From Octopus vulgaris (Eukaryota), in contig OX597817.1 of NCBI GenBank assembly GCA_951406725.2, forward strand, positions 145,824,001 through 145,888,000: a stretch of 64,000 nucleotides of DNA, written 5' to 3'. The position numbers were made by a program, and so were the translations under genes. Positions within the stretch are counted from its first letter, which is position 1, and every line of letters begins with the position of its first letter. Under the pieces are notes generated by a model. That model searched no databases and was not told the origin of the DNA. It saw only the letters and a program-made list of their open reading frames with translations. Below are positions 1 through 64,000 of this stretch, piece by piece.

Positions 1-1599
1 GAACTGTGCATAAAGACTTGTCTGTGAATGCAGAGCTTGTAAGAGCTACTAAAGTGCAAATGGCTTCTGGTTTTAAAACTGTTGCACCTGACCAAAGAAC
101 TGTGAAATGGGCACATGTCTTGGAAAGTGTAGCTTGTATTAGCTGCCGAAGCTACAACGATTTGTAGGTGCAAAACTGCTGCAACTGAAAAAAAAAAGAT
201 GGCTTGTCACTGCTAGTTAAACTCTGGATGATTCACTATTGTAATGTGAATGATTATTTCTTATTCATCTGCAAATGGGACTTCAAAAGTAACTACAAGT
301 CTAATTAGTGACTTTAGAGGCAACAGGGATCCTTTCATTATGGTGTATGGTTGTGTATGATGAATTTATTGTAGAATGGGTTGGTTCAAACTAATCATTA
401 GACCTAGTCTATAATCAAAGCTAGAATCTGGACAGACTGAAATTAATTGATAAATTATAGATCTGAAACCAATTGTTCCCCAACTCCCAACAAACAGGAG
501 AACTTGGACTCAATGCTTCAAATGAATGCACTTCTTGTCAATTTTACAGTAATGCTATAGTTTATAATGACAATGTGCTACTATCTTAGAGAATATGTTT
601 ATAGCAAGCAGGACTGGATCATTTGAGAGTTAAGTGTTTTATCTCAGACACAGCACAGAGCTGTGAGAGAAATGAACCACCAACCTTTCAGCTGTTTGTC
701 CAGTAACACCAGCTAAACAACTATAAGGTCATTATAGAAAAGTGCATTGTGTCTAATTAAAAGGAAACATTATACTGATTAATCTATGTTACTGTATAGT
801 CCCATGCTGTTTCAAATCATAATCATAATCATTGTCTTGTAAAGGGTAACTGTGTCCCTTCTTTTACAAAATAGCAGGGTGTGATCTGCAAGAGATTTGG
901 TTGCCATTTTTTGCTGGTTGAGCAACAACATAAAGGTTCCCTTGATGGTTCAATGATGTCTATGTTTTCCCCAGAAGCTAAATACCAACCACATCATCCT
1001 CTTCAGGCCAAGAGGCCTTCAAAATGTCATTGTGCCTTCAAACTAAATAATAAGGGGAACAAAGTCACAATTTCAGGGGAATGTTTGGCAGTAGCATAGC
1101 TGAGGTAGGGCAAAGGGGCAGCCTGCCCAGGTGATGCTTTTATGGGGCAGGTGGCAGTTTACAGATGCTGTATAAGCCTGTATAGGCTTGGGGGCCCAGA
1201 GCAGCAAATTCAAGGGCTGCCCCAGGCATTACATTCTAACTTGGGAGTTAATTGATGAATTCTACCTCAGTTCATGACTGGTACTGTCCTCTGAAGGATA
1301 AGAGGCATCATTGTGTTTGATGAGACATAAACATATAACAGCCATTGCAATACATTTTATCTGATGCTCTAATGATTCTGCATATCCAATAGCCTCGAAA
1401 GCTGTTTTATAATAGTCAGGAAAATAAATACACTGAATTTACACAATTGAATTATTGCATTTAAAAACAGCAGCTTTGTGATATCTGATTGGATATGAAA
1501 TATATATATATTGATTTCTAGAACACCAGACCTTTAGTTTATTGGAAAGAGGGGAAGTGGAGAGTTTGTACAGTGTGTGGTGCAAAACCATTAACATCA

Positions 1600-1860
1600 T
1601 TACCATTAAGTACTGTGTTCTGATATTGGAACCAGCATCTATTAAATATTGTACTTTGATATTAACACTAATATATGAGAAATCTATAAAATATTTTATT
1701 TTGATCTTGCCATTATCAGATAATATGCTTTAATATTACCACTAATATATTATACATCTACTGAATACTGTACTTTGACATCCATTAAATACTGTACTTT
1801 TGATATTGCGGTTAAACTATTCGACCTTTGTTAACTATTGTACTTTGATATTACAGCTGA
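1600..1860 (+). repeat. Degenerate AT-rich minisatellite (core ~TTAAATATTGTACTTTGATATT, about 6 copies with variable spacing)
   Basis: Core recurs near 1605, 1641, 1686, 1761, 1785 and 1831, and once more near 2590 on the far side of the RTE insertion. Confidence 0.6.
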
Positions 1861-1864
1861 TACA

Positions 1865-2578
1865 GGACAGCTGTGTGAAAAAGTGTCACACCCTGACAGT
1901 AGAGGGAACCTGTGGAAGAGGTAGACCCAGGAAGACCTGGGATGAGGTGGTGAAGCATAACCATCGAACGTTGGGTCTCACCAAGGCAATGACAAGTGAC
2001 CAAGACCTTTAGAGATATGCTGTGCTTGAGAAGACCTGGCAAGCCGAGTGACACTGTAACCATGGCCAATACCAGTGCAGCACAACAAGCCCGCCTAAGA
2101 GTACCCTTCAATCATTGGGCAATAAACAGTGCTTGCAAAGACCTGTTGAGGCAAGTGAAGTCATTGTGGCTGATGACAGTACTGCCTGATTTGCACCCAT
2201 GCCGGTGGTATGTAAAAAGCACCATTTGAACATGATCATTGCCAGTGCCATCTGACTGGCCCCCATGCCAGTGGAATGTAAAAAGCACCATTTGAGCATG
2301 GTTGATGCCAGTCCCAGCTGATTGGTCCTGTGTGGGTGGCGCGTAAAAAACACCATTCAAGCGTAGTCATTGCCAGTGACCCCTGACTGGCTCCCGTGCC
2401 AGTGGTACGTAAAAAGCACCCACTACACTCTTGGAGTGGTTGGTGTTAGGAAGGGCATCCAGCTGTAGAAACTTTACCAGATCAGACTGGAGCCTGGTGC
2501 AGCCTTCTGGCCTACCAGTCTTCAATCAAACCATCCAACCCATGCCAACATGGAAAGCAGACGTTAAACGATGATGAC
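1865..2578 (+). mobile_element. 5'-truncated RTE-clade LINE: ORF C-terminus, 3' UTR with ~63-bp tandem repeats, (GAT)n tail
   Basis: Translates DSCVKKCHTLTVEGTCGRGRPRKTWDEVVK...LGLT.AMTSDQDL, the typical RTE C-terminal GRGRPRKTW motif. Followed by four GGTGGCACGTAAAAAGCACC-type units, TTAGGAAGGGCATCCAGCTGTAGAAA and GTTAAACGATGATG. Confidence 0.9.
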
Positions 2579-2974
2579 AGTAAACATTTATTGAATATTG
2601 TAATTTGTTATGCAGCTGTTTGGTTGACTATACACTCATGTCTATTCAGTAAACTATGAATCTCTCCAACTAAAGCATGTTCTTGTACCAATGTATGAAA
2701 CCAACATCTCATTATGATGAAAAATCTATGAAGTGACAAAGGCAATAAAAAGCACCAAAGGGTCATATAGTATTCAGCCATGTAATTTTACGCATAGTTG
2801 TAGTGAATAACGACCGTACGTAAGGAGTTGGTGACAAATGTCTCCTTTTTAACGCTGCACAGTTGCCCTAACAAAAGAAGAAGCCAAAATACATAGTATA
2901 AAAGAATAAGTGCCAAAAGGAATAATGAGGATGACAACCGTTCTACTGTTTGAGAGAGAAAGACTTTATTTACA

Positions 2975-3105
2975 GAAGGCTGTGATTGGTTGGCTTACAC
3001 ACTGGCGCGAAATAAGTCAAGAGACAAACTGTGCCAATGCCAACCAATCAGAGCAGTGGACACAACAGGGTCAAAATAGCCGAAGATGGTTGTTATCTAA
3101 CACGA
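2975..3105 (+). repeat. Unclassified interspersed repeat with CCAAT boxes (second copy inverted at ~24392-24510)
   Basis: GATTGGTT...GGCGCGA..AAG.AAGAGACAA...CCAAT..AACCAATCAGAG.AGTGGAC...GTTATCT matches the reverse complement of 24392-24510. Confidence 0.55.
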
Positions 3106-3454
3106 GATCATTTCTAATCTATTTCTCAAACAGTGAGGATATCAGCCATGCTACATAGTGTTCAAATCCTTTGGTGGGTGATATTTACTGTTGCTCTGTG
3201 GTCAGGGGAATAAGTACCAATGTTGTATGTGTCTGTTTTCGTCCCCTCCACCACGAATGACTGAAGCCTTGTACCTTTGTTACAACTCAACAAAATAAAT
3301 AATAAACAAGTAACTGAGACTGAACTCATTCTGAAGAGTATACAACTAATTAGGTTTCTTCACATATTATTTACATTCTTATGTCCCCAGAGTCTTCCAA
3401 ATCACACTTCTGGTATTATCATCTTTCATGTCTTCCATATTTTTGAAGCCATAT

Positions 3455-3645
3455 GTGGTGACAAACTGGGCCAAATGCTTAGCAGCATTTCGCCTGTTCT
3501 TACATTCAGAATTCAAACACCAACTTTGCCTGTCGTCCTTTCAGGGTCAATAAAATAAGTACCAGTTGCGAACTGGGGTCAATGTAATCAACTTACCTCC
3601 TGCCCCCAAATTGCTGGCCTTATGCTAAAATTTGAAACCAATATC
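3455..3645 (+). mobile_element. Degenerate tRNA-derived SINE (family B)
   Basis: Similar to the clean copy at 19775-20117 (AAATGCTTAGC...GCCT..C.TCCTT..GGGTC.ATAAAATAAGTACCAGTTG). Confidence 0.65.
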
Positions 3646-6556
3646 TTGGAAGGTATAAAATAGAGGAAAAGAGATTCTTTCACAAGTTGGGAGAGCTTCC
3701 TACATCCAATTGCCCCAGTTCCATAAAATTTGCTTGTTAGAACTTGGTAAACTGACTGAGAATAAGTTACCTTCATTCATTTTATACAATCACAGACCTT
3801 AAGTTCTCTACTTTAAAAATCTGAATTCAGTTCCTTTATAGAAATTCTATTTCACAATGCAAATTTTGGCCTCAATTATTTACACGGACAATTAAGGCCA
3901 AGCTGCTAGTGTGCTCCACTGAATGTATGTCATTTGTGACATAGCATAAATAATGGCTAATTTTCATTTTGAATACATCACACAACTTGGGAAGGATTGT
4001 AGGTTAAGATAAATTTATTTTGTGTTCATTTTATGAGGTAAATAATCCTTTCTACTATAGGCACAAGGCCTGCAATTTGGGGAGATTAAATTGATCCCAG
4101 TTCTTGACTAGTACTTAGTTCACTGATCCCAGTGGCATTTGAACTAGAGTGTAAAGCTGGAAGAAATGTTGGCAAACAAGTCCTCTGCAGAAAGAATTTT
4201 GCCAGATTTTGGCTTTTTACTAGGTAAATAATATTTCTTCCTTATATACATGCTAAATATAATTTTTTTGAAAATAACATTCATTTTTTTTTCTCTATAT
4301 ACAAAGAAAAAGAATGAGTGTTATTTTTTTTAAATGTATAATATAGAGAACATTGATGGAGACTTCTACCTTGTCAATGTTTTTTTTTTTTTGTCCTTTT
4401 ATCTGGTGTTTGTGAATTGCTAAAGAAAATGAGAGATGGAGAGAAGTTTTCTGAAATTGAATCTTCAAAAGAATCAAAGATTGGGAAATTCAATTGAACT
4501 CAAATAATAAACCTACATTCTTTCTATAAATGCAGGGAAAAATTAACTTTAAAAAACTGGTTTTTGTTTTCTGCTTTTTTTGTTTTATTTTTTTTTACAC
4601 AAGAGACATTTGAATGACTCTTCAGTATTTTTTGCTGCATATGTCTGCTAGTTATTCTATCAGTCTTCTTTTACTGAACTGCTAAGTTATAGGGATGTAA
4701 ACAAAAGACTATCGGCTGTCAAGTAATGGCCGAAGACAAACAATAGGGTTGAGGACAAACACACAAACATATATTCATACAATTGGTTCCCACACTGTTT
4801 ACATCTACCAAATTCACTCACGAGGCATAGGTCAAACCAGGACTATCACATGCTTGCAAGCCAAACCTCTCACAGACATGCTTGCACCTGTTGATCTAGT
4901 TAAGACTCTTCTTTTGTCAAGTTTATTTTAGTCTACTTTTTATTACAGTATTGTGTTTATATATGTTGTTATTTTTGTCAATAGGGTGCAAGTCTGAGTG
5001 CATGGATTTTGGTGTGGCTCTTTAAAAGTGTTTTTTAAACTAATAATCTTTTCTATTATAGGAAACAAAACCTGACATTTTAGGGACAGTGGACTAGTTA
5101 ATTACATCAACCCCTGAAGGGATGAACAGCAAAATCAGCCTCAGCAGAATTTGAGCTCAGAACGCAAAGATAGATTAGCATTTTGTCCAGCATGGAAACA
5201 ATTCTGGCAGCTAAAACTAATAATGATATAGGTTATTTCAATGGAAGTATGATTTTTGGATTATAAATCTGTGGGTGTCCTTGTGTATATGTTTGTGAAT
5301 ATCTTTTGTGTGTGTGTGCTTGTCACTGTGCATATATGTCATGGTTGACTAACATGTTTTTAATTTAAATTATTCTTTTGGTTAGTAAAATTTTATTTTG
5401 CTGGATGCTCAAATCACAACTACACCTTATTTCATTGAGTACAATAAATGTGTTGAATTAATTGACGGTATATGCTGTCATTGTTGTAGTTGTGTGTGAA
5501 AACACTTGTTTTTTGTAAGCTTCTTGATATATGCGTATGTCATATTTGGCTTGCTATGACTAAGCATATTTAGAATCTTATGTGAAGGTTCATTCAGTGT
5601 GTGTGTGTGTGTGTGTTTGTGATGATTGTTTACTCCTCACAGATGATTGCTATCTCCTTGTGTTTCTTTTTTATCACTGGTATTTCTGACTTTCCACCCA
5701 TGACCACTCAGATGACTATTCTATCTTCTATCCCTGTGCAGATCTCCATGGATTGAAGCATAGATGACAAGCTAAAGTTGTAACTTACTGTGCGCTCCCA
5801 ACTGGTTGGGCCTGCACACACATTGCCACTCTTCCAGCGCCACTTTTAGCAGCTCAAACGACAAATGAGGTCACCATAATGAGACATCTGTATATCATTA
5901 GATTACAGTGATAAACACTTATGCAATGTGACTACCTCTTTCTGAGTCTCTGTGATTAGTACCAAGTGACAGGCTGAAGCAAGATGACCAATAATCAGTT
6001 GAAACTACAGGTTTTACATCAGAATATCCCTCTCCTTGAAGGATGCTGTGACACCAGCTTAGGTCCCTCCCAGTGATTTTACTGTATGCCCTGACATCAT
6101 CCAAGTGTATTTCTGTGCCTCCATGCTCAGATGGATTTTCATAGCATATGCTAGCTAACCCAGAGCTAGGACTCTAACAGGTGTTACTAATCTAGGTCAG
6201 AGTAGACCTGGGAACAACAGTGTCTGAAAGGTGATTCCACACTCTTCAAAACCCTGGAACTCCTCAACCAGAGCCATACTGCCAGATGCAGTTTATAGTC
6301 ATAGCCACACACACACACACACACACACATATGCATGCAAATATGTGTAATAGTTTCTATGCTGATGGCTGGCAAGTTTAGGAGACTGCATATTTGGTTT
6401 TGGTTTTTCTAACATTGGAGTCATCAGATGTATAGTAGATGTCAGGTTACCAAGGATATAAATGGTAAGTTGGTTGTTTTTGAAGTCCATGGAATAAATG
6501 ACAGAAGAAAATAATAGTAGAAATTGCCTTTATTTTATTGTTACACTATTAAAACA

Positions 6557-6722
6557 ACTGCTTTGAGATGTTGTTTATTAAGATTAGTAGAAGTTCTGTT
6601 GTCCATTTCGTAGGTAGGTGTGTCCATCTGTAGGCGACTGCTTTGAGATGTTGTTTATTAAGATTAGTAGAAGTTCTGTTGTCCATTTCGTAGGTAGGTG
6701 TGTCCATCTGTAGGCGACTGCT
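6557..6722 (+). repeat. Tandem duplication, 80-bp unit x2
   Basis: ACTGCTTTGAGATG...GTAGGCG starts at 6557 and at 6637, with a third ACTGCT at 6717. Confidence 0.95.
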
Positions 6723-7560
6723 AGAGGGGGTGAGAGTTGTATGGTCCCTTGTTGATATGCCATGAGTGAAGATAGAAAAAGAAAAGGAGAGAGAGAAAGA
6801 GTGAGGGAAGATGATCCTCCAGCAAAGATATGGGGGCAAAAGAGACAGATGCTTCTCTGGTAAATGTCAGATACAAAAAGGAACAATTCTATTTGGGAAC
6901 AATTCTTTTTATATTTTCCTAGCTAGATTAGGTCAAGCTAAACAATGGATTTTTCGTCTGTTATCTGGTCTGAACTGTTGGTGATCCAAAATGGTCAGTT
7001 AAAGAATAGAACTTATCTAAATGCAACAGTTGACACTCACAAATTTCTAATTGCTAATGCCAAGAACAATAGCAAGGAGCTTACAGAAAAAATTCTAGAC
7101 TAAGGTTTTGATTCTTGGCTAAAAAAAAACGAGAAAGAGAAAACGATTCTCTTCGTATGAGCGTGTGTATATGTGGGGTATCTTGCAACCACTTAACATT
7201 TTTCTAATTTACATCGGTTTATTTTTTTAAAAAACGTAATTTTGATGTAGCTTTTGCATGCTGATGACAAAAATTGCATTCATTGTTTTTACAAGAAATT
7301 AGGAATAAAGAAGTTGTGAACATTTAAAGTTATGAAATTTTAGACTATCAAAAGCCTCCAATCACTGAAATATCATGGCTGCTGATTTCTATTGCCATGG
7401 GGATCAGCACACATGAAATCTTGATATGATTCCTTGACTTCTCCTAGAAATAGCAGCCAGAATTATAATGTCTGAAAAAAATATGGACAAAACATTTTGC
7501 CACAACACTGTTTATTTCTTCACTTGAAGTAGGTGCAAATGTTTTCCCTTTGTTAAGCAT

Positions 7561-7790
7561 TCTTTTACTCTTTTACTTGTTTCAGTCATTTGACTGTGGC
7601 CATGCTGGAGCACCGCCTTTAGTCGAACAAATTGACCCCAGGACTTATTCTTTGTAAGCCTAGTACTTATTCTATCGGCCTCTTTTGCCGAACTGCTAAG
7701 ATATGGGGATGTAAACACAGCAGCATCGGTTGTCAAGCGATGTTGGGGGGACACAGACACACAAACATATACACACACATACATATATAT
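7561..7790 (-). mobile_element. 3' half of CORE-like tRNA SINE (family A)
   Basis: Reverse complement of the family A tail CCAGCATGGCC.CAGTCAAATGACTGAAACAAGTAAAAGAG. Confidence 0.9.
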
Positions 7791-7849
7791 CTACTATTAG
7801 CATTAGTAGATTCTTATTTTCATGCCATTTGTCTCTCTGCCAATAACAT

Positions 7850-8880
7850 TACTGTCACCGGGTGGTCTTCATCCCCTATTAAAGCATGGAAGTCTCTCAA
7901 ATAAACATTTGACATGAGCTGTTGTTCAGCACGATGACAGTGGCCAGGAAAACCTAACCTGCACTGTGGAACAAAAGTAGAGATGGACAGACTGTGTCTA
8001 CAAATATCCTCTTTGATCTTGTGCTCACTGTATGAGATGTTTTGAGCCCTCATGAGAAGCCTGTTTAACATTCCTTGAGATACTAGCCATCATGGGTACC
8101 TTGAATCTCCTTCTTCATAGTTCAGCATTTGGCCCCCCAGACAGAAGAGTACCCTCTATGCATGTCCTAAAGAAAGACAACCTAGTTGACACTGAAATAC
8201 TTGATAGTCAAATCTTCTGAATTTGTTTCAGGCATTCCAGTCATGTAAGGAAGTCTTTGTTACTGTCAACAACATAGGAACCAAGATACTTGAAGTGACT
8301 GACCTCTTTGGGTTTAGTGCCATCATTCAAAAAAATTAGCAGATGGCTTTCATCCTTGTTGATGCTCATGTATTTAGTGTTCCCTCTTTTTTCATTGATA
8401 AACAGACCAACTTTGGCTGCAGTAAACTCAAGGAATATTGGTTTCAAATTTTGGTACAAGGCCAGCAATTTGGGGGATGGGGGTAAGCCAGTTACATTGA
8501 CCTCAGTACTTAACTGGTACTTATTTTACTGACCCTGAAAGGATCAAAGGCAAAGTCAACCTTGGTGGTGTTTGAACTCAGAACACAAAGATGGACGAAA
8601 TGCCATTAAGCATTTTGCCTGGCACAGTAATGATTCTGTCAACTTGCAGCCCCATACTCAAGGAATATTAACAAGTCATCTATATTGCACAGTTGATGAA
8701 ATGTAAGGGGAAGATATCAACATAATCAAGTTTCAGAGAGATACACTATGCTGATATGTTGATTGTATAGATGGATAGGTTGTGGAGCCATCTAATGTAA
8801 CTCTATTCAGAAGGCTGTAATATCATTTGAAAGGAACATGGTATAAAGAAATACATGGAACAAGGTGGTAACTTTAAATA
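7850..8880 (-). mobile_element. Old RTE-like LINE reverse transcriptase fragment, interrupted by a SINE
   Basis: Frames give AAKVGLFINEK..TKYM, EVSHFKYLGSYV and RLLMRAQNISY..H...CRLGFPGHCHR, typical of RTE RT domains 6-7 and the C-terminus. Contains stops and frameshifts. Confidence 0.7.
8440..8655 (-). mobile_element. SINE family B with 14-bp TSD
   Basis: ACTCAAGGAATATT at 8426-8439 and 8656-8669 flanks the SINE body. Confidence 0.85.
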
Positions 8881-9761
8881 CCTTTAATGTGGCCACATGT
8901 ATATATGATAAATGAAAATAGTTTGATGCATGGAGGCCATGGTCTTCTCCTGTGTGTTGTCTCTTATCTGCTAGCTGGCGTGTTTTGTCAGGGAGCCAGT
9001 TAGGTTACATTTTCACAATCTCATATCTCAATGCAGAAAGAGGTAGTCCTAAGGCCTCATGCCAGGATCTCACATTAATACCATATAGTGCCAGTTTGTT
9101 TAAACCAACTGTCAAGGGGGGTAACTGCACCTACAATTGTTTCTGCTTGATGGTTGCAAGTAGCAAATATTTAGATAACATTATGAAAAACAAAGGGGAC
9201 CTTATTGGGAGAGTAAGCTTGTTTGACAATATCGAAGTTTAGTGGGGCTAAACTTAAAAAGTAGATTTTAGCTATTTTTGCAGCCATAAAAATCAATCAA
9301 TTATCAATGTATGTCAATGACAAAGTATGATATACCATCATTTCAAGTGATTATTAGAGATTAAAAGGAAATAATGATTTTTGAGATATGCTTCACATCG
9401 TTGCCAATATTACTAAATTTTGACCTCACTGTAGAGCAGATGATCTTGTTCTGAACGTTTTATATAATGGACACTTAATATTTGTAATGATCGTATATTG
9501 TAGTTTACTGGTGATAGAAATAGTTTATTGAATGACTTTTTGAATACTATACATCATTTCTGTTACTTAAAAATAAATTATCATTGATAAAAAATTGATT
9601 TTCTGAATGTATACATCACATAAACCATCTTTGGAACTTGATCTATTAAACTCTAACATTATCATATTCCTTTATCAAGTGTGCGATTGAGGTGAGTTCA
9701 ATGAAGATTTTGTAAGTCCATGATGACTCAGTAGATTTATAAATTGGGAATCCCTGATTTC

Positions 9762-10010
9762 CCAACACCTGTGCTGGTGGCACGTAAAAAGCGCGAACCG
9801 ATTGTGGCCGCTGCCAGCCTCCCCTGGCACGTAAAAAGCACCCACTACACTCACGGAGTAGTTGGTGTTAGGAAGGGCATCCAGCTGTAGAAACTCTGCC
9901 AGATCAGATTGGAGCCTAGTGCAGCCTCCATGGCTTACCAGACCCTGGTCTAACCATCCAACCCATGCTAGCATGGAAAACGGATGTAAAATGATGATGA
10001 TGATGATGAT
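9762..10010 (+). mobile_element. RTE 3' UTR/tail fragment
   Basis: GGTGGCACGTAAAAAGC units, AGGAAGGGCATCCAGCTGTAGAAA and a (GAT)n tail. Confidence 0.9.
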
Positions 10011-10352
10011 ATTGGAGCTTTTAATTTGCTTGTTGATGATGATTAAAGTTGTGAAATGCTTTACAAACAGAATTCTGACAAATTAAAATAATAATAAAAA
10101 AAAAAAATTGGTAAGCACTTTTATAGAAGTAACAATGTGCTCAATAATTTAAGCTCAATACATTGCCAACTCTATAAACAACTCAGATCCAAACTTTGCC
10201 ATATTTATTGTGGCTTTCATTGGTAACTAATTATTTTGATAATGAAGTTATTGTGTCAAAGTACATAGCAATACTTTCTATAAAACCTGTTGTATAAAGC
10301 AAACCAAATAAAACTCTCCCAATCAATACCCTTTTATGCAGAATATATATCC

Positions 10353-10387
<35 letters not shown>

Positions 10388-11672
10388 TATCTTTCTCCAC
10401 TTGTTATTCTACTTAACTATTATTGTTTGCTTCAATAACTACTCATGAAGGGACGAAGAACTCTCAATAAACTCTACTAGTTCTGCAAGTCTTGTTGACA
10501 GTTGTTAGGGTTAATGAAACAAGTTAACCACAATCAACCAAAACAAACATTCGACACAAAACTAATGTGAATACATATTTACATGCTTAAAACATATTTA
10601 TTCTTACTACAGGTTTAATATTGTGGAGTCACATGGCTTAGAGGTTAGGGTATGGCACTCATGGTTGTAAGATTGTGGACTTAATTCCTGGTTTGGGCAA
10701 TGTGTTGTTCTTGGACAAAACAATTCATTTCATGTTGCTCTGGTCCATTCAGCGGCAAAAAAATGAATAATCCTGGTGTCCCATCCAGGTGGGGAATGTA
10801 TACACCTCAGAATCCTGGAAACTGGCCTTATGAGCCTGTACCTTGGGAAGAACATTTGAGCTATTTTTGTTTTTTGTTTTTTCGACACGTTAATATTAGC
10901 TTAATTTTTACTGGTTTTAGTCACTAAACTGCAACCAGACTGGAGCACTACCTTTAAGGTTTTTATTGAAATTTATTGATCCTCATTGTTTATTTTAGTC
11001 TGTCAGAGAGCCAGTTAGGTTACATCTTCACAGTCTCGCATCTCAATGCAGAAAGAGGTAGTCATAAGGCCTCATGCCAGAATCTCACTCTAACGCCATT
11101 GGTTATTTTAGGCAGTTGTTTTATCAATCTCTAGTTATTGAATCACCGAATTTAGTTCTTGACACAAGGGAACACAACATGACACACCAGTTTACATAAA
11201 AACACACACACAAATGCATACATATATGCATGCATTCATTAGCATGCACACTTACATAAACAAATACATACATACATTCATACATATATACATAGGTGCA
11301 TACATATATGCATCATACACACATACATGTTAATTGAAATGAACCAAGAGGATTACTTCAACATCAGGAGGTAAAGTATATATTTCTATATATTTTTTTG
11401 TGTGCATGAAATTTAAGTAAAATCAAGATGCATATGTTGGTAGTATGTGTGTTTTGCCAACTGTTTTCCAACTTGCACTTGTTTTGACTGATACACTGCC
11501 AAAATGGCTGATGAAAATGGAGGAGTGATACTCTTGTTAGCCTTTTGGCAGTGTATCAGTTAAAACAAATGCTGTTTGAATAATTGTTTGTAAAATACAA
11601 GCCAATATGAAACCTAAGGTCCCAGCATACTTGGACTTGAATTTCGCTAAAGTATATATGTGTGTGTGTAAT

Positions 11673-12383
11673 GGATGTGTAATGCCAGTGTGCATACACG
11701 ACAGAGTGTAAGCGCCCTGAGAGAAACGGATGTGGCGTGCAAGAGAGACGTTTGCGCTGGTATAGTCATGTACTACGGATGGATGAGGAGAGATGTGTAA
11801 AGAAGTGCCACTCCCAAACAGTTGAAGGAATCCGGGGTAGAGGTAGACCCAGGAACATGGGATGAGGTGGTCAAGCACGACCTTCAAACATTGGGCCTCA
11901 CAGAGGCATTGACGAAAGCCCGAGATCTCTGGAGATATGCTGTGATTGCGAAGACCTGACAAATAACGTGAGTTCATGGCTGTTTCCTGCACCAGCTTCA
12001 CATCGCAGCCCCAGCCCATCCAAAGTACCTTGGATCACAGGATGGCCTGCTGTGCTGACCTTGGATCGTTGGGTGACCTGCTGTGCTTGAAGAGACCTAT
12101 TGAGTCAAGTACATCAACATCAAGAAACCTATTGAGTCAAGTACATCAACATCAAAATCAAAATGAAATTGAAATTGTAGTTGTGATACCTGTGCTGGTG
12201 GCACGTAAAAAGCACCGACTACACTCACGGAGTAGTTGGCATTAGGAAGGGCATCCAGCTGTAGAAAAACTGCCAGATCAGACTGGAGCCTGGTGCAGCC
12301 TCCTGGTTTCCCAGACCCTGGTTGAACCGTCCAATCCATGCTAGCATGGAAAACTGACATTAAACGATGATGATGATGATGAT
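11673..12383 (+). mobile_element. 5'-truncated RTE LINE (ORF end, 3' UTR, (GAT)n tail)
   Basis: Degenerate C-terminal ORF (VHTRQSVSALRE...GRGRPR.TWDEVVKHDLQTLGLTEA) followed by the same tail as 1865-2578. Confidence 0.9.
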
Positions 12384-12420
12384 TCACATGTGGTTACATT
12401 TTGTTAATGTCCACATAATA

Positions 12421-12725
12421 TAGCAGTTCGGCAAGATAACCCAATAAAATAAGTACTAGGCTTACAAAGAATAAGTTCTGGGATTGATTTAGTCAAAGAG
12501 ATCGATCCCAGAACTTATTCTTTGTAAGCCTAGCACTTATTCTATCGGGTCCTTTTACTGAACTGCTAAGTTACGGGGACATAAACACTCCAGCATGGGT
12601 TGTCAAACGATGACTGGGGTGGGGTGGTGGGCAAACACACACATATATATACATATATATACGATGGACTTCGTTCAGTTTCCGTTTACCAAATCCACTC
12701 ACAAGGCTTTGGTCTGTCCAAGGCT
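12421..12725 (-). mobile_element. Family A SINE fragment with fold-back inverted duplication
   Basis: 12421-12488 is approximately the reverse complement of 12500-12568. Confidence 0.85.
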
Positions 12726-12869
12726 CAGCGTATGCTTGCAGATATATATATATATATGTACACACACCAAATTTGAAAATTTTCCTTAAACTTCAAAAAT
12801 TTCCATACATATATATATATATATATATTTATATATACACACACATATATACATACATACATATATATA

Positions 12870-13324
12870 TATTATATAAAATCCGTTTTGCCTGTCTGTC
12901 TGTGTGTCTTCTAGAATCTCGGGCATCCTCCATCCAATTGCACTCAAATTTGATATGTAGATACCGACGGTATCAGGGCGTGTATAAGTCTTGAAAAAAT
13001 TACAAAAATCGATTCCAGGTGAGAATGCGATCGATAAAACCGTGGGAAATTGCATTTGTACGCGCAATTACATCAGATATTGCGATGTACTTACTGGTAC
13101 TTTAAACTCTTCGGTTGCATATTTGTGTGAATAAAATCGTTTTTCTTTGGAATAGAAAAAAAGTCTATCTTTATTTCTTGTTTTGCTAGTGTCTCAAATT
13201 TAGGTTAAATCAATGTTTCTCAAAGGAGAGGCCCATGGGACGGTCGGACAAGTTGTTTTGAGAAAATTTGGTTTAAATGTTTGACAACTCAGCACCGTCC
13301 ATTGGACGGGGGGCGTTTTGCTCG
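12870..13324 (+). mobile_element. Non-autonomous Helitron-like element (family 2)
   Basis: 5' TATTATATAAAATCCG..GTCTGTCTGTG shared with 34720-34908. 3' hairpin CCGTCCATTGGACGG then CTCG|T. Confidence 0.6.
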
Positions 13325-13898
13325 TATATATATATATATATATATATACACACCAAATTTTAAAATTTTCCTTAAACTTTAAAATTTCCATAGGTGCAAC
13401 CAAACAGAAAAAGCCAAAAGATCCCACAAAAAATTTTAAATGTTCGTGTTTAGAGGGGAAATTTGATCTTTATTTGACAATGTGACAACAACTTTCTAAA
13501 CATTTCGTCTATTTATGAGGCAAGTATACATCCACCATCACATTTGATATATCATTCTCTTTTTAAGACAGTAGGATGTGATGTAAAGGAAATTTGCTTG
13601 TTATTTCTAGAAGGTGGAGCGAATACAATAAAGCTTCTCCGCTGACTCGTTTTTTCGTGATATATCAACATCTGGTAATTCGATAACAAAACGATGAAAT
13701 TTCATTACAACTTTTCTTTTTCGTGGGTTCGATAAATAAGCAGCAACGCTATTAGTACATTCAGAGTGTGTGGGACGGTTTGCCTTGCATATCCCCTATA
13801 CAAATCAGATGTTTTATGTAAACTACATATTAGCAGTTCGTTGCGGCCCAAAGTAACTACCTTTAGATATCGGCTTCAAATATCGTTTTTGGGTGTCA

Positions 13899-13914
13899 AC
13901 TTCCTGCGCATGCG
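13899..13914. promoter_or_regulatory. Candidate TATA-less promoter core: ETS site overlapping an NRF1-type site
   Basis: ACTTCCTGCGCATGCG in apparently unique DNA, near the apparent switch from CpG-poor to CpG-retaining sequence. Confidence 0.35.
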
Positions 13915-15088
13915 TTGAAGACGGAGTTTAGCGTGCAAGAAGGCGAAGCTTTCAAGAGTTTTTTCACAATGAACGAAATATATTTATGAATGTATAAACA
14001 ACTAAGATTTTCAGTAGCCCTGCTTTCCATTTCTGTCTCTAACTGATTCTATAAATTCTATTGTCACTGTGCATTAAAAATACACATTCAAAAAAAGTTT
14101 TGTCTTGAACATTTCCTAAAAATAACGAAGAATAAGATTAAATGAAAAATCCTCCAATTTTCAGGAAAAAACAAAACAAATTGCCTTTTTTTAATTATAG
14201 CTATATTATGATACGGGAGGAGGAGTAAAAATGTAAAAAAATTAAATGTTTTGAACCAAAATTCTTTCATAGAAAGAAACAAACAGCCAGTTCCTTTGCC
14301 CTTTTCCATCTTCATGAGGAAGTGGTGGCTATTCCGAAAGTGCGCTCATCAAAGATTACAATTGTCTCGTGAGTAAAAATTTATCAAAATAAAGGAGTGG
14401 AGTGCAGGGGTGGGGATTTTACAAATACAAGGAAAATTATTCAAAGAAATTTATAAATGAAACTACATCGAAAAAGAACTAGATTAAGACCCTGTTATAT
14501 TTAATTATGTGGTTGCACAAATAAATTGTAAAAATAAGCATTTCAAAAAAGAGGCAGTGCCGACTCACTTCAGATTCTTGCAACGCTTAAAAGCAAAATT
14601 GACTACGCTATGTGCTGTTGACACAGCTTGTGTCAAACTGAACATAGCCTTGCCCACTGAGAGATTTTGACTGTTACAGCGAAAATGAGAACGGCAAACA
14701 GCATCAGACACAATCACCTAGCTACACGGAACGTGTTACGTTGTTGTTCATTTAGGTAGATATTTCTACACAATGGGGTTACTGTCTGTTCTTAATCTAT
14801 TTCACATTTTCTCAACTATTTATAAACACAGTCTACTGTCACTAAATTGGTGTTCACGTTAACCGTATAATGCGCAGCATGCCTGTTTGCTCTTTATGCA
14901 TAGTAACATCACTGGTATTATATATTGGGTCAAATCATTCAACTGTCTCCCCTTCTTTATAAAGGAAACATACATTTATCTCAAACCAACGAGACAACAT
15001 CGACGTAGTCGCTCAATCTGTTAGAAATAGCAATCAAATCTCCTTCCAAATCATTGCCTTTGAGAAAAGAGTGTTATATTAAATGTAA

Positions 15089-15482
15089 TCTCTCTCTATA
15101 TATAAAGCTGAAGTTGTCTGTGTATGGCAGGTTTGGTAGCCTTCAACTAACACTATCTCCTCCGAGACCCTGTGGCGCAAGTTGACCAAAATTGAGAGTA
15201 TGATAGAAGAAGGCTTGCTCTTCCTTCCGTAGAAGAAAAAAATTCAAATCGGACCATGTTAACACCAAAAATTATTTACATCAAAAATTGCTTTTTTTCT
15301 ATGAAAATCCCTATATTTTACGATTTTTTGACTGTTGTGTCGCCATTTTTCGGTGTATTTCAACCAGAAAAATGTTCACTTAAAGAGAATAACAAGTTAT
15401 ATAATGTAAAATTTTTACTTTTCAAAAATTCCAATTCTAAAGGGTTGAAACAAACCCGAGCAACGCCGGGCGATACTGCTAG
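15089..15482 (+). mobile_element. Non-autonomous Helitron (family 1), full length
   Basis: 5' TC, 3' hairpin CCCGAGCAACGCCGGG then CTAG, inserted between A and T with no TSD. Second copy at 54136-54506. Confidence 0.85.
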
Positions 15483-16189
15483 TTCTAGAAAAAGATAGGT
15501 GGAATGACGAGAATATTGCTTTTAATCATAGGCCTTCTCGGTCAAAGTTGACGTGGCTTCACATTACTATTTCTAATTTCGGCATAAGGCTAGCTGTTTT
15601 AAGAGGAGTGGGTTTGTCATTACCACCAACTCCAATAGCTGGTACTTCCTTTAATCGATTCCGTGCGAATGAAAGACCAAATTGACCTCGGCGGCATTTG
15701 AAATAACATAAAGAGCAGGAAACAATAAATACTCATTGAGTGTATTATTTCTGTGATGAGGACGGTGGCTGATAATTTCTTCCTGTATTGAGCTGAAGAC
15801 TAAGGTTTGTCACAAGTATCTTTTTTTTTTTTTTTTTTTGTAATTTTAAAGAATAATTATTTCTAAACTTTGTGGCAAGTTCCATTAATTCAACTTCGTG
15901 TTTACTTCAAAAATTTAGTTATTTGTAGGTTTGAATGAGGCAGTAATTCATGAAGAGAAATATGTCAATCCATATGAAACAAAGTTTGAGTTAAACGCGT
16001 TGAAGACTTAGTGTTATGAATACGTTCTTGAAATGAATTTCTTTGGGGTCAGATATTTAATGTTTAATATAAGGAGAAAAAAATGTAGGTGGTATGAAAG
16101 AATGGGAAACAATATAGGTTGTCGATGTAACTTGGCGGAATAGAGATACGGTAAATCGATATCTCGTTCGGCTAAAACTTGTTTCGTAT

Positions 16190-17266
16190 TGTTGTGAATA
16201 GTTCAGCTGGTACAGTACTTCTTGACCTACTTTGCTTGGGGTGGAGACTGAAAGTCTACAATACAAAGTTATAGTCCTTTGTTTTAAAAAGAGTAATGAG
16301 CCTTTAGGGGACCTTTGGCCTTGTGCCGGTCAGGGAAAGTTCGTTGTAGACACCCCTTAAATAAGCAGTTCAGTTTGTGAGTGGGAGAGTCAGTCGGCAT
16401 TTGGGATTCAGGGCAAGCGGTTGGCAGTCAGGATTTGGGATTCAGGGCAAGCGGTTGGCAGTCAGGATTTGGGATTCAAGGCAAGCAGTTGGCAGTTGGA
16501 TTGTACAGCGAGTTAGTAATGGTTTGTTCTGCTGTGACAGAGAGAGATATACAGAGGATTAGGCAGCTAATAGAGATGGAATACAATGTGAGGCATTGGC
16601 TGATGTAACGGTATGTGTTGATATGTGAATTATGTAAAGAGACTATAACGAACTGTTACAGAAGTGAGTAAAGGACTTGTTGATGTGTTGATTATTGAGT
16701 TGTGTTACCTATGTAAAAGAAAGAGAGAAAAAGAAAGGCTCTGTTGTAGTCTTTAATGAACATTGAACATATATGCCTTTAATGTGATTTGAACTGTAAC
16801 GTTAATGTGATTTGAAACAGAACTGTTGTCTCCGGACTGTATATTGCATCAATCTGAACCGTTATTGTACCCGAATGCTGTGATCTGTTGTATACCTGTA
16901 TTGACTTGTTGTTTAATTCGACGTGTACTCTTGAAATGCTGTTGTTATTGCATTTGATGTGTTGTTACTTGCATGTATTTCCTCTTTGATGTATCTGATA
17001 TGTATTTGATGTTGTAACAATTATAAAGTGTTATAAACTGTCGTTAAATGTAGGCCAATTGCCTTCCGCTGTGTTTCTTTGTGCCTCCGTGTCTCTTCCT
17101 GCAGCTGTTGTTGTTGTCTCTCTCTCCTCTCTGAGTTCCGTGGCGAACTTTCGCCGATCGATCGAACCTGGTCAATCGTCGTCGCTCGACTTGTTGGGAT
17201 CCCGGGTTGACGAGTTCGAGCGACGGCAGGTGGGATTCCGTAGCAACCTTCGGGGGTCCCGTAACA
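16190..17266 (+). mobile_element. Solo LTR (~1.08 kb)
   Basis: TGTTGTG...CGTAACA termini, 4-bp TSD GTAT (16186-16189 and 17267-17270), TATA-like CTTAAATAAG followed by TCAGTT at ~16356-16375, and three ~32-bp tandem repeats at 16396-16495. Confidence 0.75.
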
Positions 17267-17295
17267 GTATTAAGATTAGCTGAACAAAAATAAAC

Positions 17296-17340
<45 letters not shown>

Positions 17341-17925
17341 TTTCAGTCCCGTTTATACAACCAGTGCATGCTTCAGAGGTACTACTCGCTCATTCGACCA
17401 ATAAAGCGGTGAAAAAAGATGAACGACCACCTAGCTGCATAAAAGTTGCCATAGATGCAACATCTTTCGATGTCTAATTTAAACAGATTTAGAAAGCCTC
17501 CACTATAAGCATGTTCTATCAGTTACGTTCTATGTATTAACCACTATACAATGATTTTACTTAACAATATATAAATTTGCGGAATCATATCCACGTGTGT
17601 TTAGTCTCGCTGTAAAATGCTATTTTTAAGTAACTTGGGATGAACGTTGAAAACCCAGTTTCATTGTTATCTAATAACTCAACATCACTCACTTACCACT
17701 TCTTTTCATAATGCCTAGCGCTAGCTACAAAAGGATTTTTATTAAAATGTAAACAAATCTGTGCCAGGCACAGTTCATATACATTTTGTTTCAGAGCTGT
17801 CGGCACTTCACATAACATTAATTTTCTCTACAATTACCGGGTCTTCTCGCTTCCTCTGCCGTAACGGTCACTGCTCTTTTAAATTAACTTTCTGAAATCA
17901 TTTTCACCAAAGCACAACCCATACA

Positions 17926-17968
<43 letters not shown>

Positions 17969-18134
17969 TATCATTGCTATTATCTGGTTCTTCTCCAGGA
18001 TGAACTGTTAGTCAAATAAGAATTTGTTTAGGGCACCAAGAGAAGAGAGCAAAACAGAAAAGCTTTTTTTTTCCCAGTGCAGGATTTACCATTGTGTAAA
18101 TGATGCTGGTAAGCAAGGGCTCCCCCACAAAAAG

Positions 18135-18798
18135 GGTACCCCAAAACATCTTTTACTCTTAGCCTTTTTGAGAAAAACTTATATTTACGAAGTTATTTCA
18201 CGTTAAAGTTGTAGTATTTCGGTAATTTCAACCAATCAATGACGTGTATTCAACTGAATAAAATTACTGCCGTTGTTTGTCAACAAGAACTTCCAGCGGT
18301 GTATATTTCGTTTGTCACTGTTATTTATGACAACTCTAACCCTAAAATCTTAAAGCTAAAACCAGTACAAACGCACGAACGATGTTATAAATAACAGTGA
18401 TAAAAGAAATACACACCACCCATAGTTGTTGTTGAATACACGTCATTGATTGGTTGAAATTACCGAAATACGAGAACTTTAAGGTGAAATAACTTCGTAA
18501 ATATAAGTTTTTCTCAAAAATGCTAAGAGTAAAAGGTGTTTTATATGACACATTCTACCAGTGTCCGAAGTTTGAAAGATTTTAGTTTCAAAAACTTATT
18601 TTTTAAATCTGTAGGTCTAAATGAGATTTGATCGCAGCAACGTGAAACTTCTTGACTATTTTCTACGCTAAACATGCTCATCAGTCTGAACAGATATAAT
18701 AATAGTAATACACATTCCTCAACACTTAGCTGCCATCTGTTTTTGGATAGAAAAATGGTATTTTCAGAGACTGTCAATCTGCGCATCGAGATTACCCC
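18135..18798. mobile_element. Non-autonomous DNA transposon/MITE with ~110-bp internal inverted repeats, left end truncated
   Basis: 18143-18253 is inverted at 18431-18541. Central CTAACCCTAA. Subterminal motif shared with the 33945-34358 MITE. Confidence 0.7.
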
Positions 18799-19774
18799 AG
18801 AAAATTAATCGCTTCTTCGTTCTGTTTTTTTTGTTCCAATTTTTTAACAGGCATGAAACAACTAACTCCAATTGCCAATTGGTTCAGGTAGAGGTATGTG
18901 GTTTAGTGGTTAAGGTGTTTTCGATTCCTGGACCGGGCGATGCGTTGTGTTCTTGGGCAAAACACTTCATTCCACATTGTTCAACCACTCAGCTGACAAA
19001 AATGAGTATTACTGCGACGGACCAACGTCCCCATCTAGAGGGGAATAAATGCGTCGCAGAAACCGGAAAAGCGGCCATATAAATCTATATGACTCAAGAT
19101 GAAGCTTTATCCTTCTTATCTGGGAAAGAGAGAGAGAGAGTCAAGCAAAATGTTCGACGGTAATTATTTACAGCACTTTGCCCCGAGTTCAAGTCAGGCT
19201 AGCGTCAATAAAATAAGTAACAGTCAAGTATGTGGTTTTGCGATAGCGATAAAACAAATAAATATTTCTTACTTAGATACATTAAAAAAAAAAAGGAAAG
19301 AAAGAAATAGCTACATCTTGAAAATATTCAAGATTAATGAATATTTTCTGAGAATTATCTAGCATTCACAGACATTTGGTATTGTCATTTTCTGGAATGT
19401 TTCTATTCTATCGTGGTACGTATACTGAATCTATACAAAAGCAGTTGTTTAACATTCCATCTGTTCTAGTTGCAAATGAAATGATGCACGCATTTAATAA
19501 AACTGTCACAATATTTTCTTCAAGAGCTACAGTTGTAATTTCTTAGTCTCTCAACTACCACACATCAATGTCACTTGGTGCTGATAAGTCAGTTAACAAA
19601 ATACGGTCATTTTTTATTTCTTATCAGGTTTAATGATATCAAATTCATTGAGTGGTGACGGTAGTGGTTGGTGGTTCGAATGTATGCTTAAGTTCCACTG
19701 GATATTTGAATTTCCATTTATTTTCTGGCAAGTGTTTTGTTTCATATTTGTACACTACCTTAATTATAGACAAG

Positions 19775-20117
19775 AAGGCGGCGAGCTGGCAGAAACGTTA
19801 GCACGCCGGACGAAATGCGTAGCCGTATTTCGTCTGCCGTTACGTTCTGAGTTCAAATTCCGCCGAGGTCGACTTTGCCTTTCATCCATTTGGAGTCGAT
19901 AAATTAAGTACCAGTTACGCACTGGGGTCGATTAGATAAGTACCAGTTATGCAATGGGGTCGATATAATCGACTTAATCCGTTTATCTGTCCTTGTTTGT
20001 CCTTTCTGTGTTTAGCCCCTTGTGGGTAGTAAAGAAATAGATATAATCGACTTAATCCGTTCGTCTATCCTTGTTTGTCCCCTTTGTGTGTAGCCCCTTG
20101 TGGGCAATAAAGAAATA
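19775..20117 (+). mobile_element. tRNA-derived SINE family B, young copy with internal duplications
   Basis: GGCGGCGAGCTGGCAG head, GAGTTCAAATTC B-box, GCCTTTCATCC...GTCGATAAATTAAGTACCAG central domain, duplicated AAAGAAAT tail. Confidence 0.9.
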
Positions 20118-20879
20118 ATTATAGACAGACCTAACCAAACTAGGATGAAATAGTAGCAACGATTGAACGAAAAACAAAACTCTCTTACAGAATATAGTCA
20201 CGTCTCTTTACGTTCCCAGTTGAAATCTCATCAAAGTTAAATTTGTTTTCATCCACCCAAGACCTGATCCGATTCAATTGGTTTTAAACTTTCCCTATGC
20301 ATCCCCAAGAGAATGTTGTGGTTCGTAGTTTGTGTACTTGATGTTGGTAGAAAACGAAAATATCTTTCTAGGGTTGCGTGTAAAAAGGACACTCACAAAC
20401 TATTAACAGAAGCTTTATTTACTGCTAACAGAAAATTTATTTACTGCTTATAATGTTTTCTGTGTTGGTCTTTGGATGAAAAATAACAAGGACAATTTCA
20501 CACCAAGAGAGACACATTACTGGGAATTACGGCAAACTCACTGATATATATATATATATATAGCAATCTGTGACTGGCCCATTATAACTGGAAAATAATC
20601 AGGCTATATTCATGACGACAAAATCTGTGTGTTATAAACTGTCATAAGAACGGAAACGTCAAGCGCCTGCCTCAATATTCTGGAGTTACTGCCAAAATAC
20701 CACCTTTATATAGGATTCAATGAGTAAGTTTTAGAAAGTAGAATCACGCGGTTACTTGACGCTCATTAATCGGTTAACCGACCGAGCACGTGAAATGACC
20801 ATGGCCTAGCCGTGATGCTTACTCGACAACTCGGTTTCGAATCTGCTATATCATCATCATCATCATTAATAAGGACGAT

Positions 20880-22104
20880 CTTCCTGGATCCAGAAGGTGT
20901 CTGAGGTCCTGGACGTGAGAGGCAACGAAAGACATACTTTAAGGCTAGTTGCCGTCTATGCCCCGACAGAGGCAGAACGACCAGATTTCTTCAGATGTCT
21001 GGAAATCTTCCTAGGAAGTGTTAGTGCCTAAAGCTTTCGATAGGGTCGACCATCTATACCTGGCGGCGGTCCTCAAGGCAGCTGGTTTCGGACCTGTAGT
21101 GTTAGTGGAGGATTGGAATGGAGTTTTAGATGTAAGGTGGGGCTGTGTAAATTTAGTAGATAGGAAAGAAGGGTGCAAAAGCATCGTAAACCTGCTCAGA
21201 CGATTCCAACTGTCTGACAGGTATCGACTGGATTTCCCAGATGTGCCAGTGTAGACCTGGTCAAACAGCATCGGGTTACTCAGATCGTATTTAGATAGGG
21301 TGTTCTGTAGAGTAGCAGATAAGGATAGCATAGATTGTCCACAGTTTAAAGTAGTCGACTACACAGACCATAAGTTCGTGTACAGTCGACTTAGACAAGC
21401 TTCATAGACAGGGACCCGGTTACTTGAAGCTGAACATGTCGTTGCCGGCGTGTAAAGATTTTTCATCGGATAAGTGAACTAGTTAAGAGGACGTTGATGG
21501 GGGCAACAATCAACAATAAATGGTGGTTCGCCCTGAAAAGGGCTATTAGAATAGAATCGATAAGGTTTAGCAAAGGATTAGCAGTAGAAAGAAACAGAGT
21601 AGAGGCAGAGTTAATCAAAAAGCTAGGCGAGGCTTTTAGAAAAAGCACTCACGACCGATATGCTCGCAGCAAGATTGGCACTCGACCAATTTTTCAACGC
21701 GAAACACGAAGGTTGCGTTGTCAGAGCTAAGGCACGAGCACTTAGACACGAAGGGACGAGGGCCCGAGTGACAGAGGCACGGCGTGGCAATAAATCCACG
21801 ATCCAATCCTTGCCTAAAGCTTTCGATAGGGTCGACCATCTATACCTGGCGGCGGTCCTCAAGGCAGCTGATTTCGGACCTGTATTCAGGGGGTGGATCG
21901 CTGCAATGTACAGCGACATCTGTTCAGTAGTCAGAGTGAACGGTCATCTCTCAGAGTCGTTCAAAGTCATACGATCGGTCCGTCAGGGTTACCCACTCTC
22001 GTCTCTTTTGTATGTACTGACTTTAGAGCCATCACTACGCAAACTGGAGACGTTGAAAGGCATCTCGCGTGACCTAGGATGTGGGAGATGCGTGTCGACA
22101 TAAC
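20880..22104 (+). mobile_element. Tx1/L1-clade LINE ORF2 remnant (APE endonuclease plus RT) with internal deletion
   Basis: LRLVAVYAP, DWNGVLD, TWSN...SYLDRV, TDHK, GPGYLKLN (APE region); KAFDRVDH, RSVRQGYPLSSLLYVL (RT). Confidence 0.9.
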
Positions 22105-23135
22105 GCCCATTATAGTAAATTTATTATTATCGTCGTCGTTGTTACTGTTGTTAATATTGTAAAATTTATCGTCACTGACATAGAAAATACAGATAGGGTT
22201 CATTAATGACAAATACAAAGTGTTCAGCATAACAACTAATACAAGAAACTTCAATGCGAGCATTTGAATAACAAGAAATAACAGCAAAATGCCATAAACC
22301 CCTCACTACCGTCCTGAAAAGGAAGGAGACATTGTACAATATAGTCTTAGAGATAGAACCAGACGAAATGATTGAGGCTCGAATACTTTTGCTAAATAAA
22401 GTTGGCCTTGGGTTAAAAGAACAACAAGCAAGTATTCTAGTTATCTTTTACTAATAATATATTCTTTTTGGCTTCAGAAAGATCTGTGTAATGTTGGATT
22501 GTGTGTCTTAGATAAAATTGCTCGCGGGAAACGTAGTAGACTATAGCAAAAAGAATTTAGTATTTCTACATATTAAACTAACTGTGAATATGTTTTAGAG
22601 GAATAACACGAGAAAAGAAATGATGTCACAATGTTAAAAATAAACAAATAAAACCGTATCAGAATTTTGTCTACACGTACAAAGCAAAGTTATACATGAT
22701 ATTTTTTAAAATGTGAACATTTCAATATTAGAAAACTCTTTTACTTGTTAACTATTGACGATATATCAAATTGTTTCATTACATATTTCTGTTTAAAAAA
22801 CAAGAAACCATCCAAGTCAGAATGTACTCAACGATATACAACGAAGCCTCAGCTAACCTAGTGGACAGTCAACTTAAAACTGGTTGAGTGTCCATTATTT
22901 TAAAGACGCAGTAGATTTATATGACGTAAGTATTTTGTGACTTTAAATTAGAAATTAAATTTTTTGCAAAATAGTTTTGGCTATATCGATATCTCCAGAA
23001 AATATTATCTGAATTATGCAAATGGCATGGATGTATCGTAAAAAGATGAAGTTTTATCATATAATGGCTTTTCGTTTTAGATATGCAAAATCCGTCTTTA
23101 ATGTCATTAATAATCCCTGCATTATCTCGTTCGGA

Positions 23136-23339
23136 TCTTGTTAAAATTCTCCCAACCGCTTGAAGTATTTTAAATTTTCACCAGATTGGAAGCTTCCGGT
23201 TGGTTTAAATTACATAATCGTTAATGCACTTAACTTTATTATTAATTTCTATTAAAAAAAATGAATATGATTTTTGTCTTCAAAAATAATCTCGTTGAAA
23301 TATGAAATACTTCAAATGGTTGGAAGGAATTTAACAAGA
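23136..23339. mobile_element. Small MITE-like inverted-repeat element (related copy at ~41185-41330)
   Basis: TCTTGTTAAAATTCTCCCAACCGCTTGAAGTATTT ... AAATACTTCAAATGGTTGGAAGGAATTTAACAAGA. Confidence 0.55.
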
Positions 23340-23432
23340 ACCCAAATTAAATTAATGTATTATATTGATTAGATATAACGAGGAAGCATCTACGCTATTG
23401 CATGACCAGCTACAATTCCATTCCTGATAGGG

Positions 23433-23578
23433 GAAGAAAAAAGATACCCTTCCCCTCACCCCTAACCCTAACCCTAAAACAGATTGAAAAGCAATAGATC
23501 GATACTAGGGTCATAATTATGGGTGACAATTTCTTATGACAGCGCTAGAAAAAACTGCCGTTCAAACCGAAAAGATCC
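23433..23578 (+). mobile_element. Right-end fragment of the Merlin-like MITE
   Basis: Near-identical to 34214-34358, including (CCCTAA)n and the TIR. Confidence 0.85.
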
Positions 23579-23994
23579 CAGAAGGCTATAATCTGCCATC
23601 TTTCCATTTCATTCTGTTTTTCTTCTTTTAACCGTACAATTCTGTACAGCAGTCTGTTCATTTCCGCCATGTTCTCTATTTTATTTGGATGATTTTCTTA
23701 TCGTGCTAGACGAGACGAGCTTGCTAGCTCTGAACTTCACTCTTCTCCTTTTATTGGAGAAAAGAAACAGTGCTCCTGTAAGTACGATATAAACTAAATG
23801 ACTCCAGAACAGATGGAATAAAAATGGAGTTAAATGACTGCTTCATTATTTTATTCATTTCTGGATGTCTTAGAAACCTACTGTCGTTTAAATATCTGGA
23901 AATTTCATGTGATACTAAATCGTCCATGGACTTGTAGCGTACACTCGAGTGAAATTTCTCTTCACTTTATTATATATACGAACATAGTATATAT

Positions 23995-24387
23995 AGGAGT
24001 GGCTGTGTGGTAAGTAGCTTGTTTACCAACCACATGGTTCCGGGTTCAGTCCCATTGCGTGGCACCTTGGGCAAGTGTCTTCTACTATAGCCTCGGGCCG
24101 ACCAAAGCCTTGTGAGTGGATTTGGTAGACGGAAACTGAAAGAAGCCCGTCGTCTATATGTATATATATATGTATGTGTGTGTGTCTGTGTTTGTCCGCC
24201 TAGCATTGCTTGACAACCGATGCTGGTGTGTTTATGTCCCCGTTACTTAGCGGTTCGGCAAAAGAGACCGATAGAATAAGTACTGGGCTTATAAAAGAAT
24301 AAGTCCCGGGGTCGAGTTGCTCGATTAAAGGCGGTGCTCCAGCATGGCCGCAGTCAAATGACTGAAACATGTAAAAGAGTAAGAGTA
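23995..24387 (+). mobile_element. Full-length CORE-like tRNA SINE (family A)
   Basis: A-box TGGCTGTGTGG, B-box GGTTCAGTCCC, CORE-like GCACCTTGGGCAAGTG, internal (TA)/(TG) microsatellite, GTAAAAGA tail. Confidence 0.92.
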
Positions 24388-26083
24388 TAGTAGATAACAG
24401 CTAACCGTTGGCCGATATTTGGACCCCGTTGGGTCCACTACTCTGATTGGTTAGTATTGGCGCAAGTTGTCTCTTACTTTCTCGCGCCAATATGCAGCAT
24501 AACCAATCGAAGTCCCTAAATAAGATCACGTGAGACAGCCTGTTCACAATCCAATTCGAACCTACTGTTACTCATAAAAACTCAACTACTCCTCGTCTCG
24601 AAGTCTTTGGTTTCAGAGCTTCTAAGGTCTAGCCACGGACCACTATCTATAAACTCTCCACAACAACATTCACCAGGAATACAAATATCTTAACACCCTA
24701 CTTTAATGCTGCCGTTATTTGTAGTTCATTGCCACTTAGTAAATTACCAACGTTAGCAATCACAGTAAAATGTTGACCTACACAGCCGAATGTTTGTCTC
24801 TGTGCCACAAATTTACGGGCTAGAATCCATTGATCGTAATTCGTCAAATTTAGATCTTTTCAAAGCAACATCCTATTCTCGTTATCTTATTTGAGAGAAC
24901 AAATCTGAACTAAAATTTGTCCACCATCTCATTGAAGGAATTAGAATTCCTGTTAGTGCGGATGGGGATGCAGTCCACCCGATGAAAATAAGCTTGGGAT
25001 TGCACAGAAACAAAGCAACGAAAAGCAGAAAATCAAGTCACTATTACGCAATAGCAAAGACGTTTGTGCCCAGACAAGGTCATTTGATAAATCATTATAT
25101 ATCATATAAATCATTATATATAAAACATTATATATTATCTCTGTTGCTGTATAAGCAGTTTAAAGATCAATAAATTGAAAAGTAAAACTGCTCAGAAAAG
25201 ATAAATCGATTTTGGCATCAACAAACAATTCTAAAGAAAGAAAAAGGTTTGATGCAGATGTATTAAAAAGAAGATTACGCAAATTTTATGCCTTTATCGA
25301 AATAGTCGTTGAAATCCATGTGTTTAATTTGTTCACTGAACACCACTGCGAATTTCCCCTTGTTTTTGTTTTTTTAAATACCCCCAAATCACAAAATAGG
25401 AGGGGATGTGCCCTATTTTTCAAATCTTGGCAGCAACACTGAAGCTAGAAGCAGGATAATAATCTAACTCTATACGTTTTTAAGTACAACACACGCGGAG
25501 TAAAAAAAAAAACACTACCTATCACCCGGCATTGTCGTTCACGCAGTGCTTTCTCTCCCTAGTGTGAAGCTTCCTATCTCGGATATGTGAGCAAACACCG
25601 CGTCGCTGGAACTGTGAAGTGCACAATTCTATACAAGGATTTTTGTATTTTTTTCATAAACTAGGGGATGGCTACTGACATTAAGCTTAAGGATTATATA
25701 ATGTACAGGTATAAAGAAAAATTAAAGAAAAAAGGACTCATTATATTGGATGTTATCGATAGTATCGAGTAGAAATAGGGGGTACTGCAGTTCCGCAATT
25801 CCTATACATAAGCCGCCACTTGTAGTCTAAGGCGGTCAGGACACCGCTACAGAATTGTCTGGAAGAAGAAATTGCCCCTTTTATATTAATTAAAGAGAAG
25901 GGAGAAGGTTGACGACAAGGAAAATATAGCTATTCCAAATTTGTTGGTGCATGAGGAAGCTTCAGCTGTTAACCTGGGGGAAACTTGGCGTTTGGGTGAC
26001 AAACAGAAGCAGCTGAGCTTAATAATCGCGCTGCACCTTATAGGTTCAATTGTATAGTTTACAGCCTTGTAAACTATTGTATA

Positions 26084-26316
26084 TATTTCTTTACTACCCC
26101 ACAAGGGGCTAAACACAGAGGGGACAAACAAGGACAGACAAATGGATTAAGTCGATTACATCGACCCCAGTACGTAACTGGTACTTAATTAATCGACCCC
26201 GAAAGGATGAAAGGCGAAGTCGACCTCGGCGGAATTTGAACCCAGATCGTAACGGCAGACGAAATACGGCTACGCATTTCGCCCGGCGTGCTAACGTTTC
26301 TGCCAGCTCGCCGCCT
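26084..26316 (-). mobile_element. SINE family B, full length, ~20-bp TSD
   Basis: AGCCTTGTAAA(C/T)TATTGTATA on both flanks. Confidence 0.92.
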
Positions 26317-29287
26317 TAGCCTTGTAAATTATTGTATAGTTAACTCGAGCGTTTTGTGTGTGTATGTGGGGGGGGGGGAGTGATCGTTTTATTTTGAACT
26401 GTTTCTTGGAAGATAAAGCCAAAGATTGCTTTTTTAAAACACAGTAGATGAATGCTGAAGCCAGTAACTACTGCCAGTTGAACAACGAATTTTAAGTGCA
26501 AACATCATTCAACGGTTTGAGCATTGACTGAACAGAATGAGTTCGAGTATCTTTTGGAAATTTTAAGAATTAAGCATTTGGAAAACTTGGGGAAATTGTT
26601 CCACTGATTGATAAGCGGTCGTTGATCAAGACAAGGAACACAAACCCAATTCGTTAAAACCTCGGTCTGTTTTCTTGTCATTTTCACCCACTGAGATAGC
26701 GTGGGAAACTCTCACGACACTCAACAGTCTTCATAAACCGACTAACTTTGGTAAATTTAGCACATTAGTAGTCAGAGTCACTAATAATGTATGATTGAGG
26801 AATTATTGGTTGCAAACAAGGAAAAGAAAGGAAAAGTTTCGTTCCTGACCACTTCATCGTGTGGCTCTACCAGTAGGAAAATGAAACCAACGTTGACCTG
26901 AGTCGCAACCTATCGACAGATCAATGCTGATAGCGAATGAAAGACGAAGCACTGGTGTTTTGTGGAAGACGGTGACGTAATTATGACGACAGAAACAGGG
27001 ATATTAACATCTTCCTCTTAACTGAACCATGACTTTATCATATTTTGTCAAAGTTACCAAATATTAGGTGCAGGCGTGTCTGTGTGTGATTCTGAAAATT
27101 GAAAGGAAGGGCCGGTGGGAAGGGGCTTCTGTCCTGCACAGAGGACCCTGAGTGGCCTTCGCAGGTGGCTGCGATCTGTGCAGGATAATGAATTCCTTCC
27201 CGGTGGACTCCTTCAAATATATGATGAAGTGCTCTGCCTTGCTACTATCCAGATGCTTCAAAGAAGCGAGGAGCCTGGTGGGGCAGAAAAGAATGTAGTA
27301 TTTTTTGTAAGAGGTTAAATACCTCAACAAGTTTTTGAACTGTAAAAATGTAAGAGGATTATTGCCTCGTAAATGTGTTTTGTTTATGAAATGTGTAAGA
27401 GGTTTATTGCCTCGATGCGACGTTTATAATGGAACAATGTTTTAGAGAAGCGAAAGTCGGCAGGCGCTTTCATCTTCTTCCATCCTTATCATCCTTGTAT
27501 CATTATCATTCATCTCATTAATGTCCGTGTCCAGCCCGTAAGCTTCTATCTGTGTAATGCCCTTGTGGCAAATTGAATGAAATGATGAAGTTTGATTCCC
27601 AAACACATTGTTTCGGGTTCAGTCCAACTCTGTGTGTGTGTGTTGTATTTGTTCTCACACCGCTTGGGAAGTAGTGTTGATTTGCATAGCGGTTTGGCAA
27701 AAGAAACCGATAGCATAAATACTGGGCATAAAAAAGTTCTGAAGTTGACTAGAAATCACTCAAGGCGGTGCCCCAGCATGACCGCAGTCCAATGCCTGAG
27801 ACAAATAAAAGATTATTATTTCTATTCTTTAGATGATTTTAGTTACTGGTCTGCGGCCATGCTGATGCACTTCCTTCAAGGGTTTTAGTTGACTACAAAG
27901 ACCCCAATGTTTTTTCGATGCTATTTTATCGACCTCGGTGATTGGAAAGGCAAAGTTGACTTTCGTCTCTGTGTGTGCGCGTGCGTTTTAATTCAGAACA
28001 CAAAAGGGCTTTAACTAAGTAGCAGTAAATGTTTTGTCCAACGCTATACCATCGCATCTTTAAGGCGCTGTCTTACGTTCTTAGTTCAAATTCCTCTGAG
28101 GTCGACTTTGCCGTTCATCTTTTCGGAGTTCGATAAAATAAATACCAGTTGAGCACTGGGTCGATGCAATCGTTTTGCCCTTCTCCTAAAATTGCTGGTC
28201 CTGTATTGCATCTTCTTGCCAAATGATGTATGAATGTAAAAGGAGGACGACATCTTATTCTGTAGTTGGAATTTTAGAATATTAACCAGACGATCAAATA
28301 CGTTGATGGCAACCTTAACGGTTTGTTACGAAGAAATTTAAAAAATCCGTCGTATATTTTCATTAAATTTATGTTCAAAATTCAAATTTCAATCTCAGAT
28401 GCTTAAAACTGTGTTCTGGGTTGTGAGCAATCACTCGTTGTTGAATTGGCTTTTCTCATATTTCTACCCGTTTTCAGTGATGTGGCTAGGTGTATGCCAT
28501 CTGGTGTAGCCCTTAAGTTTTCCACCCTATATACAGGCTTTTACAGTAGACCCAAAAATGCCGCCTCCGTAAAAGTGTCTCCCGGAGCGAACCACTTCCA
28601 TCACTCGTTCTCCTCGTGCATTCACTCACCGCCAGCAAGCTCTCTGACTGTTACGTTTCTCGTATTTAATTATTAAGGCTGATGTTAGGAATTTCTGCTT
28701 CTGCCCATGTACACCGAAACCAATCATTAAGACTACTGTTTTAATTGACTAACATTTTCATGTAACTATTAATATAAAGTAATTATTCGCCGCTCAAAAT
28801 ACCGCGACTCGATTACTTTATATAACTTGCTTCTTCACACCTATCTATCTCTATTTGATTTTGTCAATCCTCCTTTACTTCCGTTTTTGTAATCTCATTC
28901 TCCTTTAACAAAATAGTGACCAATTAAACCATGCAATAATATATAAACTAGTAATTTATTTCGTTGCATTCATCCGGTGATGTCTGACAAACCCTATTGA
29001 CGACATTCAGGACTGCCAATAAAAATCTCGTAACCATCGAGGTCAACGAACAGCGAGTAAAATATCCGGGATGTGTTTAATGATGGGGGAAACCGATTGT
29101 GGGGGAACGAAAACGGGAAAGCTTTCATCTGAGTAAGCGTGGTGCAGGCATGGCTGTCTGGCGAAGAAGGTTGCTTTGCAGCCGCCTGGTTTCGGTTTCT
29201 GTCCCATTACGCAACACCATGGGCAAGTATCTTCTACAAAGTATGATTTGTGAGCGGATTTGCTAAACAGAAACTTGTGGAAGCCCG

Positions 29288-29326
<39 letters not shown>

Positions 29327-29335
29327 AAATCGATA

Positions 29336-29641
29336 AACGTTGCCCTTTTCAAGCCTAGCCAGGCTCATGGGCCCGGTTTCCCGGTTTCTGTGGCGTATGT
29401 GTTCCTCCCAGCTGGACGGGACGCCAGTCCATCGCAGCGTTACTCAAGAAACAGGAAGAGGGAGTGAGAGAAAGTTGTGGCGAAAGAGTACATCGGGGGT
29501 CGCCACCAACCCCTGCCGGAACCTCGTGGAGATTCTAGGTGTTTTCACTCAATAAACACACACAACGCCCGGTCAGGGAATCGAAACTGCGATCCTCCGA
29601 CCGCGAGTTCGCTGCTCTAACCACTGGGCCATTGCGCCTCC
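29336..29641 (-). mobile_element. tRNA-derived SINE family C
   Basis: Head GGAGGCGCAATGGCCCAGTGGTTAGAGCAGCG...TTCGATTCCC. Homologous to 45058-45355. Confidence 0.85.
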
Positions 29642-29650
29642 ACACACACA

Positions 29651-29700
<50 letters not shown>

Positions 29701-29842
29701 TTTGCAATAGTCAAAACTATTGAAAAGGTTGCAAGACGCAACAAAAATTTTAGAAAAATAAAAAAAGAAATAAGTGGAAGTTTTACCGGTGTGTTAAATT
29801 ATATGGCACTAAAAGAGAAAGACTCTCCCCAGACATAACAGA

Positions 29843-29874
<32 letters not shown>

Positions 29875-29911
29875 GATATATATATTTATATATATATATA
29901 TCAATGTATGT

Positions 29912-30277
29912 AGGCGCAGGCGTGATTTAGTGGTAAGAAGCTTTCTTGCCGACCACATGGTTCCGAGTTCAGTTCCACTGCGTGACACCTTGGGCAAGTG
30001 TCTTCTACTATAGTTTCGGACCGACCAAAGCCTTGTGAGTGATTTGGTAGATGGAGCCTGAAAGAAGCCCGTCGTATATATGTATATATATATATATTTA
30101 TGTGTGTTTTTGTGTCTGTGTTTATGTCCCCGAAACTTAACGGTTCGACAAAAGACACCGATAGAATAAGTACTAGGCTTACAAAGAATAAATCCTGGGG
30201 TCAATTTCTTCGACTAAAGGCGATGTTCCAGCATGGCTGCAGTCAAATAACTGAAATATATAAAAGAGTAAAAGAGA
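29912..30277 (+). mobile_element. SINE family A
   Basis: Same head, CORE-like segment and tail as 23995-24387. Confidence 0.9.
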
Positions 30278-30279
30278 TA

Positions 30280-30315
30280 TATATGCATAAATACATATAT
30301 ACACATTTGTATGTG

Positions 30316-30354
<39 letters not shown>

Positions 30355-30438
30355 ATATATATATATATATATATATACAGATGTACACGTATGTGCGCAT
30401 ACACGCATGCATACATACATATATACACATTTGTATGT

Positions 30439-30481
<43 letters not shown>

Positions 30482-30523
30482 TAGATAGATAGATCTATAT
30501 ATGCGTATCTATATATGTATGCA

Positions 30524-30603
<80 letters not shown>

Positions 30604-30690
30604 TGTACATATACATGCATATGTACATACATACGTACGTACACACACTCATACATACATACATACATACATACATAAATACATACATAC
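30280..30690. repeat. Compound microsatellite (TATC)n/(TA)n/(CATA)n
   Basis: Directly visible. Confidence 0.97.
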
Positions 30691-31035
30691 AAATAACAAA
30701 TCTAATATTGTTCTGTGGGACATGTAACAAAAGCCATGTGATGTTGTAAAGGTCAGTTGCCGGCGGATACGAACATAAATCAAAAGTCCAGAGGAAAGAG
30801 AACACATTTGGTGAATTAATGTGGAATCTATAACACGTGTAACACGACTATGAATTCTCGTTTGTACCTATCTTCATAAGTGCATTAGGTTATTGTACCA
30901 ACAAATTTGCATAAAAACCTTGAAATACTCGGTTTCATGGAAAAAGAGCAAAAGAAACTGACGCGGATTCTCCACATCCAGTCTATTAGTGGAACAATGA
31001 AAATGTGCAAGACGTCCCCAAAATTCTCCATTTGA
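30690..31035 (+). mobile_element. Older 3' fragment of an RLE-endonuclease non-LTR element (R4/Dong-like)
   Basis: Degenerate VKVSC..DTNI...KENTFGELM.NL...VPIFISALGY...HIQSISGTMKMCKT, homologous to 31920-32232. Confidence 0.7.
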
Positions 31036-32612
31036 GATTCTTACCAACATTTAGACTGGTTGGTTGAACGCTTGATGAGATCCGAGCTATTGATGTGAAA
31101 ACCTGAAAAATACTAACAAGCACACATAATTTCCACATAAACAGTGACGTAGACCATCTCTACCTTATACGAAAACAAGGCGGCAGAGGCTTAACATGGA
31201 TCCAAAATGCCTTTGAATGTCGATCGTATCCTTTCGGCAAAATCTTTTAACCACCAAGTGTCGAAGTGCATCACTTAACCAAGTTTGCATACATGAAGCT
31301 GATAACATCATAAGACTTGGAAGGCAGCTCCTTGGGCAGCATTCCTTGTCTGATAACCTTAAATGCATGCCCCAAAAGTCGCACGACTCTACTGCAACGT
31401 ATCATCAGATGAAAGGATGAGCTTATATCAGCAGAAGACTATGCATGGATATGTTAGTAGAAAGTTCAGAGATGATAGTAACATTGATTATCAAAGCAGT
31501 CTATCATGAACCAGTAGCCGGATTACTACCTCCAACTCTGAAGGGCATGCGTTTGCAATCCAGGAACAAGAAATATCAATCAGATACCTGATGCACAAAA
31601 GGGATAGAGAACCAGGTAAAGCAGTAAAATGTGACAGCCGATGCAGACTTCGTGGAGTTAACACCGAAGATATCATCCACACCATAAGCAGTTGTCCGAA
31701 AATGCCATCACGGTATTATCTAACGATGAGACATGATGTTGTAGCTAGGACACTCTATAATGAAATCCATTGGAAGGATAACCCCCAAGGACAAAGAAAT
31801 AAGAACCCACAGTATGGTAGAAGCCATAGCCACTCATAATAAAAAGGAGTACTGGGGAATATCCCAGTGAAGACCTCAATAAAATGTAAGCACATCAAAC
31901 CTGATATAATGATTTAGGATAAAGAAAAGAAACTAGGCACAGTTGTGGAAATTAGCTGCCCAGCGGATTTTAACATAAAGCTGAAGATGAGTGAAAAAGA
32001 GAATACCTACGCTGAACTATTGAGAAATCTGCAGTTGCTCTATCCAGATTACAAGTTCAGGTTTATATCTGTAATTATTGGGTTCCTGGGATATGTAACA
32101 CTGCTTAAATAACAATATTGCGAAATTAGGCTTTTCAAAACCAGAAAGGAGAAAGCTAATTCGAAGACTACACATCCAATCCAGCATTGGAACTGTAAAA
32201 ATCTGTAAGACGTTCCATGAGTTTATCATTTAAATATGTATGAGCATGTCTAGATATGCAACTATATGCATGAGAATACATATATAAAACAAAACATACA
32301 AAACATACAAATCTGCACCATACATACATACATACATACATACATACATACATGCATGCATGCATCCATACATACATACATACATGCATACATGCATACA
32401 TACATACATACATACATACATACATACATACATACATACATACATACATGCATGCATGCATGCATGCATGCATGCATGCATACATACATAGAAAGAAAAA
32501 TACCCTGTTGTTGATGATGAAATTTCAATGAAGGAACCTTGAATCCTGGTTAGAAACTGGCTCTTTCTCTATTGGCAAGAAATCTTGAAATAAAACTGAA
32601 TAATGACATACA
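31036..32612 (+). mobile_element. 5'-truncated R4/Dong-like non-LTR retrotransposon (RT end, CCHC knuckle, restriction-like endonuclease, 3' UTR)
   Basis: LYL.RKQGGRGL, AIQEQEI, CR(L)...EDIIH.ISSCP, RHDVVA, KPDIMI, VEISCP, KENTYAEL. Multiple stops and frameshifts. (CATA)n in the UTR and at the 3' end. Confidence 0.85.
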
Positions 32613-32939
32613 TACAGACAACCCTACGTATTTACAGGACTATGTAATATGGTGATTGTATAAATTATCTAGGTTAATATTAGCATAGATAACTTAATGC
32701 TGAAAATAGGTATGATGTTTTTTGGTAAGGAGTAACTAAAAAAAAAACTTAAAAATAGTAAGAAGGTTGTGATAAATGTCGCTTCTATATGGCGAAAATT
32801 ACACGTAAAATAGTGTGACTTCTTTTTTTTTTATGTAATTAGCGATGTGGGTGGGAGGATTAGGAATAAACATTTTCCTTTACCCTATTTTATTTTAATT
32901 CATCTGCCGTCGCTAACGTTTTCCAAGCTCCTCTAATCA

Positions 32940-33700
32940 TCATCAGCTTTTTAACTAACTTCCTGCATCGAAGATACCTGTCGCACCATACATCTCTTTC
33001 GGAGAGTTTAATGTCTACAAGTCCACCTGGCTATCGAACGCCTCATAATAGCAAGGCTACAGGCGCAGAGATCAAAGCATTTGTTTCCCTCAACTATCTA
33101 TACTAATTCGTATGTACACCTCGTATCTTTAATCAACGTACTGATGCGTCTTCATCTTTTTCTAGCGTTCATCCTTTCACCACTAACTACATCCATTGGA
33201 TAATCTGACAACTTCCCCATCAAGCCAATATTTGGCACACAGCCCATCTCCTAGACACCCTGGTACTTGCCACAGCTTCCATCATTTTTATGCCCAGTAT
33301 CTCTGATAATAAATGCGGTTCAGCCTAATTCCATTTGAAACATTTAAGTGGATGATCGATGCCATCGTCCTAGGTATGTCCCTTCACATTCCTTATATTA
33401 CCACAACCCGTAACTCCAAGTGGCTCACCTACAGTAGTAGGAGCATATAGCGTCTACAATTCCTGCAAAAAGTTACTATCACTGAAAAGGAAGATCTTGC
33501 CTACCACTGCAAGGTCTGTAAAACTATCAACATAGAAGCATATAACGTGCTTGTGTATTGTGCAGCTTGCAAGCTCTTTCGCCTCTTAAATTGCAGCATC
33601 TGGTCTCTTGCCAAAAAAATATTTTCACATCATTTCTCGAACTACTTTTTCTTATAAAACACATTTAGACGAAAAAAAAAAAAACTTTGTATTTATTGCT
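32940..33700 (+). mobile_element. Highly decayed Jockey/CR1-group LINE, endonuclease region
   Basis: LFGEFNVYKSTWL resembles the APE GDFN motif. Probably the 5' part of the element that continues at 38400. Confidence 0.45.
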
Positions 33701-33944
33701 CACTCTGTCTCCCATTTCGCAGTGAGGAAGTCTCTACACGGTCATTCGGCCTGCTAGAAATAGCATAAAAATTCTATTAAATCACACGATACTATCTTGT
33801 AAAACGAACGTGTTAGGCAATATAGTCCCTGATTTACAAAAAGACATGTTGGTTACAGCTGGAATGTCTTTGACAATAAGTCTGTTTGATCATGTCTGGC
33901 CTGGAGTCAAACAACAGCATTACTGTATGAACCTCTGTTCCTCC

Positions 33945-34358
33945 GGATCTTTTCGGTTTGAACGGCAGTTTTTAAAAATAATTTTCACGTAACTAAACAC
34001 TTTTAAACTTCGTATACTGGTAGAATGTGTTTATAAAACATCTTTTTCTCTTGGCTTTATTGAGAAAATTCTATAGTTTGTAAGATATTAGTTGTTTTTT
34101 CTTCAATTTCTGCAATTTCAACCAATCATATACGTCTATTGAGGTGAAAACATTCTGTGCCGTATGAATATGTCCCTCGTTTAAGAAACAGATTGGGTTT
34201 ATTTACATTTCTGAAGAAAAAAGATACCCTTCCCCCCACCTCTAACCCTAACCCTAAAACAGATTGAAATGCAATAGATCGATACTAGGGTCATAATTAT
34301 GGGTGACAATTTCATATGACACCACTAGAAAAAACTGCCGTTCAAACCGAAAAGATCC
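33945..34358. mobile_element. MITE with ~29-bp TIRs and 8-bp TSD (Merlin-like)
   Basis: GGATCTTTTCGGTTTGAACGGCAGTTTTT / AAAAACTGCCGTTCAAACCGAAAAGATCC. TSD GTTCCTCC at 33937-33944 and 34359-34366. Internal (CCCTAA)n. Confidence 0.92.
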
Positions 34359-34719
34359 GTTCCTCCTCCTTTTCCTCTTTCTAAATTCTTTTTCAACCAC
34401 ACTGACCATGTATGCAATCAAACTACAGCCGTCACTCACAAGCGAGAATGTCTTGGCAGCATGTACCATGCTTTCGTTGTCCTCGGTGTCTATGTAGTCG
34501 CGAGCAGCCATAGACACTCTTCATCCCTTTGGCCTTTTCCTAGTAGTACAGCCAAGATGTGACAACTGAAGGGAGACAAGACAGCACCAGCATTTGTCTG
34601 GCACCCATTATTTCAACTCAGTAGGCTCGAACAGTGTGAAACGAAATGACTTGCGCCGCCCGTTTCAGGAATCTCTCTTTCTTCTTCTCTACCGTCTCTC
34701 TCTCTCTCTCTCTCTCTCA

Positions 34720-34908
34720 TCTATTATATAAAATCCGTTCTGTCTGTCTGTCTGTGTGTCTTCTAGGATCTCGGGTATCCTCCATCCAATTGCGCTCAAA
34801 TTTGATGTATAGTTACCGACGGTATCAGGGCGTGTATAAGCCTTGAAAAAATAATAAAAATCGATTCCAGGTGAGAATGCGATCGATAAAACCGTGGGAA
34901 CGTGCATT
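34720..34908 (+). mobile_element. Helitron-like family 2, 5' portion
   Basis: A|TC start; close match to 12870-13057. Confidence 0.65.
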
Positions 34909-35037
34909 TTTTATTATGAAAACATAATAATGGTGTTGCGATAGTGTGCAAACCAGCTGGGAAACGTTTTATCAAAATCGATTCACAAGAAAACCAAGAA
35001 ATCCTAAATTTTACGCCTAAGCTATTAGCTGGTTCTG

Positions 35038-35088
<51 letters not shown>

Positions 35089-35156
35089 ATTATTATTACG
35101 GAGATGTACTTGCATAGCGAATGACTTGATCTGAGATTGTGTGCTGGAACGAAAAC

Positions 35157-35458
35157 AATTGCAGCGTGGAAGGTGTTTATAAGCGATTTATGAAACACAC
35201 AAAATCTGTTAGTTTCACTTCAACATTTAAATTTAATTTGTTGAAATATTTTCGTTGCTTTGAGACCGCGACCTGTTCACTAACAAAGCTTCGTGCTGCA
35301 TCTCGAAGTTTTGTCAGTGCTGCAGTACGAAGTTTTGTCAGTGAACAGGTCGCGGTCTCAAAGCGACGAAAATATTTTGACATTAAATTTAAATGTTGAA
35401 GTGAAACTAACGGTTTTTGTGTGTTTCTTAAATCGCTTATAAACACCTTCCACGCTGC

Positions 35459-35462
<4 letters not shown>
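35157..35462. mobile_element. Inverted pair of probable Penelope-like terminal repeat fragments between (TA)n tracts
   Basis: ~140-bp arms forming a long hairpin, each with a hammerhead-like motif. Inverted terminal duplications are typical of PLEs. Confidence 0.65.
35337..35381 (+). ncRNA. Hammerhead-like motif, G3-C8 core variant (mirror copy 35240-35284 on minus)
   Basis: GUCA-GUGAACA-g-GUCGC..GCGAC-GAAA-AUAU-UU-UGAC. One extra base before stem II and a UUU triplet make it atypical. Confidence 0.4.
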
Positions 35463-35514
<52 letters not shown>

Positions 35515-35563
35515 AAACAAGTAAAAAATAGAAAATGCTAAAATAATTTTATAGTGAACATTT

Positions 35564-35601
35564 CAGTACCGGTTTCGGTCATTTTGAGACCTTTTCAACT
35601 G
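35564..35601 (-). ncRNA. Minimal type I hammerhead ribozyme, U3-A8 core variant
   Basis: CAG-UUGAAAA-GGUC-ucaaaau-GACC-GAAAC-CG-GUA-CUG, with a palindromic stem III (ACCGGU), in the PLE 3' region. Confidence 0.7.
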
Positions 35602-36303
35602 TAACGATTAAATAATTAAATTTAGAAAAATTAGAAGAAAAGTTTTTTTAAAAGAATATTTCTATAGTAGTGTTCAGATTTAAGTGGCATTCTGCCTTTC
35701 TCTGACTCCCTTGTTTGCACTTGTGTGTTCGAGGTAGTTGTGAGTTCTTGGTAGGGTAGTAGAGGGAAGGCTGGTGAGGAAAGGGGGTGGGAGAATCTGG
35801 GAGTGCCCTGATGGTCGTATTTTGAATGGTCAGTGGCGGCTGGCAGTCTCAGTTCAATTCAGGATTGTTTATAGAATTAGCGTAGGTGTTATACTAAAAA
35901 ACATTAGTGACAAACTTAAGGGGTAGGGGGTGGAGAAGAAGAAGAAGAAGAAGAAGAAGAAGAAGAAGAAGGAGAAGGAGAAGATGATGGTGATGGTGGT
36001 GATGATTATGACGACGATGATGATGATAACGATGATGATGAAGAAGAAGAAGAAGAAGAAGAAGAAGAAGAAGAAGAAGAAGAAGAAGAAGAAGGAGAAG
36101 GAGAAGATGGTGGTGATGATGATGACGCCGATGATGATGATAACGATGATGATGAAGAAGAAGAAGAAGAAAAAAACAGAGAAGGGAGAATATGAATGGG
36201 TGTAAATATAGCTATGAAGGGGCTGATTAGTAATGGATTCTATGGAGTGTAGTATTTGTGTGTGTATATATATTTTTTTCTTTTATTCTAAAGTTGAGGT
36301 ATA

Positions 36304-36843
36304 TTAATTGTTTGTCGTAGACCCGTTAAGAAGTGGCTTGTATTTTGTAATAAAGAGATTTTCTTTACTTATTCTTTGTCTCGAGGTTGTATCGTCCCTA
36401 AATTGGTAGAGGGGGAAAATTCTGAAGTTTGGTGTTTTTTTGTTGGCGCAAGTATCTATGTGTTGGCTAAAAGCTATTTTTCTGTTTTGGGGAATTTTTA
36501 TCTGGGATCTGTGCAGGGCCATTCGTTTACGCAAACCATTTTTTGTTTGGCCTATGTACTGCTCTTGACACCCGGAGCAGGTTAGTGAGTATATTAGGTT
36601 CTCCGAAGCACATGTGAAGTTGCTTTTCACTGTAAACCGTTGTCCCTGTTTGAAGGAGAACTCCGAACCCTCGATTAGATAGTCGCATATCCCGCAATTG
36701 GGTCTTCCACATTTTTTTACTGTCGGCTTCTGTGTTGAAGAGTGAATTCGGGCTTGTGTAAGGAGACTTTTCATGGATCTAGGCTGTCTTTTGCTTTTTA
36801 TGATCGTGTGTGTTTGGAGGATTGTGTTCATTCTGTGGTCTTT
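36304..36843 (-). CDS. Penelope-like element GIY-YIG endonuclease domain (uninterrupted C-terminal fragment)
   Basis: KCGRPNCGIC, FTCASENLIYSLTCSGCQEQYIGQT...RKRMALH, KENLFITKYKPLLN. The N-terminal ~30 aa of the listed ORF are read-through from the flank. Confidence 0.92.
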   Translation of the reverse strand, partial: KDHRMNTILQTHTIIKSKRQPRSMKSLLTQARIHSSTQKPTVKKCGRPNCGICDYLIEGSEFSFKQGQRFTVKSNFTCASENLIYSLTCSGCQEQYIGQTKNGLRKRMALHRSQIKIPQNRKIAFSQHIDTCANKKTPNFRIFPLYQFRDDTTSRQRISKENLFITKYKPLLNGSTTNN

Positions 36844-37015
36844 AAATAATAATAATAATAATAAATATAAGAGAGTGGTCACTATGTGGCTCACACTAGC
36901 ACTAGTAATAGATCCAATAGGTTTCAACCACAAAAATACATGTTTCCCATGAAAGTCAGTACGATTGTTAGCTCACACGAACAGGGCAAATAAAAAATAA
37001 CAAAAATACAGATTA

Positions 37016-37095
37016 TTTTGGGACAATTGTTTCGCTATTAATGAATTAAATGTAATTTTACTCACAATAACTCACTTGTAGCTCCTCAGCCAAAA
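37016..37095 (-). ncRNA. Type I hammerhead ribozyme with canonical core, in a second probable PLE terminal fragment (~36866-37257)
   Basis: UUUUGG-CUGAGGA-GCUA-(~41 nt)-UAGC-GAAAC-AAUU-GUC-CCAAAA; palindromic stem III ACAAUUGU. Confidence 0.85.
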
Positions 37096-37255
37096 CTATC
37101 TGGATGAAATCCACTCAATCACACGCCAGATTTTACCATAACGATAAATACACGTGTGGTTCAATTGATTGCATCCGACGTTATAATTCAAATATATATA
37201 TATAGAAATTCGGGGTGAGTACTTGATAATTATGAGCACCTGTGTATACCGTTTG

Positions 37256-38380
<1,125 letters not shown>

Positions 38381-38399
38381 CCTTCTCTCTCACCTTCTC

Positions 38400-39610
38400 A
38401 TTTTATAAGATTCTGTTACAATCTTTGGAAACAAGCTACAGTGTGTTATTTCCCCCAAAATGTCAACCCCTCACCCTGCGAACCTCGTAATCTAGGTTCA
38501 CTTGTAGCATTGTAAAGGTGTTGAAAGCAATCGCTTTCTTCATCACAATGAGGCTCTCTTTCACTTCAGTGACCACCATAATGACCTGCATAAATCCATA
38601 CCCACCAGAGATTCGTATATTACTCACCATTGGCCCATCGCTCTCGAAATATTCAGCAAAAACAATGTCATTGCATTTGACATTTGCAAAAACCTTTGAA
38701 TGCTGCTAGCATGGGACACTTCATGTTAAGTTGTGCGCTTGTGGTCTTCAGTTGTCTCTCATCTCTGGAGTCGAGAACTTCCTTTCATTATTACACCAGC
38801 ACAGCGTTGACATGAACTACTTTGGTGTTAATTCGGTTAAGTTTATCCCCTCTTTCTTTTTCTTGTACGTTAACAACCTATTTGCCGTCATCTCTAACAA
38901 AGCATTCCTATGCAGACGATACCATCGTTATCTCTTTAATCTCCTGCATAGACTCCATCTCTACATAATTTAAACACGTCGCGTCAGACATCCACTGATT
39001 CATGAACAGAGACCTTGAGAGCGTCCTTCATTGAGAACATGACAACCCAGTCTCTTTCTTCAGCTCAAAGTTATGACCAAGGAAATAACCTTGTACTTCA
39101 ACCTCTCTTGTTATTAACAACTCACAATTAAAACTATCAAAATCGTTACATATGCAAAGCTCGACAATCTCTGACTTTGCATGTATAACATTGTCTTCGG
39201 TCGTGAAATAACTGAGTACTGGTCAATTTGTAACTCTACAGAACACCAATAAAACCCATATTGGAGTATTGCTCATGTATATGAAGTTGCTACTGTTACA
39301 CACACACATACAAACACGGCAGACTGAATCAAAAAAGAATTCTATTCGATTCACTGGCAAGATGGATTTTTGCCAACGTCTTTCTTATCGAAGTTACACG
39401 CACACCAAACAGGCTGTAACCACTGGCTTACTGAGATGTTTCTCTTTCTTTCTTTCTTTCTTTCTTTCTTTTCACTGCTCAGCGACCTCTGTTTCTCTCT
39501 ACCCAGGTATTCGTTTCTCTTCCTCTCTCTTCATTCTTTTATCTCACATTTCGCGCTAAACATATCATCCTTCCGTTCCTTCAATAATAACCTACTGGAA
39601 ATATCTTCCT
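38400..39610 (+). mobile_element. Decayed Jockey/CR1-group LINE reverse transcriptase region
   Basis: Remnants resembling LD..KAFD..WH (TTTGACATTTGCAAAAACCTTTGA), HSYADDT (CATTCCTATGCAGACGATACC) and IKPILEYCS. Confidence 0.7.
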
Positions 39611-40033
39611 CGTCGCACAGACGTTGCTTAGTTTCAGATCAACTCGGATGGAGCAGAACTATGACCAAAGATATTCTTTTCATGACCATCCCGTCTTTTC
39701 AGACAGTTTATCTAAGACTATATTGTTCAATATGTTCTCCCTCTTTTTAAAAAGTAAGACAGACAGACAGACAGACAGTGAAAGAGAGATGGGGTTAGAC
39801 GTTGTTTCTTGCAGGTAACATGCCCACATAGAACCTTTATCATTGACCCATATTTGTTCCAAGAGATATTTTATCTGAGCAAAACCTCAATTTCACCAAC
39901 CCCAGGATGAGGCTGAGAGAAGGCTGCAAATTGCATAGGCACTGTCCCCTCTCATCTACTGTCTCACTTTAACAAATAAAATCTTTAAAATGGGGTATTA
40001 AAAGCTAGCTTATTAAGCAGTAATATATATTTA

Positions 40034-40463
40034 CCGTATTTGATGGCATATATGACGCCCCCCATCCCAATACCTCAAATAACCACCCGGGTCTTTTATA
40101 CGAAATTGGCCTCCCATAAGCTAAGTTTGTCCCGGATTCACACTGCTATGTGTTAATTTTAATCTAGATAGTCCCCTGTGTTTTGGTTCACGTTCAATTG
40201 TAGAGGAAGCTTGCTTTTTATAAAATGTATTCTATTTGGGGTTTTTTCTTGCACGTTTCATTATTGCGACTTGTTTTATGTTCAGCTGTACTACTAACTT
40301 ACTTTTTATATACAGTAATGTTTTCCGCTATAACTAAGGTACTTTTGTAATGTTGTAATGCACTGCTAGAGTGCTTTAAAAAGTACATGCTTTACTGTGC
40401 TAAAAACGTTTTTCTTGAATATGCGCTAATATACCCGTGCATTTTTTACGCCATCAAATACGG
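40034..40463. mobile_element. Tc1/mariner-pogo type MITE
   Basis: TIRs (TA)CCGTATTTGATGGC ... GCCATCAAATACGG(CA). Confidence 0.75.
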
Positions 40464-41516
40464 CAGTCGGTTAGATGAAACGACATACAACACTTAGAAT
40501 ATCTTTGTATTCTAACAGAGAGAAGAAGAAAAAAACAAAGAAAACGAAAAACACCCTTTTTACCCCTAAAAGTTTCAGCTTTTGTTGTTAGAAGCTCCGA
40601 GGAGAATGAAATGGATCTATTTATCAAAAATGTTAACTCAAAAAATCTGAAGACATTATTTTCGGTGATGTGATAATGCTATTAATAATAATAGTTTCTA
40701 ATTTTGGCTAAAAACCAGCAATTTAAAGAGGGAATGGCCAAGTTGATTACATCCACCTCACTCACTCCTCAACCGATACTTATTTTATCGACCTCGAAAA
40801 GATGAAAGACAAAGCCGACTTCGACAGAATTTGAACTCAGGACGTAAAGCCGGAAGAATTTCTGCTAAAAATTTTGCCCAGCCTACTAACGATTCTGCCA
40901 GATCACCGCCTTATAATTCTTTTTTTAGCACGAGGCCAGAGATTTTAGGAGGAGTGGAGGGGTCTGATGCTATTAATAATAATGGTTTCTGGGCACAAGA
41001 ACAGCAATTTTAAGGAAGGGATGTTGATGCCTTTGACCTCTAGTACAAGACTAGTACTTTATTTTACCGACCTCGGAGGAATGAAAGGTTAAATTAAAAT
41101 CGGTGGGATTTGAAATCAGAATGTAAAGAAACAATAACTACCGCAAAGCATATTGTTCGACGGTTTGACAGTTCTGCAATTTTGTTAAATTTCTTCCAAC
41201 CATTTTCAAAAAATGCAATTTTGCATGCTGAAATTAATAATAAAGTTACATTAGTATAGAAAATTAGGGGAAAAAAATTGGTGAAAATTTAAAATACTTC
41301 AAATGGTTGGAAGGAATTTCACAAGATCTTCTTGCATTTCCATAATAATCGCTTCAAATGTTGATACAAGGCCAGCAATTTTAGCGGAGGAGGTTATTCG
41401 ATTACATCAACCCAGTACTTAACTGATGCTTTATTTTTATCAATCCCATAAGGATGAATTACAAAGTTGACCACGGCAAAATTTGAACTCAAAACGTAAT
41501 AAGTCGGAAGAAATAC

Positions 41517-41737
41517 CTATTTCTTTACTACCCACAAGGGGCTAAACACAGAGCGGACAAACAAGGACAGACAAACGGGTTAAGTCGATTATATCGACCC
41601 CAGTGCGTAACTGGTACTTAATTTATCGACCCCGAAAGGATGAAAGGCAAAGTCGACCTCGGCGGAATTTGAACTCAGAACGTAACGGCAGACGAAATAC
41701 CGCTAAGCATTTCGCCCGGCGTGCTAACGTTTCTACC
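41517..41737 (-). mobile_element. Young SINE family B nested in an older related SINE (~41353-41770)
   Basis: Near-consensus body flanked by degenerate halves of a related element. Confidence 0.85.
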
Positions 41738-41911
41738 ACTAGGCATTTTGTCTGACACTCGGCGGAATTAAGAATGCCATATAACCCCTCATAACTTCTT
41801 AGTTTTTGGAATTTTTCAGTAAACTTTTGCGAATTTGTGTTCTACACTCAGGAATTCATACGACTATGCAACCTAACCCCACCAAAAACATTTGTGTGTG
41901 ATTTAAGGGGT

Positions 41912-42187
41912 TCGGACTCACAATCATGAGATAGTGAGTTCGGTTCTTGGACCGAGTTGTGTGTTATGTTCTTGAGCAAGACACTTTATTTCACATTGCT
42001 CCTGTTCATTCACTGGTGCCAAGCTGTATCGGCCCCTTTGTCTTTCCCTTGAATAACATCGGTGACGCGGAGAGAAGAGGCTGGTATGCATGGGCGACTG
42101 CTGGTCTTCCATAAACAACCTTGCCCAGACTTGTGCCTCGGAGGGTAGTCCAATGGTCATTTACGACCGAAAGTGGTCTTTACCCTT
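41912..42187 (+). mobile_element. tRNA/CORE-like SINE family D
   Basis: GAGTTCGGTTC B-box, GTGTTATGTTCTTGAGCAAGACACTTTATTTCACATTGCTCC. Confidence 0.7.
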
Positions 42188-43317
42188 TAAAGGATGTTTA
42201 GCTGTTATTTTTAGCACATCTCATGACCACCTCGTACCGTTCTCATTTGTTTGTCACTCCAAAAACTAAAATAAAAATTTGAGGGGTTTTATGATGTGCT
42301 TTAAGCAGAATTCTGCCCGACGCTCCAACGATTCTGCTACCTGGCCGAGCTATGCCGGAGCAGATCTATGATCAAAAGTTATCAATATCGTCTCTATATT
42401 TTTCTAGAATAGAGTACCTGAGATTATGTTAGCCAATGTTTCTGACTTTTTCTTAAAGCAGTGTGATTCGAAGGTGGTTTAACTGCTATTTCAAGCAGGT
42501 CCAGCAATCAAGTTAATAAATATATTATTAGCGGCTCCCTTGCCAGCTCGCGAATACATGAACTTACAGTTATACTCTTTGTGTGAGTGTGAATGCGTAT
42601 GTGTATGTGTGGAGTTATAGAATATTTAAACATTTAACGAAGACTCTTCGTTTCCTGATGATAGATTATTTTAATGTCCCATTGACGTATTTTACTGACA
42701 GCTTAAAACTTTTCTCCTAATTTCAGTTAAGAGTTATCTCCCATGTGTTCAATATCTTTCAGGCCTCCAGAGATTAGTAAATGAAATATTTTCTTACACA
42801 ATAACTATAAAATCTCGATCTTTCCTTACTTTTCGTTACATTTTAACTATTTCATTTTGGTTATTTCATTTATTCCTACTTTACATTACTGCATAAAAAC
42901 ATGTTTATTTTTTTTAAAGAATTATAATCTTTCTTTTAGTTAAATAATCTTTCTTTTCAGTTAAAAATTAATGCAAGAAATATCTTTTTGAAACATGTTC
43001 TATATGTTATATAGAAATACTGCAATCACTATTTTATTGAATTTAAACTGAACAGGTCAGAACAAACCAGCTTTTGATTCAAATCTTTAAATTAATTTTT
43101 TTTAGTATTTTTAAAAACAAAAACGGTAGAGTACTTAGTGCTGCATTGTTGTTGTTTTTCCCCCTTTTTTTTGTATTTTTCTTTTGTAAAATATATTTCT
43201 GTTCATATTTTGAATAAAAGATTTGTAAACGTAATCTACAAACCCTGGGTAAAAATGGTAGAGAAATTAGGTAATGTTTTGTACAAATCACTGAGATTTG
43301 AGTATTACATAAAATAA

Positions 43318-43480
43318 GCTGTGGCTGTGTGGTAAGTAGCTTGTTTACCAACCACATGGTTCCAGGTTCATTCCCACTGCGTGGCACCTTGGGCAAGTGT
43401 CTTCTACTATAGCCTCAAGCCGACCAAAGCCTTGTGAGTGGATTTGGTTGATGGAAACTGAAAGAAGCCCATCGTATATA

Positions 43481-43525
<45 letters not shown>

Positions 43526-43741
43526 GTGTGTGTATATGTTTGTGTGTCTTTGTTTGTCCCCCAACATCACTTGACAACCGATGCTGGTGTGTTTACGTCC
43601 CTGTAACTTAGCAGTTCGGTAAAAGAAACTGATAGAATAAGTAGGGGGCTTCCAAAGAATAAGACTTGGGGTCGATTTGCTTGACAAAAAGCGGTGCTCC
43701 AGCATGGCCGCAGTCAAATGACTGAAACAAGTAAAAGAGTA
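43318..43741 (+). mobile_element. SINE family A, full length
   Basis: Same structure as 23995-24387. Confidence 0.92.
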
Positions 43742-43917
43742 ATCCCAACTGCAATATATTAATTTTAAGTGATTACAAATTCATAAATTCCCTGTTCTAG
43801 ATATGGAGGCACTTTCTTTGCAGTATCTATACTCCTTCATATTTAATTTTCTTTATCTAAATATCAGTTTCAGTAACTGTGGTAAAAAGCAACTCCAAAA
43901 TGTTACCTTTTGTAGGG

Positions 43918-44248
43918 GGAACTGGCACTCTGTAAGTTATGAGGACAAGGGTTCCAGTTGATCCAACCAACAGAATAACCTGCTTGTGAAATTAAGGGGC
44001 AAGTGGCTGAGCACTCCACAGACATCTTTGCCCTTAATGTAGTTCTCAGGAAGACTCACTGTGACTCACCAAATATTACAAGGCTGGTTCTTTGAAATAC
44101 AGATTCTACTCATTTTTGCCAGCTGAGTTGACTGAAACAATGTGAAGTAAAGCATCTTGCTCAAGGACATAATGCACTGCCAGGTATCAAACTCATGACC
44201 TTATGGTTGTGAACTGAGTGTCCTAACCACTAAGTCACGTGTCTCCAC
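43918..44248 (-). mobile_element. SINE family D variant
   Basis: Minus-strand tRNA head plus GTCCTTGAGCAAGATGCTTTACTTCACATTG. Homologous to the split copy at 59430-60690. Confidence 0.7.
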
Positions 44249-44249
44249 T

Positions 44250-44600
44250 TTTGCAAGGGAGGTAGTTACTTGGGGCCCATTTGAATCCAGCACTAAATCT
44301 TGGAAATCGTTTACACTTTGTGGCCAGTGAAAGGTTTCCCAATCAATCATTAGGTTATTGTAATCCCCAGTGATAGAAACACAAGTAACTACTTTCTTAA
44401 ATGCTGCTGCTCTGAAACTGTCAAAATGCTGTGTGTTTTGGTGATAGTTTGGGGAATGGTAACCAATTCTAAGTGGAAGTGTTGATGTACTTACATAAAT
44501 ATCTCCAAGAAATATCGCTTGTTGTGACTGGTTCAAATTCACCATAAAGAATTGCTGAAAAGCTTGAATAACATCAACCATCATACTACTTCCAAGGAAT
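44250..44600 (-). mobile_element. CR1-like APE endonuclease remnant
   Basis: IGYHSPN...ITGDYNNLMIDWE resembles YRPP...GDFN.P.IDW. Confidence 0.55.
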
Positions 44601-44799
44601 TAAACTAGATTTTGATTTTCTTTTCGTCTACCTTTTTCCTATTGAGATTGACCTGCAGATGGACACTTGCTGTAAAATTCTCACTTGTCAACGGGCAGGT
44701 GAGTAGTCAGAAAGCATAGGTATTGATATTCCGCTCCTGACCAACTCATTTATTAAACAGTATGGAAAATAAAATTTAGTACAAATAGCTATGCTATAT

Positions 44800-45510
44800 T
44801 GCAGTGAAATATGAGCTGTTACTGTTAAGGACATGCAAAGGCTTGTAAGAAATGAAGTCAGTATGTTCTACTGGATGGGTAATGCCAGTGTGCATATATA
44901 ACAGAGTGTAGGGGAGTTGAGAAAAAAACTGGGTATATGCATCATCAGATGTAGAGTGCAAGAGAGAAGACTGTGCAGGTACAGTCATATAATGTATATG
45001 AATGAAGACAGTTGCATCAAAAAGTGCCAAGTTCTAATTGTGGAGGGGACATGTGGGTGGAGGCACATGGCCTAGTGGTTAGAGCAGTGGATTCGCGGTC
45101 GAGGGATCGCGGGTTCAAATCTCAGACTGGGCAATGTGTGCGTTTATGAGCGAAACACCTAAGCTCCACGCAGCTCCAGTAGAAGGTAATGGCGAACTTC
45201 TGCTGACTCTTTCACCACAACTTTCTCTCACTCTTTCCTCCTGCATCTTGCAGCTCACCTGCAACGGACCAGCATCCCATCCAGGTGGGGAACCTATACG
45301 CCAAGAAACCAGAAACTGGCCCTTATGGTCCAGGCATGACTCGAGAAGGAACAAACTATGGTTCATGTGGAAAGAGTAGACCCAAGAAGACATACGATGA
45401 CGTAGTGAGAAAGGATCTTTGGATTTTGGGCCTCACAGAGAGGATGACAGAAAACCAAGACTTCTTAAGGTTTGCAGTGCTTGAGAAGACGTGGTAATGA
45501 TGATGATGGC
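44800..45510 (+). mobile_element. RTE LINE C-terminal fragment interrupted by SINE family C (45058-45355)
   Basis: NEDSCIKKCQVLIVEGTC|SINE|CGKSRPKKTYDDVVRKDLWILGLTE; CATGTGG repeated at both junctions. Confidence 0.85.
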
Positions 45511-45619
45511 AGTAGGATAGTTGAAGAAGATTTGGCTGCTATTTTTAGCAGACTGATCAACCACATTTACTCATCGCTATATTATTTTACTTGACTCTAT
45601 GCTTTCATTGGCTATATAT

Positions 45620-45790
45620 ATGAGGGGGTGCTGAGAAGTTCCTGGTTTTGTTTTAAAGAAAATATAGGCAGATCAGTTAATAATGATTTTACTCAACATA
45701 TTCCCCTCTCAGATTCATACACTTGTTGCAGTGGTCCTTCAGTTTTTTGAAGTCTTGTAAAAGACCTCTCTCCATGTGTTCATTATATTG
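45620..45790 (-). mobile_element. Mariner transposon 3' end remnant
   Basis: C-terminal KCMNLRGEYVE* typical of mariner transposases, followed by a TIR-like end (TA)TGAGGGGGTGCTGAGAAGTTCC. Confidence 0.7.
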
Positions 45791-46019
45791 ACTCTGCAAA
45801 CTGAGGCACCAGCAACTAATGTTAAAACAATCGCAAATCCATGTTGTATGATCTGTATTACTTGAAATAGAATCACATCTTGAGCTGATTCGCTCCACAA
45901 GTGTGTGTGTGTACATGTGTGTGCATGCACATGCGTGTGTGTGTGGGAGAGAGAGAGGGTGAAAGAGAGAAGGTGAGAGAGAGGGGGCCCGATAATTGTA
46001 TGTGTGTGTGTCAGGGACA

Positions 46020-46452
46020 GGCCAGCTGTTGATTGGGTGTGTATAATTGAAGGTCACCTGTTGACTGTGTTTGCATGTGTGTGTGTGTGTGAGAGAGAGA
46101 GAGAGGGGGAGGTCACTTCTTGACTGTGTGTGTGAGAGAGAGAGAGAGGTCAGCTGTTGATTGTGTGGGTATAAATGAAGGTCACCTGTTGACTGTGTTT
46201 GCATGTGTGTGTGTGTGAGAGAGAGAGGGGGGAGGTCACTTCTTGACTGTGTGTGTGAGAGAGAGAGAGAGAGAGGTCAGCTGTTGATTGTGTGTGTGTG
46301 TGTGAGAGAGAGGGAGAGAGAGGTCACCTGTTGACTGTGTGTATGTGTGTGAGAGAGAGAGAGAGGTCACCTGTTGATTGTGTGTGTGTGTGTCAGTGAT
46401 AGGCTCACTGGTTCTATGTGTGCATGTAAATGACAGGCCAGCTGTTGATTTA
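46020..46452 (+). repeat. Minisatellite: GGTCA(C/G)CTGTTGA(C/T)TG core separated by (GT)n(GA)n
   Basis: About 9-10 cores visible. Confidence 0.9.
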
Positions 46453-47470
46453 TATGTGTCATTGACTGCCAGATGAAGATTGTGAGTGTGTCGGTGACAG
46501 GCTGTCTGTTGATTAATGCATACTGTGGAATTTTGTTGGAGAGTCTGTTCCTATTCATGAGTGGAACACTTAATCTGTTTAACACCACCAAATGATGCAT
46601 TGGTGCTTTTGGAGGGCTTTGGACTGTTACAAGCATTCCCGCCGGGTCTCTGATCTGAGGATAACTTCTAACCTTTTTCTAATCCCAGAAGCCCTTAAAG
46701 GTCTCTATCAATAAAGATTAATTTTTGTAACGGTTAAAGTTTATTGTATAACAGTTGAGTCACCAATTTGTAATGGTAGAAGTTTATGAATTTGTATGGT
46801 TGAAATTAACTTGTAAACAATAATATGGGATGTTGGAGTCGTAACCAGTTTGTAGGGATTGATTCTTTGTTGATTACCATAATGTAAAGATGAAAAAAAA
46901 GTGATTGAAGTTGTGAAGAAAATATTTATTTTACTGTTACATTATACAATACCTTGCCTTGATGGGCAGGTGATGAAATCATAAAGCATGCAAAGTAAAG
47001 ATAGCTGTAGATTTTGCTTGTATATATTTGTGTACATGTTCTCTTAGTAGTAATCCACAGAAAGAGATAACGTGATGTTGTAAGAGGAAATCAAGTGAGC
47101 TAGTGAGAGGGTGTGGAAAGTTGTTTCATAGTTGCTGATTGTAAACTTCATTTCTCCCTCCGACCATTTATCTTTAGTAGCTGCCTGCTTGTGACCTGAC
47201 TCGAGTTGTCACTCACTGACTAACTGAGTTGTCACCAAGTGACTAACTGATTTTTGCTTGGGGGTTCTTGTTTTTATAACTATCCAGTAGGATAGACATA
47301 TCATTGAGAACAATAAATTTAGTTGGTGGTCTGTGATATCTTAATTCTAGCTTTTGGTGAAGTAGAAGAGGTTAGAAAGGTCAAGTGGTGAAGACATTAT
47401 TTTGCTTAGTATCTGGAAAATGTAAAGTGCTGTCAAAGAAAAACTATTGTTTTACTGTGAGAAAAATTCT

Positions 47471-48398
47471 GTTGAAGTGTTAATTTAAACTTGACTATCT
47501 AGGATCGAATCTACTTCATGCCTGCAAGATTCAGTCTGAGGATAACTTCTAACCTTTTTCTAATCCCAGAAGCCCTTAAAGGTCCATGGGTGTTGCCTTC
47601 CTTTGTTGACAAAGTCATAAAAAATGGGAAACAAAATGTTTCCTTTGTATCTTTAACCCTCTAGTATTTAAACTGGCCATATCCTACCCAATCATTCAAC
47701 CTATTTCATGTTCAAACTAAGCCAGATCTGGCTTCTCACACGGACCCTACAATGTCATTTTTGTGGTTGATGAAAGGAGCACAACGGAAACAAGGAAATA
47801 GGAAACAGAGGTGCAATAAGGTCTTACCTGACGGGGGATGAAGTCGGATGGCCTTCAGCCAACTTGCTCGCGTGTTGTCGTCTCGGTGCCTTGCTGGGGT
47901 CTGTCGTAGCCGGTCGATGCCGCACGTGCGTTGAGTTGAAGTGTTAATTTAAACTTGACTATCTAGGATCGAATCTACTTCATGCCTGCAAGATTCAGTC
48001 TGAGGATAACTTCTAACCTTTTTCTAATCCCAGAAGCCCTTAAAGGTCCATGGGTGTTGCCTTCCTTTGTTGACAAAGTCATAAAAAATGGGAAACAAAA
48101 TGTTTCCTTTGTATCTTTAACCCTCTAGTATTTAAACTGGCCATATCCTACCCAATCATTCAACCTATTTCATGTTCAAACTAAGCCAGATCTGGCTTCT
48201 CACACGGACCCTACAATGTCATTTTTGTGGTTGATGAAAGGAGCACAACGGAAACAAGGAAATAGGAAACAGAGGTGCAATAAGGTCTTACCTGACGGGG
48301 GATGAAGTCGGATGGCCTTCAGCCAACTTGCTCGCGTGTTGTCGTCTCGGTGCCTTGCTGGGGTCTGTCGTAGCCGGTCGATGCCGCACGTGCGTTGA
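47471..48398 (+). repeat. 464-bp tandem duplication spanning the flank and part of the 3' LTR
   Basis: 47471-47934 repeats at 47935-48398; the first unit contains a partial LTR at 47762-47936. Confidence 0.95.
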
Positions 48399-48536
48399 GT
48401 CTCTCACTTCCGCTTCCGCCGGCGCATGCGCCCTGCAAGACCTGTAAGCATCACTTCCGCTCCCGCCCGTCCCGTCACACTCCTTCATCACCACACCACA
48501 CGCCCCCCTGATCTATAAATCACTGAACCAGCTTCC

Positions 48537-50588
48537 TCACTCGCTCCCGCACCCGAAACTGGTTTCATAATCAGCCAGCCAGGGAGGAGGGTGCCGGTCC
48601 CTCTGTGGTCGCAGCGCGACCCTAGGACTTGTTTCTGGTGTGTTGCTGTCGACCTCGTCATCCTGTCGGTTGTTTTCGTCCTGCCCACTGTTGCTTGTCC
48701 CATCCTCTGGGGCATGGACAATCCTCCGTATGTCCAAAACGTGGCGTGGCATACCATCGATGAAGATGTTATTTTTCGAACTTACGGAGGTTATTGTCCC
48801 CTTTCCCCATTGCGATGTACACCGTGCGTTTGGGGGTTTTACCCAGACTTCCTCCCCGACCCGCACGAAGGCGTGCTCTTCCTCTGCCCCGGGTTGCATT
48901 GATTTAGTACACGGATGCCTCCACTCGTACCTAAATATTGCTCTGTGTGGCACCGATTCCTCAGCCTGTCCGGATCGGGGAGACAAGTTGTACCAAAAAA
49001 CTGCTTCAAGCGGCGAAATGTGCCCCCTTTCCGCTATGGCCTTGACTGTCCGATGGTGCCTCTCCACGATCCCGTTACCGCCCGGCCTATACGCTGCTCT
49101 GAACAAGCGTCGCACGTTCCACCGATCAAGCATAACCCTCAATGCTTCCGAACGAAATGCCGCCCCGTTGTCCATCAGTAGTTCTTCCACGGGACCTCTC
49201 TCTAAAAATATCCCGTTCAGGATCTGCACGATCTCGTCAGCAATGCCCGATCTCAACTCCCTCCAAATGGCCAGCCGGCCCGGCCCACAGTCGACCATGG
49301 AGAGGTACGTTCGCTGACGGTAGTGTGTCACATCCACAGCTAGCCTTTTCCAGTTCTGCTCCACGGAAAGGCTTCCCTGTTCATGCCCACACGGAGCAGG
49401 GTCGATGGACTGACACCTGTCCTCCACCGCAGTGCCTTCGATTGCCAACACCACCCCTATCGCTATACTGCTAGCGTCACACCAGACAGTCCCGCATTTC
49501 GTCCTGGGCACGTACCAGTTCCCCCTGACCGGGTCTTCCGCTCTTGTCCTCTCTAGGATCTCCTGCATCATCGCCACCGTCCCTTCTCCCACCTTGTCGC
49601 CCCACCTCTCTCCTTCTGCTCGTCTCTTGGTGTAACTACACGCCGTGCGCAGCCATCCAGCGATCGGGTAGTGACCGACCAACTTCCCACACACCGAGAA
49701 CAGCTCTCTCCTGCTGACGCTGGAACTCAGCTCTGGGATTTCATTTCCTCTCCGGAACACCAATTCGCCTGATCTATCTCTTCGCAGCTTCAGCCCCAGT
49801 GCGGCTCCCCCTTCAATCGACTCCGGCGGCTTAGCAATCAGTCCGAACTTCTCCAGATGTCTCACTACCTCGTCGGCTGCCACTACAGTTTCGTCCACCA
49901 AAATGTCGTCAATGTAGGAGCTGGTGGCCTTTCTAATCTTGCCGTCTTTCCCCAGGACGGACCTAAGCACTGCCGACATGATCTTCGGAGCAGAATTCAG
50001 CCCGAAACCCAGCCTGGTTAGACAGTACGTCCGGCCCTTGTACCGCACCAGCTGATATCGCCATAGTTTGTCGCTCACATGGAGCTGCAAGTATGCCGAT
50101 CTCAAGTCGACAATCGTCGCTGCCTCAGTCGACTGTCTCCACTTGCGCAATGCCTCACCACAAACGTCTGTCGCCTCACCTCCCGTGTGACACGATATGT
50201 GCTGGTTTAACTCCCTGAAGTCCAGCACCGGTCTAACTTTTCCCTTCGTAGGCTGCACCACCGCCATCAGGGGTAGCACTCCGCCCGCTACCTCCTCCTT
50301 CCAAGGGACAAGGATCCCTTCCTCGATCCACCTCTCCACCTCGTCTTCAAACTCAACCCTGGCGTGGCCTTTCAGAGTATGCTGGTAACAGCTCACCCTG
50401 TTCTCCAGTGTCGGGGGCTCGTCCTTCCATTTCCACTCTATCGTCCACCGCCTGAAAGTCCTTGTCCTCGATGGTGTAAGCAGCGCCGTCCCTCGCGGGG
50501 CTCTGCTCCCTCTGGTGATCCTGACTCGCAGCGCACGACGCCCCCACGCTTCCGAACGTGACCTTATTTCCCACAACGCTGACGCCAC
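48537..50588 (-). CDS. Gypsy pol remnant: RT, truncated RNase H, integrase core
   Basis: KVRPVLDFRELN, DLRSAYLQ, RLGFGLNSAP, SYIDDILV; CDASS; AVDVTH, DNGAAF, GNGIVER. In-frame deletion joins VED to RCQSIDP. The N-terminal ~45 aa are out-of-frame read-through. Confidence 0.93.
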   Translation of the reverse strand: MASALWEIRSRSEAWGRRALRVRITRGSRAPRGTALLTPSRTRTFRRWTIEWKWKDEPPTLENRVSCYQHTLKGHARVEFEDEVERWIEEGILVPWKEEVAGGVLPLMAVVQPTKGKVRPVLDFRELNQHISCHTGGEATDVCGEALRKWRQSTEAATIVDLRSAYLQLHVSDKLWRYQLVRYKGRTYCLTRLGFGLNSAPKIMSAVLRSVLGKDGKIRKATSSYIDDILVDETVVAADEVVRHLEKFGLIAKPPESIEGGAALGLKLRRDRSGELVFRRGNEIPELSSSVSRRELFSVCGKLVGHYPIAGWLRTACSYTKRRAEGERWGDKVGEGTVAMMQEILERTRAEDPVRGNWYVPRTKCGTVWCDASSIAIGVVLAIEGTAVEDRCQSIDPAPCGHEQGSLSVEQNWKRLAVDVTHYRQRTYLSMVDCGPGRLAIWRELRSGIADEIVQILNGIFLERGPVEELLMDNGAAFRSEALRVMLDRWNVRRLFRAAYRPGGNGIVERHHRTVKAIAERGHISPLEAVFWYNLSPRSGQAEESVPHRAIFRYEWRHPCTKSMQPGAEEEHAFVRVGEEVWVKPPNARCTSQWGKGTITSVSSKNNIFIDGMPRHVLDIRRIVHAPEDGTSNSGQDENNRQDDEVDSNTPETSPRVALRPQRDRHPPPWLADYETSFGCGSE

Positions 50589-50865
50589 CGAGGCAGTTGA
50601 TGGCGTCCATCCCCATCACCACATCAACTCCATTTATCACGCGTTCGGCCACAATTGCCTGTAGCCTTAGCGTCGCGCACCACTATCTCTACCGCGCTGC
50701 TGCCTCTGCAACGGATTTCGCTGCCGTCGACCGCCCGGACACTACACACCCCGTTCCATTCCTTCGTCACCCTCGAAGTCACCAGGGTGGTCGTACAGCC
50801 CGTATCCACAAGGGCCTTGAACGTCTCCCCCTTGGCCTCCACGTCAATCACTGGCAGTGTCTCCA
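50480..50865 (-). pseudogene. Retroviral-type aspartic protease, frameshifted
   Basis: [26 protein letters not shown], continuing in another frame as VINGVDVVMGMDAINCLGG. Confidence 0.9.
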
Positions 50866-50900
50866 GTCAGGTAAGACCTTATTGCACCTCTGTTTCCTAT

Positions 50901-51252
50901 TTCCTTGATTGGTGTACCAATGTCCCAACAGTGAGCCTGATAAAGGTCCACATAATTGGTCTGCAGACACTCAAGACTCTTCTCCAAGCCAGCCACAATG
51001 TGTTTACGACTGAGCCCAACAGCATTGACGTCGGTCGGGTCGTTGGGGTTGGTGTTGACCCGGACCTTAGTGGCGATAACATACCTGCTCCTTTCTTTAC
51101 TGCTGAGCCAGTTACCGACAATTGTCTCCGACTGACGGTCAGTGTAGACATCTGCTGTGTCAATGAAGTTGCCACCACATTCGGCAAAACGGTCAAGGAG
51201 TTGATATGAACCTGTGGGGTCCAACTGACCTGGGCGATGATTTTTTTTCATC
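50901..51252 (-). pseudogene. Captured intronless aldo-keto reductase fragment (YajO/Tas/Kv-beta-like AKR), N-terminal half of the barrel
   Basis: [11 protein letters not shown]...SETIVGNWL...YVIATK...[32 protein letters not shown]. Catalytic D, Y, K and H are present; no stops. Confidence 0.93.
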
Positions 51253-51937
51253 CTGACGGGGGATGAAGTCGGATGGCCTTCAGCCAACTTGCTCGCGTGT
51301 TGTCGTCTCGGTGCCTTGCTGGGGTCTGTCGTAGCCGGTCGATGCCGCACGTGCGTTGAGTCTCTCACTTCCGCTTCCGCCGGCGCATGCGCCCTGCAAG
51401 ACCTGTAAGCATCACTTCCGCTCCCGCCCGTCCCGTCACACTCCTTCATCACCACACCACAATTTTAAAAATAAACAATCACATCATCAAAATCTCAAAG
51501 CTAAAATATAATACATGATTAATAAAGAGTAGAAATTAATATTATTAAATAATATCAATTTCCACCAGTGGTCGTCAGCATGCTTAAAAAACGTCTGAAG
51601 ACTGTGAATTCTTTTTAAATATAAACAATATGAGAGATCCCTATGTAGATCCCTTGTATGCTAAAAATAGATGTCAAACCGTCTTGAACAATTGAAAAGA
51701 AAAAGAAAGAAATATAGCACTATGTTTATTTTTTTTATTCATTTGTCTAGCTCGTAAACATCTAGTGTCTTGCTAATTTGAGAACACAGATTTTGTGGCA
51801 AGACAGTTTGCCATCTATTTTTAGCATACAAGGGATCCACTTAGTGAACTCTCATATTGCTTATATTTAAGTAAGACAATGTTAACAAATAAGCTTTACA
51901 TTTGACAGAATAAACTGAATGGTAAACGGTTAATACT

Positions 51938-52165
51938 TATTTCTTTATTGCACAAAAAGCTAAACATAGAGGGGACAAACAAGGACAGACAAAGGGATTA
52001 AGTCAATTAGATCGACCCCAGTACACAACTGGTAATTAATTTATTGACCCAGAAAGGATGAAAGGCAAAGTCAACCTCGGCGGAATTTGAACTCAGTACG
52101 TAACGGCAGACAAAATACCGTTAAGCATTTCGCCCGGCGTGCTAACGATTTTGCCAGCTCGCCGC
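51938..52165 (-). mobile_element. SINE family B with ~15-bp TSD, at the end of a probable TTAA/CCC piggyBac-like MITE (48121..51929) that hosts the Gypsy insertion
   Basis: TAAA(C/G)GGTTAATACT on both sides; TTAACCCT at 48117. Confidence 0.8.
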
Positions 52166-52779
52166 TAAAGGGTTAATACTGTTTTGATAAATATTGATTG
52201 AAACCAGTCTAAAATAATTCATATTTTGGCATCATTTTTATGGTTGTCTCTGGTGTCTTCTACCAGTTGTTCCTTATATTGGTACAATGCCATAAACACC
52301 CAAGAGAGGAAGTTAGTTGATTGAAATTCCTCCAATGCATGACAAGTGCCTTATTTCATCAGCCTTACCATCATGAGAATAACAAGGTGTCTCTGATTTC
52401 CTATCTCCAAGAAGAATAGGCACATACTACACCCTCTGGCTTTCTCCTACCCACTAGTTACCTTTCTCCCCCCCCCCCAACATCCTGTCTCCTCCTGTCT
52501 GGGCCTTCTCTTCCTTCCCTGTGCTGCTCTTCATTATCAATTCCTCACTTACTCGCTACCACCCTCAGTGCCCTCACATATCTACTGCAACCCCAGCCCC
52601 TGAGACCCCCCCCCTCACTATGTTTCTCAACATTATTTGCTTCAGTACATGAACAGAAGCCACTGTAGTAGTGTTAGAGAGGAAACCAGAACAGAACATT
52701 TGGTTGTAGTGAGCCGGTAAATGAGTCTTTACCAACCAGATGGATTAATGAATACTCATTCACCCTCCTCCCCCTTCTC

Positions 52780-52913
52780 CATCATCGTCGTTGTCGTCGT
52801 CGTCATCATCATCGTCGTCCTCCTCCTCCTCCTCCTCCTCATCATCATCATCGTCGTTGTCATCATCATCATTATCATCGTCTTCATCATCGTCTTCATC
52901 ATCGTCGTCATCG

Positions 52914-52946
<33 letters not shown>

Positions 52947-52947
52947 C
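52780..52947. repeat. (CAT/CGT/CCT)n trinucleotide tract, expanded tail of a minus-strand RTE-type 3' end (52947-53165)
   Basis: Directly visible; followed by TTTAACATCCACTTTCCCATGCTTGCATG. Confidence 0.9.
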
Positions 52948-53524
52948 TATTTAACATCCACTTTCCCATGCTTGCATGTGTCAGACAGAATTTATTGAGG
53001 CAAATTTTCTACGGCCAGAAGCCTTTCCTGTTGCCAACCCTCACCTCTTTCCAAGCAAGGTAATATTTCCCCATGGCCAGATATGTTTTCCATGGAAGAC
53101 TGGAAATGAACAATATCACTTGTATGACACCGATGCTCATTTACCACCATTACATGGTGCCAACACAAGGGTACACACACACACACACACACATATGCAT
53201 ACAAACCACCTACTTACACACAATGGGCTTCTTTCAGTTTCTGTCTGTCAAATCCATGCACAAAACTTTGGTCGGTTCAAAACCTTTGTAAAAGACTCTT
53301 GTTCAAGGTACAACACAGTGGAATTGAACCTGAGACCACATGATTACAAAGCAAGCATTAGCTAACTGCATCCACTCTATTTTATGTACTCATATCTCCC
53401 CATCCTTACACATCCTTATTGCATTGTTTCAATCCCCAGCACTAAACACATTTCCCAGTTATCTCCCCCTTTAGCTGCTACCTTCTCAAATTACCTATCT
53501 TTTAAAATTTGTTTTATAAAGTGG

Positions 53525-53780
53525 TAGGCATTTGGAAGGGCATCCAGCTGTAAGAACCATGCCAAAACTGACCTCACCTGTGCTGGTGCCTCATAAAAAG
53601 CATTCAGTTCACTCTGCAGAGTGGTTGGTGTTAGGAAGGGCATCCAGCTGTAAAAAAAACCATACCAAAACAGACAAAAGTATGGTTCAAGCTTCTACCT
53701 GGCCAGCTCCTGTCAAACCGTCCACCCATGCCAGCATGGAAAGAGAACGTTAAATGATGATCATCATCATGATCATGACC
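53525..53780 (+). mobile_element. RTE 3' tail fragment
   Basis: Two GGAAGGGCATCCAGCTGTAA motifs and a (GAT)n tail. Confidence 0.85.
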
Positions 53781-54135
53781 ATCGTTTGTGCATGTGTATT
53801 TTTGTGTTTGTCTGTTGTCACCGCTTGACAAACTGATGTTGGTTTGTTTACGTCCCTGTGCATGGGTTAGACAGTTTGATAGGAGCTTCTATGCAGTCTC
53901 TCAATCTGCTTGAAATATCAGCCAGTTCTCCCTCAAATCCCACTCTCCTGTCTGAAATAGAGATGGATATATTGGACAATATATTTCTTGATATGAGATA
54001 TAAGACCTGATTTTCACTGCTGAAATGCCTTTCAAAATAAGATACTTGTACATGGCCGACGTAGGGTTAAACAACTATAACAAACCTCAACCATAACAAT
54101 CATATTAGTCAGGAAGTTCATAGCTATGTCCCTTA

Positions 54136-54506
54136 TCTCTCTATATATAAAGCTGAAGTTGTCTGTGTATGGCAGGTTTGGTAGCCTTCAACTAACACTA
54201 TCTCCTCCGAGACACTGCGGTGCAAGTTGACCAAAATTGAGAGTATGATAGAAGAAGGCTTGCTTTTCCTTCCATAGAAGAAAAAATTCAAATCGGACTA
54301 TGTTAACACCAAAGATTATTTACATCAAAAAGGTGCTTTTTTTCTATGAAAATCCCTATTTTTTATGATTGCTGTGTCGCCATTTTTTGGTGTATTTCAA
54401 CCAGAAAAAATGTTCACTTGCTACATAATGCAAAATTTTTACTTTTCAAAAATTCCAATTCTAAATGGTCGAAACAAACCTGAGCAACGCCGGGCGATAC
54501 TGCTAG
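54136..54506 (+). mobile_element. Non-autonomous Helitron (family 1)
   Basis: A|TC...hairpin-CTAG|T; highly similar to 15089-15482. Confidence 0.85.
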
Positions 54507-54929
54507 TTTTACATTATATTTTAATAAACAATTACATATCAGTCTTCTTTAAGCTCTTACTAAAAGTCACCTACTTCCAAAAATGCTATCATTTCATGCA
54601 TGGCAACATTCACATAAAGTAGTTGATCACACAAAAAGTCAGTGAAATTACTATCACCTCCAGGTTAATCCTGAGAAAATATGCTACGTTTTGTATGTTA
54701 AATGATAAAGAATAATGGCAGCACGTTTGTTCAGGTTTCTTGGCAAAGTGCCATCTCTATTTTTATTATTTAGTTTCCTAAGAAGCACTATACATACATA
54801 CACACTTACACACACACATACATACATACATACATACACACATACATACACACACATATACATACATACATACATACATACATACACACATACATACACA
54901 CATACATACATACATACACACATACATAG

Positions 54930-54989
<60 letters not shown>

Positions 54990-55822
54990 GTATATATATT
55001 GTCTGCTAGCTTGAACAATTGGTTAGAAGCTATAGAATTACAGAATTTTGCATGTCTGGATATCTACCGTATAGTTAGTTAGTTCCATACAGGATACCTA
55101 CCCCTTTGTTAGTTCACTAAAAATGTCACTAGCAAGTTAGTGTTGACAATGGCTTCGTTCCAAGTTAGAATTGGCATCTTCTGACTGGCGAATCTTTTGC
55201 AAGCAACACTTCTCTTCCTCATCTCAACCTATGCCTCTTGCAGCTGTTGCTGCCTTCCTCCTCCTCCTCTTACTACTACTACTAGTATGGTGTAGAGTAC
55301 TTTTAAAGATGAGAGATAAACTAAGTGTTGTGTTATAAACTGGATGGATATACAACCTAGTTTCACTTTAATTCACAAAATACCTTGCAGAATGACATGA
55401 ATATTACCACAGCCTTATTTCTCACCCAATATAACTTTACAAGCTGTCATTTATAGTTTTATATGCTTATCTACTTCAAATTGCTCTGTTAAGAATGAAT
55501 GATTTCACATCCTCTGAAATTGCTAAATTCCTCTGCGTTTGTGTGTGTGTGTGAGTTAGAGAGAGAGAGAGGAAGTAATTTAATTTGTGTGTAAGAAAAT
55601 TTCTATCAATATTAATGTTTTTTCTCCAATCCTAATGTTGTCCTAACAAGATGTGATGAATATTTACCAACATTTCAGGAATTCCTAGGTATTTTCATGA
55701 TTTTCAGTTGTTGGATCACAATATGCCAAAGTCTCTAGATTCCCTTCAGTTCCCAGCTTTGCCAAGAGGAAAACCAACATGAATAAAGTCATGAACAGCA
55801 CAACAACCAAATTTTTCCTGCC

Positions 55823-57144
55823 AAGTGTAAGCTATGGACACATAAAGGATGCAGTAGAATTGTGGGAAAGTTATCAAAAAGTTCACTTTCGTGTGTGGCA
55901 GATGCACAAGAACAGAATAACAAGCTACATAATGCAAAATTTTGACTTTTCAAAAATTCCAATTCTAAATGGTCAGAACAAACCCGAGCAACGCCGGGCG
56001 GTACTGCTAGTTTTACATAATATTTTAATAAACAATTACATATAAGTCTTCTTTAAGCTCTTACTAAAAGTCACCTACTTCCAAAAATGCTATCATTTCA
56101 TGCATGGCAACATTCACATAAAGTACTAAGAGCATGAGGGACTTAAACTCTCTCAAATGCCCAGGAGGCTTTCTTGAGGTAGTTTCTGCTATTTAGGTGA
56201 CCAAATTAGTAATGTTGGTGGATGTTCTGAAAGTATTGTTTCTAGAATAAGAATAGGGTGGAGGAAGTTCAGAGAACTACTACCTCTGTTGGCAGCAAAA
56301 GGATTCTCTCTCAGAGTGAAAGGTAGACTATATGATGCTTGTGTGTGAACGGCTATACTCCATGGTAGTGAGACATGGGCTCTGATTGTGGAGGACATGC
56401 GTAGGCTGGAGAGGAATGAAGGTAGTATGCTCTGTTGGATTTACAACATCAGTGTGCATGACAGACAGAGCACAACTGTGTTGGAAGAAAAGTTAGGCAC
56501 AAGAGGAATTAAATATGGTGTGCAGGAGAGGAGAATGCAATGGTTTGGACATGTGATGTGTATGAGTGAAGACAGCTGTATACAGCCTGTTAATGAAAGT
56601 GGATGGTACCTGTGGAAGAGAGAGACCCAGGAAGACATTGGATGAAGTGGTGAGGACTGATCTTAGGAAGTTGGGGCTCACAGAGGAAATGACAGTGGAT
56701 CGAGATGTTTGGAGATATGAAGTTCTAGAGAACACCCATTCATGAAAATTAGTGTTAGAAGAGTTGTGTCCCACCCACATGTAACAACACACTTTTCACC
56801 CACTCTACCTTAAGAAATCAAACTATAACTCCTCTTCTAACTGCATCTTTCTCTTCCTCACATTTCCTCTTCATAAACTGTGATTGTTTTCCAATCCCCT
56901 TTCTTGCCCTCACTGCCCTGCTCCCCACACCCCCAACACCCTATTTTTCTACCCAGATTCTACACTCATATTCTTGTTACTTATGAGTATACCCTAGCAC
57001 TACACCATCTCTCTTCTACTCTCTATTACACTTTTGCTGTTTCCTACCCTCTCTCTCTCTTTCCCGTTGGTTACTCTCCTTCTCTTGTTTTTCCTCTGAT
57101 TAGGAAACCAAGCATCTTCTTTACATCAGCACACTTGTTTCTGG

Positions 57145-57179
<35 letters not shown>

Positions 57180-57712
57180 GGGTAACCATGTACCTCCTCT
57201 ATAGCAAGACGCCTATTTCTGCCTCTCTATTTCCATGTTACACTCTGACCTTTCATCATTTGATACTGGATCACCTCCTCTAATGCCCCCTCTGTTGTGG
57301 AAAGACACCTGCTTTTATCTCTCTGTCCCTTTGTCACACTCTAACCTTTCTTCCTCTGACACAAGTTCCCCATCCTCAAATGCCCTGCCCCTCTCACAAT
57401 TCCTTGTCTTGTGAGTTACTTGGTTACCCTCCCAGTGCTGGTGCCATGTTAAAAGCATCCAATCCACACTGTAACATGGTTGGCATTTGGAAGGGCATCC
57501 ATGCCAAAACTAACCTCACCTGTGCCAGTGTCACATAGAAAGCACTGAGTCCAGTCTGCAGAGTGGTTGGTGTTAGGAAGGGCATCCAGCTGTAAAATCC
57601 CTCCCAAAACAGACTCAGTAGCCTAGGGTAGTTTTTTCTACTTGGCTAGCTTCTGTCAACCGACCTAATCATGGAGGCAAGGAGATGGACGTTAAACGAT
57701 AATGACGATGAT
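55823..57712 (+). mobile_element. RTE LINE 3' portion (PHD-like remnant, RT C-terminus, pyrimidine-rich UTR, tail), interrupted by a local duplication
   Basis: CKLWTHKGCS, LGDQIS..GGCSESIVSRIRIGWRKFRELLPLL, HGSETW, ERRMQWFGHV, (GAT)n tail. Confidence 0.88.
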
Positions 57713-57889
57713 GAAGTTATAATGTGGCACCATCATGGGCGACTTCTTACATGGCACTTTCATGGGTGCTCTTTACATGGCACTAGCTTGATGTGTTAAA
57801 AAGACCAACCAAGTCTCCCTCACATTACCTTCCTAAAAAATGACTCAGCATAATATAATGCTAACTAAAAGCACACTAAGCAGCAATTC

Positions 57890-58295
57890 TTTTATTCTTT
57901 TACTTGTTTCAGTCATTTGACTGTGGCCATGCTGGAGCACCACCTTTATTCAAAGAAAGCGACCCCAGGGCTTATTCTTTGTAAGCCTAGTATTTATTCC
58001 TATCAGTCCCTTTTGCAGAACCGATAAGTGACAGGGATGTAAACACACCAACATTGGTTGTCAAATGATGGTGGGGTTGACAAACACAGACACAAATAAC
58101 AAACATACACATACATATATATACATATATATATGACAGACTTCTTTCAGTTTCTGTCTACCAAATCCACTCACAAGGCTTTAATCAGCCCCAGGCTATA
58201 GTAGAAGACACTTGCCCAAGGTGCCATACAGTTGGACTGAACCCAGAACCATGTGGTTTGGAAGCAAGCTTCTTACCTCACAGCCACTCCTACAC
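57890..58295 (-). mobile_element. SINE family A
   Basis: Full head-to-tail match. Confidence 0.9.
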
Positions 58296-58320
58296 CAATG
58301 AATAAAATAAAGCTATGTAC

Positions 58321-58377
<57 letters not shown>

Positions 58378-58931
58378 CATACACACACACTCAAAGATGA
58401 AAAGACCTTCTCCATGGAAACTGTCTCACGAGAGAAATTCTCTTTATAGACTATGTGTGTGAAAACTCATCAAATTAGGTTATGAATGACATCACTGGGT
58501 ACATGTTTTTGCATCATTATGCTTCATCAGCTACAGATACAAAATACATCATTCAAGCCTGCTAAGAACTGCCATAAGTTTGCTGGCCCAGGGCTAATCA
58601 ACAACACCTCTTTTATCCACACATTACGAATAATCAATGGTGGTAAATCGGCAGAGTTGTTAAAGCATTGGACAAATTGCTCTGCAGTATCCATTTCAGT
58701 TGTCTCTGTTTCAATTTCAAATCACACCTGGGCCAAATTTGCTTTTCATTCTTGCAGGGTTGATATAAAGCATCAGTAAAATGCTAGGTTACAAATCTCT
58801 TACTTTCCAGCTGTCTTGGATTGAATATTCTACGTGGTCAAAGGAGAGTGGATGCGTTGTGACTATTTGGACATGTGTTAAACACGTTAGTAAAAGGCAT
58901 GGTGCATGTTAATATGAAGTCATATTTGACT

Positions 58932-59342
58932 CTCTCTTTACTCTTTCACTTGTTTCAGTCATTTGACTGTGGCCATGCTGGAGCACTGCCTTTAGTTGAG
59001 CAAATTGACCCCAGGACTTATTCTTTGTAAGCCTAGTACTTATTCTGTCGGTCTCTTTTGCCGAACCGCTAAATTACGGGGACGTAAACACACCAGCATC
59101 AGTTGTCAAGCGATTTTGGGGGGGGGGACAAACACAGACACACAAACATATACACACACATGCATACATATATATACATATATACGACGGGCTTCTTTCA
59201 GTTTCCGTCTACTAAATCCACTCACAAGGTTTTGGTTGGCCCGAGGCTATAGTAGAAGACACATGCCCAAGGCGCCATGCAGTGGGACTGAACCTAGAAC
59301 CATGTGGTTCGTAAGCAAGCTACTTACCACACAGCCACTCCT
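58932..59342 (-). mobile_element. SINE family A
   Basis: Full head-to-tail match. Confidence 0.92.
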
Positions 59343-59547
59343 AAGCCTATGACTGTGAGTGAAGACTGAGCAATCAAGCAGAAAATATAAGCATTTCCTG
59401 TTAATTGCGTTAATTGTATGACCAAATATAAGCTGGTGCTCTGTCGATTACAATGATGCAGATTCCAGTTGATCTATTCAACAGAACAACCTGCTATGAA
59501 ATTAACATGCAAGTGGCTGAGCATTCCACAGACACATGTACCTTTAA

Positions 59548-59789
59548 CCCTTTCATTACTGTATTTATTTTGAGATGCTCTGTGTTTCTTTCAATTACTT
59601 TAAATATATAGGTGTAGGAGTGGCTGTGTGGTAAGTAGCTTGCTTACCAACCACATGGTTCCGGGTTCAGTCCCACTGCATACACCTTGGGCAAGTGTCT
59701 TCTGCTATAGCCTCGGGCCAACCAAAGCCTTGTGATTGGATTTGGTAGACAGAAACTGAAAGATGCCCATCGTATATATATAAATATAC

Positions 59790-59822
<33 letters not shown>

Positions 59823-60529
59823 TGTATGTATGTATGCATGTATGTATGTATGTATGTATGTGCATGTGTATATGTTTGTGTGTCTGTGCTTGTCCCCCCA
59901 ACATCGCTTGACAACTGATGCTGGTGTGTTTACGTCCTCGTAACGTAGCAGTTCAGCAAAAGAGACCAATAGAATAAATACTAGGCTTGGCCACAGTCAA
60001 ATGACTGAAACAAGTAAAACAGTAAAGAGTATAACAAAGAGGCACCATTCAAGCGTGATCATTACCAACGTTGCCTTACTGAAAAAGCACATGAGTGAGG
60101 TTATTGCCAGTGCTGCTGGACTGGCTCCTGTGCAGGTGGCATGTAAAAAACACCATTTGAGTGTGGCCATTGCCAGTACCGCCTGACTGGCCCTCGTGCC
60201 GGTGGCGGGTAAAAGCACCCACTACATTCTAGGAGTGGTTAGCATTATGAAGGCAATCCAGCTGTAGAAACTCTGTCAGATCAGATTGGAGCCAGGTGCA
60301 GCCATCTGGTTCACCAGTCCTCAGTCAAACCATCCAACCCATGCTAGCATGGAAAGTGGGCGTTAAATGATGATGATGATGATTATGATGAACATAGTTA
60401 TCATTAAGCTAGTGTTAGGAACATAAATTGTGACTAAGGTTTGGTGGAAGATCTTAATTCAAAACTTATGAAAACAAGACTTTGTACTCAGAGCCAGAGC
60501 TGGTTTCAGCTGGGTTGGTAACAAAAGGG
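59548..60529. mobile_element. piggyBac-like MITE inserted in SINE D and itself interrupted by SINE A (59610-60030) and an RTE tail (60040-60390)
   Basis: TTAA-CCCTTTCATTAC ... GTAACAAAAGGG-TTCA; SINE D sequence resumes after it. Confidence 0.75.
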
Positions 60530-60706
60530 TTCACATAGTTCTCAAGGAGATTCAGTGTGACACAGAATGTGACAAGGCTGGCCCTTTGAAATACAGGTAC
60601 AACTCGTTCTTGCTAGCTGAGCAGACTGGAGCAATGTGAAATAAAGTGTCCTGCTCAAGGTCACAACATTCCTTGAGGAATCAACTTCACAACCTTAAGC
60701 CAAATA

Positions 60707-60939
60707 CCTATTTCTTTACTACCCACAAGGGGCTAAACACAAAGAGGACAAACAAGGACAGACAAACAGATTGAGTCGATTATATTGACCCCAGTGCATA
60801 ACTGGTACTTAATTTATCGACCCCAAAAGGATGAAAGGCAAAGACGACCTCGGCGGAATTTGAACTCAGAACATAACGGCAGACGAAATACTGATAAGCA
60901 TTTCACCCGGCATGCTAACGTTTCTGCCAGTTCGCCGCC
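60707..60939 (-). mobile_element. SINE family B with ~15-17-bp TSD
   Basis: CCTTAAGCCAAATACCT on both flanks. Confidence 0.92.
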
Positions 60940-61074
60940 TTAAGCCAAATACCTTAACCATTAAACTACATGCCTTCACTCCTGCCAAATTCAAGACACA
61001 TCTTGATATTTTGTTCCAACTATTGTAATTCATTTGAGATAACTTTGCTGTTATCATTTGGAGCTAATCATGTA

Positions 61075-62816
61075 CTGAAGCTGGCAAAATTTGTTAGCAT
61101 GTCAGATGAAATGCCTTGCAGTATTTAGTTCTGGCTCTATGTTCTGAGTTAAAATCCCACCAAGGTGATTTTGCCTTTCATCCTTTCAGTGTCATCATCA
61201 TCATCATCATCGTTAACGTCCGCTGTCCATGTTAGCATGGGTTGGACGATTTTGACTGAGGGCTGGTGAACCAGATGGCTGCACCAGGCTTCAACCTTGA
61301 TCTGGCAGAGTTTCTACAGCTGGATGCCCTTCCTAATGCCAACCACTCCGAGAGTGTAGTGGGTGCTGTAATAAAATCAAATAGCTTTTGACCATTGGGA
61401 CCAATGAAATTGATTAACTCTCTCCACCAAAGACAGCTGACCTCATATCAAAATTTAAAGCCAATTATCTTAGGAAATGGAAGGTGATGAGCTGGTAGAA
61501 TTGTTAGCATGTTGGACAAAGTGCTAAGCTGCATTTCTTCAGGATCATTATGTTTTGAATTCAAAGACGGCAAGCTGGCATAATTGTTAGCAGGCTGGAC
61601 AAAATGCAGAGTGGTATTTCGCCAGTTGCTACATTCTGAGTTCAAATTCCGCTGAGTTCAACTTTACCTTTCATCCTTTCGGGGTCAATAAATTAAGTAC
61701 CAGTTGAGTACTGGGGTTGATGTAATTGACTATCCCTGCTCACCCAAATTTCAGGCCTTGTGCTTACAGTAAAAAGGATTATGTTCTGAGTTCAAATCTC
61801 ACCAAGGTCAACTTCACCTTTCATAATTTCAGGGTCAATGCTTTCCCTCAAAATTCCTGGCCTTGACCCTGAATTAGAAGCTACTATTGAACATACATCG
61901 TCATCATCATTACCATTGTCATCATTTAACATCTGCTTTCCATGCTAGCACAGGTTGAGTGGTTTGATGGAAGCTGGTGAGCTAGAGGGTTGCACTAAAC
62001 CCTGTTGTCTGTTCTGGCATGGTTTCTTATTTCTTTATTGCCCACAAGGGGATAAACATAGAGGGGACAAACAAGGACAGATGAAGGGATTAAGTCGATT
62101 ACATTGGCCCCAGTGTGTAACTGGTACTTATTTAATCGACCCTGAAAGGATGAAAGGCTAAGTCGACCTAGGCAGAATTTGAACTCAGAACATACCGCTA
62201 AGCATTTCGCCCGGTGTGCTAACGTTTCTGCCAGCTCACTGCTTGGTTTCTATAGTTTCTGGCTTGGTTTCTATGGCTAGATGCCCTTCCTAATGCCAAT
62301 CACTTTACAGAATGTACAGGGTGCTTTTTATGTGACACCAACACACTCGTTTCAGTCATTGCACTGTGGCCATACTGGGGTACCACTTTGAATGGTTTAG
62401 TCAAAGGCATTGACCCCAGAACTTATTTTTTAAGGTTGGTACTTATTCTGCCAATCTCTTTTACTGAAACATTAAGGGGTCATAAAGAAACTTACACCAA
62501 TTGTCCAGTGGTGTGGGGACGAACACAGACAGGCACACATGCATACGTATGCACACACACACACACATATACAATCCTTTCTACTATAGGCACAAGGCCT
62601 GAAAGTGGAAGAGCGGGATAGTTGATTACATCGACCCCAGTACTCAACTGGTACTTTTTCCATCGACCCCGAAAGGATGAAGGGTAAAGTTGACCTCAGC
62701 AGAATTTGAACTCAGAATGGAGCAAACGATTCTGCCAGCTCACCACCTTGCACATGCACACACACACGCACACGCACACACACACACGCATGCACACATA
62801 CACACACATGTACACA

Positions 62817-62850
<34 letters not shown>

Positions 62851-63230
62851 ATAACGGGCTTGAATGTAGTTTCAATCAACCAAATCCACTTGCAAGACAT
62901 TGATTGGCCAGAGGTTGTTGTGAGGAAACACTTACCCAAGGTGCCGTACAGTGAAACTGGACCCAAATCCCATGTGGTCACAAAATGAACTTCTTAACCA
63001 CATAACCATATTTGCAATTTATATTATTTTTATGTGAAATATTCTTTTCTACTTGAGGCATAAGGCCTGAAATTTTTGGGGCTGGAGGCAATCGATTAGA
63101 TTGTTATTGACCCCGAAAGGATGAAAGGCAAAGTCAGCCTCGGCAGAATTTGAACTTAGAACATAAAGACAAATGAAATACTACTAAGCATTTCGCCCGA
63201 TGTGCTAATGTTTCTGCCAGCTTGCTGCCT
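61075..63230. mobile_element. Cluster of nested SINE A/B fragments and minus-strand RTE tails
   Basis: RTE tails at 61195-61368 and 61900-62340 (split by SINE B 62026-62241). SINE B pieces at 61480-61885, 62575-62745 and 63045-63230. Confidence 0.8.
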
Positions 63231-64000
63231 TATTACTTCTGTAATTATAACACAGCTGAAGAAAAGAAGACGAAAAGAAGAGAAAGATTCGAGCCCCCCA
63301 CCCCCCATTTTTTTTTGTGGACTGAAAGGCTGGTTTATTAGAGACACCCTCCACATTTTTTTTTTGGACCAGGAGGAGGTAGTGAGGTCATAGATCCTTG
63401 CTTCAGCTGAGATTAAATACTATAAATTTGTCCTATTGTAAAAAAGAAGAATAACAGAGACGAAAAAAATGTATTTAAAGATTTACCCAGAAGCTTCTTA
63501 AGGGTACCAGAGTTGGAACTTCCCATCAACTATAAGAATAATATGATTTTTAAGAAAAATACTATTTTCAAGAGGTTCATATTTTATCCTTCTCTTCACA
63601 TTGTTTCACAATCGGTTTGTTGTTGTTTAGCCTCAGTAATGACTTAAAAAACGTCTGAACAGAGATATTTCAGCTGTAACTGTTAAGTTTTTTTAATGGT
63701 TTCTACTAGTAGTGTCTCTTCCCTTTTCAAGATGATAAGACATGATTTGAGAGAGATTTGGCTGCTATTTGTAGCAGGGTGAATGACCTCATAGTGGCTC
63801 ACATTTTTTACCACTAGGTCGTTCATGATATCGGAAATCCATGACCAAAGGTGTTCTAACTGTGACCATCCAACCACAGGCCATATTAGTGTGACATTCC
63901 AACATGCAATTAAGCGGAATCATCTGCATTACATTGTTAGATGAGTTTACGCTGTCTTTTCCTCACCGCATAAGTATTTCTGATTAGACTTGTGTGATAT

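What the first reader, a model, noticed from the sequence alone, without database searches (positions are those of the whole stretch)
50866..51461. Gypsy element that transduced an aldo-keto reductase mRNA through the splice donor in its own LTR
Seen: on the minus strand the intact 3' LTR reads ...CCCCGTCAG|GTAAGACC, a consensus splice donor. The 5' LTR matches it up to exactly that point and then reads ...CCCCGTCAG|GATGAAAAAAAATCATCGC, entering ~350 nt of stop-free AKR coding sequence in place of U5, PBS and gag. The element still has TG..CA ends and a perfect 5-bp TSD, so it was integrated by integrase. Known: this parallels retroviral oncogene capture, where a viral donor splices to a cellular exon and the RNA recombines during reverse transcription. 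Inference: elsewhere in the genome an LTR of this family drives a spliced LTR-AKR chimeric transcript that was co-packaged with element RNA and recombined.
Basis: partly seen in the sequence, partly recalled or inferred. Interest (0 to 1): 0.9.

Follow-up and report, generated by a model that had tools for sequence, protein, structure and literature searches.

The report
Jumping gene captured spliced host message
A young retrotransposon in an animal genome carries three joined exons of a host enzyme gene, attached exactly at a splice signal in its own end repeat; it was likely captured the way cancer-causing retroviruses pick up host genes, and although the piece is probably non-functional it records the capture step unusually cleanly.

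Summary
Confirmed and extended. A Gypsy-type element (51461-48226, minus strand, 5-bp TSD) has its 5' LTR cut at the only strong splice donor of the element and joined to the first base of exon 2 of an intron-bearing host aldo-keto reductase gene on another chromosome; exons 2, 3 and 37 nt of exon 4 follow without introns. The mature mRNA shares 1 nt with the LTR there, so microhomology switching does not explain the joint (chance about 1e-5); splicing does. One copy only. No source LTR lies within 160 kb of the parent gene, and the captured allele differs from the assembled one (10 of 352 bases), so cis-splicing on another haplotype is inferred, not shown; trans-splicing stays open. LTR-mediated retrocopies are known; a spliceosome-type joint inside the LTR with loss of the primer site is a new variant. 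Published Drosophila BLASTOPIA retrocopies look like unrecognised splice joints too. The scan's earlier notes held no such case.

The parts
51462..51466 (-). 5' copy of 5-bp target site duplication AAAAT
51253..51461 (-). 5' LTR, positions 1-209, ending at the exon side of the LTR splice donor
   Evidence: identical to 3' LTR over 209 nt
51100..51252 (-). copy of host AKR exon 2 (152 nt plus one extra A); begins at the exon's first base
   Evidence: G000:C27:24364850-24365001, preceded by TTGATAG
50937..51099 (-). copy of host AKR exon 3 (163 nt), joined without introns
   Evidence: C27:24367189-24367351, 1 difference
50900..50936 (-). first 37 nt of host AKR exon 4; last 8 nt shared with the inverted LTR piece
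   Evidence: C27:24368774-24368810
50866..50907 (+). 42 nt of the LTR (positions 205-246) in inverted orientation; 8-nt microhomology on the AKR side, none on the internal side
50844..51251 (-). 135-aa open frame from an ATG two bases into exon 2; N-terminal third of an AKR barrel plus 18 residues of junk; predicted not to fold
48501..50865 (-). internal remnant from sister position 1095: protease, RT, RNase H, integrase, polypurine tract; deletions of 5 nt (at 50679/50678), 17 nt (50453/50452) and 507 nt (49422/49421), each at a 3-5 nt direct repeat
48226..48500 (-). intact 3' LTR, 275 nt; donor GT at 48291-48290
48221..48225 (-). 3' copy of target site duplication AAAAT
47471..47936 (.). second unit of a 464-bp tandem duplication (first unit 47935-48400) covering LTR 101-275 and the flank; later than the insertion

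Best explanation
The element carries three intron-free exons of a host aldo-keto reductase gene joined at the LTR's splice-donor motif to the first base of exon 2, a joint likely made by the spliceosome in a chimeric RNA that was likely co-packaged and copied into the element by template switching during reverse transcription. Inferred steps: (1) a copy of this family sat in sense orientation in intron 1 (or just upstream) of the AKR gene on a haplotype not in this assembly; (2) its RNA spliced from the LTR donor to exon 2; I favour read-through from its 3' LTR over a 5'-LTR promoter transcript, about 3 to 2; (3) in one particle, minus-strand synthesis on a normal element RNA broke off at the gag/protease border, jumped without homology onto the free end of a minus-strand strong-stop DNA (giving the inverted 42 nt), then switched at 8 shared bases onto exon 4 of the chimera and ran through exons 3, 2 and the LTR; (4) integrase inserted the DNA; the primer site is absent either because the longer read-through product collapsed between its two LTR copies or because the second jump used the short R stretch. 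The product is a dead, single-copy partial retrocopy.
For: Shown: joint at exon 2 base 1 after a pyrimidine tract and AG; two exon-exon joints, both also bridged by contigs of an RNA-type run (records 10, 13). The donor pattern MAG|GTRAG occurs only twice in a 4262-nt sister, once per LTR, and GTCAG|GTAAGAC is unchanged in 28 of 28 other LTR loci aligned. Exon 1 ends GCTACT, so mature mRNA and LTR share 1 nt; an intron-1-retaining RNA shares 3 nt, one of 65,922 such blocks; random joint 0.6-1.2e-5 (post hoc). TSD and TG..CA ends intact; 13 of 13 two-LTR sisters among 16 stretches fetched also show 5-bp TSDs. The captured allele differs from assembled P1 at 10 and P2 at 19 of 352 bases, interleaved, while the element differs from its nearest sister at 7 bases over about 2.6 kb: the donor allele is not the assembled one; some of its variants occur in other runs. 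A second copy (L054) has a strand switch between LTR 198 and 243 with an 8-nt microhomology and a retained TSD, so inversion at this zone recurs in the family. Known: oncogene capture depends on chimeric read-through RNA (PMC515179, PMC4997597, passages).
Against: No source element within C27:24275001-24435000; the two nearest relatives on C27 (about 0.8 and 1.2 Mb away) have other LTRs. No chimeric RNA observed. Transcription start not mapped; about 198-205 is inferred from only two inversion joints. Direct exon 1-exon 2 joining was seen for paralog P2 only, assumed for P1. The locus also has a post-insertion tandem duplication, so later DNA rearrangement cannot be excluded for the inverted piece. 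Single event; no reads of the assembled individual were examined.
Confidence: 0.62

Rival explanations
1. Trans-splicing: the unpaired LTR donor of an element RNA was spliced to the exon-2 acceptor of an AKR pre-mRNA with no linked insertion; capture then as above.
For: Same exact splice joint; no family sequence in 160 kb around the gene; five unlinked Drosophila genes were captured at one BLASTOPIA site, which cis-splicing would need five separate insertions to explain.
Against: The captured allele is not the assembled allele, so the empty assembly does not speak against cis; trans-splicing between unlinked pre-mRNAs is rare (own knowledge).
Confidence: 0.17
2. Post-integration repair: an intact element was inserted, then its 5' part was replaced during break repair by a cDNA patch of AKR (or of an LTR-AKR chimera) plus a local inverted templated insertion.
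For: Explains intact TSD without a primer site; short inverted local insertions are typical of end joining (own knowledge); the locus has a later tandem duplication.
Against: Without a spliced chimera the donor/exon-start coincidence stays unexplained; an independent copy shows a like inversion at the same LTR zone.
Confidence: 0.1
3. Ordinary double template switch (Tan et al. model) onto an RNA that still held intron 1, using the 3-nt AG|G overlap; no LTR splicing.
For: 3 nt are shared with the unspliced acceptor; the 3' joint has 8-nt microhomology as in that model.
Against: One of 65,922 blocks of 3 nt or more; needs introns 2 and 3 removed but intron 1 kept; a switch inside the LTR loses the primer site.
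Confidence: 0.07
4. Assembly or library artefact.
For: Single copy; no listed run holds more than 0.59 of the stretch's words.
Against: Genomic reads cannot create three splice-type joints; TSD, continuous flanks, private deletions and a non-assembled allele argue for a real insertion.
Confidence: 0.04

Closest known systems
LTR-mediated retroposition in metazoans (Tan et al. 2016, PMC5131818; seen: passages, section 5, supplement search hits, part 1 of Dataset 4)
   Same: Partial, intron-free host mRNA replacing internal element sequence, both LTR ends kept, microhomology at the 3' joint, more than two switches, allele differing from the parent.
   Different: 5' joint lies inside the LTR at a splice-donor motif with 1 nt shared; primer site lost; inverted LTR patch. 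Their main text does not invoke splicing (2 unrelated occurrences).
BLASTOPIA retrocopies of Drosophila in the same paper
   Same: [quoted passage not shown] My reading: likely splice joints too.
   Different: That site is internal (276+1775 nt), so the primer site is kept and copies re-transposed; the authors read it as a template-switch hot spot. Dataset 1 with the joints could not be read.
Retroviral oncogene transduction (read-through or spliced virus-host RNA, co-packaging, non-homologous recombination; PMC515179, PMC4997597, passages)
   Same: Chimeric RNA first, recombination during reverse transcription second; splicing from viral donors into host acceptors; third-template patches at joints.
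   Different: Here an env-less retrotransposon in the germ line, donor in the LTR, no sign of selection or of a replicable product.
Maize Bs1 and plant gene capture (review PMC13317346, passages)
   Same: Host exon fragments inside an LTR element.
   Different: Old, multi-gene, expressed chimera; the passages read list read-through and abnormal template switching, not an LTR splice donor.

Membership tests
Ty3/Gypsy LTR retrotransposon | Direct LTRs with TG..CA ends and short TSD | tested here: met
Ty3/Gypsy LTR retrotransposon | Order gag-protease-RT-RNase H-integrase, no env | tested here: met
   Pfam on a sister: zf-CCHC, protease, RVT_3, H2C2, rve in that order (several below curated cut-off); RT seen only by motif YIDD, RVT_1 not hit
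Ty3/Gypsy LTR retrotransposon | RT phylogeny within Gypsy rather than Bel/Pao | not tested
   no tree built; no Bel-type peptidase family hit
LTR-mediated retrocopy (Tan 2016) | Intron-free host mRNA segment replacing part of the element, both LTR ends present | tested here: met
LTR-mediated retrocopy (Tan 2016) | Microsimilarity at both switch points | tested here: not met
   8 nt at the 3' joint, 1 nt at the 5' joint against mature mRNA, 0 nt at the third joint; hence a variant, not a plain member
LTR-mediated retrocopy (Tan 2016) | Able to re-transpose as a non-autonomous element | tested here: not met
   primer site absent; single copy
Retroviral-type transduction through a splice donor | 5' joint is element donor to host exon start | tested here: met
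Retroviral-type transduction through a splice donor | Source provirus upstream of the captured exon in sense orientation | tested here: inconclusive
   absent from 160 kb of this assembly, but the captured allele is not the assembled one
Retroviral-type transduction through a splice donor | Chimeric RNA exists and is packaged | not testable with these tools
   only contigs of other individuals were available
LINE-made processed pseudogene | Poly(A) tail and own TSD around the mRNA copy, host element continuous on both sides | tested here: not met
   3' truncated, no tail, 885 nt of element replaced
Functional aldo-keto reductase | Complete barrel domain | tested here: not met
   covers Pfam positions 13-120 of 291 only

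The most novel reading that the evidence does not exclude
Animal LTR retrotransposons have a second, overlooked route of gene capture in which the spliceosome, not reverse transcriptase, makes the 5' joint, possibly in trans with no linked insertion; this element is a clean fossil of it and the BLASTOPIA 'hot spot' is the same thing, so a conserved unpaired donor turns an element into an exon-trapping device.
Probability: 0.3. Interest if true: 0.8.

Novelty: new variant of a known kind. Interest (0 to 1): 0.58.

Why it matters
The standing model for LTR-made retrogenes in animals is two microhomology switches. Here the 5' joint cannot be a microhomology switch on mRNA and reads as a splice. 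That ties natural retrotransposon capture to the oncogene-transduction route and makes a testable prediction: captured fragments should start at exon starts opposite element donors far more often than chance, which published Drosophila cases already hint at. Splice-made joints keep exon borders and so favour in-frame fusions. This copy itself is dead and single, which caps the score.

Tried and rejected
Search for the source LTR: none in 80 kb, then 160 kb; relatives at C27:23.53 and 25.57 Mb match only the internal region. Other donor-joined copies: 0 with non-G and 1 (this one) with G-not-T after the donor, against 34 intact donors (exact patterns, lower bounds, older variants missed). Public runs: no RNA holder on record among 24 listed; of 4 laid runs from 4 studies no listed piece bridges the LTR-AKR joint or the flank-LTR joint, but 7425 pieces were not shown and contigs drop rare forms, so this is no evidence. 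The 'opposite strands' joint in that call is only the normal LTR meeting the inverted piece. Transcription start could not be read from contig depth; no TATA or AATAAA found. Bacterial or contaminant origin rejected (introns in the parent) although the best solved relatives are microbial-type AKRs. P1/P2 template switching rejected: diagnostic sites interleave. RNA editing does not explain the differences (mixed kinds). A 5-nt overlap GTCAG at both sides could suggest a DNA inversion or staggered cut; it still needs the spliced joint, and the second end is not CA, so I set it aside. One search's P2 exon-2 comparison was off by one base and was redone; one search's LTR line for L054 joint a failed to print, that joint rests. 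Folding was uninformative. Literature: searches found no paper describing splice-made joints in LTR retrocopies; the library lacks most subscription papers, so this is not proof. R-mediated second-strand transfer in primer-site mutants is recalled, not found. Earlier scan notes: none near, none with all words.

Full report
Setting. The window is G000:C4:145824001-145888000 of a 2.8-Gb animal assembly; its repeats look cephalopod-like (recalled, not tested).

Anatomy. On the minus strand the element runs 51461-48226 (3236 nt) between AAAAT duplications. The 3' LTR is 275 nt. The 5' LTR is identical for 209 nt plus one shared G, then leaves the LTR exactly where the 3' copy reads CAG|GTAAGA. Of 16 family stretches fetched, 13 are two-LTR elements, all with 5-bp TSDs and 0-5 LTR mismatches where countable; the closest is 4262 nt with a 99.6% identical LTR. 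Against it the window element lacks positions 210-1094 (rest of LTR, primer site, gag), has deletions of 5, 17 and 507 nt at short direct repeats, and 7 substitutions. Domain order in a sister is zinc knuckle, protease, RNase H-like, integrase: Gypsy-type, not tested by tree.

The insert. 51252-50900 matches two tandem host genes on C27 exon by exon and nothing else. It is exon 2 (152 nt plus one extra A), exon 3 (163 nt) and 37 nt of exon 4 of paralog P1; all parent introns are GT..AG, and 51252 corresponds to the first base after TTGATAG. Contigs of an RNA-type run bridge both exon joints. The piece differs from P1 at 10 and from P2 at 19 of 352 bases, interleaved, far more than the element differs from its sister; some window variants occur in other runs. 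So the donor was another allele than the assembled one.

Is the 5' joint a splice? The pattern MAG|GTRAG occurs only twice in the whole sister, once per LTR, and the motif is unchanged in 28 of 28 other LTR loci aligned. Exon 1 of P1 ends GCTACT, so mature mRNA and LTR share a single G; direct exon 1-exon 2 joining was seen for P2 and is assumed for P1. An intron-1-retaining RNA shares 3 nt, one of 65,922 such blocks. A random joint would hit this donor and an exon start at about 1e-5 (post hoc, one event). Splicing is by far the best reading.

After the AKR piece come 42 nt of LTR 205-246 in inverted orientation, overlapping exon 4 by 8 nt (CAAGGAAA) and meeting internal position 1095 with no shared base. 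Another copy, L054, has an inversion between LTR 198 and 243 with an 8-nt overlap and kept target site. Inference: both arose when reverse transcriptase jumped between a nascent strand and minus-strand DNA, and strong-stop DNA ends, hence the RNA start lies, near 198-205.

Mechanism. Best (0.62): a source copy in intron 1 on an unsampled haplotype gave a cis-spliced LTR-AKR RNA, co-packaged with a normal element RNA; minus-strand synthesis broke off at 1095, jumped onto a free strong-stop end, then by 8 nt onto exon 4, and copied through to the LTR; integrase inserted the product. If the RNA was a 3'-LTR read-through it carried primer site and packaging signal, left one strong-stop DNA without a landing site, and gave a longer product that could collapse between LTR copies; this uses only established steps (read-through capture: PMC515179 and PMC4997597, passages; solo-LTR recombination: own knowledge). 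A promoter transcript with a jump through the short R is the alternative (recalled from MLV work, not found). All of these steps are inferred.

Against. No family sequence in 160 kb around the parent genes, none of 34 donor-bearing LTR matches on C27; the chimera is single copy; no chimeric RNA seen; a later tandem duplication shows the locus has been rearranged. Rivals: trans-splicing 0.17, post-integration repair 0.10, plain microhomology switch 0.07, artefact 0.04.

Function. The extra A opens a 135-aa frame covering Pfam 13-120 of 291; no complete barrel, predicted non-functional. Without primer site the element cannot be copied again by the normal route.

Known context. LTR-mediated retrocopies are documented across animals with microsimilarity at 25 of 29 joints (PMC5131818, section 5). 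That paper's five BLASTOPIA cases join at one site followed by GT, near exon junctions, and in four readable schematics start with a whole exon; its text does not invoke splicing, and its Dataset 1 could not be read, which may bear on this. Searches found no paper on splice-made joints in LTR retrocopies. An earlier scan note (e1-7222922) on a donor inside a Perkinsus LTR is a loose parallel, unchecked.

Verdict. Real; new variant of a known kind; interest 0.58.

Noticed in passing
L047 (G000:C11:54722788-54727049), element positions 276-287; also L049, L055, L062, one mismatch in L058: The 12 nt right after the 5' LTR are the exact complement of nucleotides 1-12 (the 5' end) of this genome's tRNA-Phe(GAA), not of a tRNA 3' end: the family would prime with a short 5' tRNA fragment. 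Not found in searches; PMC10886601 (passages) names only 3' ends and anticodon loops.
   Followed up: partly
L054:4586-6069 (G000:C8, about 117.81 Mb): Second rearranged copy: LTR and gag to 882, then 3' LTR 243 back to internal 3694 inverted, then LTR 198-275; GTTAG on both sides with 5 extra bases.
   Followed up: partly
window 47471-48400: Perfect 464-bp tandem duplication over the 3' LTR end and flank; real later duplication or assembly slip.
   Followed up: no
window 51248-51241: The A run is one base longer than in the parent, which puts the ATG at 51251 in frame with AKR; P1-type contigs of three runs stop aligning there, so the base looks private to this copy.
   Followed up: partly
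G000:C27:24359927-24395200: Two tandem AKR paralogs (24 differences in 352 bases), both present as spliced contigs in two RNA-type runs; P1 has a partial extra copy of exon 3 at 24367969.
   Followed up: partly
window 48500-48380 (LTR 33-115): TATA-less LTR with GC-box, ETS-, NRF1- and E-box-like motifs (names recalled; positions).
   Followed up: no
window 21627-22100: 158-aa frame resembling a LINE fragment (by eye); not scanned.
   Followed up: no

What the first reader, a model, noticed from the sequence alone, without database searches (positions are those of the whole stretch)
50866..50907. 42-bp antisense LTR patch bridging AKR and protease: footprint of a double template switch
Seen: GTCAGGTAAGACC...ATTTCCTTG (50866-50907) is the exact reverse complement of LTR positions 48255-48296, mostly the segment missing from the 5' LTR. 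At the AKR end, CAAGGAA continues the AKR frame (P-I-K-E), which suggests microhomology. Inference: first-strand cDNA, after copying INT-RT-PR, jumped onto strong-stop DNA for 42 nt and then onto the LTR-AKR mRNA. Second-strand transfer then used R homology instead of a PBS. This would explain a complete 3' LTR together with a U5/PBS-less 5' LTR.
Basis: partly seen in the sequence, partly recalled or inferred. Interest (0 to 1): 0.75.

Follow-up and report, generated by a model that had tools for sequence, protein, structure and literature searches.

The report
Patched retrotransposon-gene chimera in octopus
A dead octopus retrotransposon copy picked up a spliced piece of a host enzyme gene and joined it to its own protease gene with a short backwards snippet of its own terminal repeat, a neat fossil of copying errors already known from retroviruses rather than a new functional element.

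Summary
The patch is real: 50866-50907 is an exact, non-extendable 42-nt reverse complement of LTR 48255-48296. It lies in a young, defective Gypsy-like LTR-retrotransposon copy in which a spliced octopus aldo-keto reductase (AKR) fragment replaces U5, the PBS and gag. At the AKR end, 8 nt of the patch fit the parent's I-K-E-T codons (null about 0.001). At the protease end microhomology could not be measured, because no intact DNA was obtainable; relatives carry an open pol leader there, not the patch. Best model: 'patch repair' during reverse transcription, with strong-stop DNA as a third template, perhaps tethered to the LTR-AKR mRNA at the splice fork. Rivals are a plus-strand switch and post-insertion DNA repair. 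Each step has a retroviral precedent; the combination is unusual. It is one dead copy, with no sign of function.

The parts
51462..51465 (-). Candidate 4-nt target-site duplication, 5' side (matches the 3' side at 3 of 4 positions)
   Evidence: no exact longer TSD next to the element within 2 kb
51360..51461 (-). 5' LTR, putative U3 (LTR 1-102): starts TG, GC 63%, three CGGAAG and one GCGCATGCGC motif (ETS- and NRF1-like by recall), no TATAA
   Evidence: the U3/R boundary is inferred
51253..51359 (-). 5' LTR remainder (LTR 103-209), putative first exon, ending at the splice donor; the rest of the LTR and the PBS are absent
   Evidence: 210/210 identity to 48291-48500; donor score
50908..51252 (-). 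Partial spliced aldo-keto reductase (PF00248) retrocopy, about residues 31-145 of the Octopus YajO-like AKR; an extra base in an A-run shifts the frame at its start
   Evidence: 97% identity to the O. sinensis protein P0001
50900..50907 (-). 8-nt overlap readable both as AKR codons (I/K/E/T) and as antisense LTR
50866..50907 (+). 42-nt LTR patch (LTR 205-246) inverted relative to the element; contains the donor itself; three stop codons in the protease frame
48540..50865 (-). Defective pol (PR-RT-partial RNase H-INT), no gag. Frameshift in PR near 50672, short frameshifting deletion near 50453, in-frame loss of about 168 codons (most of RNase H and the integrase zinc finger) near 49420
48501..48509 (-). 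Polypurine tract plus 2 nt, abutting the 3' LTR
48399..48500 (-). 3' LTR putative U3
48286..48294 (-). Splice-donor consensus in the LTR (LTR 207-215); GC falls from 63% to 39% downstream
47935..48398 (-). Putative R-U5, copy 1 (LTR 103-566); holds the patch source 48255-48296
47470..47934 (-). Putative R-U5, copy 2 (exact tandem duplicate, 2-nt junction overlap), ending at the LTR terminus CA
47466..47469 (-). Candidate 4-nt target-site duplication, 3' side
46654..46703 (-). Second, 50-nt exact LTR piece (LTR 453-502) in the flank, same orientation as the LTR, between two copies of a 7-nt target word, with 4-nt and 3-nt junction overlaps; relation to the main event unknown

Best explanation
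The patch is a third-template insertion ('patch repair') made by reverse transcriptase inside a retrotransposon particle. The particle held element RNA and a spliced LTR-to-AKR mRNA. Minus-strand DNA ran from the LTR through INT and RT to the start of PR, jumped with little or no homology onto antisense LTR DNA (strong-stop DNA, free or the strand's own 5' end), and copied LTR 205-246. It then crossed on 8 nt of microhomology to the AKR mRNA and finished at that mRNA's 5' end in R. With no PBS on that end, second-strand transfer used the shared R sequence (about 107 nt), giving a 5' LTR without U5 or PBS. Added refinement (inferred): strong-stop DNA base-pairs with the mRNA's LTR exon up to the splice point. 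That makes a fork at position 209/210 whose free DNA arm begins where the patch begins and whose other arm is the AKR RNA, which would explain why the patch starts at the donor. The tandem R-U5 copy would be a finished strong-stop DNA that re-primed at the U5 end. Shown: the sequence anatomy, AKR-end compatibility, the spliced state at one junction. Inferred: TSS, co-packaging, strand, order of events, tethering.
For: Exact inverted identity and 100% identity among all LTR copies. Both element ends are precise LTR termini with a PPT in place. AKR overlap of 8 nt, null 0.00104. The 5' LTR ends at the best donor of 32 GT sites. The AKR piece crosses LYQ/AHC, where the O. vulgaris model departs. 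The patch start lies within 6 nt of the donor: about 13 of 423 possible starts (3%; the 423 is, the window was chosen after the fact). One end of the 464-nt duplication is 1 nt from the LTR terminus and the other is just past the promoter-like motifs, which is the expected span of strong-stop DNA. Precedents read as passages: patch repair by third templates (PMC4997597); LTR-mediated retrocopies with median 6-bp microsimilarity (PMC5131818); premature second-strand transfer and homology-free jumps of finished strong-stop DNA in HIV-1 (PMC12657518; PMC10986323).
Against: Protease-end homology is unproven: 5 of the last 7 nt match if the first patch base is counted (4 of 452 sites as good), but 4 of 7 if it is not (31 of 452), and the test was post hoc. 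The target-site duplication is only 3 of 4 although the LTR copies have no differences. A second LTR piece in the flank looks like DNA repair, so LTR-templated insertion can occur here without particle-stage switching. No intron position, TSS or poly(A) site could be verified, and the LTR has no AATAAA or ATTAAA. The model needs several rare events in one round.
Confidence: 0.55

Rival explanations
1. Same particle, other strand: plus-strand DNA running LTR-AKR jumped at the 8-nt overlap onto a sense LTR template (an RNase H fragment of R-U5 RNA, or plus strong-stop DNA), ran off its end at position 205 and landed on PR without homology.
For: It fits the asymmetry, with strong homology at the AKR end and weak at the PR end. 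Plus-strand transfer errors are documented in HIV-1 (PMC12657518 passages).
Against: It does not explain why the patch ends within 6 nt of the donor, and it needs a separately primed cDNA of the AKR mRNA.
Confidence: 0.15
2. DNA-level templated insertion after or during integration (polymerase-theta-type end joining, or capture of LTR cDNA at a break) that replaced an older AKR-pol junction.
For: A second exact 50-nt LTR piece sits 767 nt outside the element between duplicated 7-nt words with 3-4-nt overlaps. LTR cDNA is a hotspot donor of break insertions in yeast (PMC10802722 passages). Short inverted templated insertions at breaks are described (PMC11724301 abstract). The TSD is imperfect.
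Against: It still needs a prior template switch to make the AKR-pol chimera. The donor lies 2.6 kb or more away, whereas the cited foldback inversions use sequence next to the break. It leaves the position at the donor unexplained.
Confidence: 0.15
3. Later inversion: the copy first read LTR 1-246, antisense AKR, PR, and the block between the two copies of LTR 205-210 then flipped, leaving a 6-nt inverted duplication.
For: The patch begins exactly where the 5' LTR ends, with a 6-nt inverted overlap; undoing the flip makes LTR 1-246 contiguous.
Against: The breakpoint would fall by chance on the best donor in the LTR, and it needs antisense capture of a spliced mRNA.
Confidence: 0.07
4. The inverted patch is a normal feature of this particular family, or came with the donor element.
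For: No member above about 71% RT identity was found, so the family itself was not tested.
Against: The patch has three stops in the PR frame. 40 relatives with 14 or more upstream residues have open frames there, 26 of the 40 with a Cys-small-small motif, and the best match to either open patch frame is 4 of 14. The patch also overlaps the AKR by 8 nt.
Confidence: 0.04
5. Assembly or chimeric-read artefact.
For: All four local repeats (466, 210, 50, 42 nt) are 100% identical with abrupt ends, and the TSD is imperfect.
Against: A DNA artefact cannot make a spliced AKR joined at a donor site, and the ends are precise LTR termini. The tandem duplication is the part most open to this doubt.
Confidence: 0.04

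Closest known systems
LTR-mediated retrocopies (Tan et al. 2016, PMC5131818; passages, section 5 and a term search of 9 of 10 supplements seen)
   Same: A partial spliced mRNA replaces part of an LTR element; no poly(A); short microsimilarity at a junction; more than two switches; short extra sequence at some junctions (3 of 29).
   Different: There the mRNA replaces part of the internal ORFs. Here the 5' junction is inside the LTR at a splice donor, U5 and PBS are lost, and the extra sequence is a traceable antisense LTR piece. The terms invert, inversion and trans-splic had no hits in the searched supplements (file 1 was not searched).
Retroviral patch repair / tertiary-template insertions (as reviewed in PMC4997597, passages seen; the primary paper PMC2168973 was not held)
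   Same: A short third template bridges two non-homologous templates using fortuitous microhomology.
   Different: The review describes host sequences as patches. Here the patch is the element's own LTR in antisense, so its template must be DNA or antisense RNA.
Retroviral oncogene transduction (readthrough route stated in PMC4997597 passage; spliced route recalled)
   Same: An LTR-driven host chimeric RNA is co-packaged and then recombined onto the element's 3' end.
   Different: Classical transductants keep U5, PBS and the packaging signal and can spread (recalled). This one splices out of the LTR itself and is a dead end.
Aberrant strand transfers in HIV-1 / MLV (PMC12657518 abstract, passages, section 7; PMC9278108 and PMC10986323 passages; Mikkelsen 1998 title only, in a reference list)
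   Same: [quoted passage not shown]
   Different: Those are somatic proviruses without host-gene capture; no tandem R-U5 or antisense LTR patch appeared in the passages I saw.
Capture of Ty1 LTR cDNA at double-strand breaks (PMC10802722 passages)
   Same: Short LTR-derived pieces inserted at junctions, sometimes several joined together.
   Different: There the pieces go into chromosomal breaks. This fits the 50-nt flank piece better than the 42-nt patch.

Membership tests
Ty3/Gypsy-like LTR retrotransposon | pol order PR-RT-RNase H-INT | tested here: met
   Pfam protease and rve hits below their curated cut-offs; RT similarity to MLV RT, E 5e-6; intact relatives carry RT, RNase H and rve domains and align colinearly
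Ty3/Gypsy-like LTR retrotransposon | Direct LTRs ending TG...CA with a PPT before the 3' LTR | tested here: met
Ty3/Gypsy-like LTR retrotransposon | Perfect 4-6-bp target-site duplication | tested here: inconclusive
   3 of 4, 3 of 5 and 3 of 6 matches
Ty3/Gypsy-like LTR retrotransposon | PBS and gag (autonomous element) | tested here: not met
   AKR follows LTR position 209/210 directly and there is no gag; a defective copy
Ty3/Gypsy-like LTR retrotransposon | RT phylogeny placing it in Gypsy rather than BEL/Pao | not tested
   No tree was built; 'Gypsy-like' rests on domain order and recall
LTR-mediated retrocopy | Intronless partial mRNA between LTR-element sequences, no poly(A) | tested here: met
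   Crosses the LYQ/AHC point where gene model P0002 departs; the intron there is inferred from the gene model, not from DNA
LTR-mediated retrocopy | Microsimilarity at switch points | tested here: inconclusive
   AKR/patch: 8 nt compatible, null 0.001, but 3 wobble positions unverified. Patch/PR: weak. LTR/AKR: 1 nt, looks like a splice
LTR-mediated retrocopy | Parent gene elsewhere in the genome | tested here: inconclusive
Tertiary-template patch repair | Insert traceable to a third template, between two non-homologous templates | tested here: met
Tertiary-template patch repair | Made by reverse transcriptase in one replication round | not testable with these tools
   Cannot be told from DNA repair with one genomic copy

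The most novel reading that the evidence does not exclude
Strong-stop DNA acts as a splint. It base-pairs with the LTR-derived first exon of any host mRNA spliced from an LTR donor, holds that mRNA next to the growing cDNA, and is itself copied from the splice fork. This would be a PBS-independent route by which LTR elements capture genes they drive, recognisable by an antisense LTR patch that begins at the donor and by duplicated R-U5.
Probability: 0.25. Interest if true: 0.6.

Novelty: new variant of a known kind. Interest (0 to 1): 0.38.

Why it matters
If the best model holds, one germline insertion records the element's own strong-stop DNA serving as a bridging template during host-gene capture, and second-strand transfer without a PBS. 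Such steps are described mainly from retroviral experiments and HIV proviruses. It gives a searchable signature (an antisense LTR patch starting at the LTR splice donor) for other genomes, and implies that an LTR of this family drives or splices into an octopus AKR transcript. The product is one frameshifted, gag-less, PBS-less copy with no sign of function, so the importance is mechanistic and modest.

Tried and rejected
No intact-element DNA was obtained: a genome-contig scan with the RT segment gave 103 pattern matches and 0 confirmed, and an exact LTR 21-mer gave 0. A protein search with the 64-aa PR piece gave 0 of 32 candidates. The cluster look-up for the AKR proteins could not be made, so other Octopus orthologues were not seen. 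Folding the putative R-U5 RNA showed no unusual stability (z +1.93, 99 of 100 shuffles fold as well), so a hairpin pause site is not supported. No tRNA gene lies in the window. No poly(A) hexamer was found in the LTR except TTTAAA, so the R/U5 boundary is undefined. A longer, displaced TSD, as a LINE insertion would give, was not found. The idea that the window is the AKR parent locus was rejected. The idea that 46000-47469 is a diverged LTR was rejected: only the 50-nt piece matches. Microhomology at the 168-codon pol deletion is only suggestive: the shared Asp is present in 14 of 62 relatives with both motifs, out of 120 examined. In one search the pile-up of alignments at 50866 (20 of 38 that reach the area, of 120) is partly forced by the adjacent stop codon, so it is not independent evidence. 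Ten literature searches showed no listing that describes an antisense LTR patch in a retrocopy; the older virology papers most likely to hold one are not in the library, so absence from print is not claimed.

Full report
Observation. The 42 nt at 50866-50907 are the exact reverse complement of 48255-48296 and the match cannot be extended; the chance expectation is about 1e-17. The same 42-mer also matches 47791-47832, because the LTR region is tandemly duplicated. Apart from the two LTRs, this patch and one 50-nt piece at 46654-46703 are the only exact LTR matches of 16 nt or more in the window.

Anatomy (element on the minus strand). The order is: 5' LTR positions 1-209 (51461-51253), AKR (51252-50908), the inverted patch (LTR 205-246), a pol remnant (50865-48540), a PPT, and a 3' LTR from 48500 to 47470. 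The 3' LTR is positions 1-102 followed by two exact copies of positions 103-566, joined with a 2-nt overlap and ending in CA. The 5' and 3' LTRs are identical over 210 nt, so the insertion is young. The flanking 4-mers match at 3 of 4 positions, and no displaced longer duplication was found. Pol has protease and integrase hits below Pfam's cut-offs, weak similarity to MLV RT, and 910 relatives at E<=1e-30 among 7,999 candidates scored, the best about 70% identical over RT. It is broken near 50672, 50453 and 49420 and there is no gag. The host is an octopus: the AKR piece is 97% identical to O. sinensis and O. vulgaris proteins.

The 5' junction. The 5' LTR stops at the best splice-donor match among 32 GT sites in the LTR (8/9), where GC drops from 63% to 39%. 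The AKR starts at the Asp of the parent's A-T-D-E-K; LTR and AKR visibly share only 1 nt there. The fragment runs through LYQ into AHC without a break, exactly where the O. vulgaris gene model leaves the alignment, so it came from spliced RNA (inference from a gene model). A spliced LTR-AKR transcript is therefore likely. Whether it arose in cis from an LTR inside the gene or by trans-splicing is open, and the intron at this junction is unverified. Tan et al. noted one Gypsy family whose switch site always lay near exon-exon junctions (PMC5131818 section 5).

The AKR/patch junction. The parent continues T-P-I-K-E-T-L-L. The first 8 patch bases are compatible with those codons; 5 are fixed by the amino acids and 3 are wobble positions I could not check. 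Among 115,830 random AKR by antisense-R-U5 junction pairs scored the same way, 0.104% reach 8.

The patch/PR junction. No intact DNA could be fetched. Of 269 relatives, 123 had a PR hit, 68 had an ungapped alignment with upstream residues, and 40 had 14 or more. Those 40 have open frames, 26 with a Cys-small-small motif, and none exceeds 4 of 14 identity to an open frame of the patch; the patch has three stops in the PR frame. So the patch is not a feature of the wider group, though the family itself is untested. Similarity between the PR edge and LTR 199-205 is 5 of 7 (4 of 452 sites as good) or 4 of 7 (31 of 452), depending on whether the first patch base is counted: weak and post hoc.

Mechanism. 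For minus-strand DNA to gain sense LTR sequence, its template must be antisense LTR. If the 5' junction is a splice, the TSS lies upstream of position 209, so positions 205-246 are inside R-U5 and so inside strong-stop DNA wherever the poly(A) site is (inference). Two further features point the same way. First, the duplicated unit runs from just after the promoter-like motifs to 1 nt short of the LTR end, the expected span of strong-stop DNA; finished strong-stop DNA is known to jump without homology (PMC10986323 and PMC12657518 passages). Second, the patch starts 5 nt before the donor, within a zone holding about 13 of 423 possible starts (for the 423; my post hoc count). Strong-stop DNA annealed to the mRNA's LTR exon would fork exactly there, offering the free DNA arm as template and tethering the AKR arm. 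That model accounts for both the donor junction and the patch start, but every step of it is inferred. The U5/PBS-less 5' LTR then follows from second-strand transfer through R. Premature second-strand transfer is reported in HIV-1 (20 of 23 large deletions started upstream of the PBS, PMC12657518 passage), and an R-U5-mediated route appears as a title in a reference list.

Against. The 50-nt LTR piece in the flank lies between two copies of a 7-nt word with 4-nt and 3-nt overlaps and a 5-nt stutter, which looks like repair synthesis (pattern recalled for polymerase-theta joining). LTR cDNA is a favoured donor at yeast breaks (PMC10802722 passages). With the imperfect TSD, this keeps a DNA-level origin at about 15%. 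A plus-strand version of the switch (15%) fits the lopsided homology equally well. A later inversion (7%) explains the 6-nt inverted overlap but not the donor. A family feature or an assembly artefact is unlikely (4% each), the duplication being the part most in need of read support. RNA folding gave no support for a structural pause.

Comparison and verdict. It works like retroviral patch repair (PMC4997597 passage) inside an LTR-mediated retrocopy (PMC5131818), with an asymmetric-LTR outcome like those in HIV-1 (PMC9278108 passages). It differs in that the patch is the element's own LTR in antisense and starts at the splice donor. Ten searches and a term search of 9 of 10 supplements of PMC5131818 showed no such case. 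PMC2168973 was not held and older virology papers are outside the library, so novelty in print is not established. Other papers seen without bearing on the verdict: PMC3187697, PMC7197481 and PMC5651808 (passages) and PMC11724301 (abstract). Verdict: observation confirmed, interpretation partly supported, a new variant of a known kind in a single dead copy; interest 0.38.

Noticed in passing
window 47470-48398: Exact 464-nt tandem duplication covering the LTR from position 103 to 1 nt short of its end, the expected span of strong-stop DNA; needs read support.
   Followed up: partly
window 46654-46703: Second exact LTR piece (50 nt, LTR 453-502) in the flank, between duplicated 7-nt words with a 5-nt stutter; looks like a repair-templated insertion.
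   Followed up: partly
window 47466-47469 and 51462-51465: Target-site duplication matches at only 3 of 4 positions although the LTR copies are identical; GC skew also changes sign across the element (+0.27 left, about -0.2 right), so the flanks may not have been contiguous.
   Followed up: partly
window 50908-51252: The AKR piece differs from the O. sinensis protein by three substitutions and a 1-nt frameshift while the LTR copies have none: a different Octopus species, a paralogue, or copying errors.
   Followed up: no
window 48286-48500 (minus strand): The LTR looks like a TATA-less GC-rich promoter with a strong splice donor inside it, so solo LTRs of this family could supply first exons to host genes.
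   Followed up: partly
window 48540-50865: The pol belongs to a large, mostly unnamed group with DUF7047; named hits include Argonauta, Oratosquilla, Petrolisthes and Aplysia. Most pol ORFs begin just upstream of protease with a conserved Cys-rich leader.
   Followed up: partly
window 8414-8641, 26078-26305, 41511-41738, 51929-52156, 60702-60929, 62021-62248: Dispersed SINE-like repeat family of about 228 nt, plus several other dispersed repeats and long microsatellite tracts.
   Followed up: no
window 45950-46410: Degenerate tandem array of roughly 40-nt units built from GT and GA microsatellites, just left of the second LTR piece.
   Followed up: no
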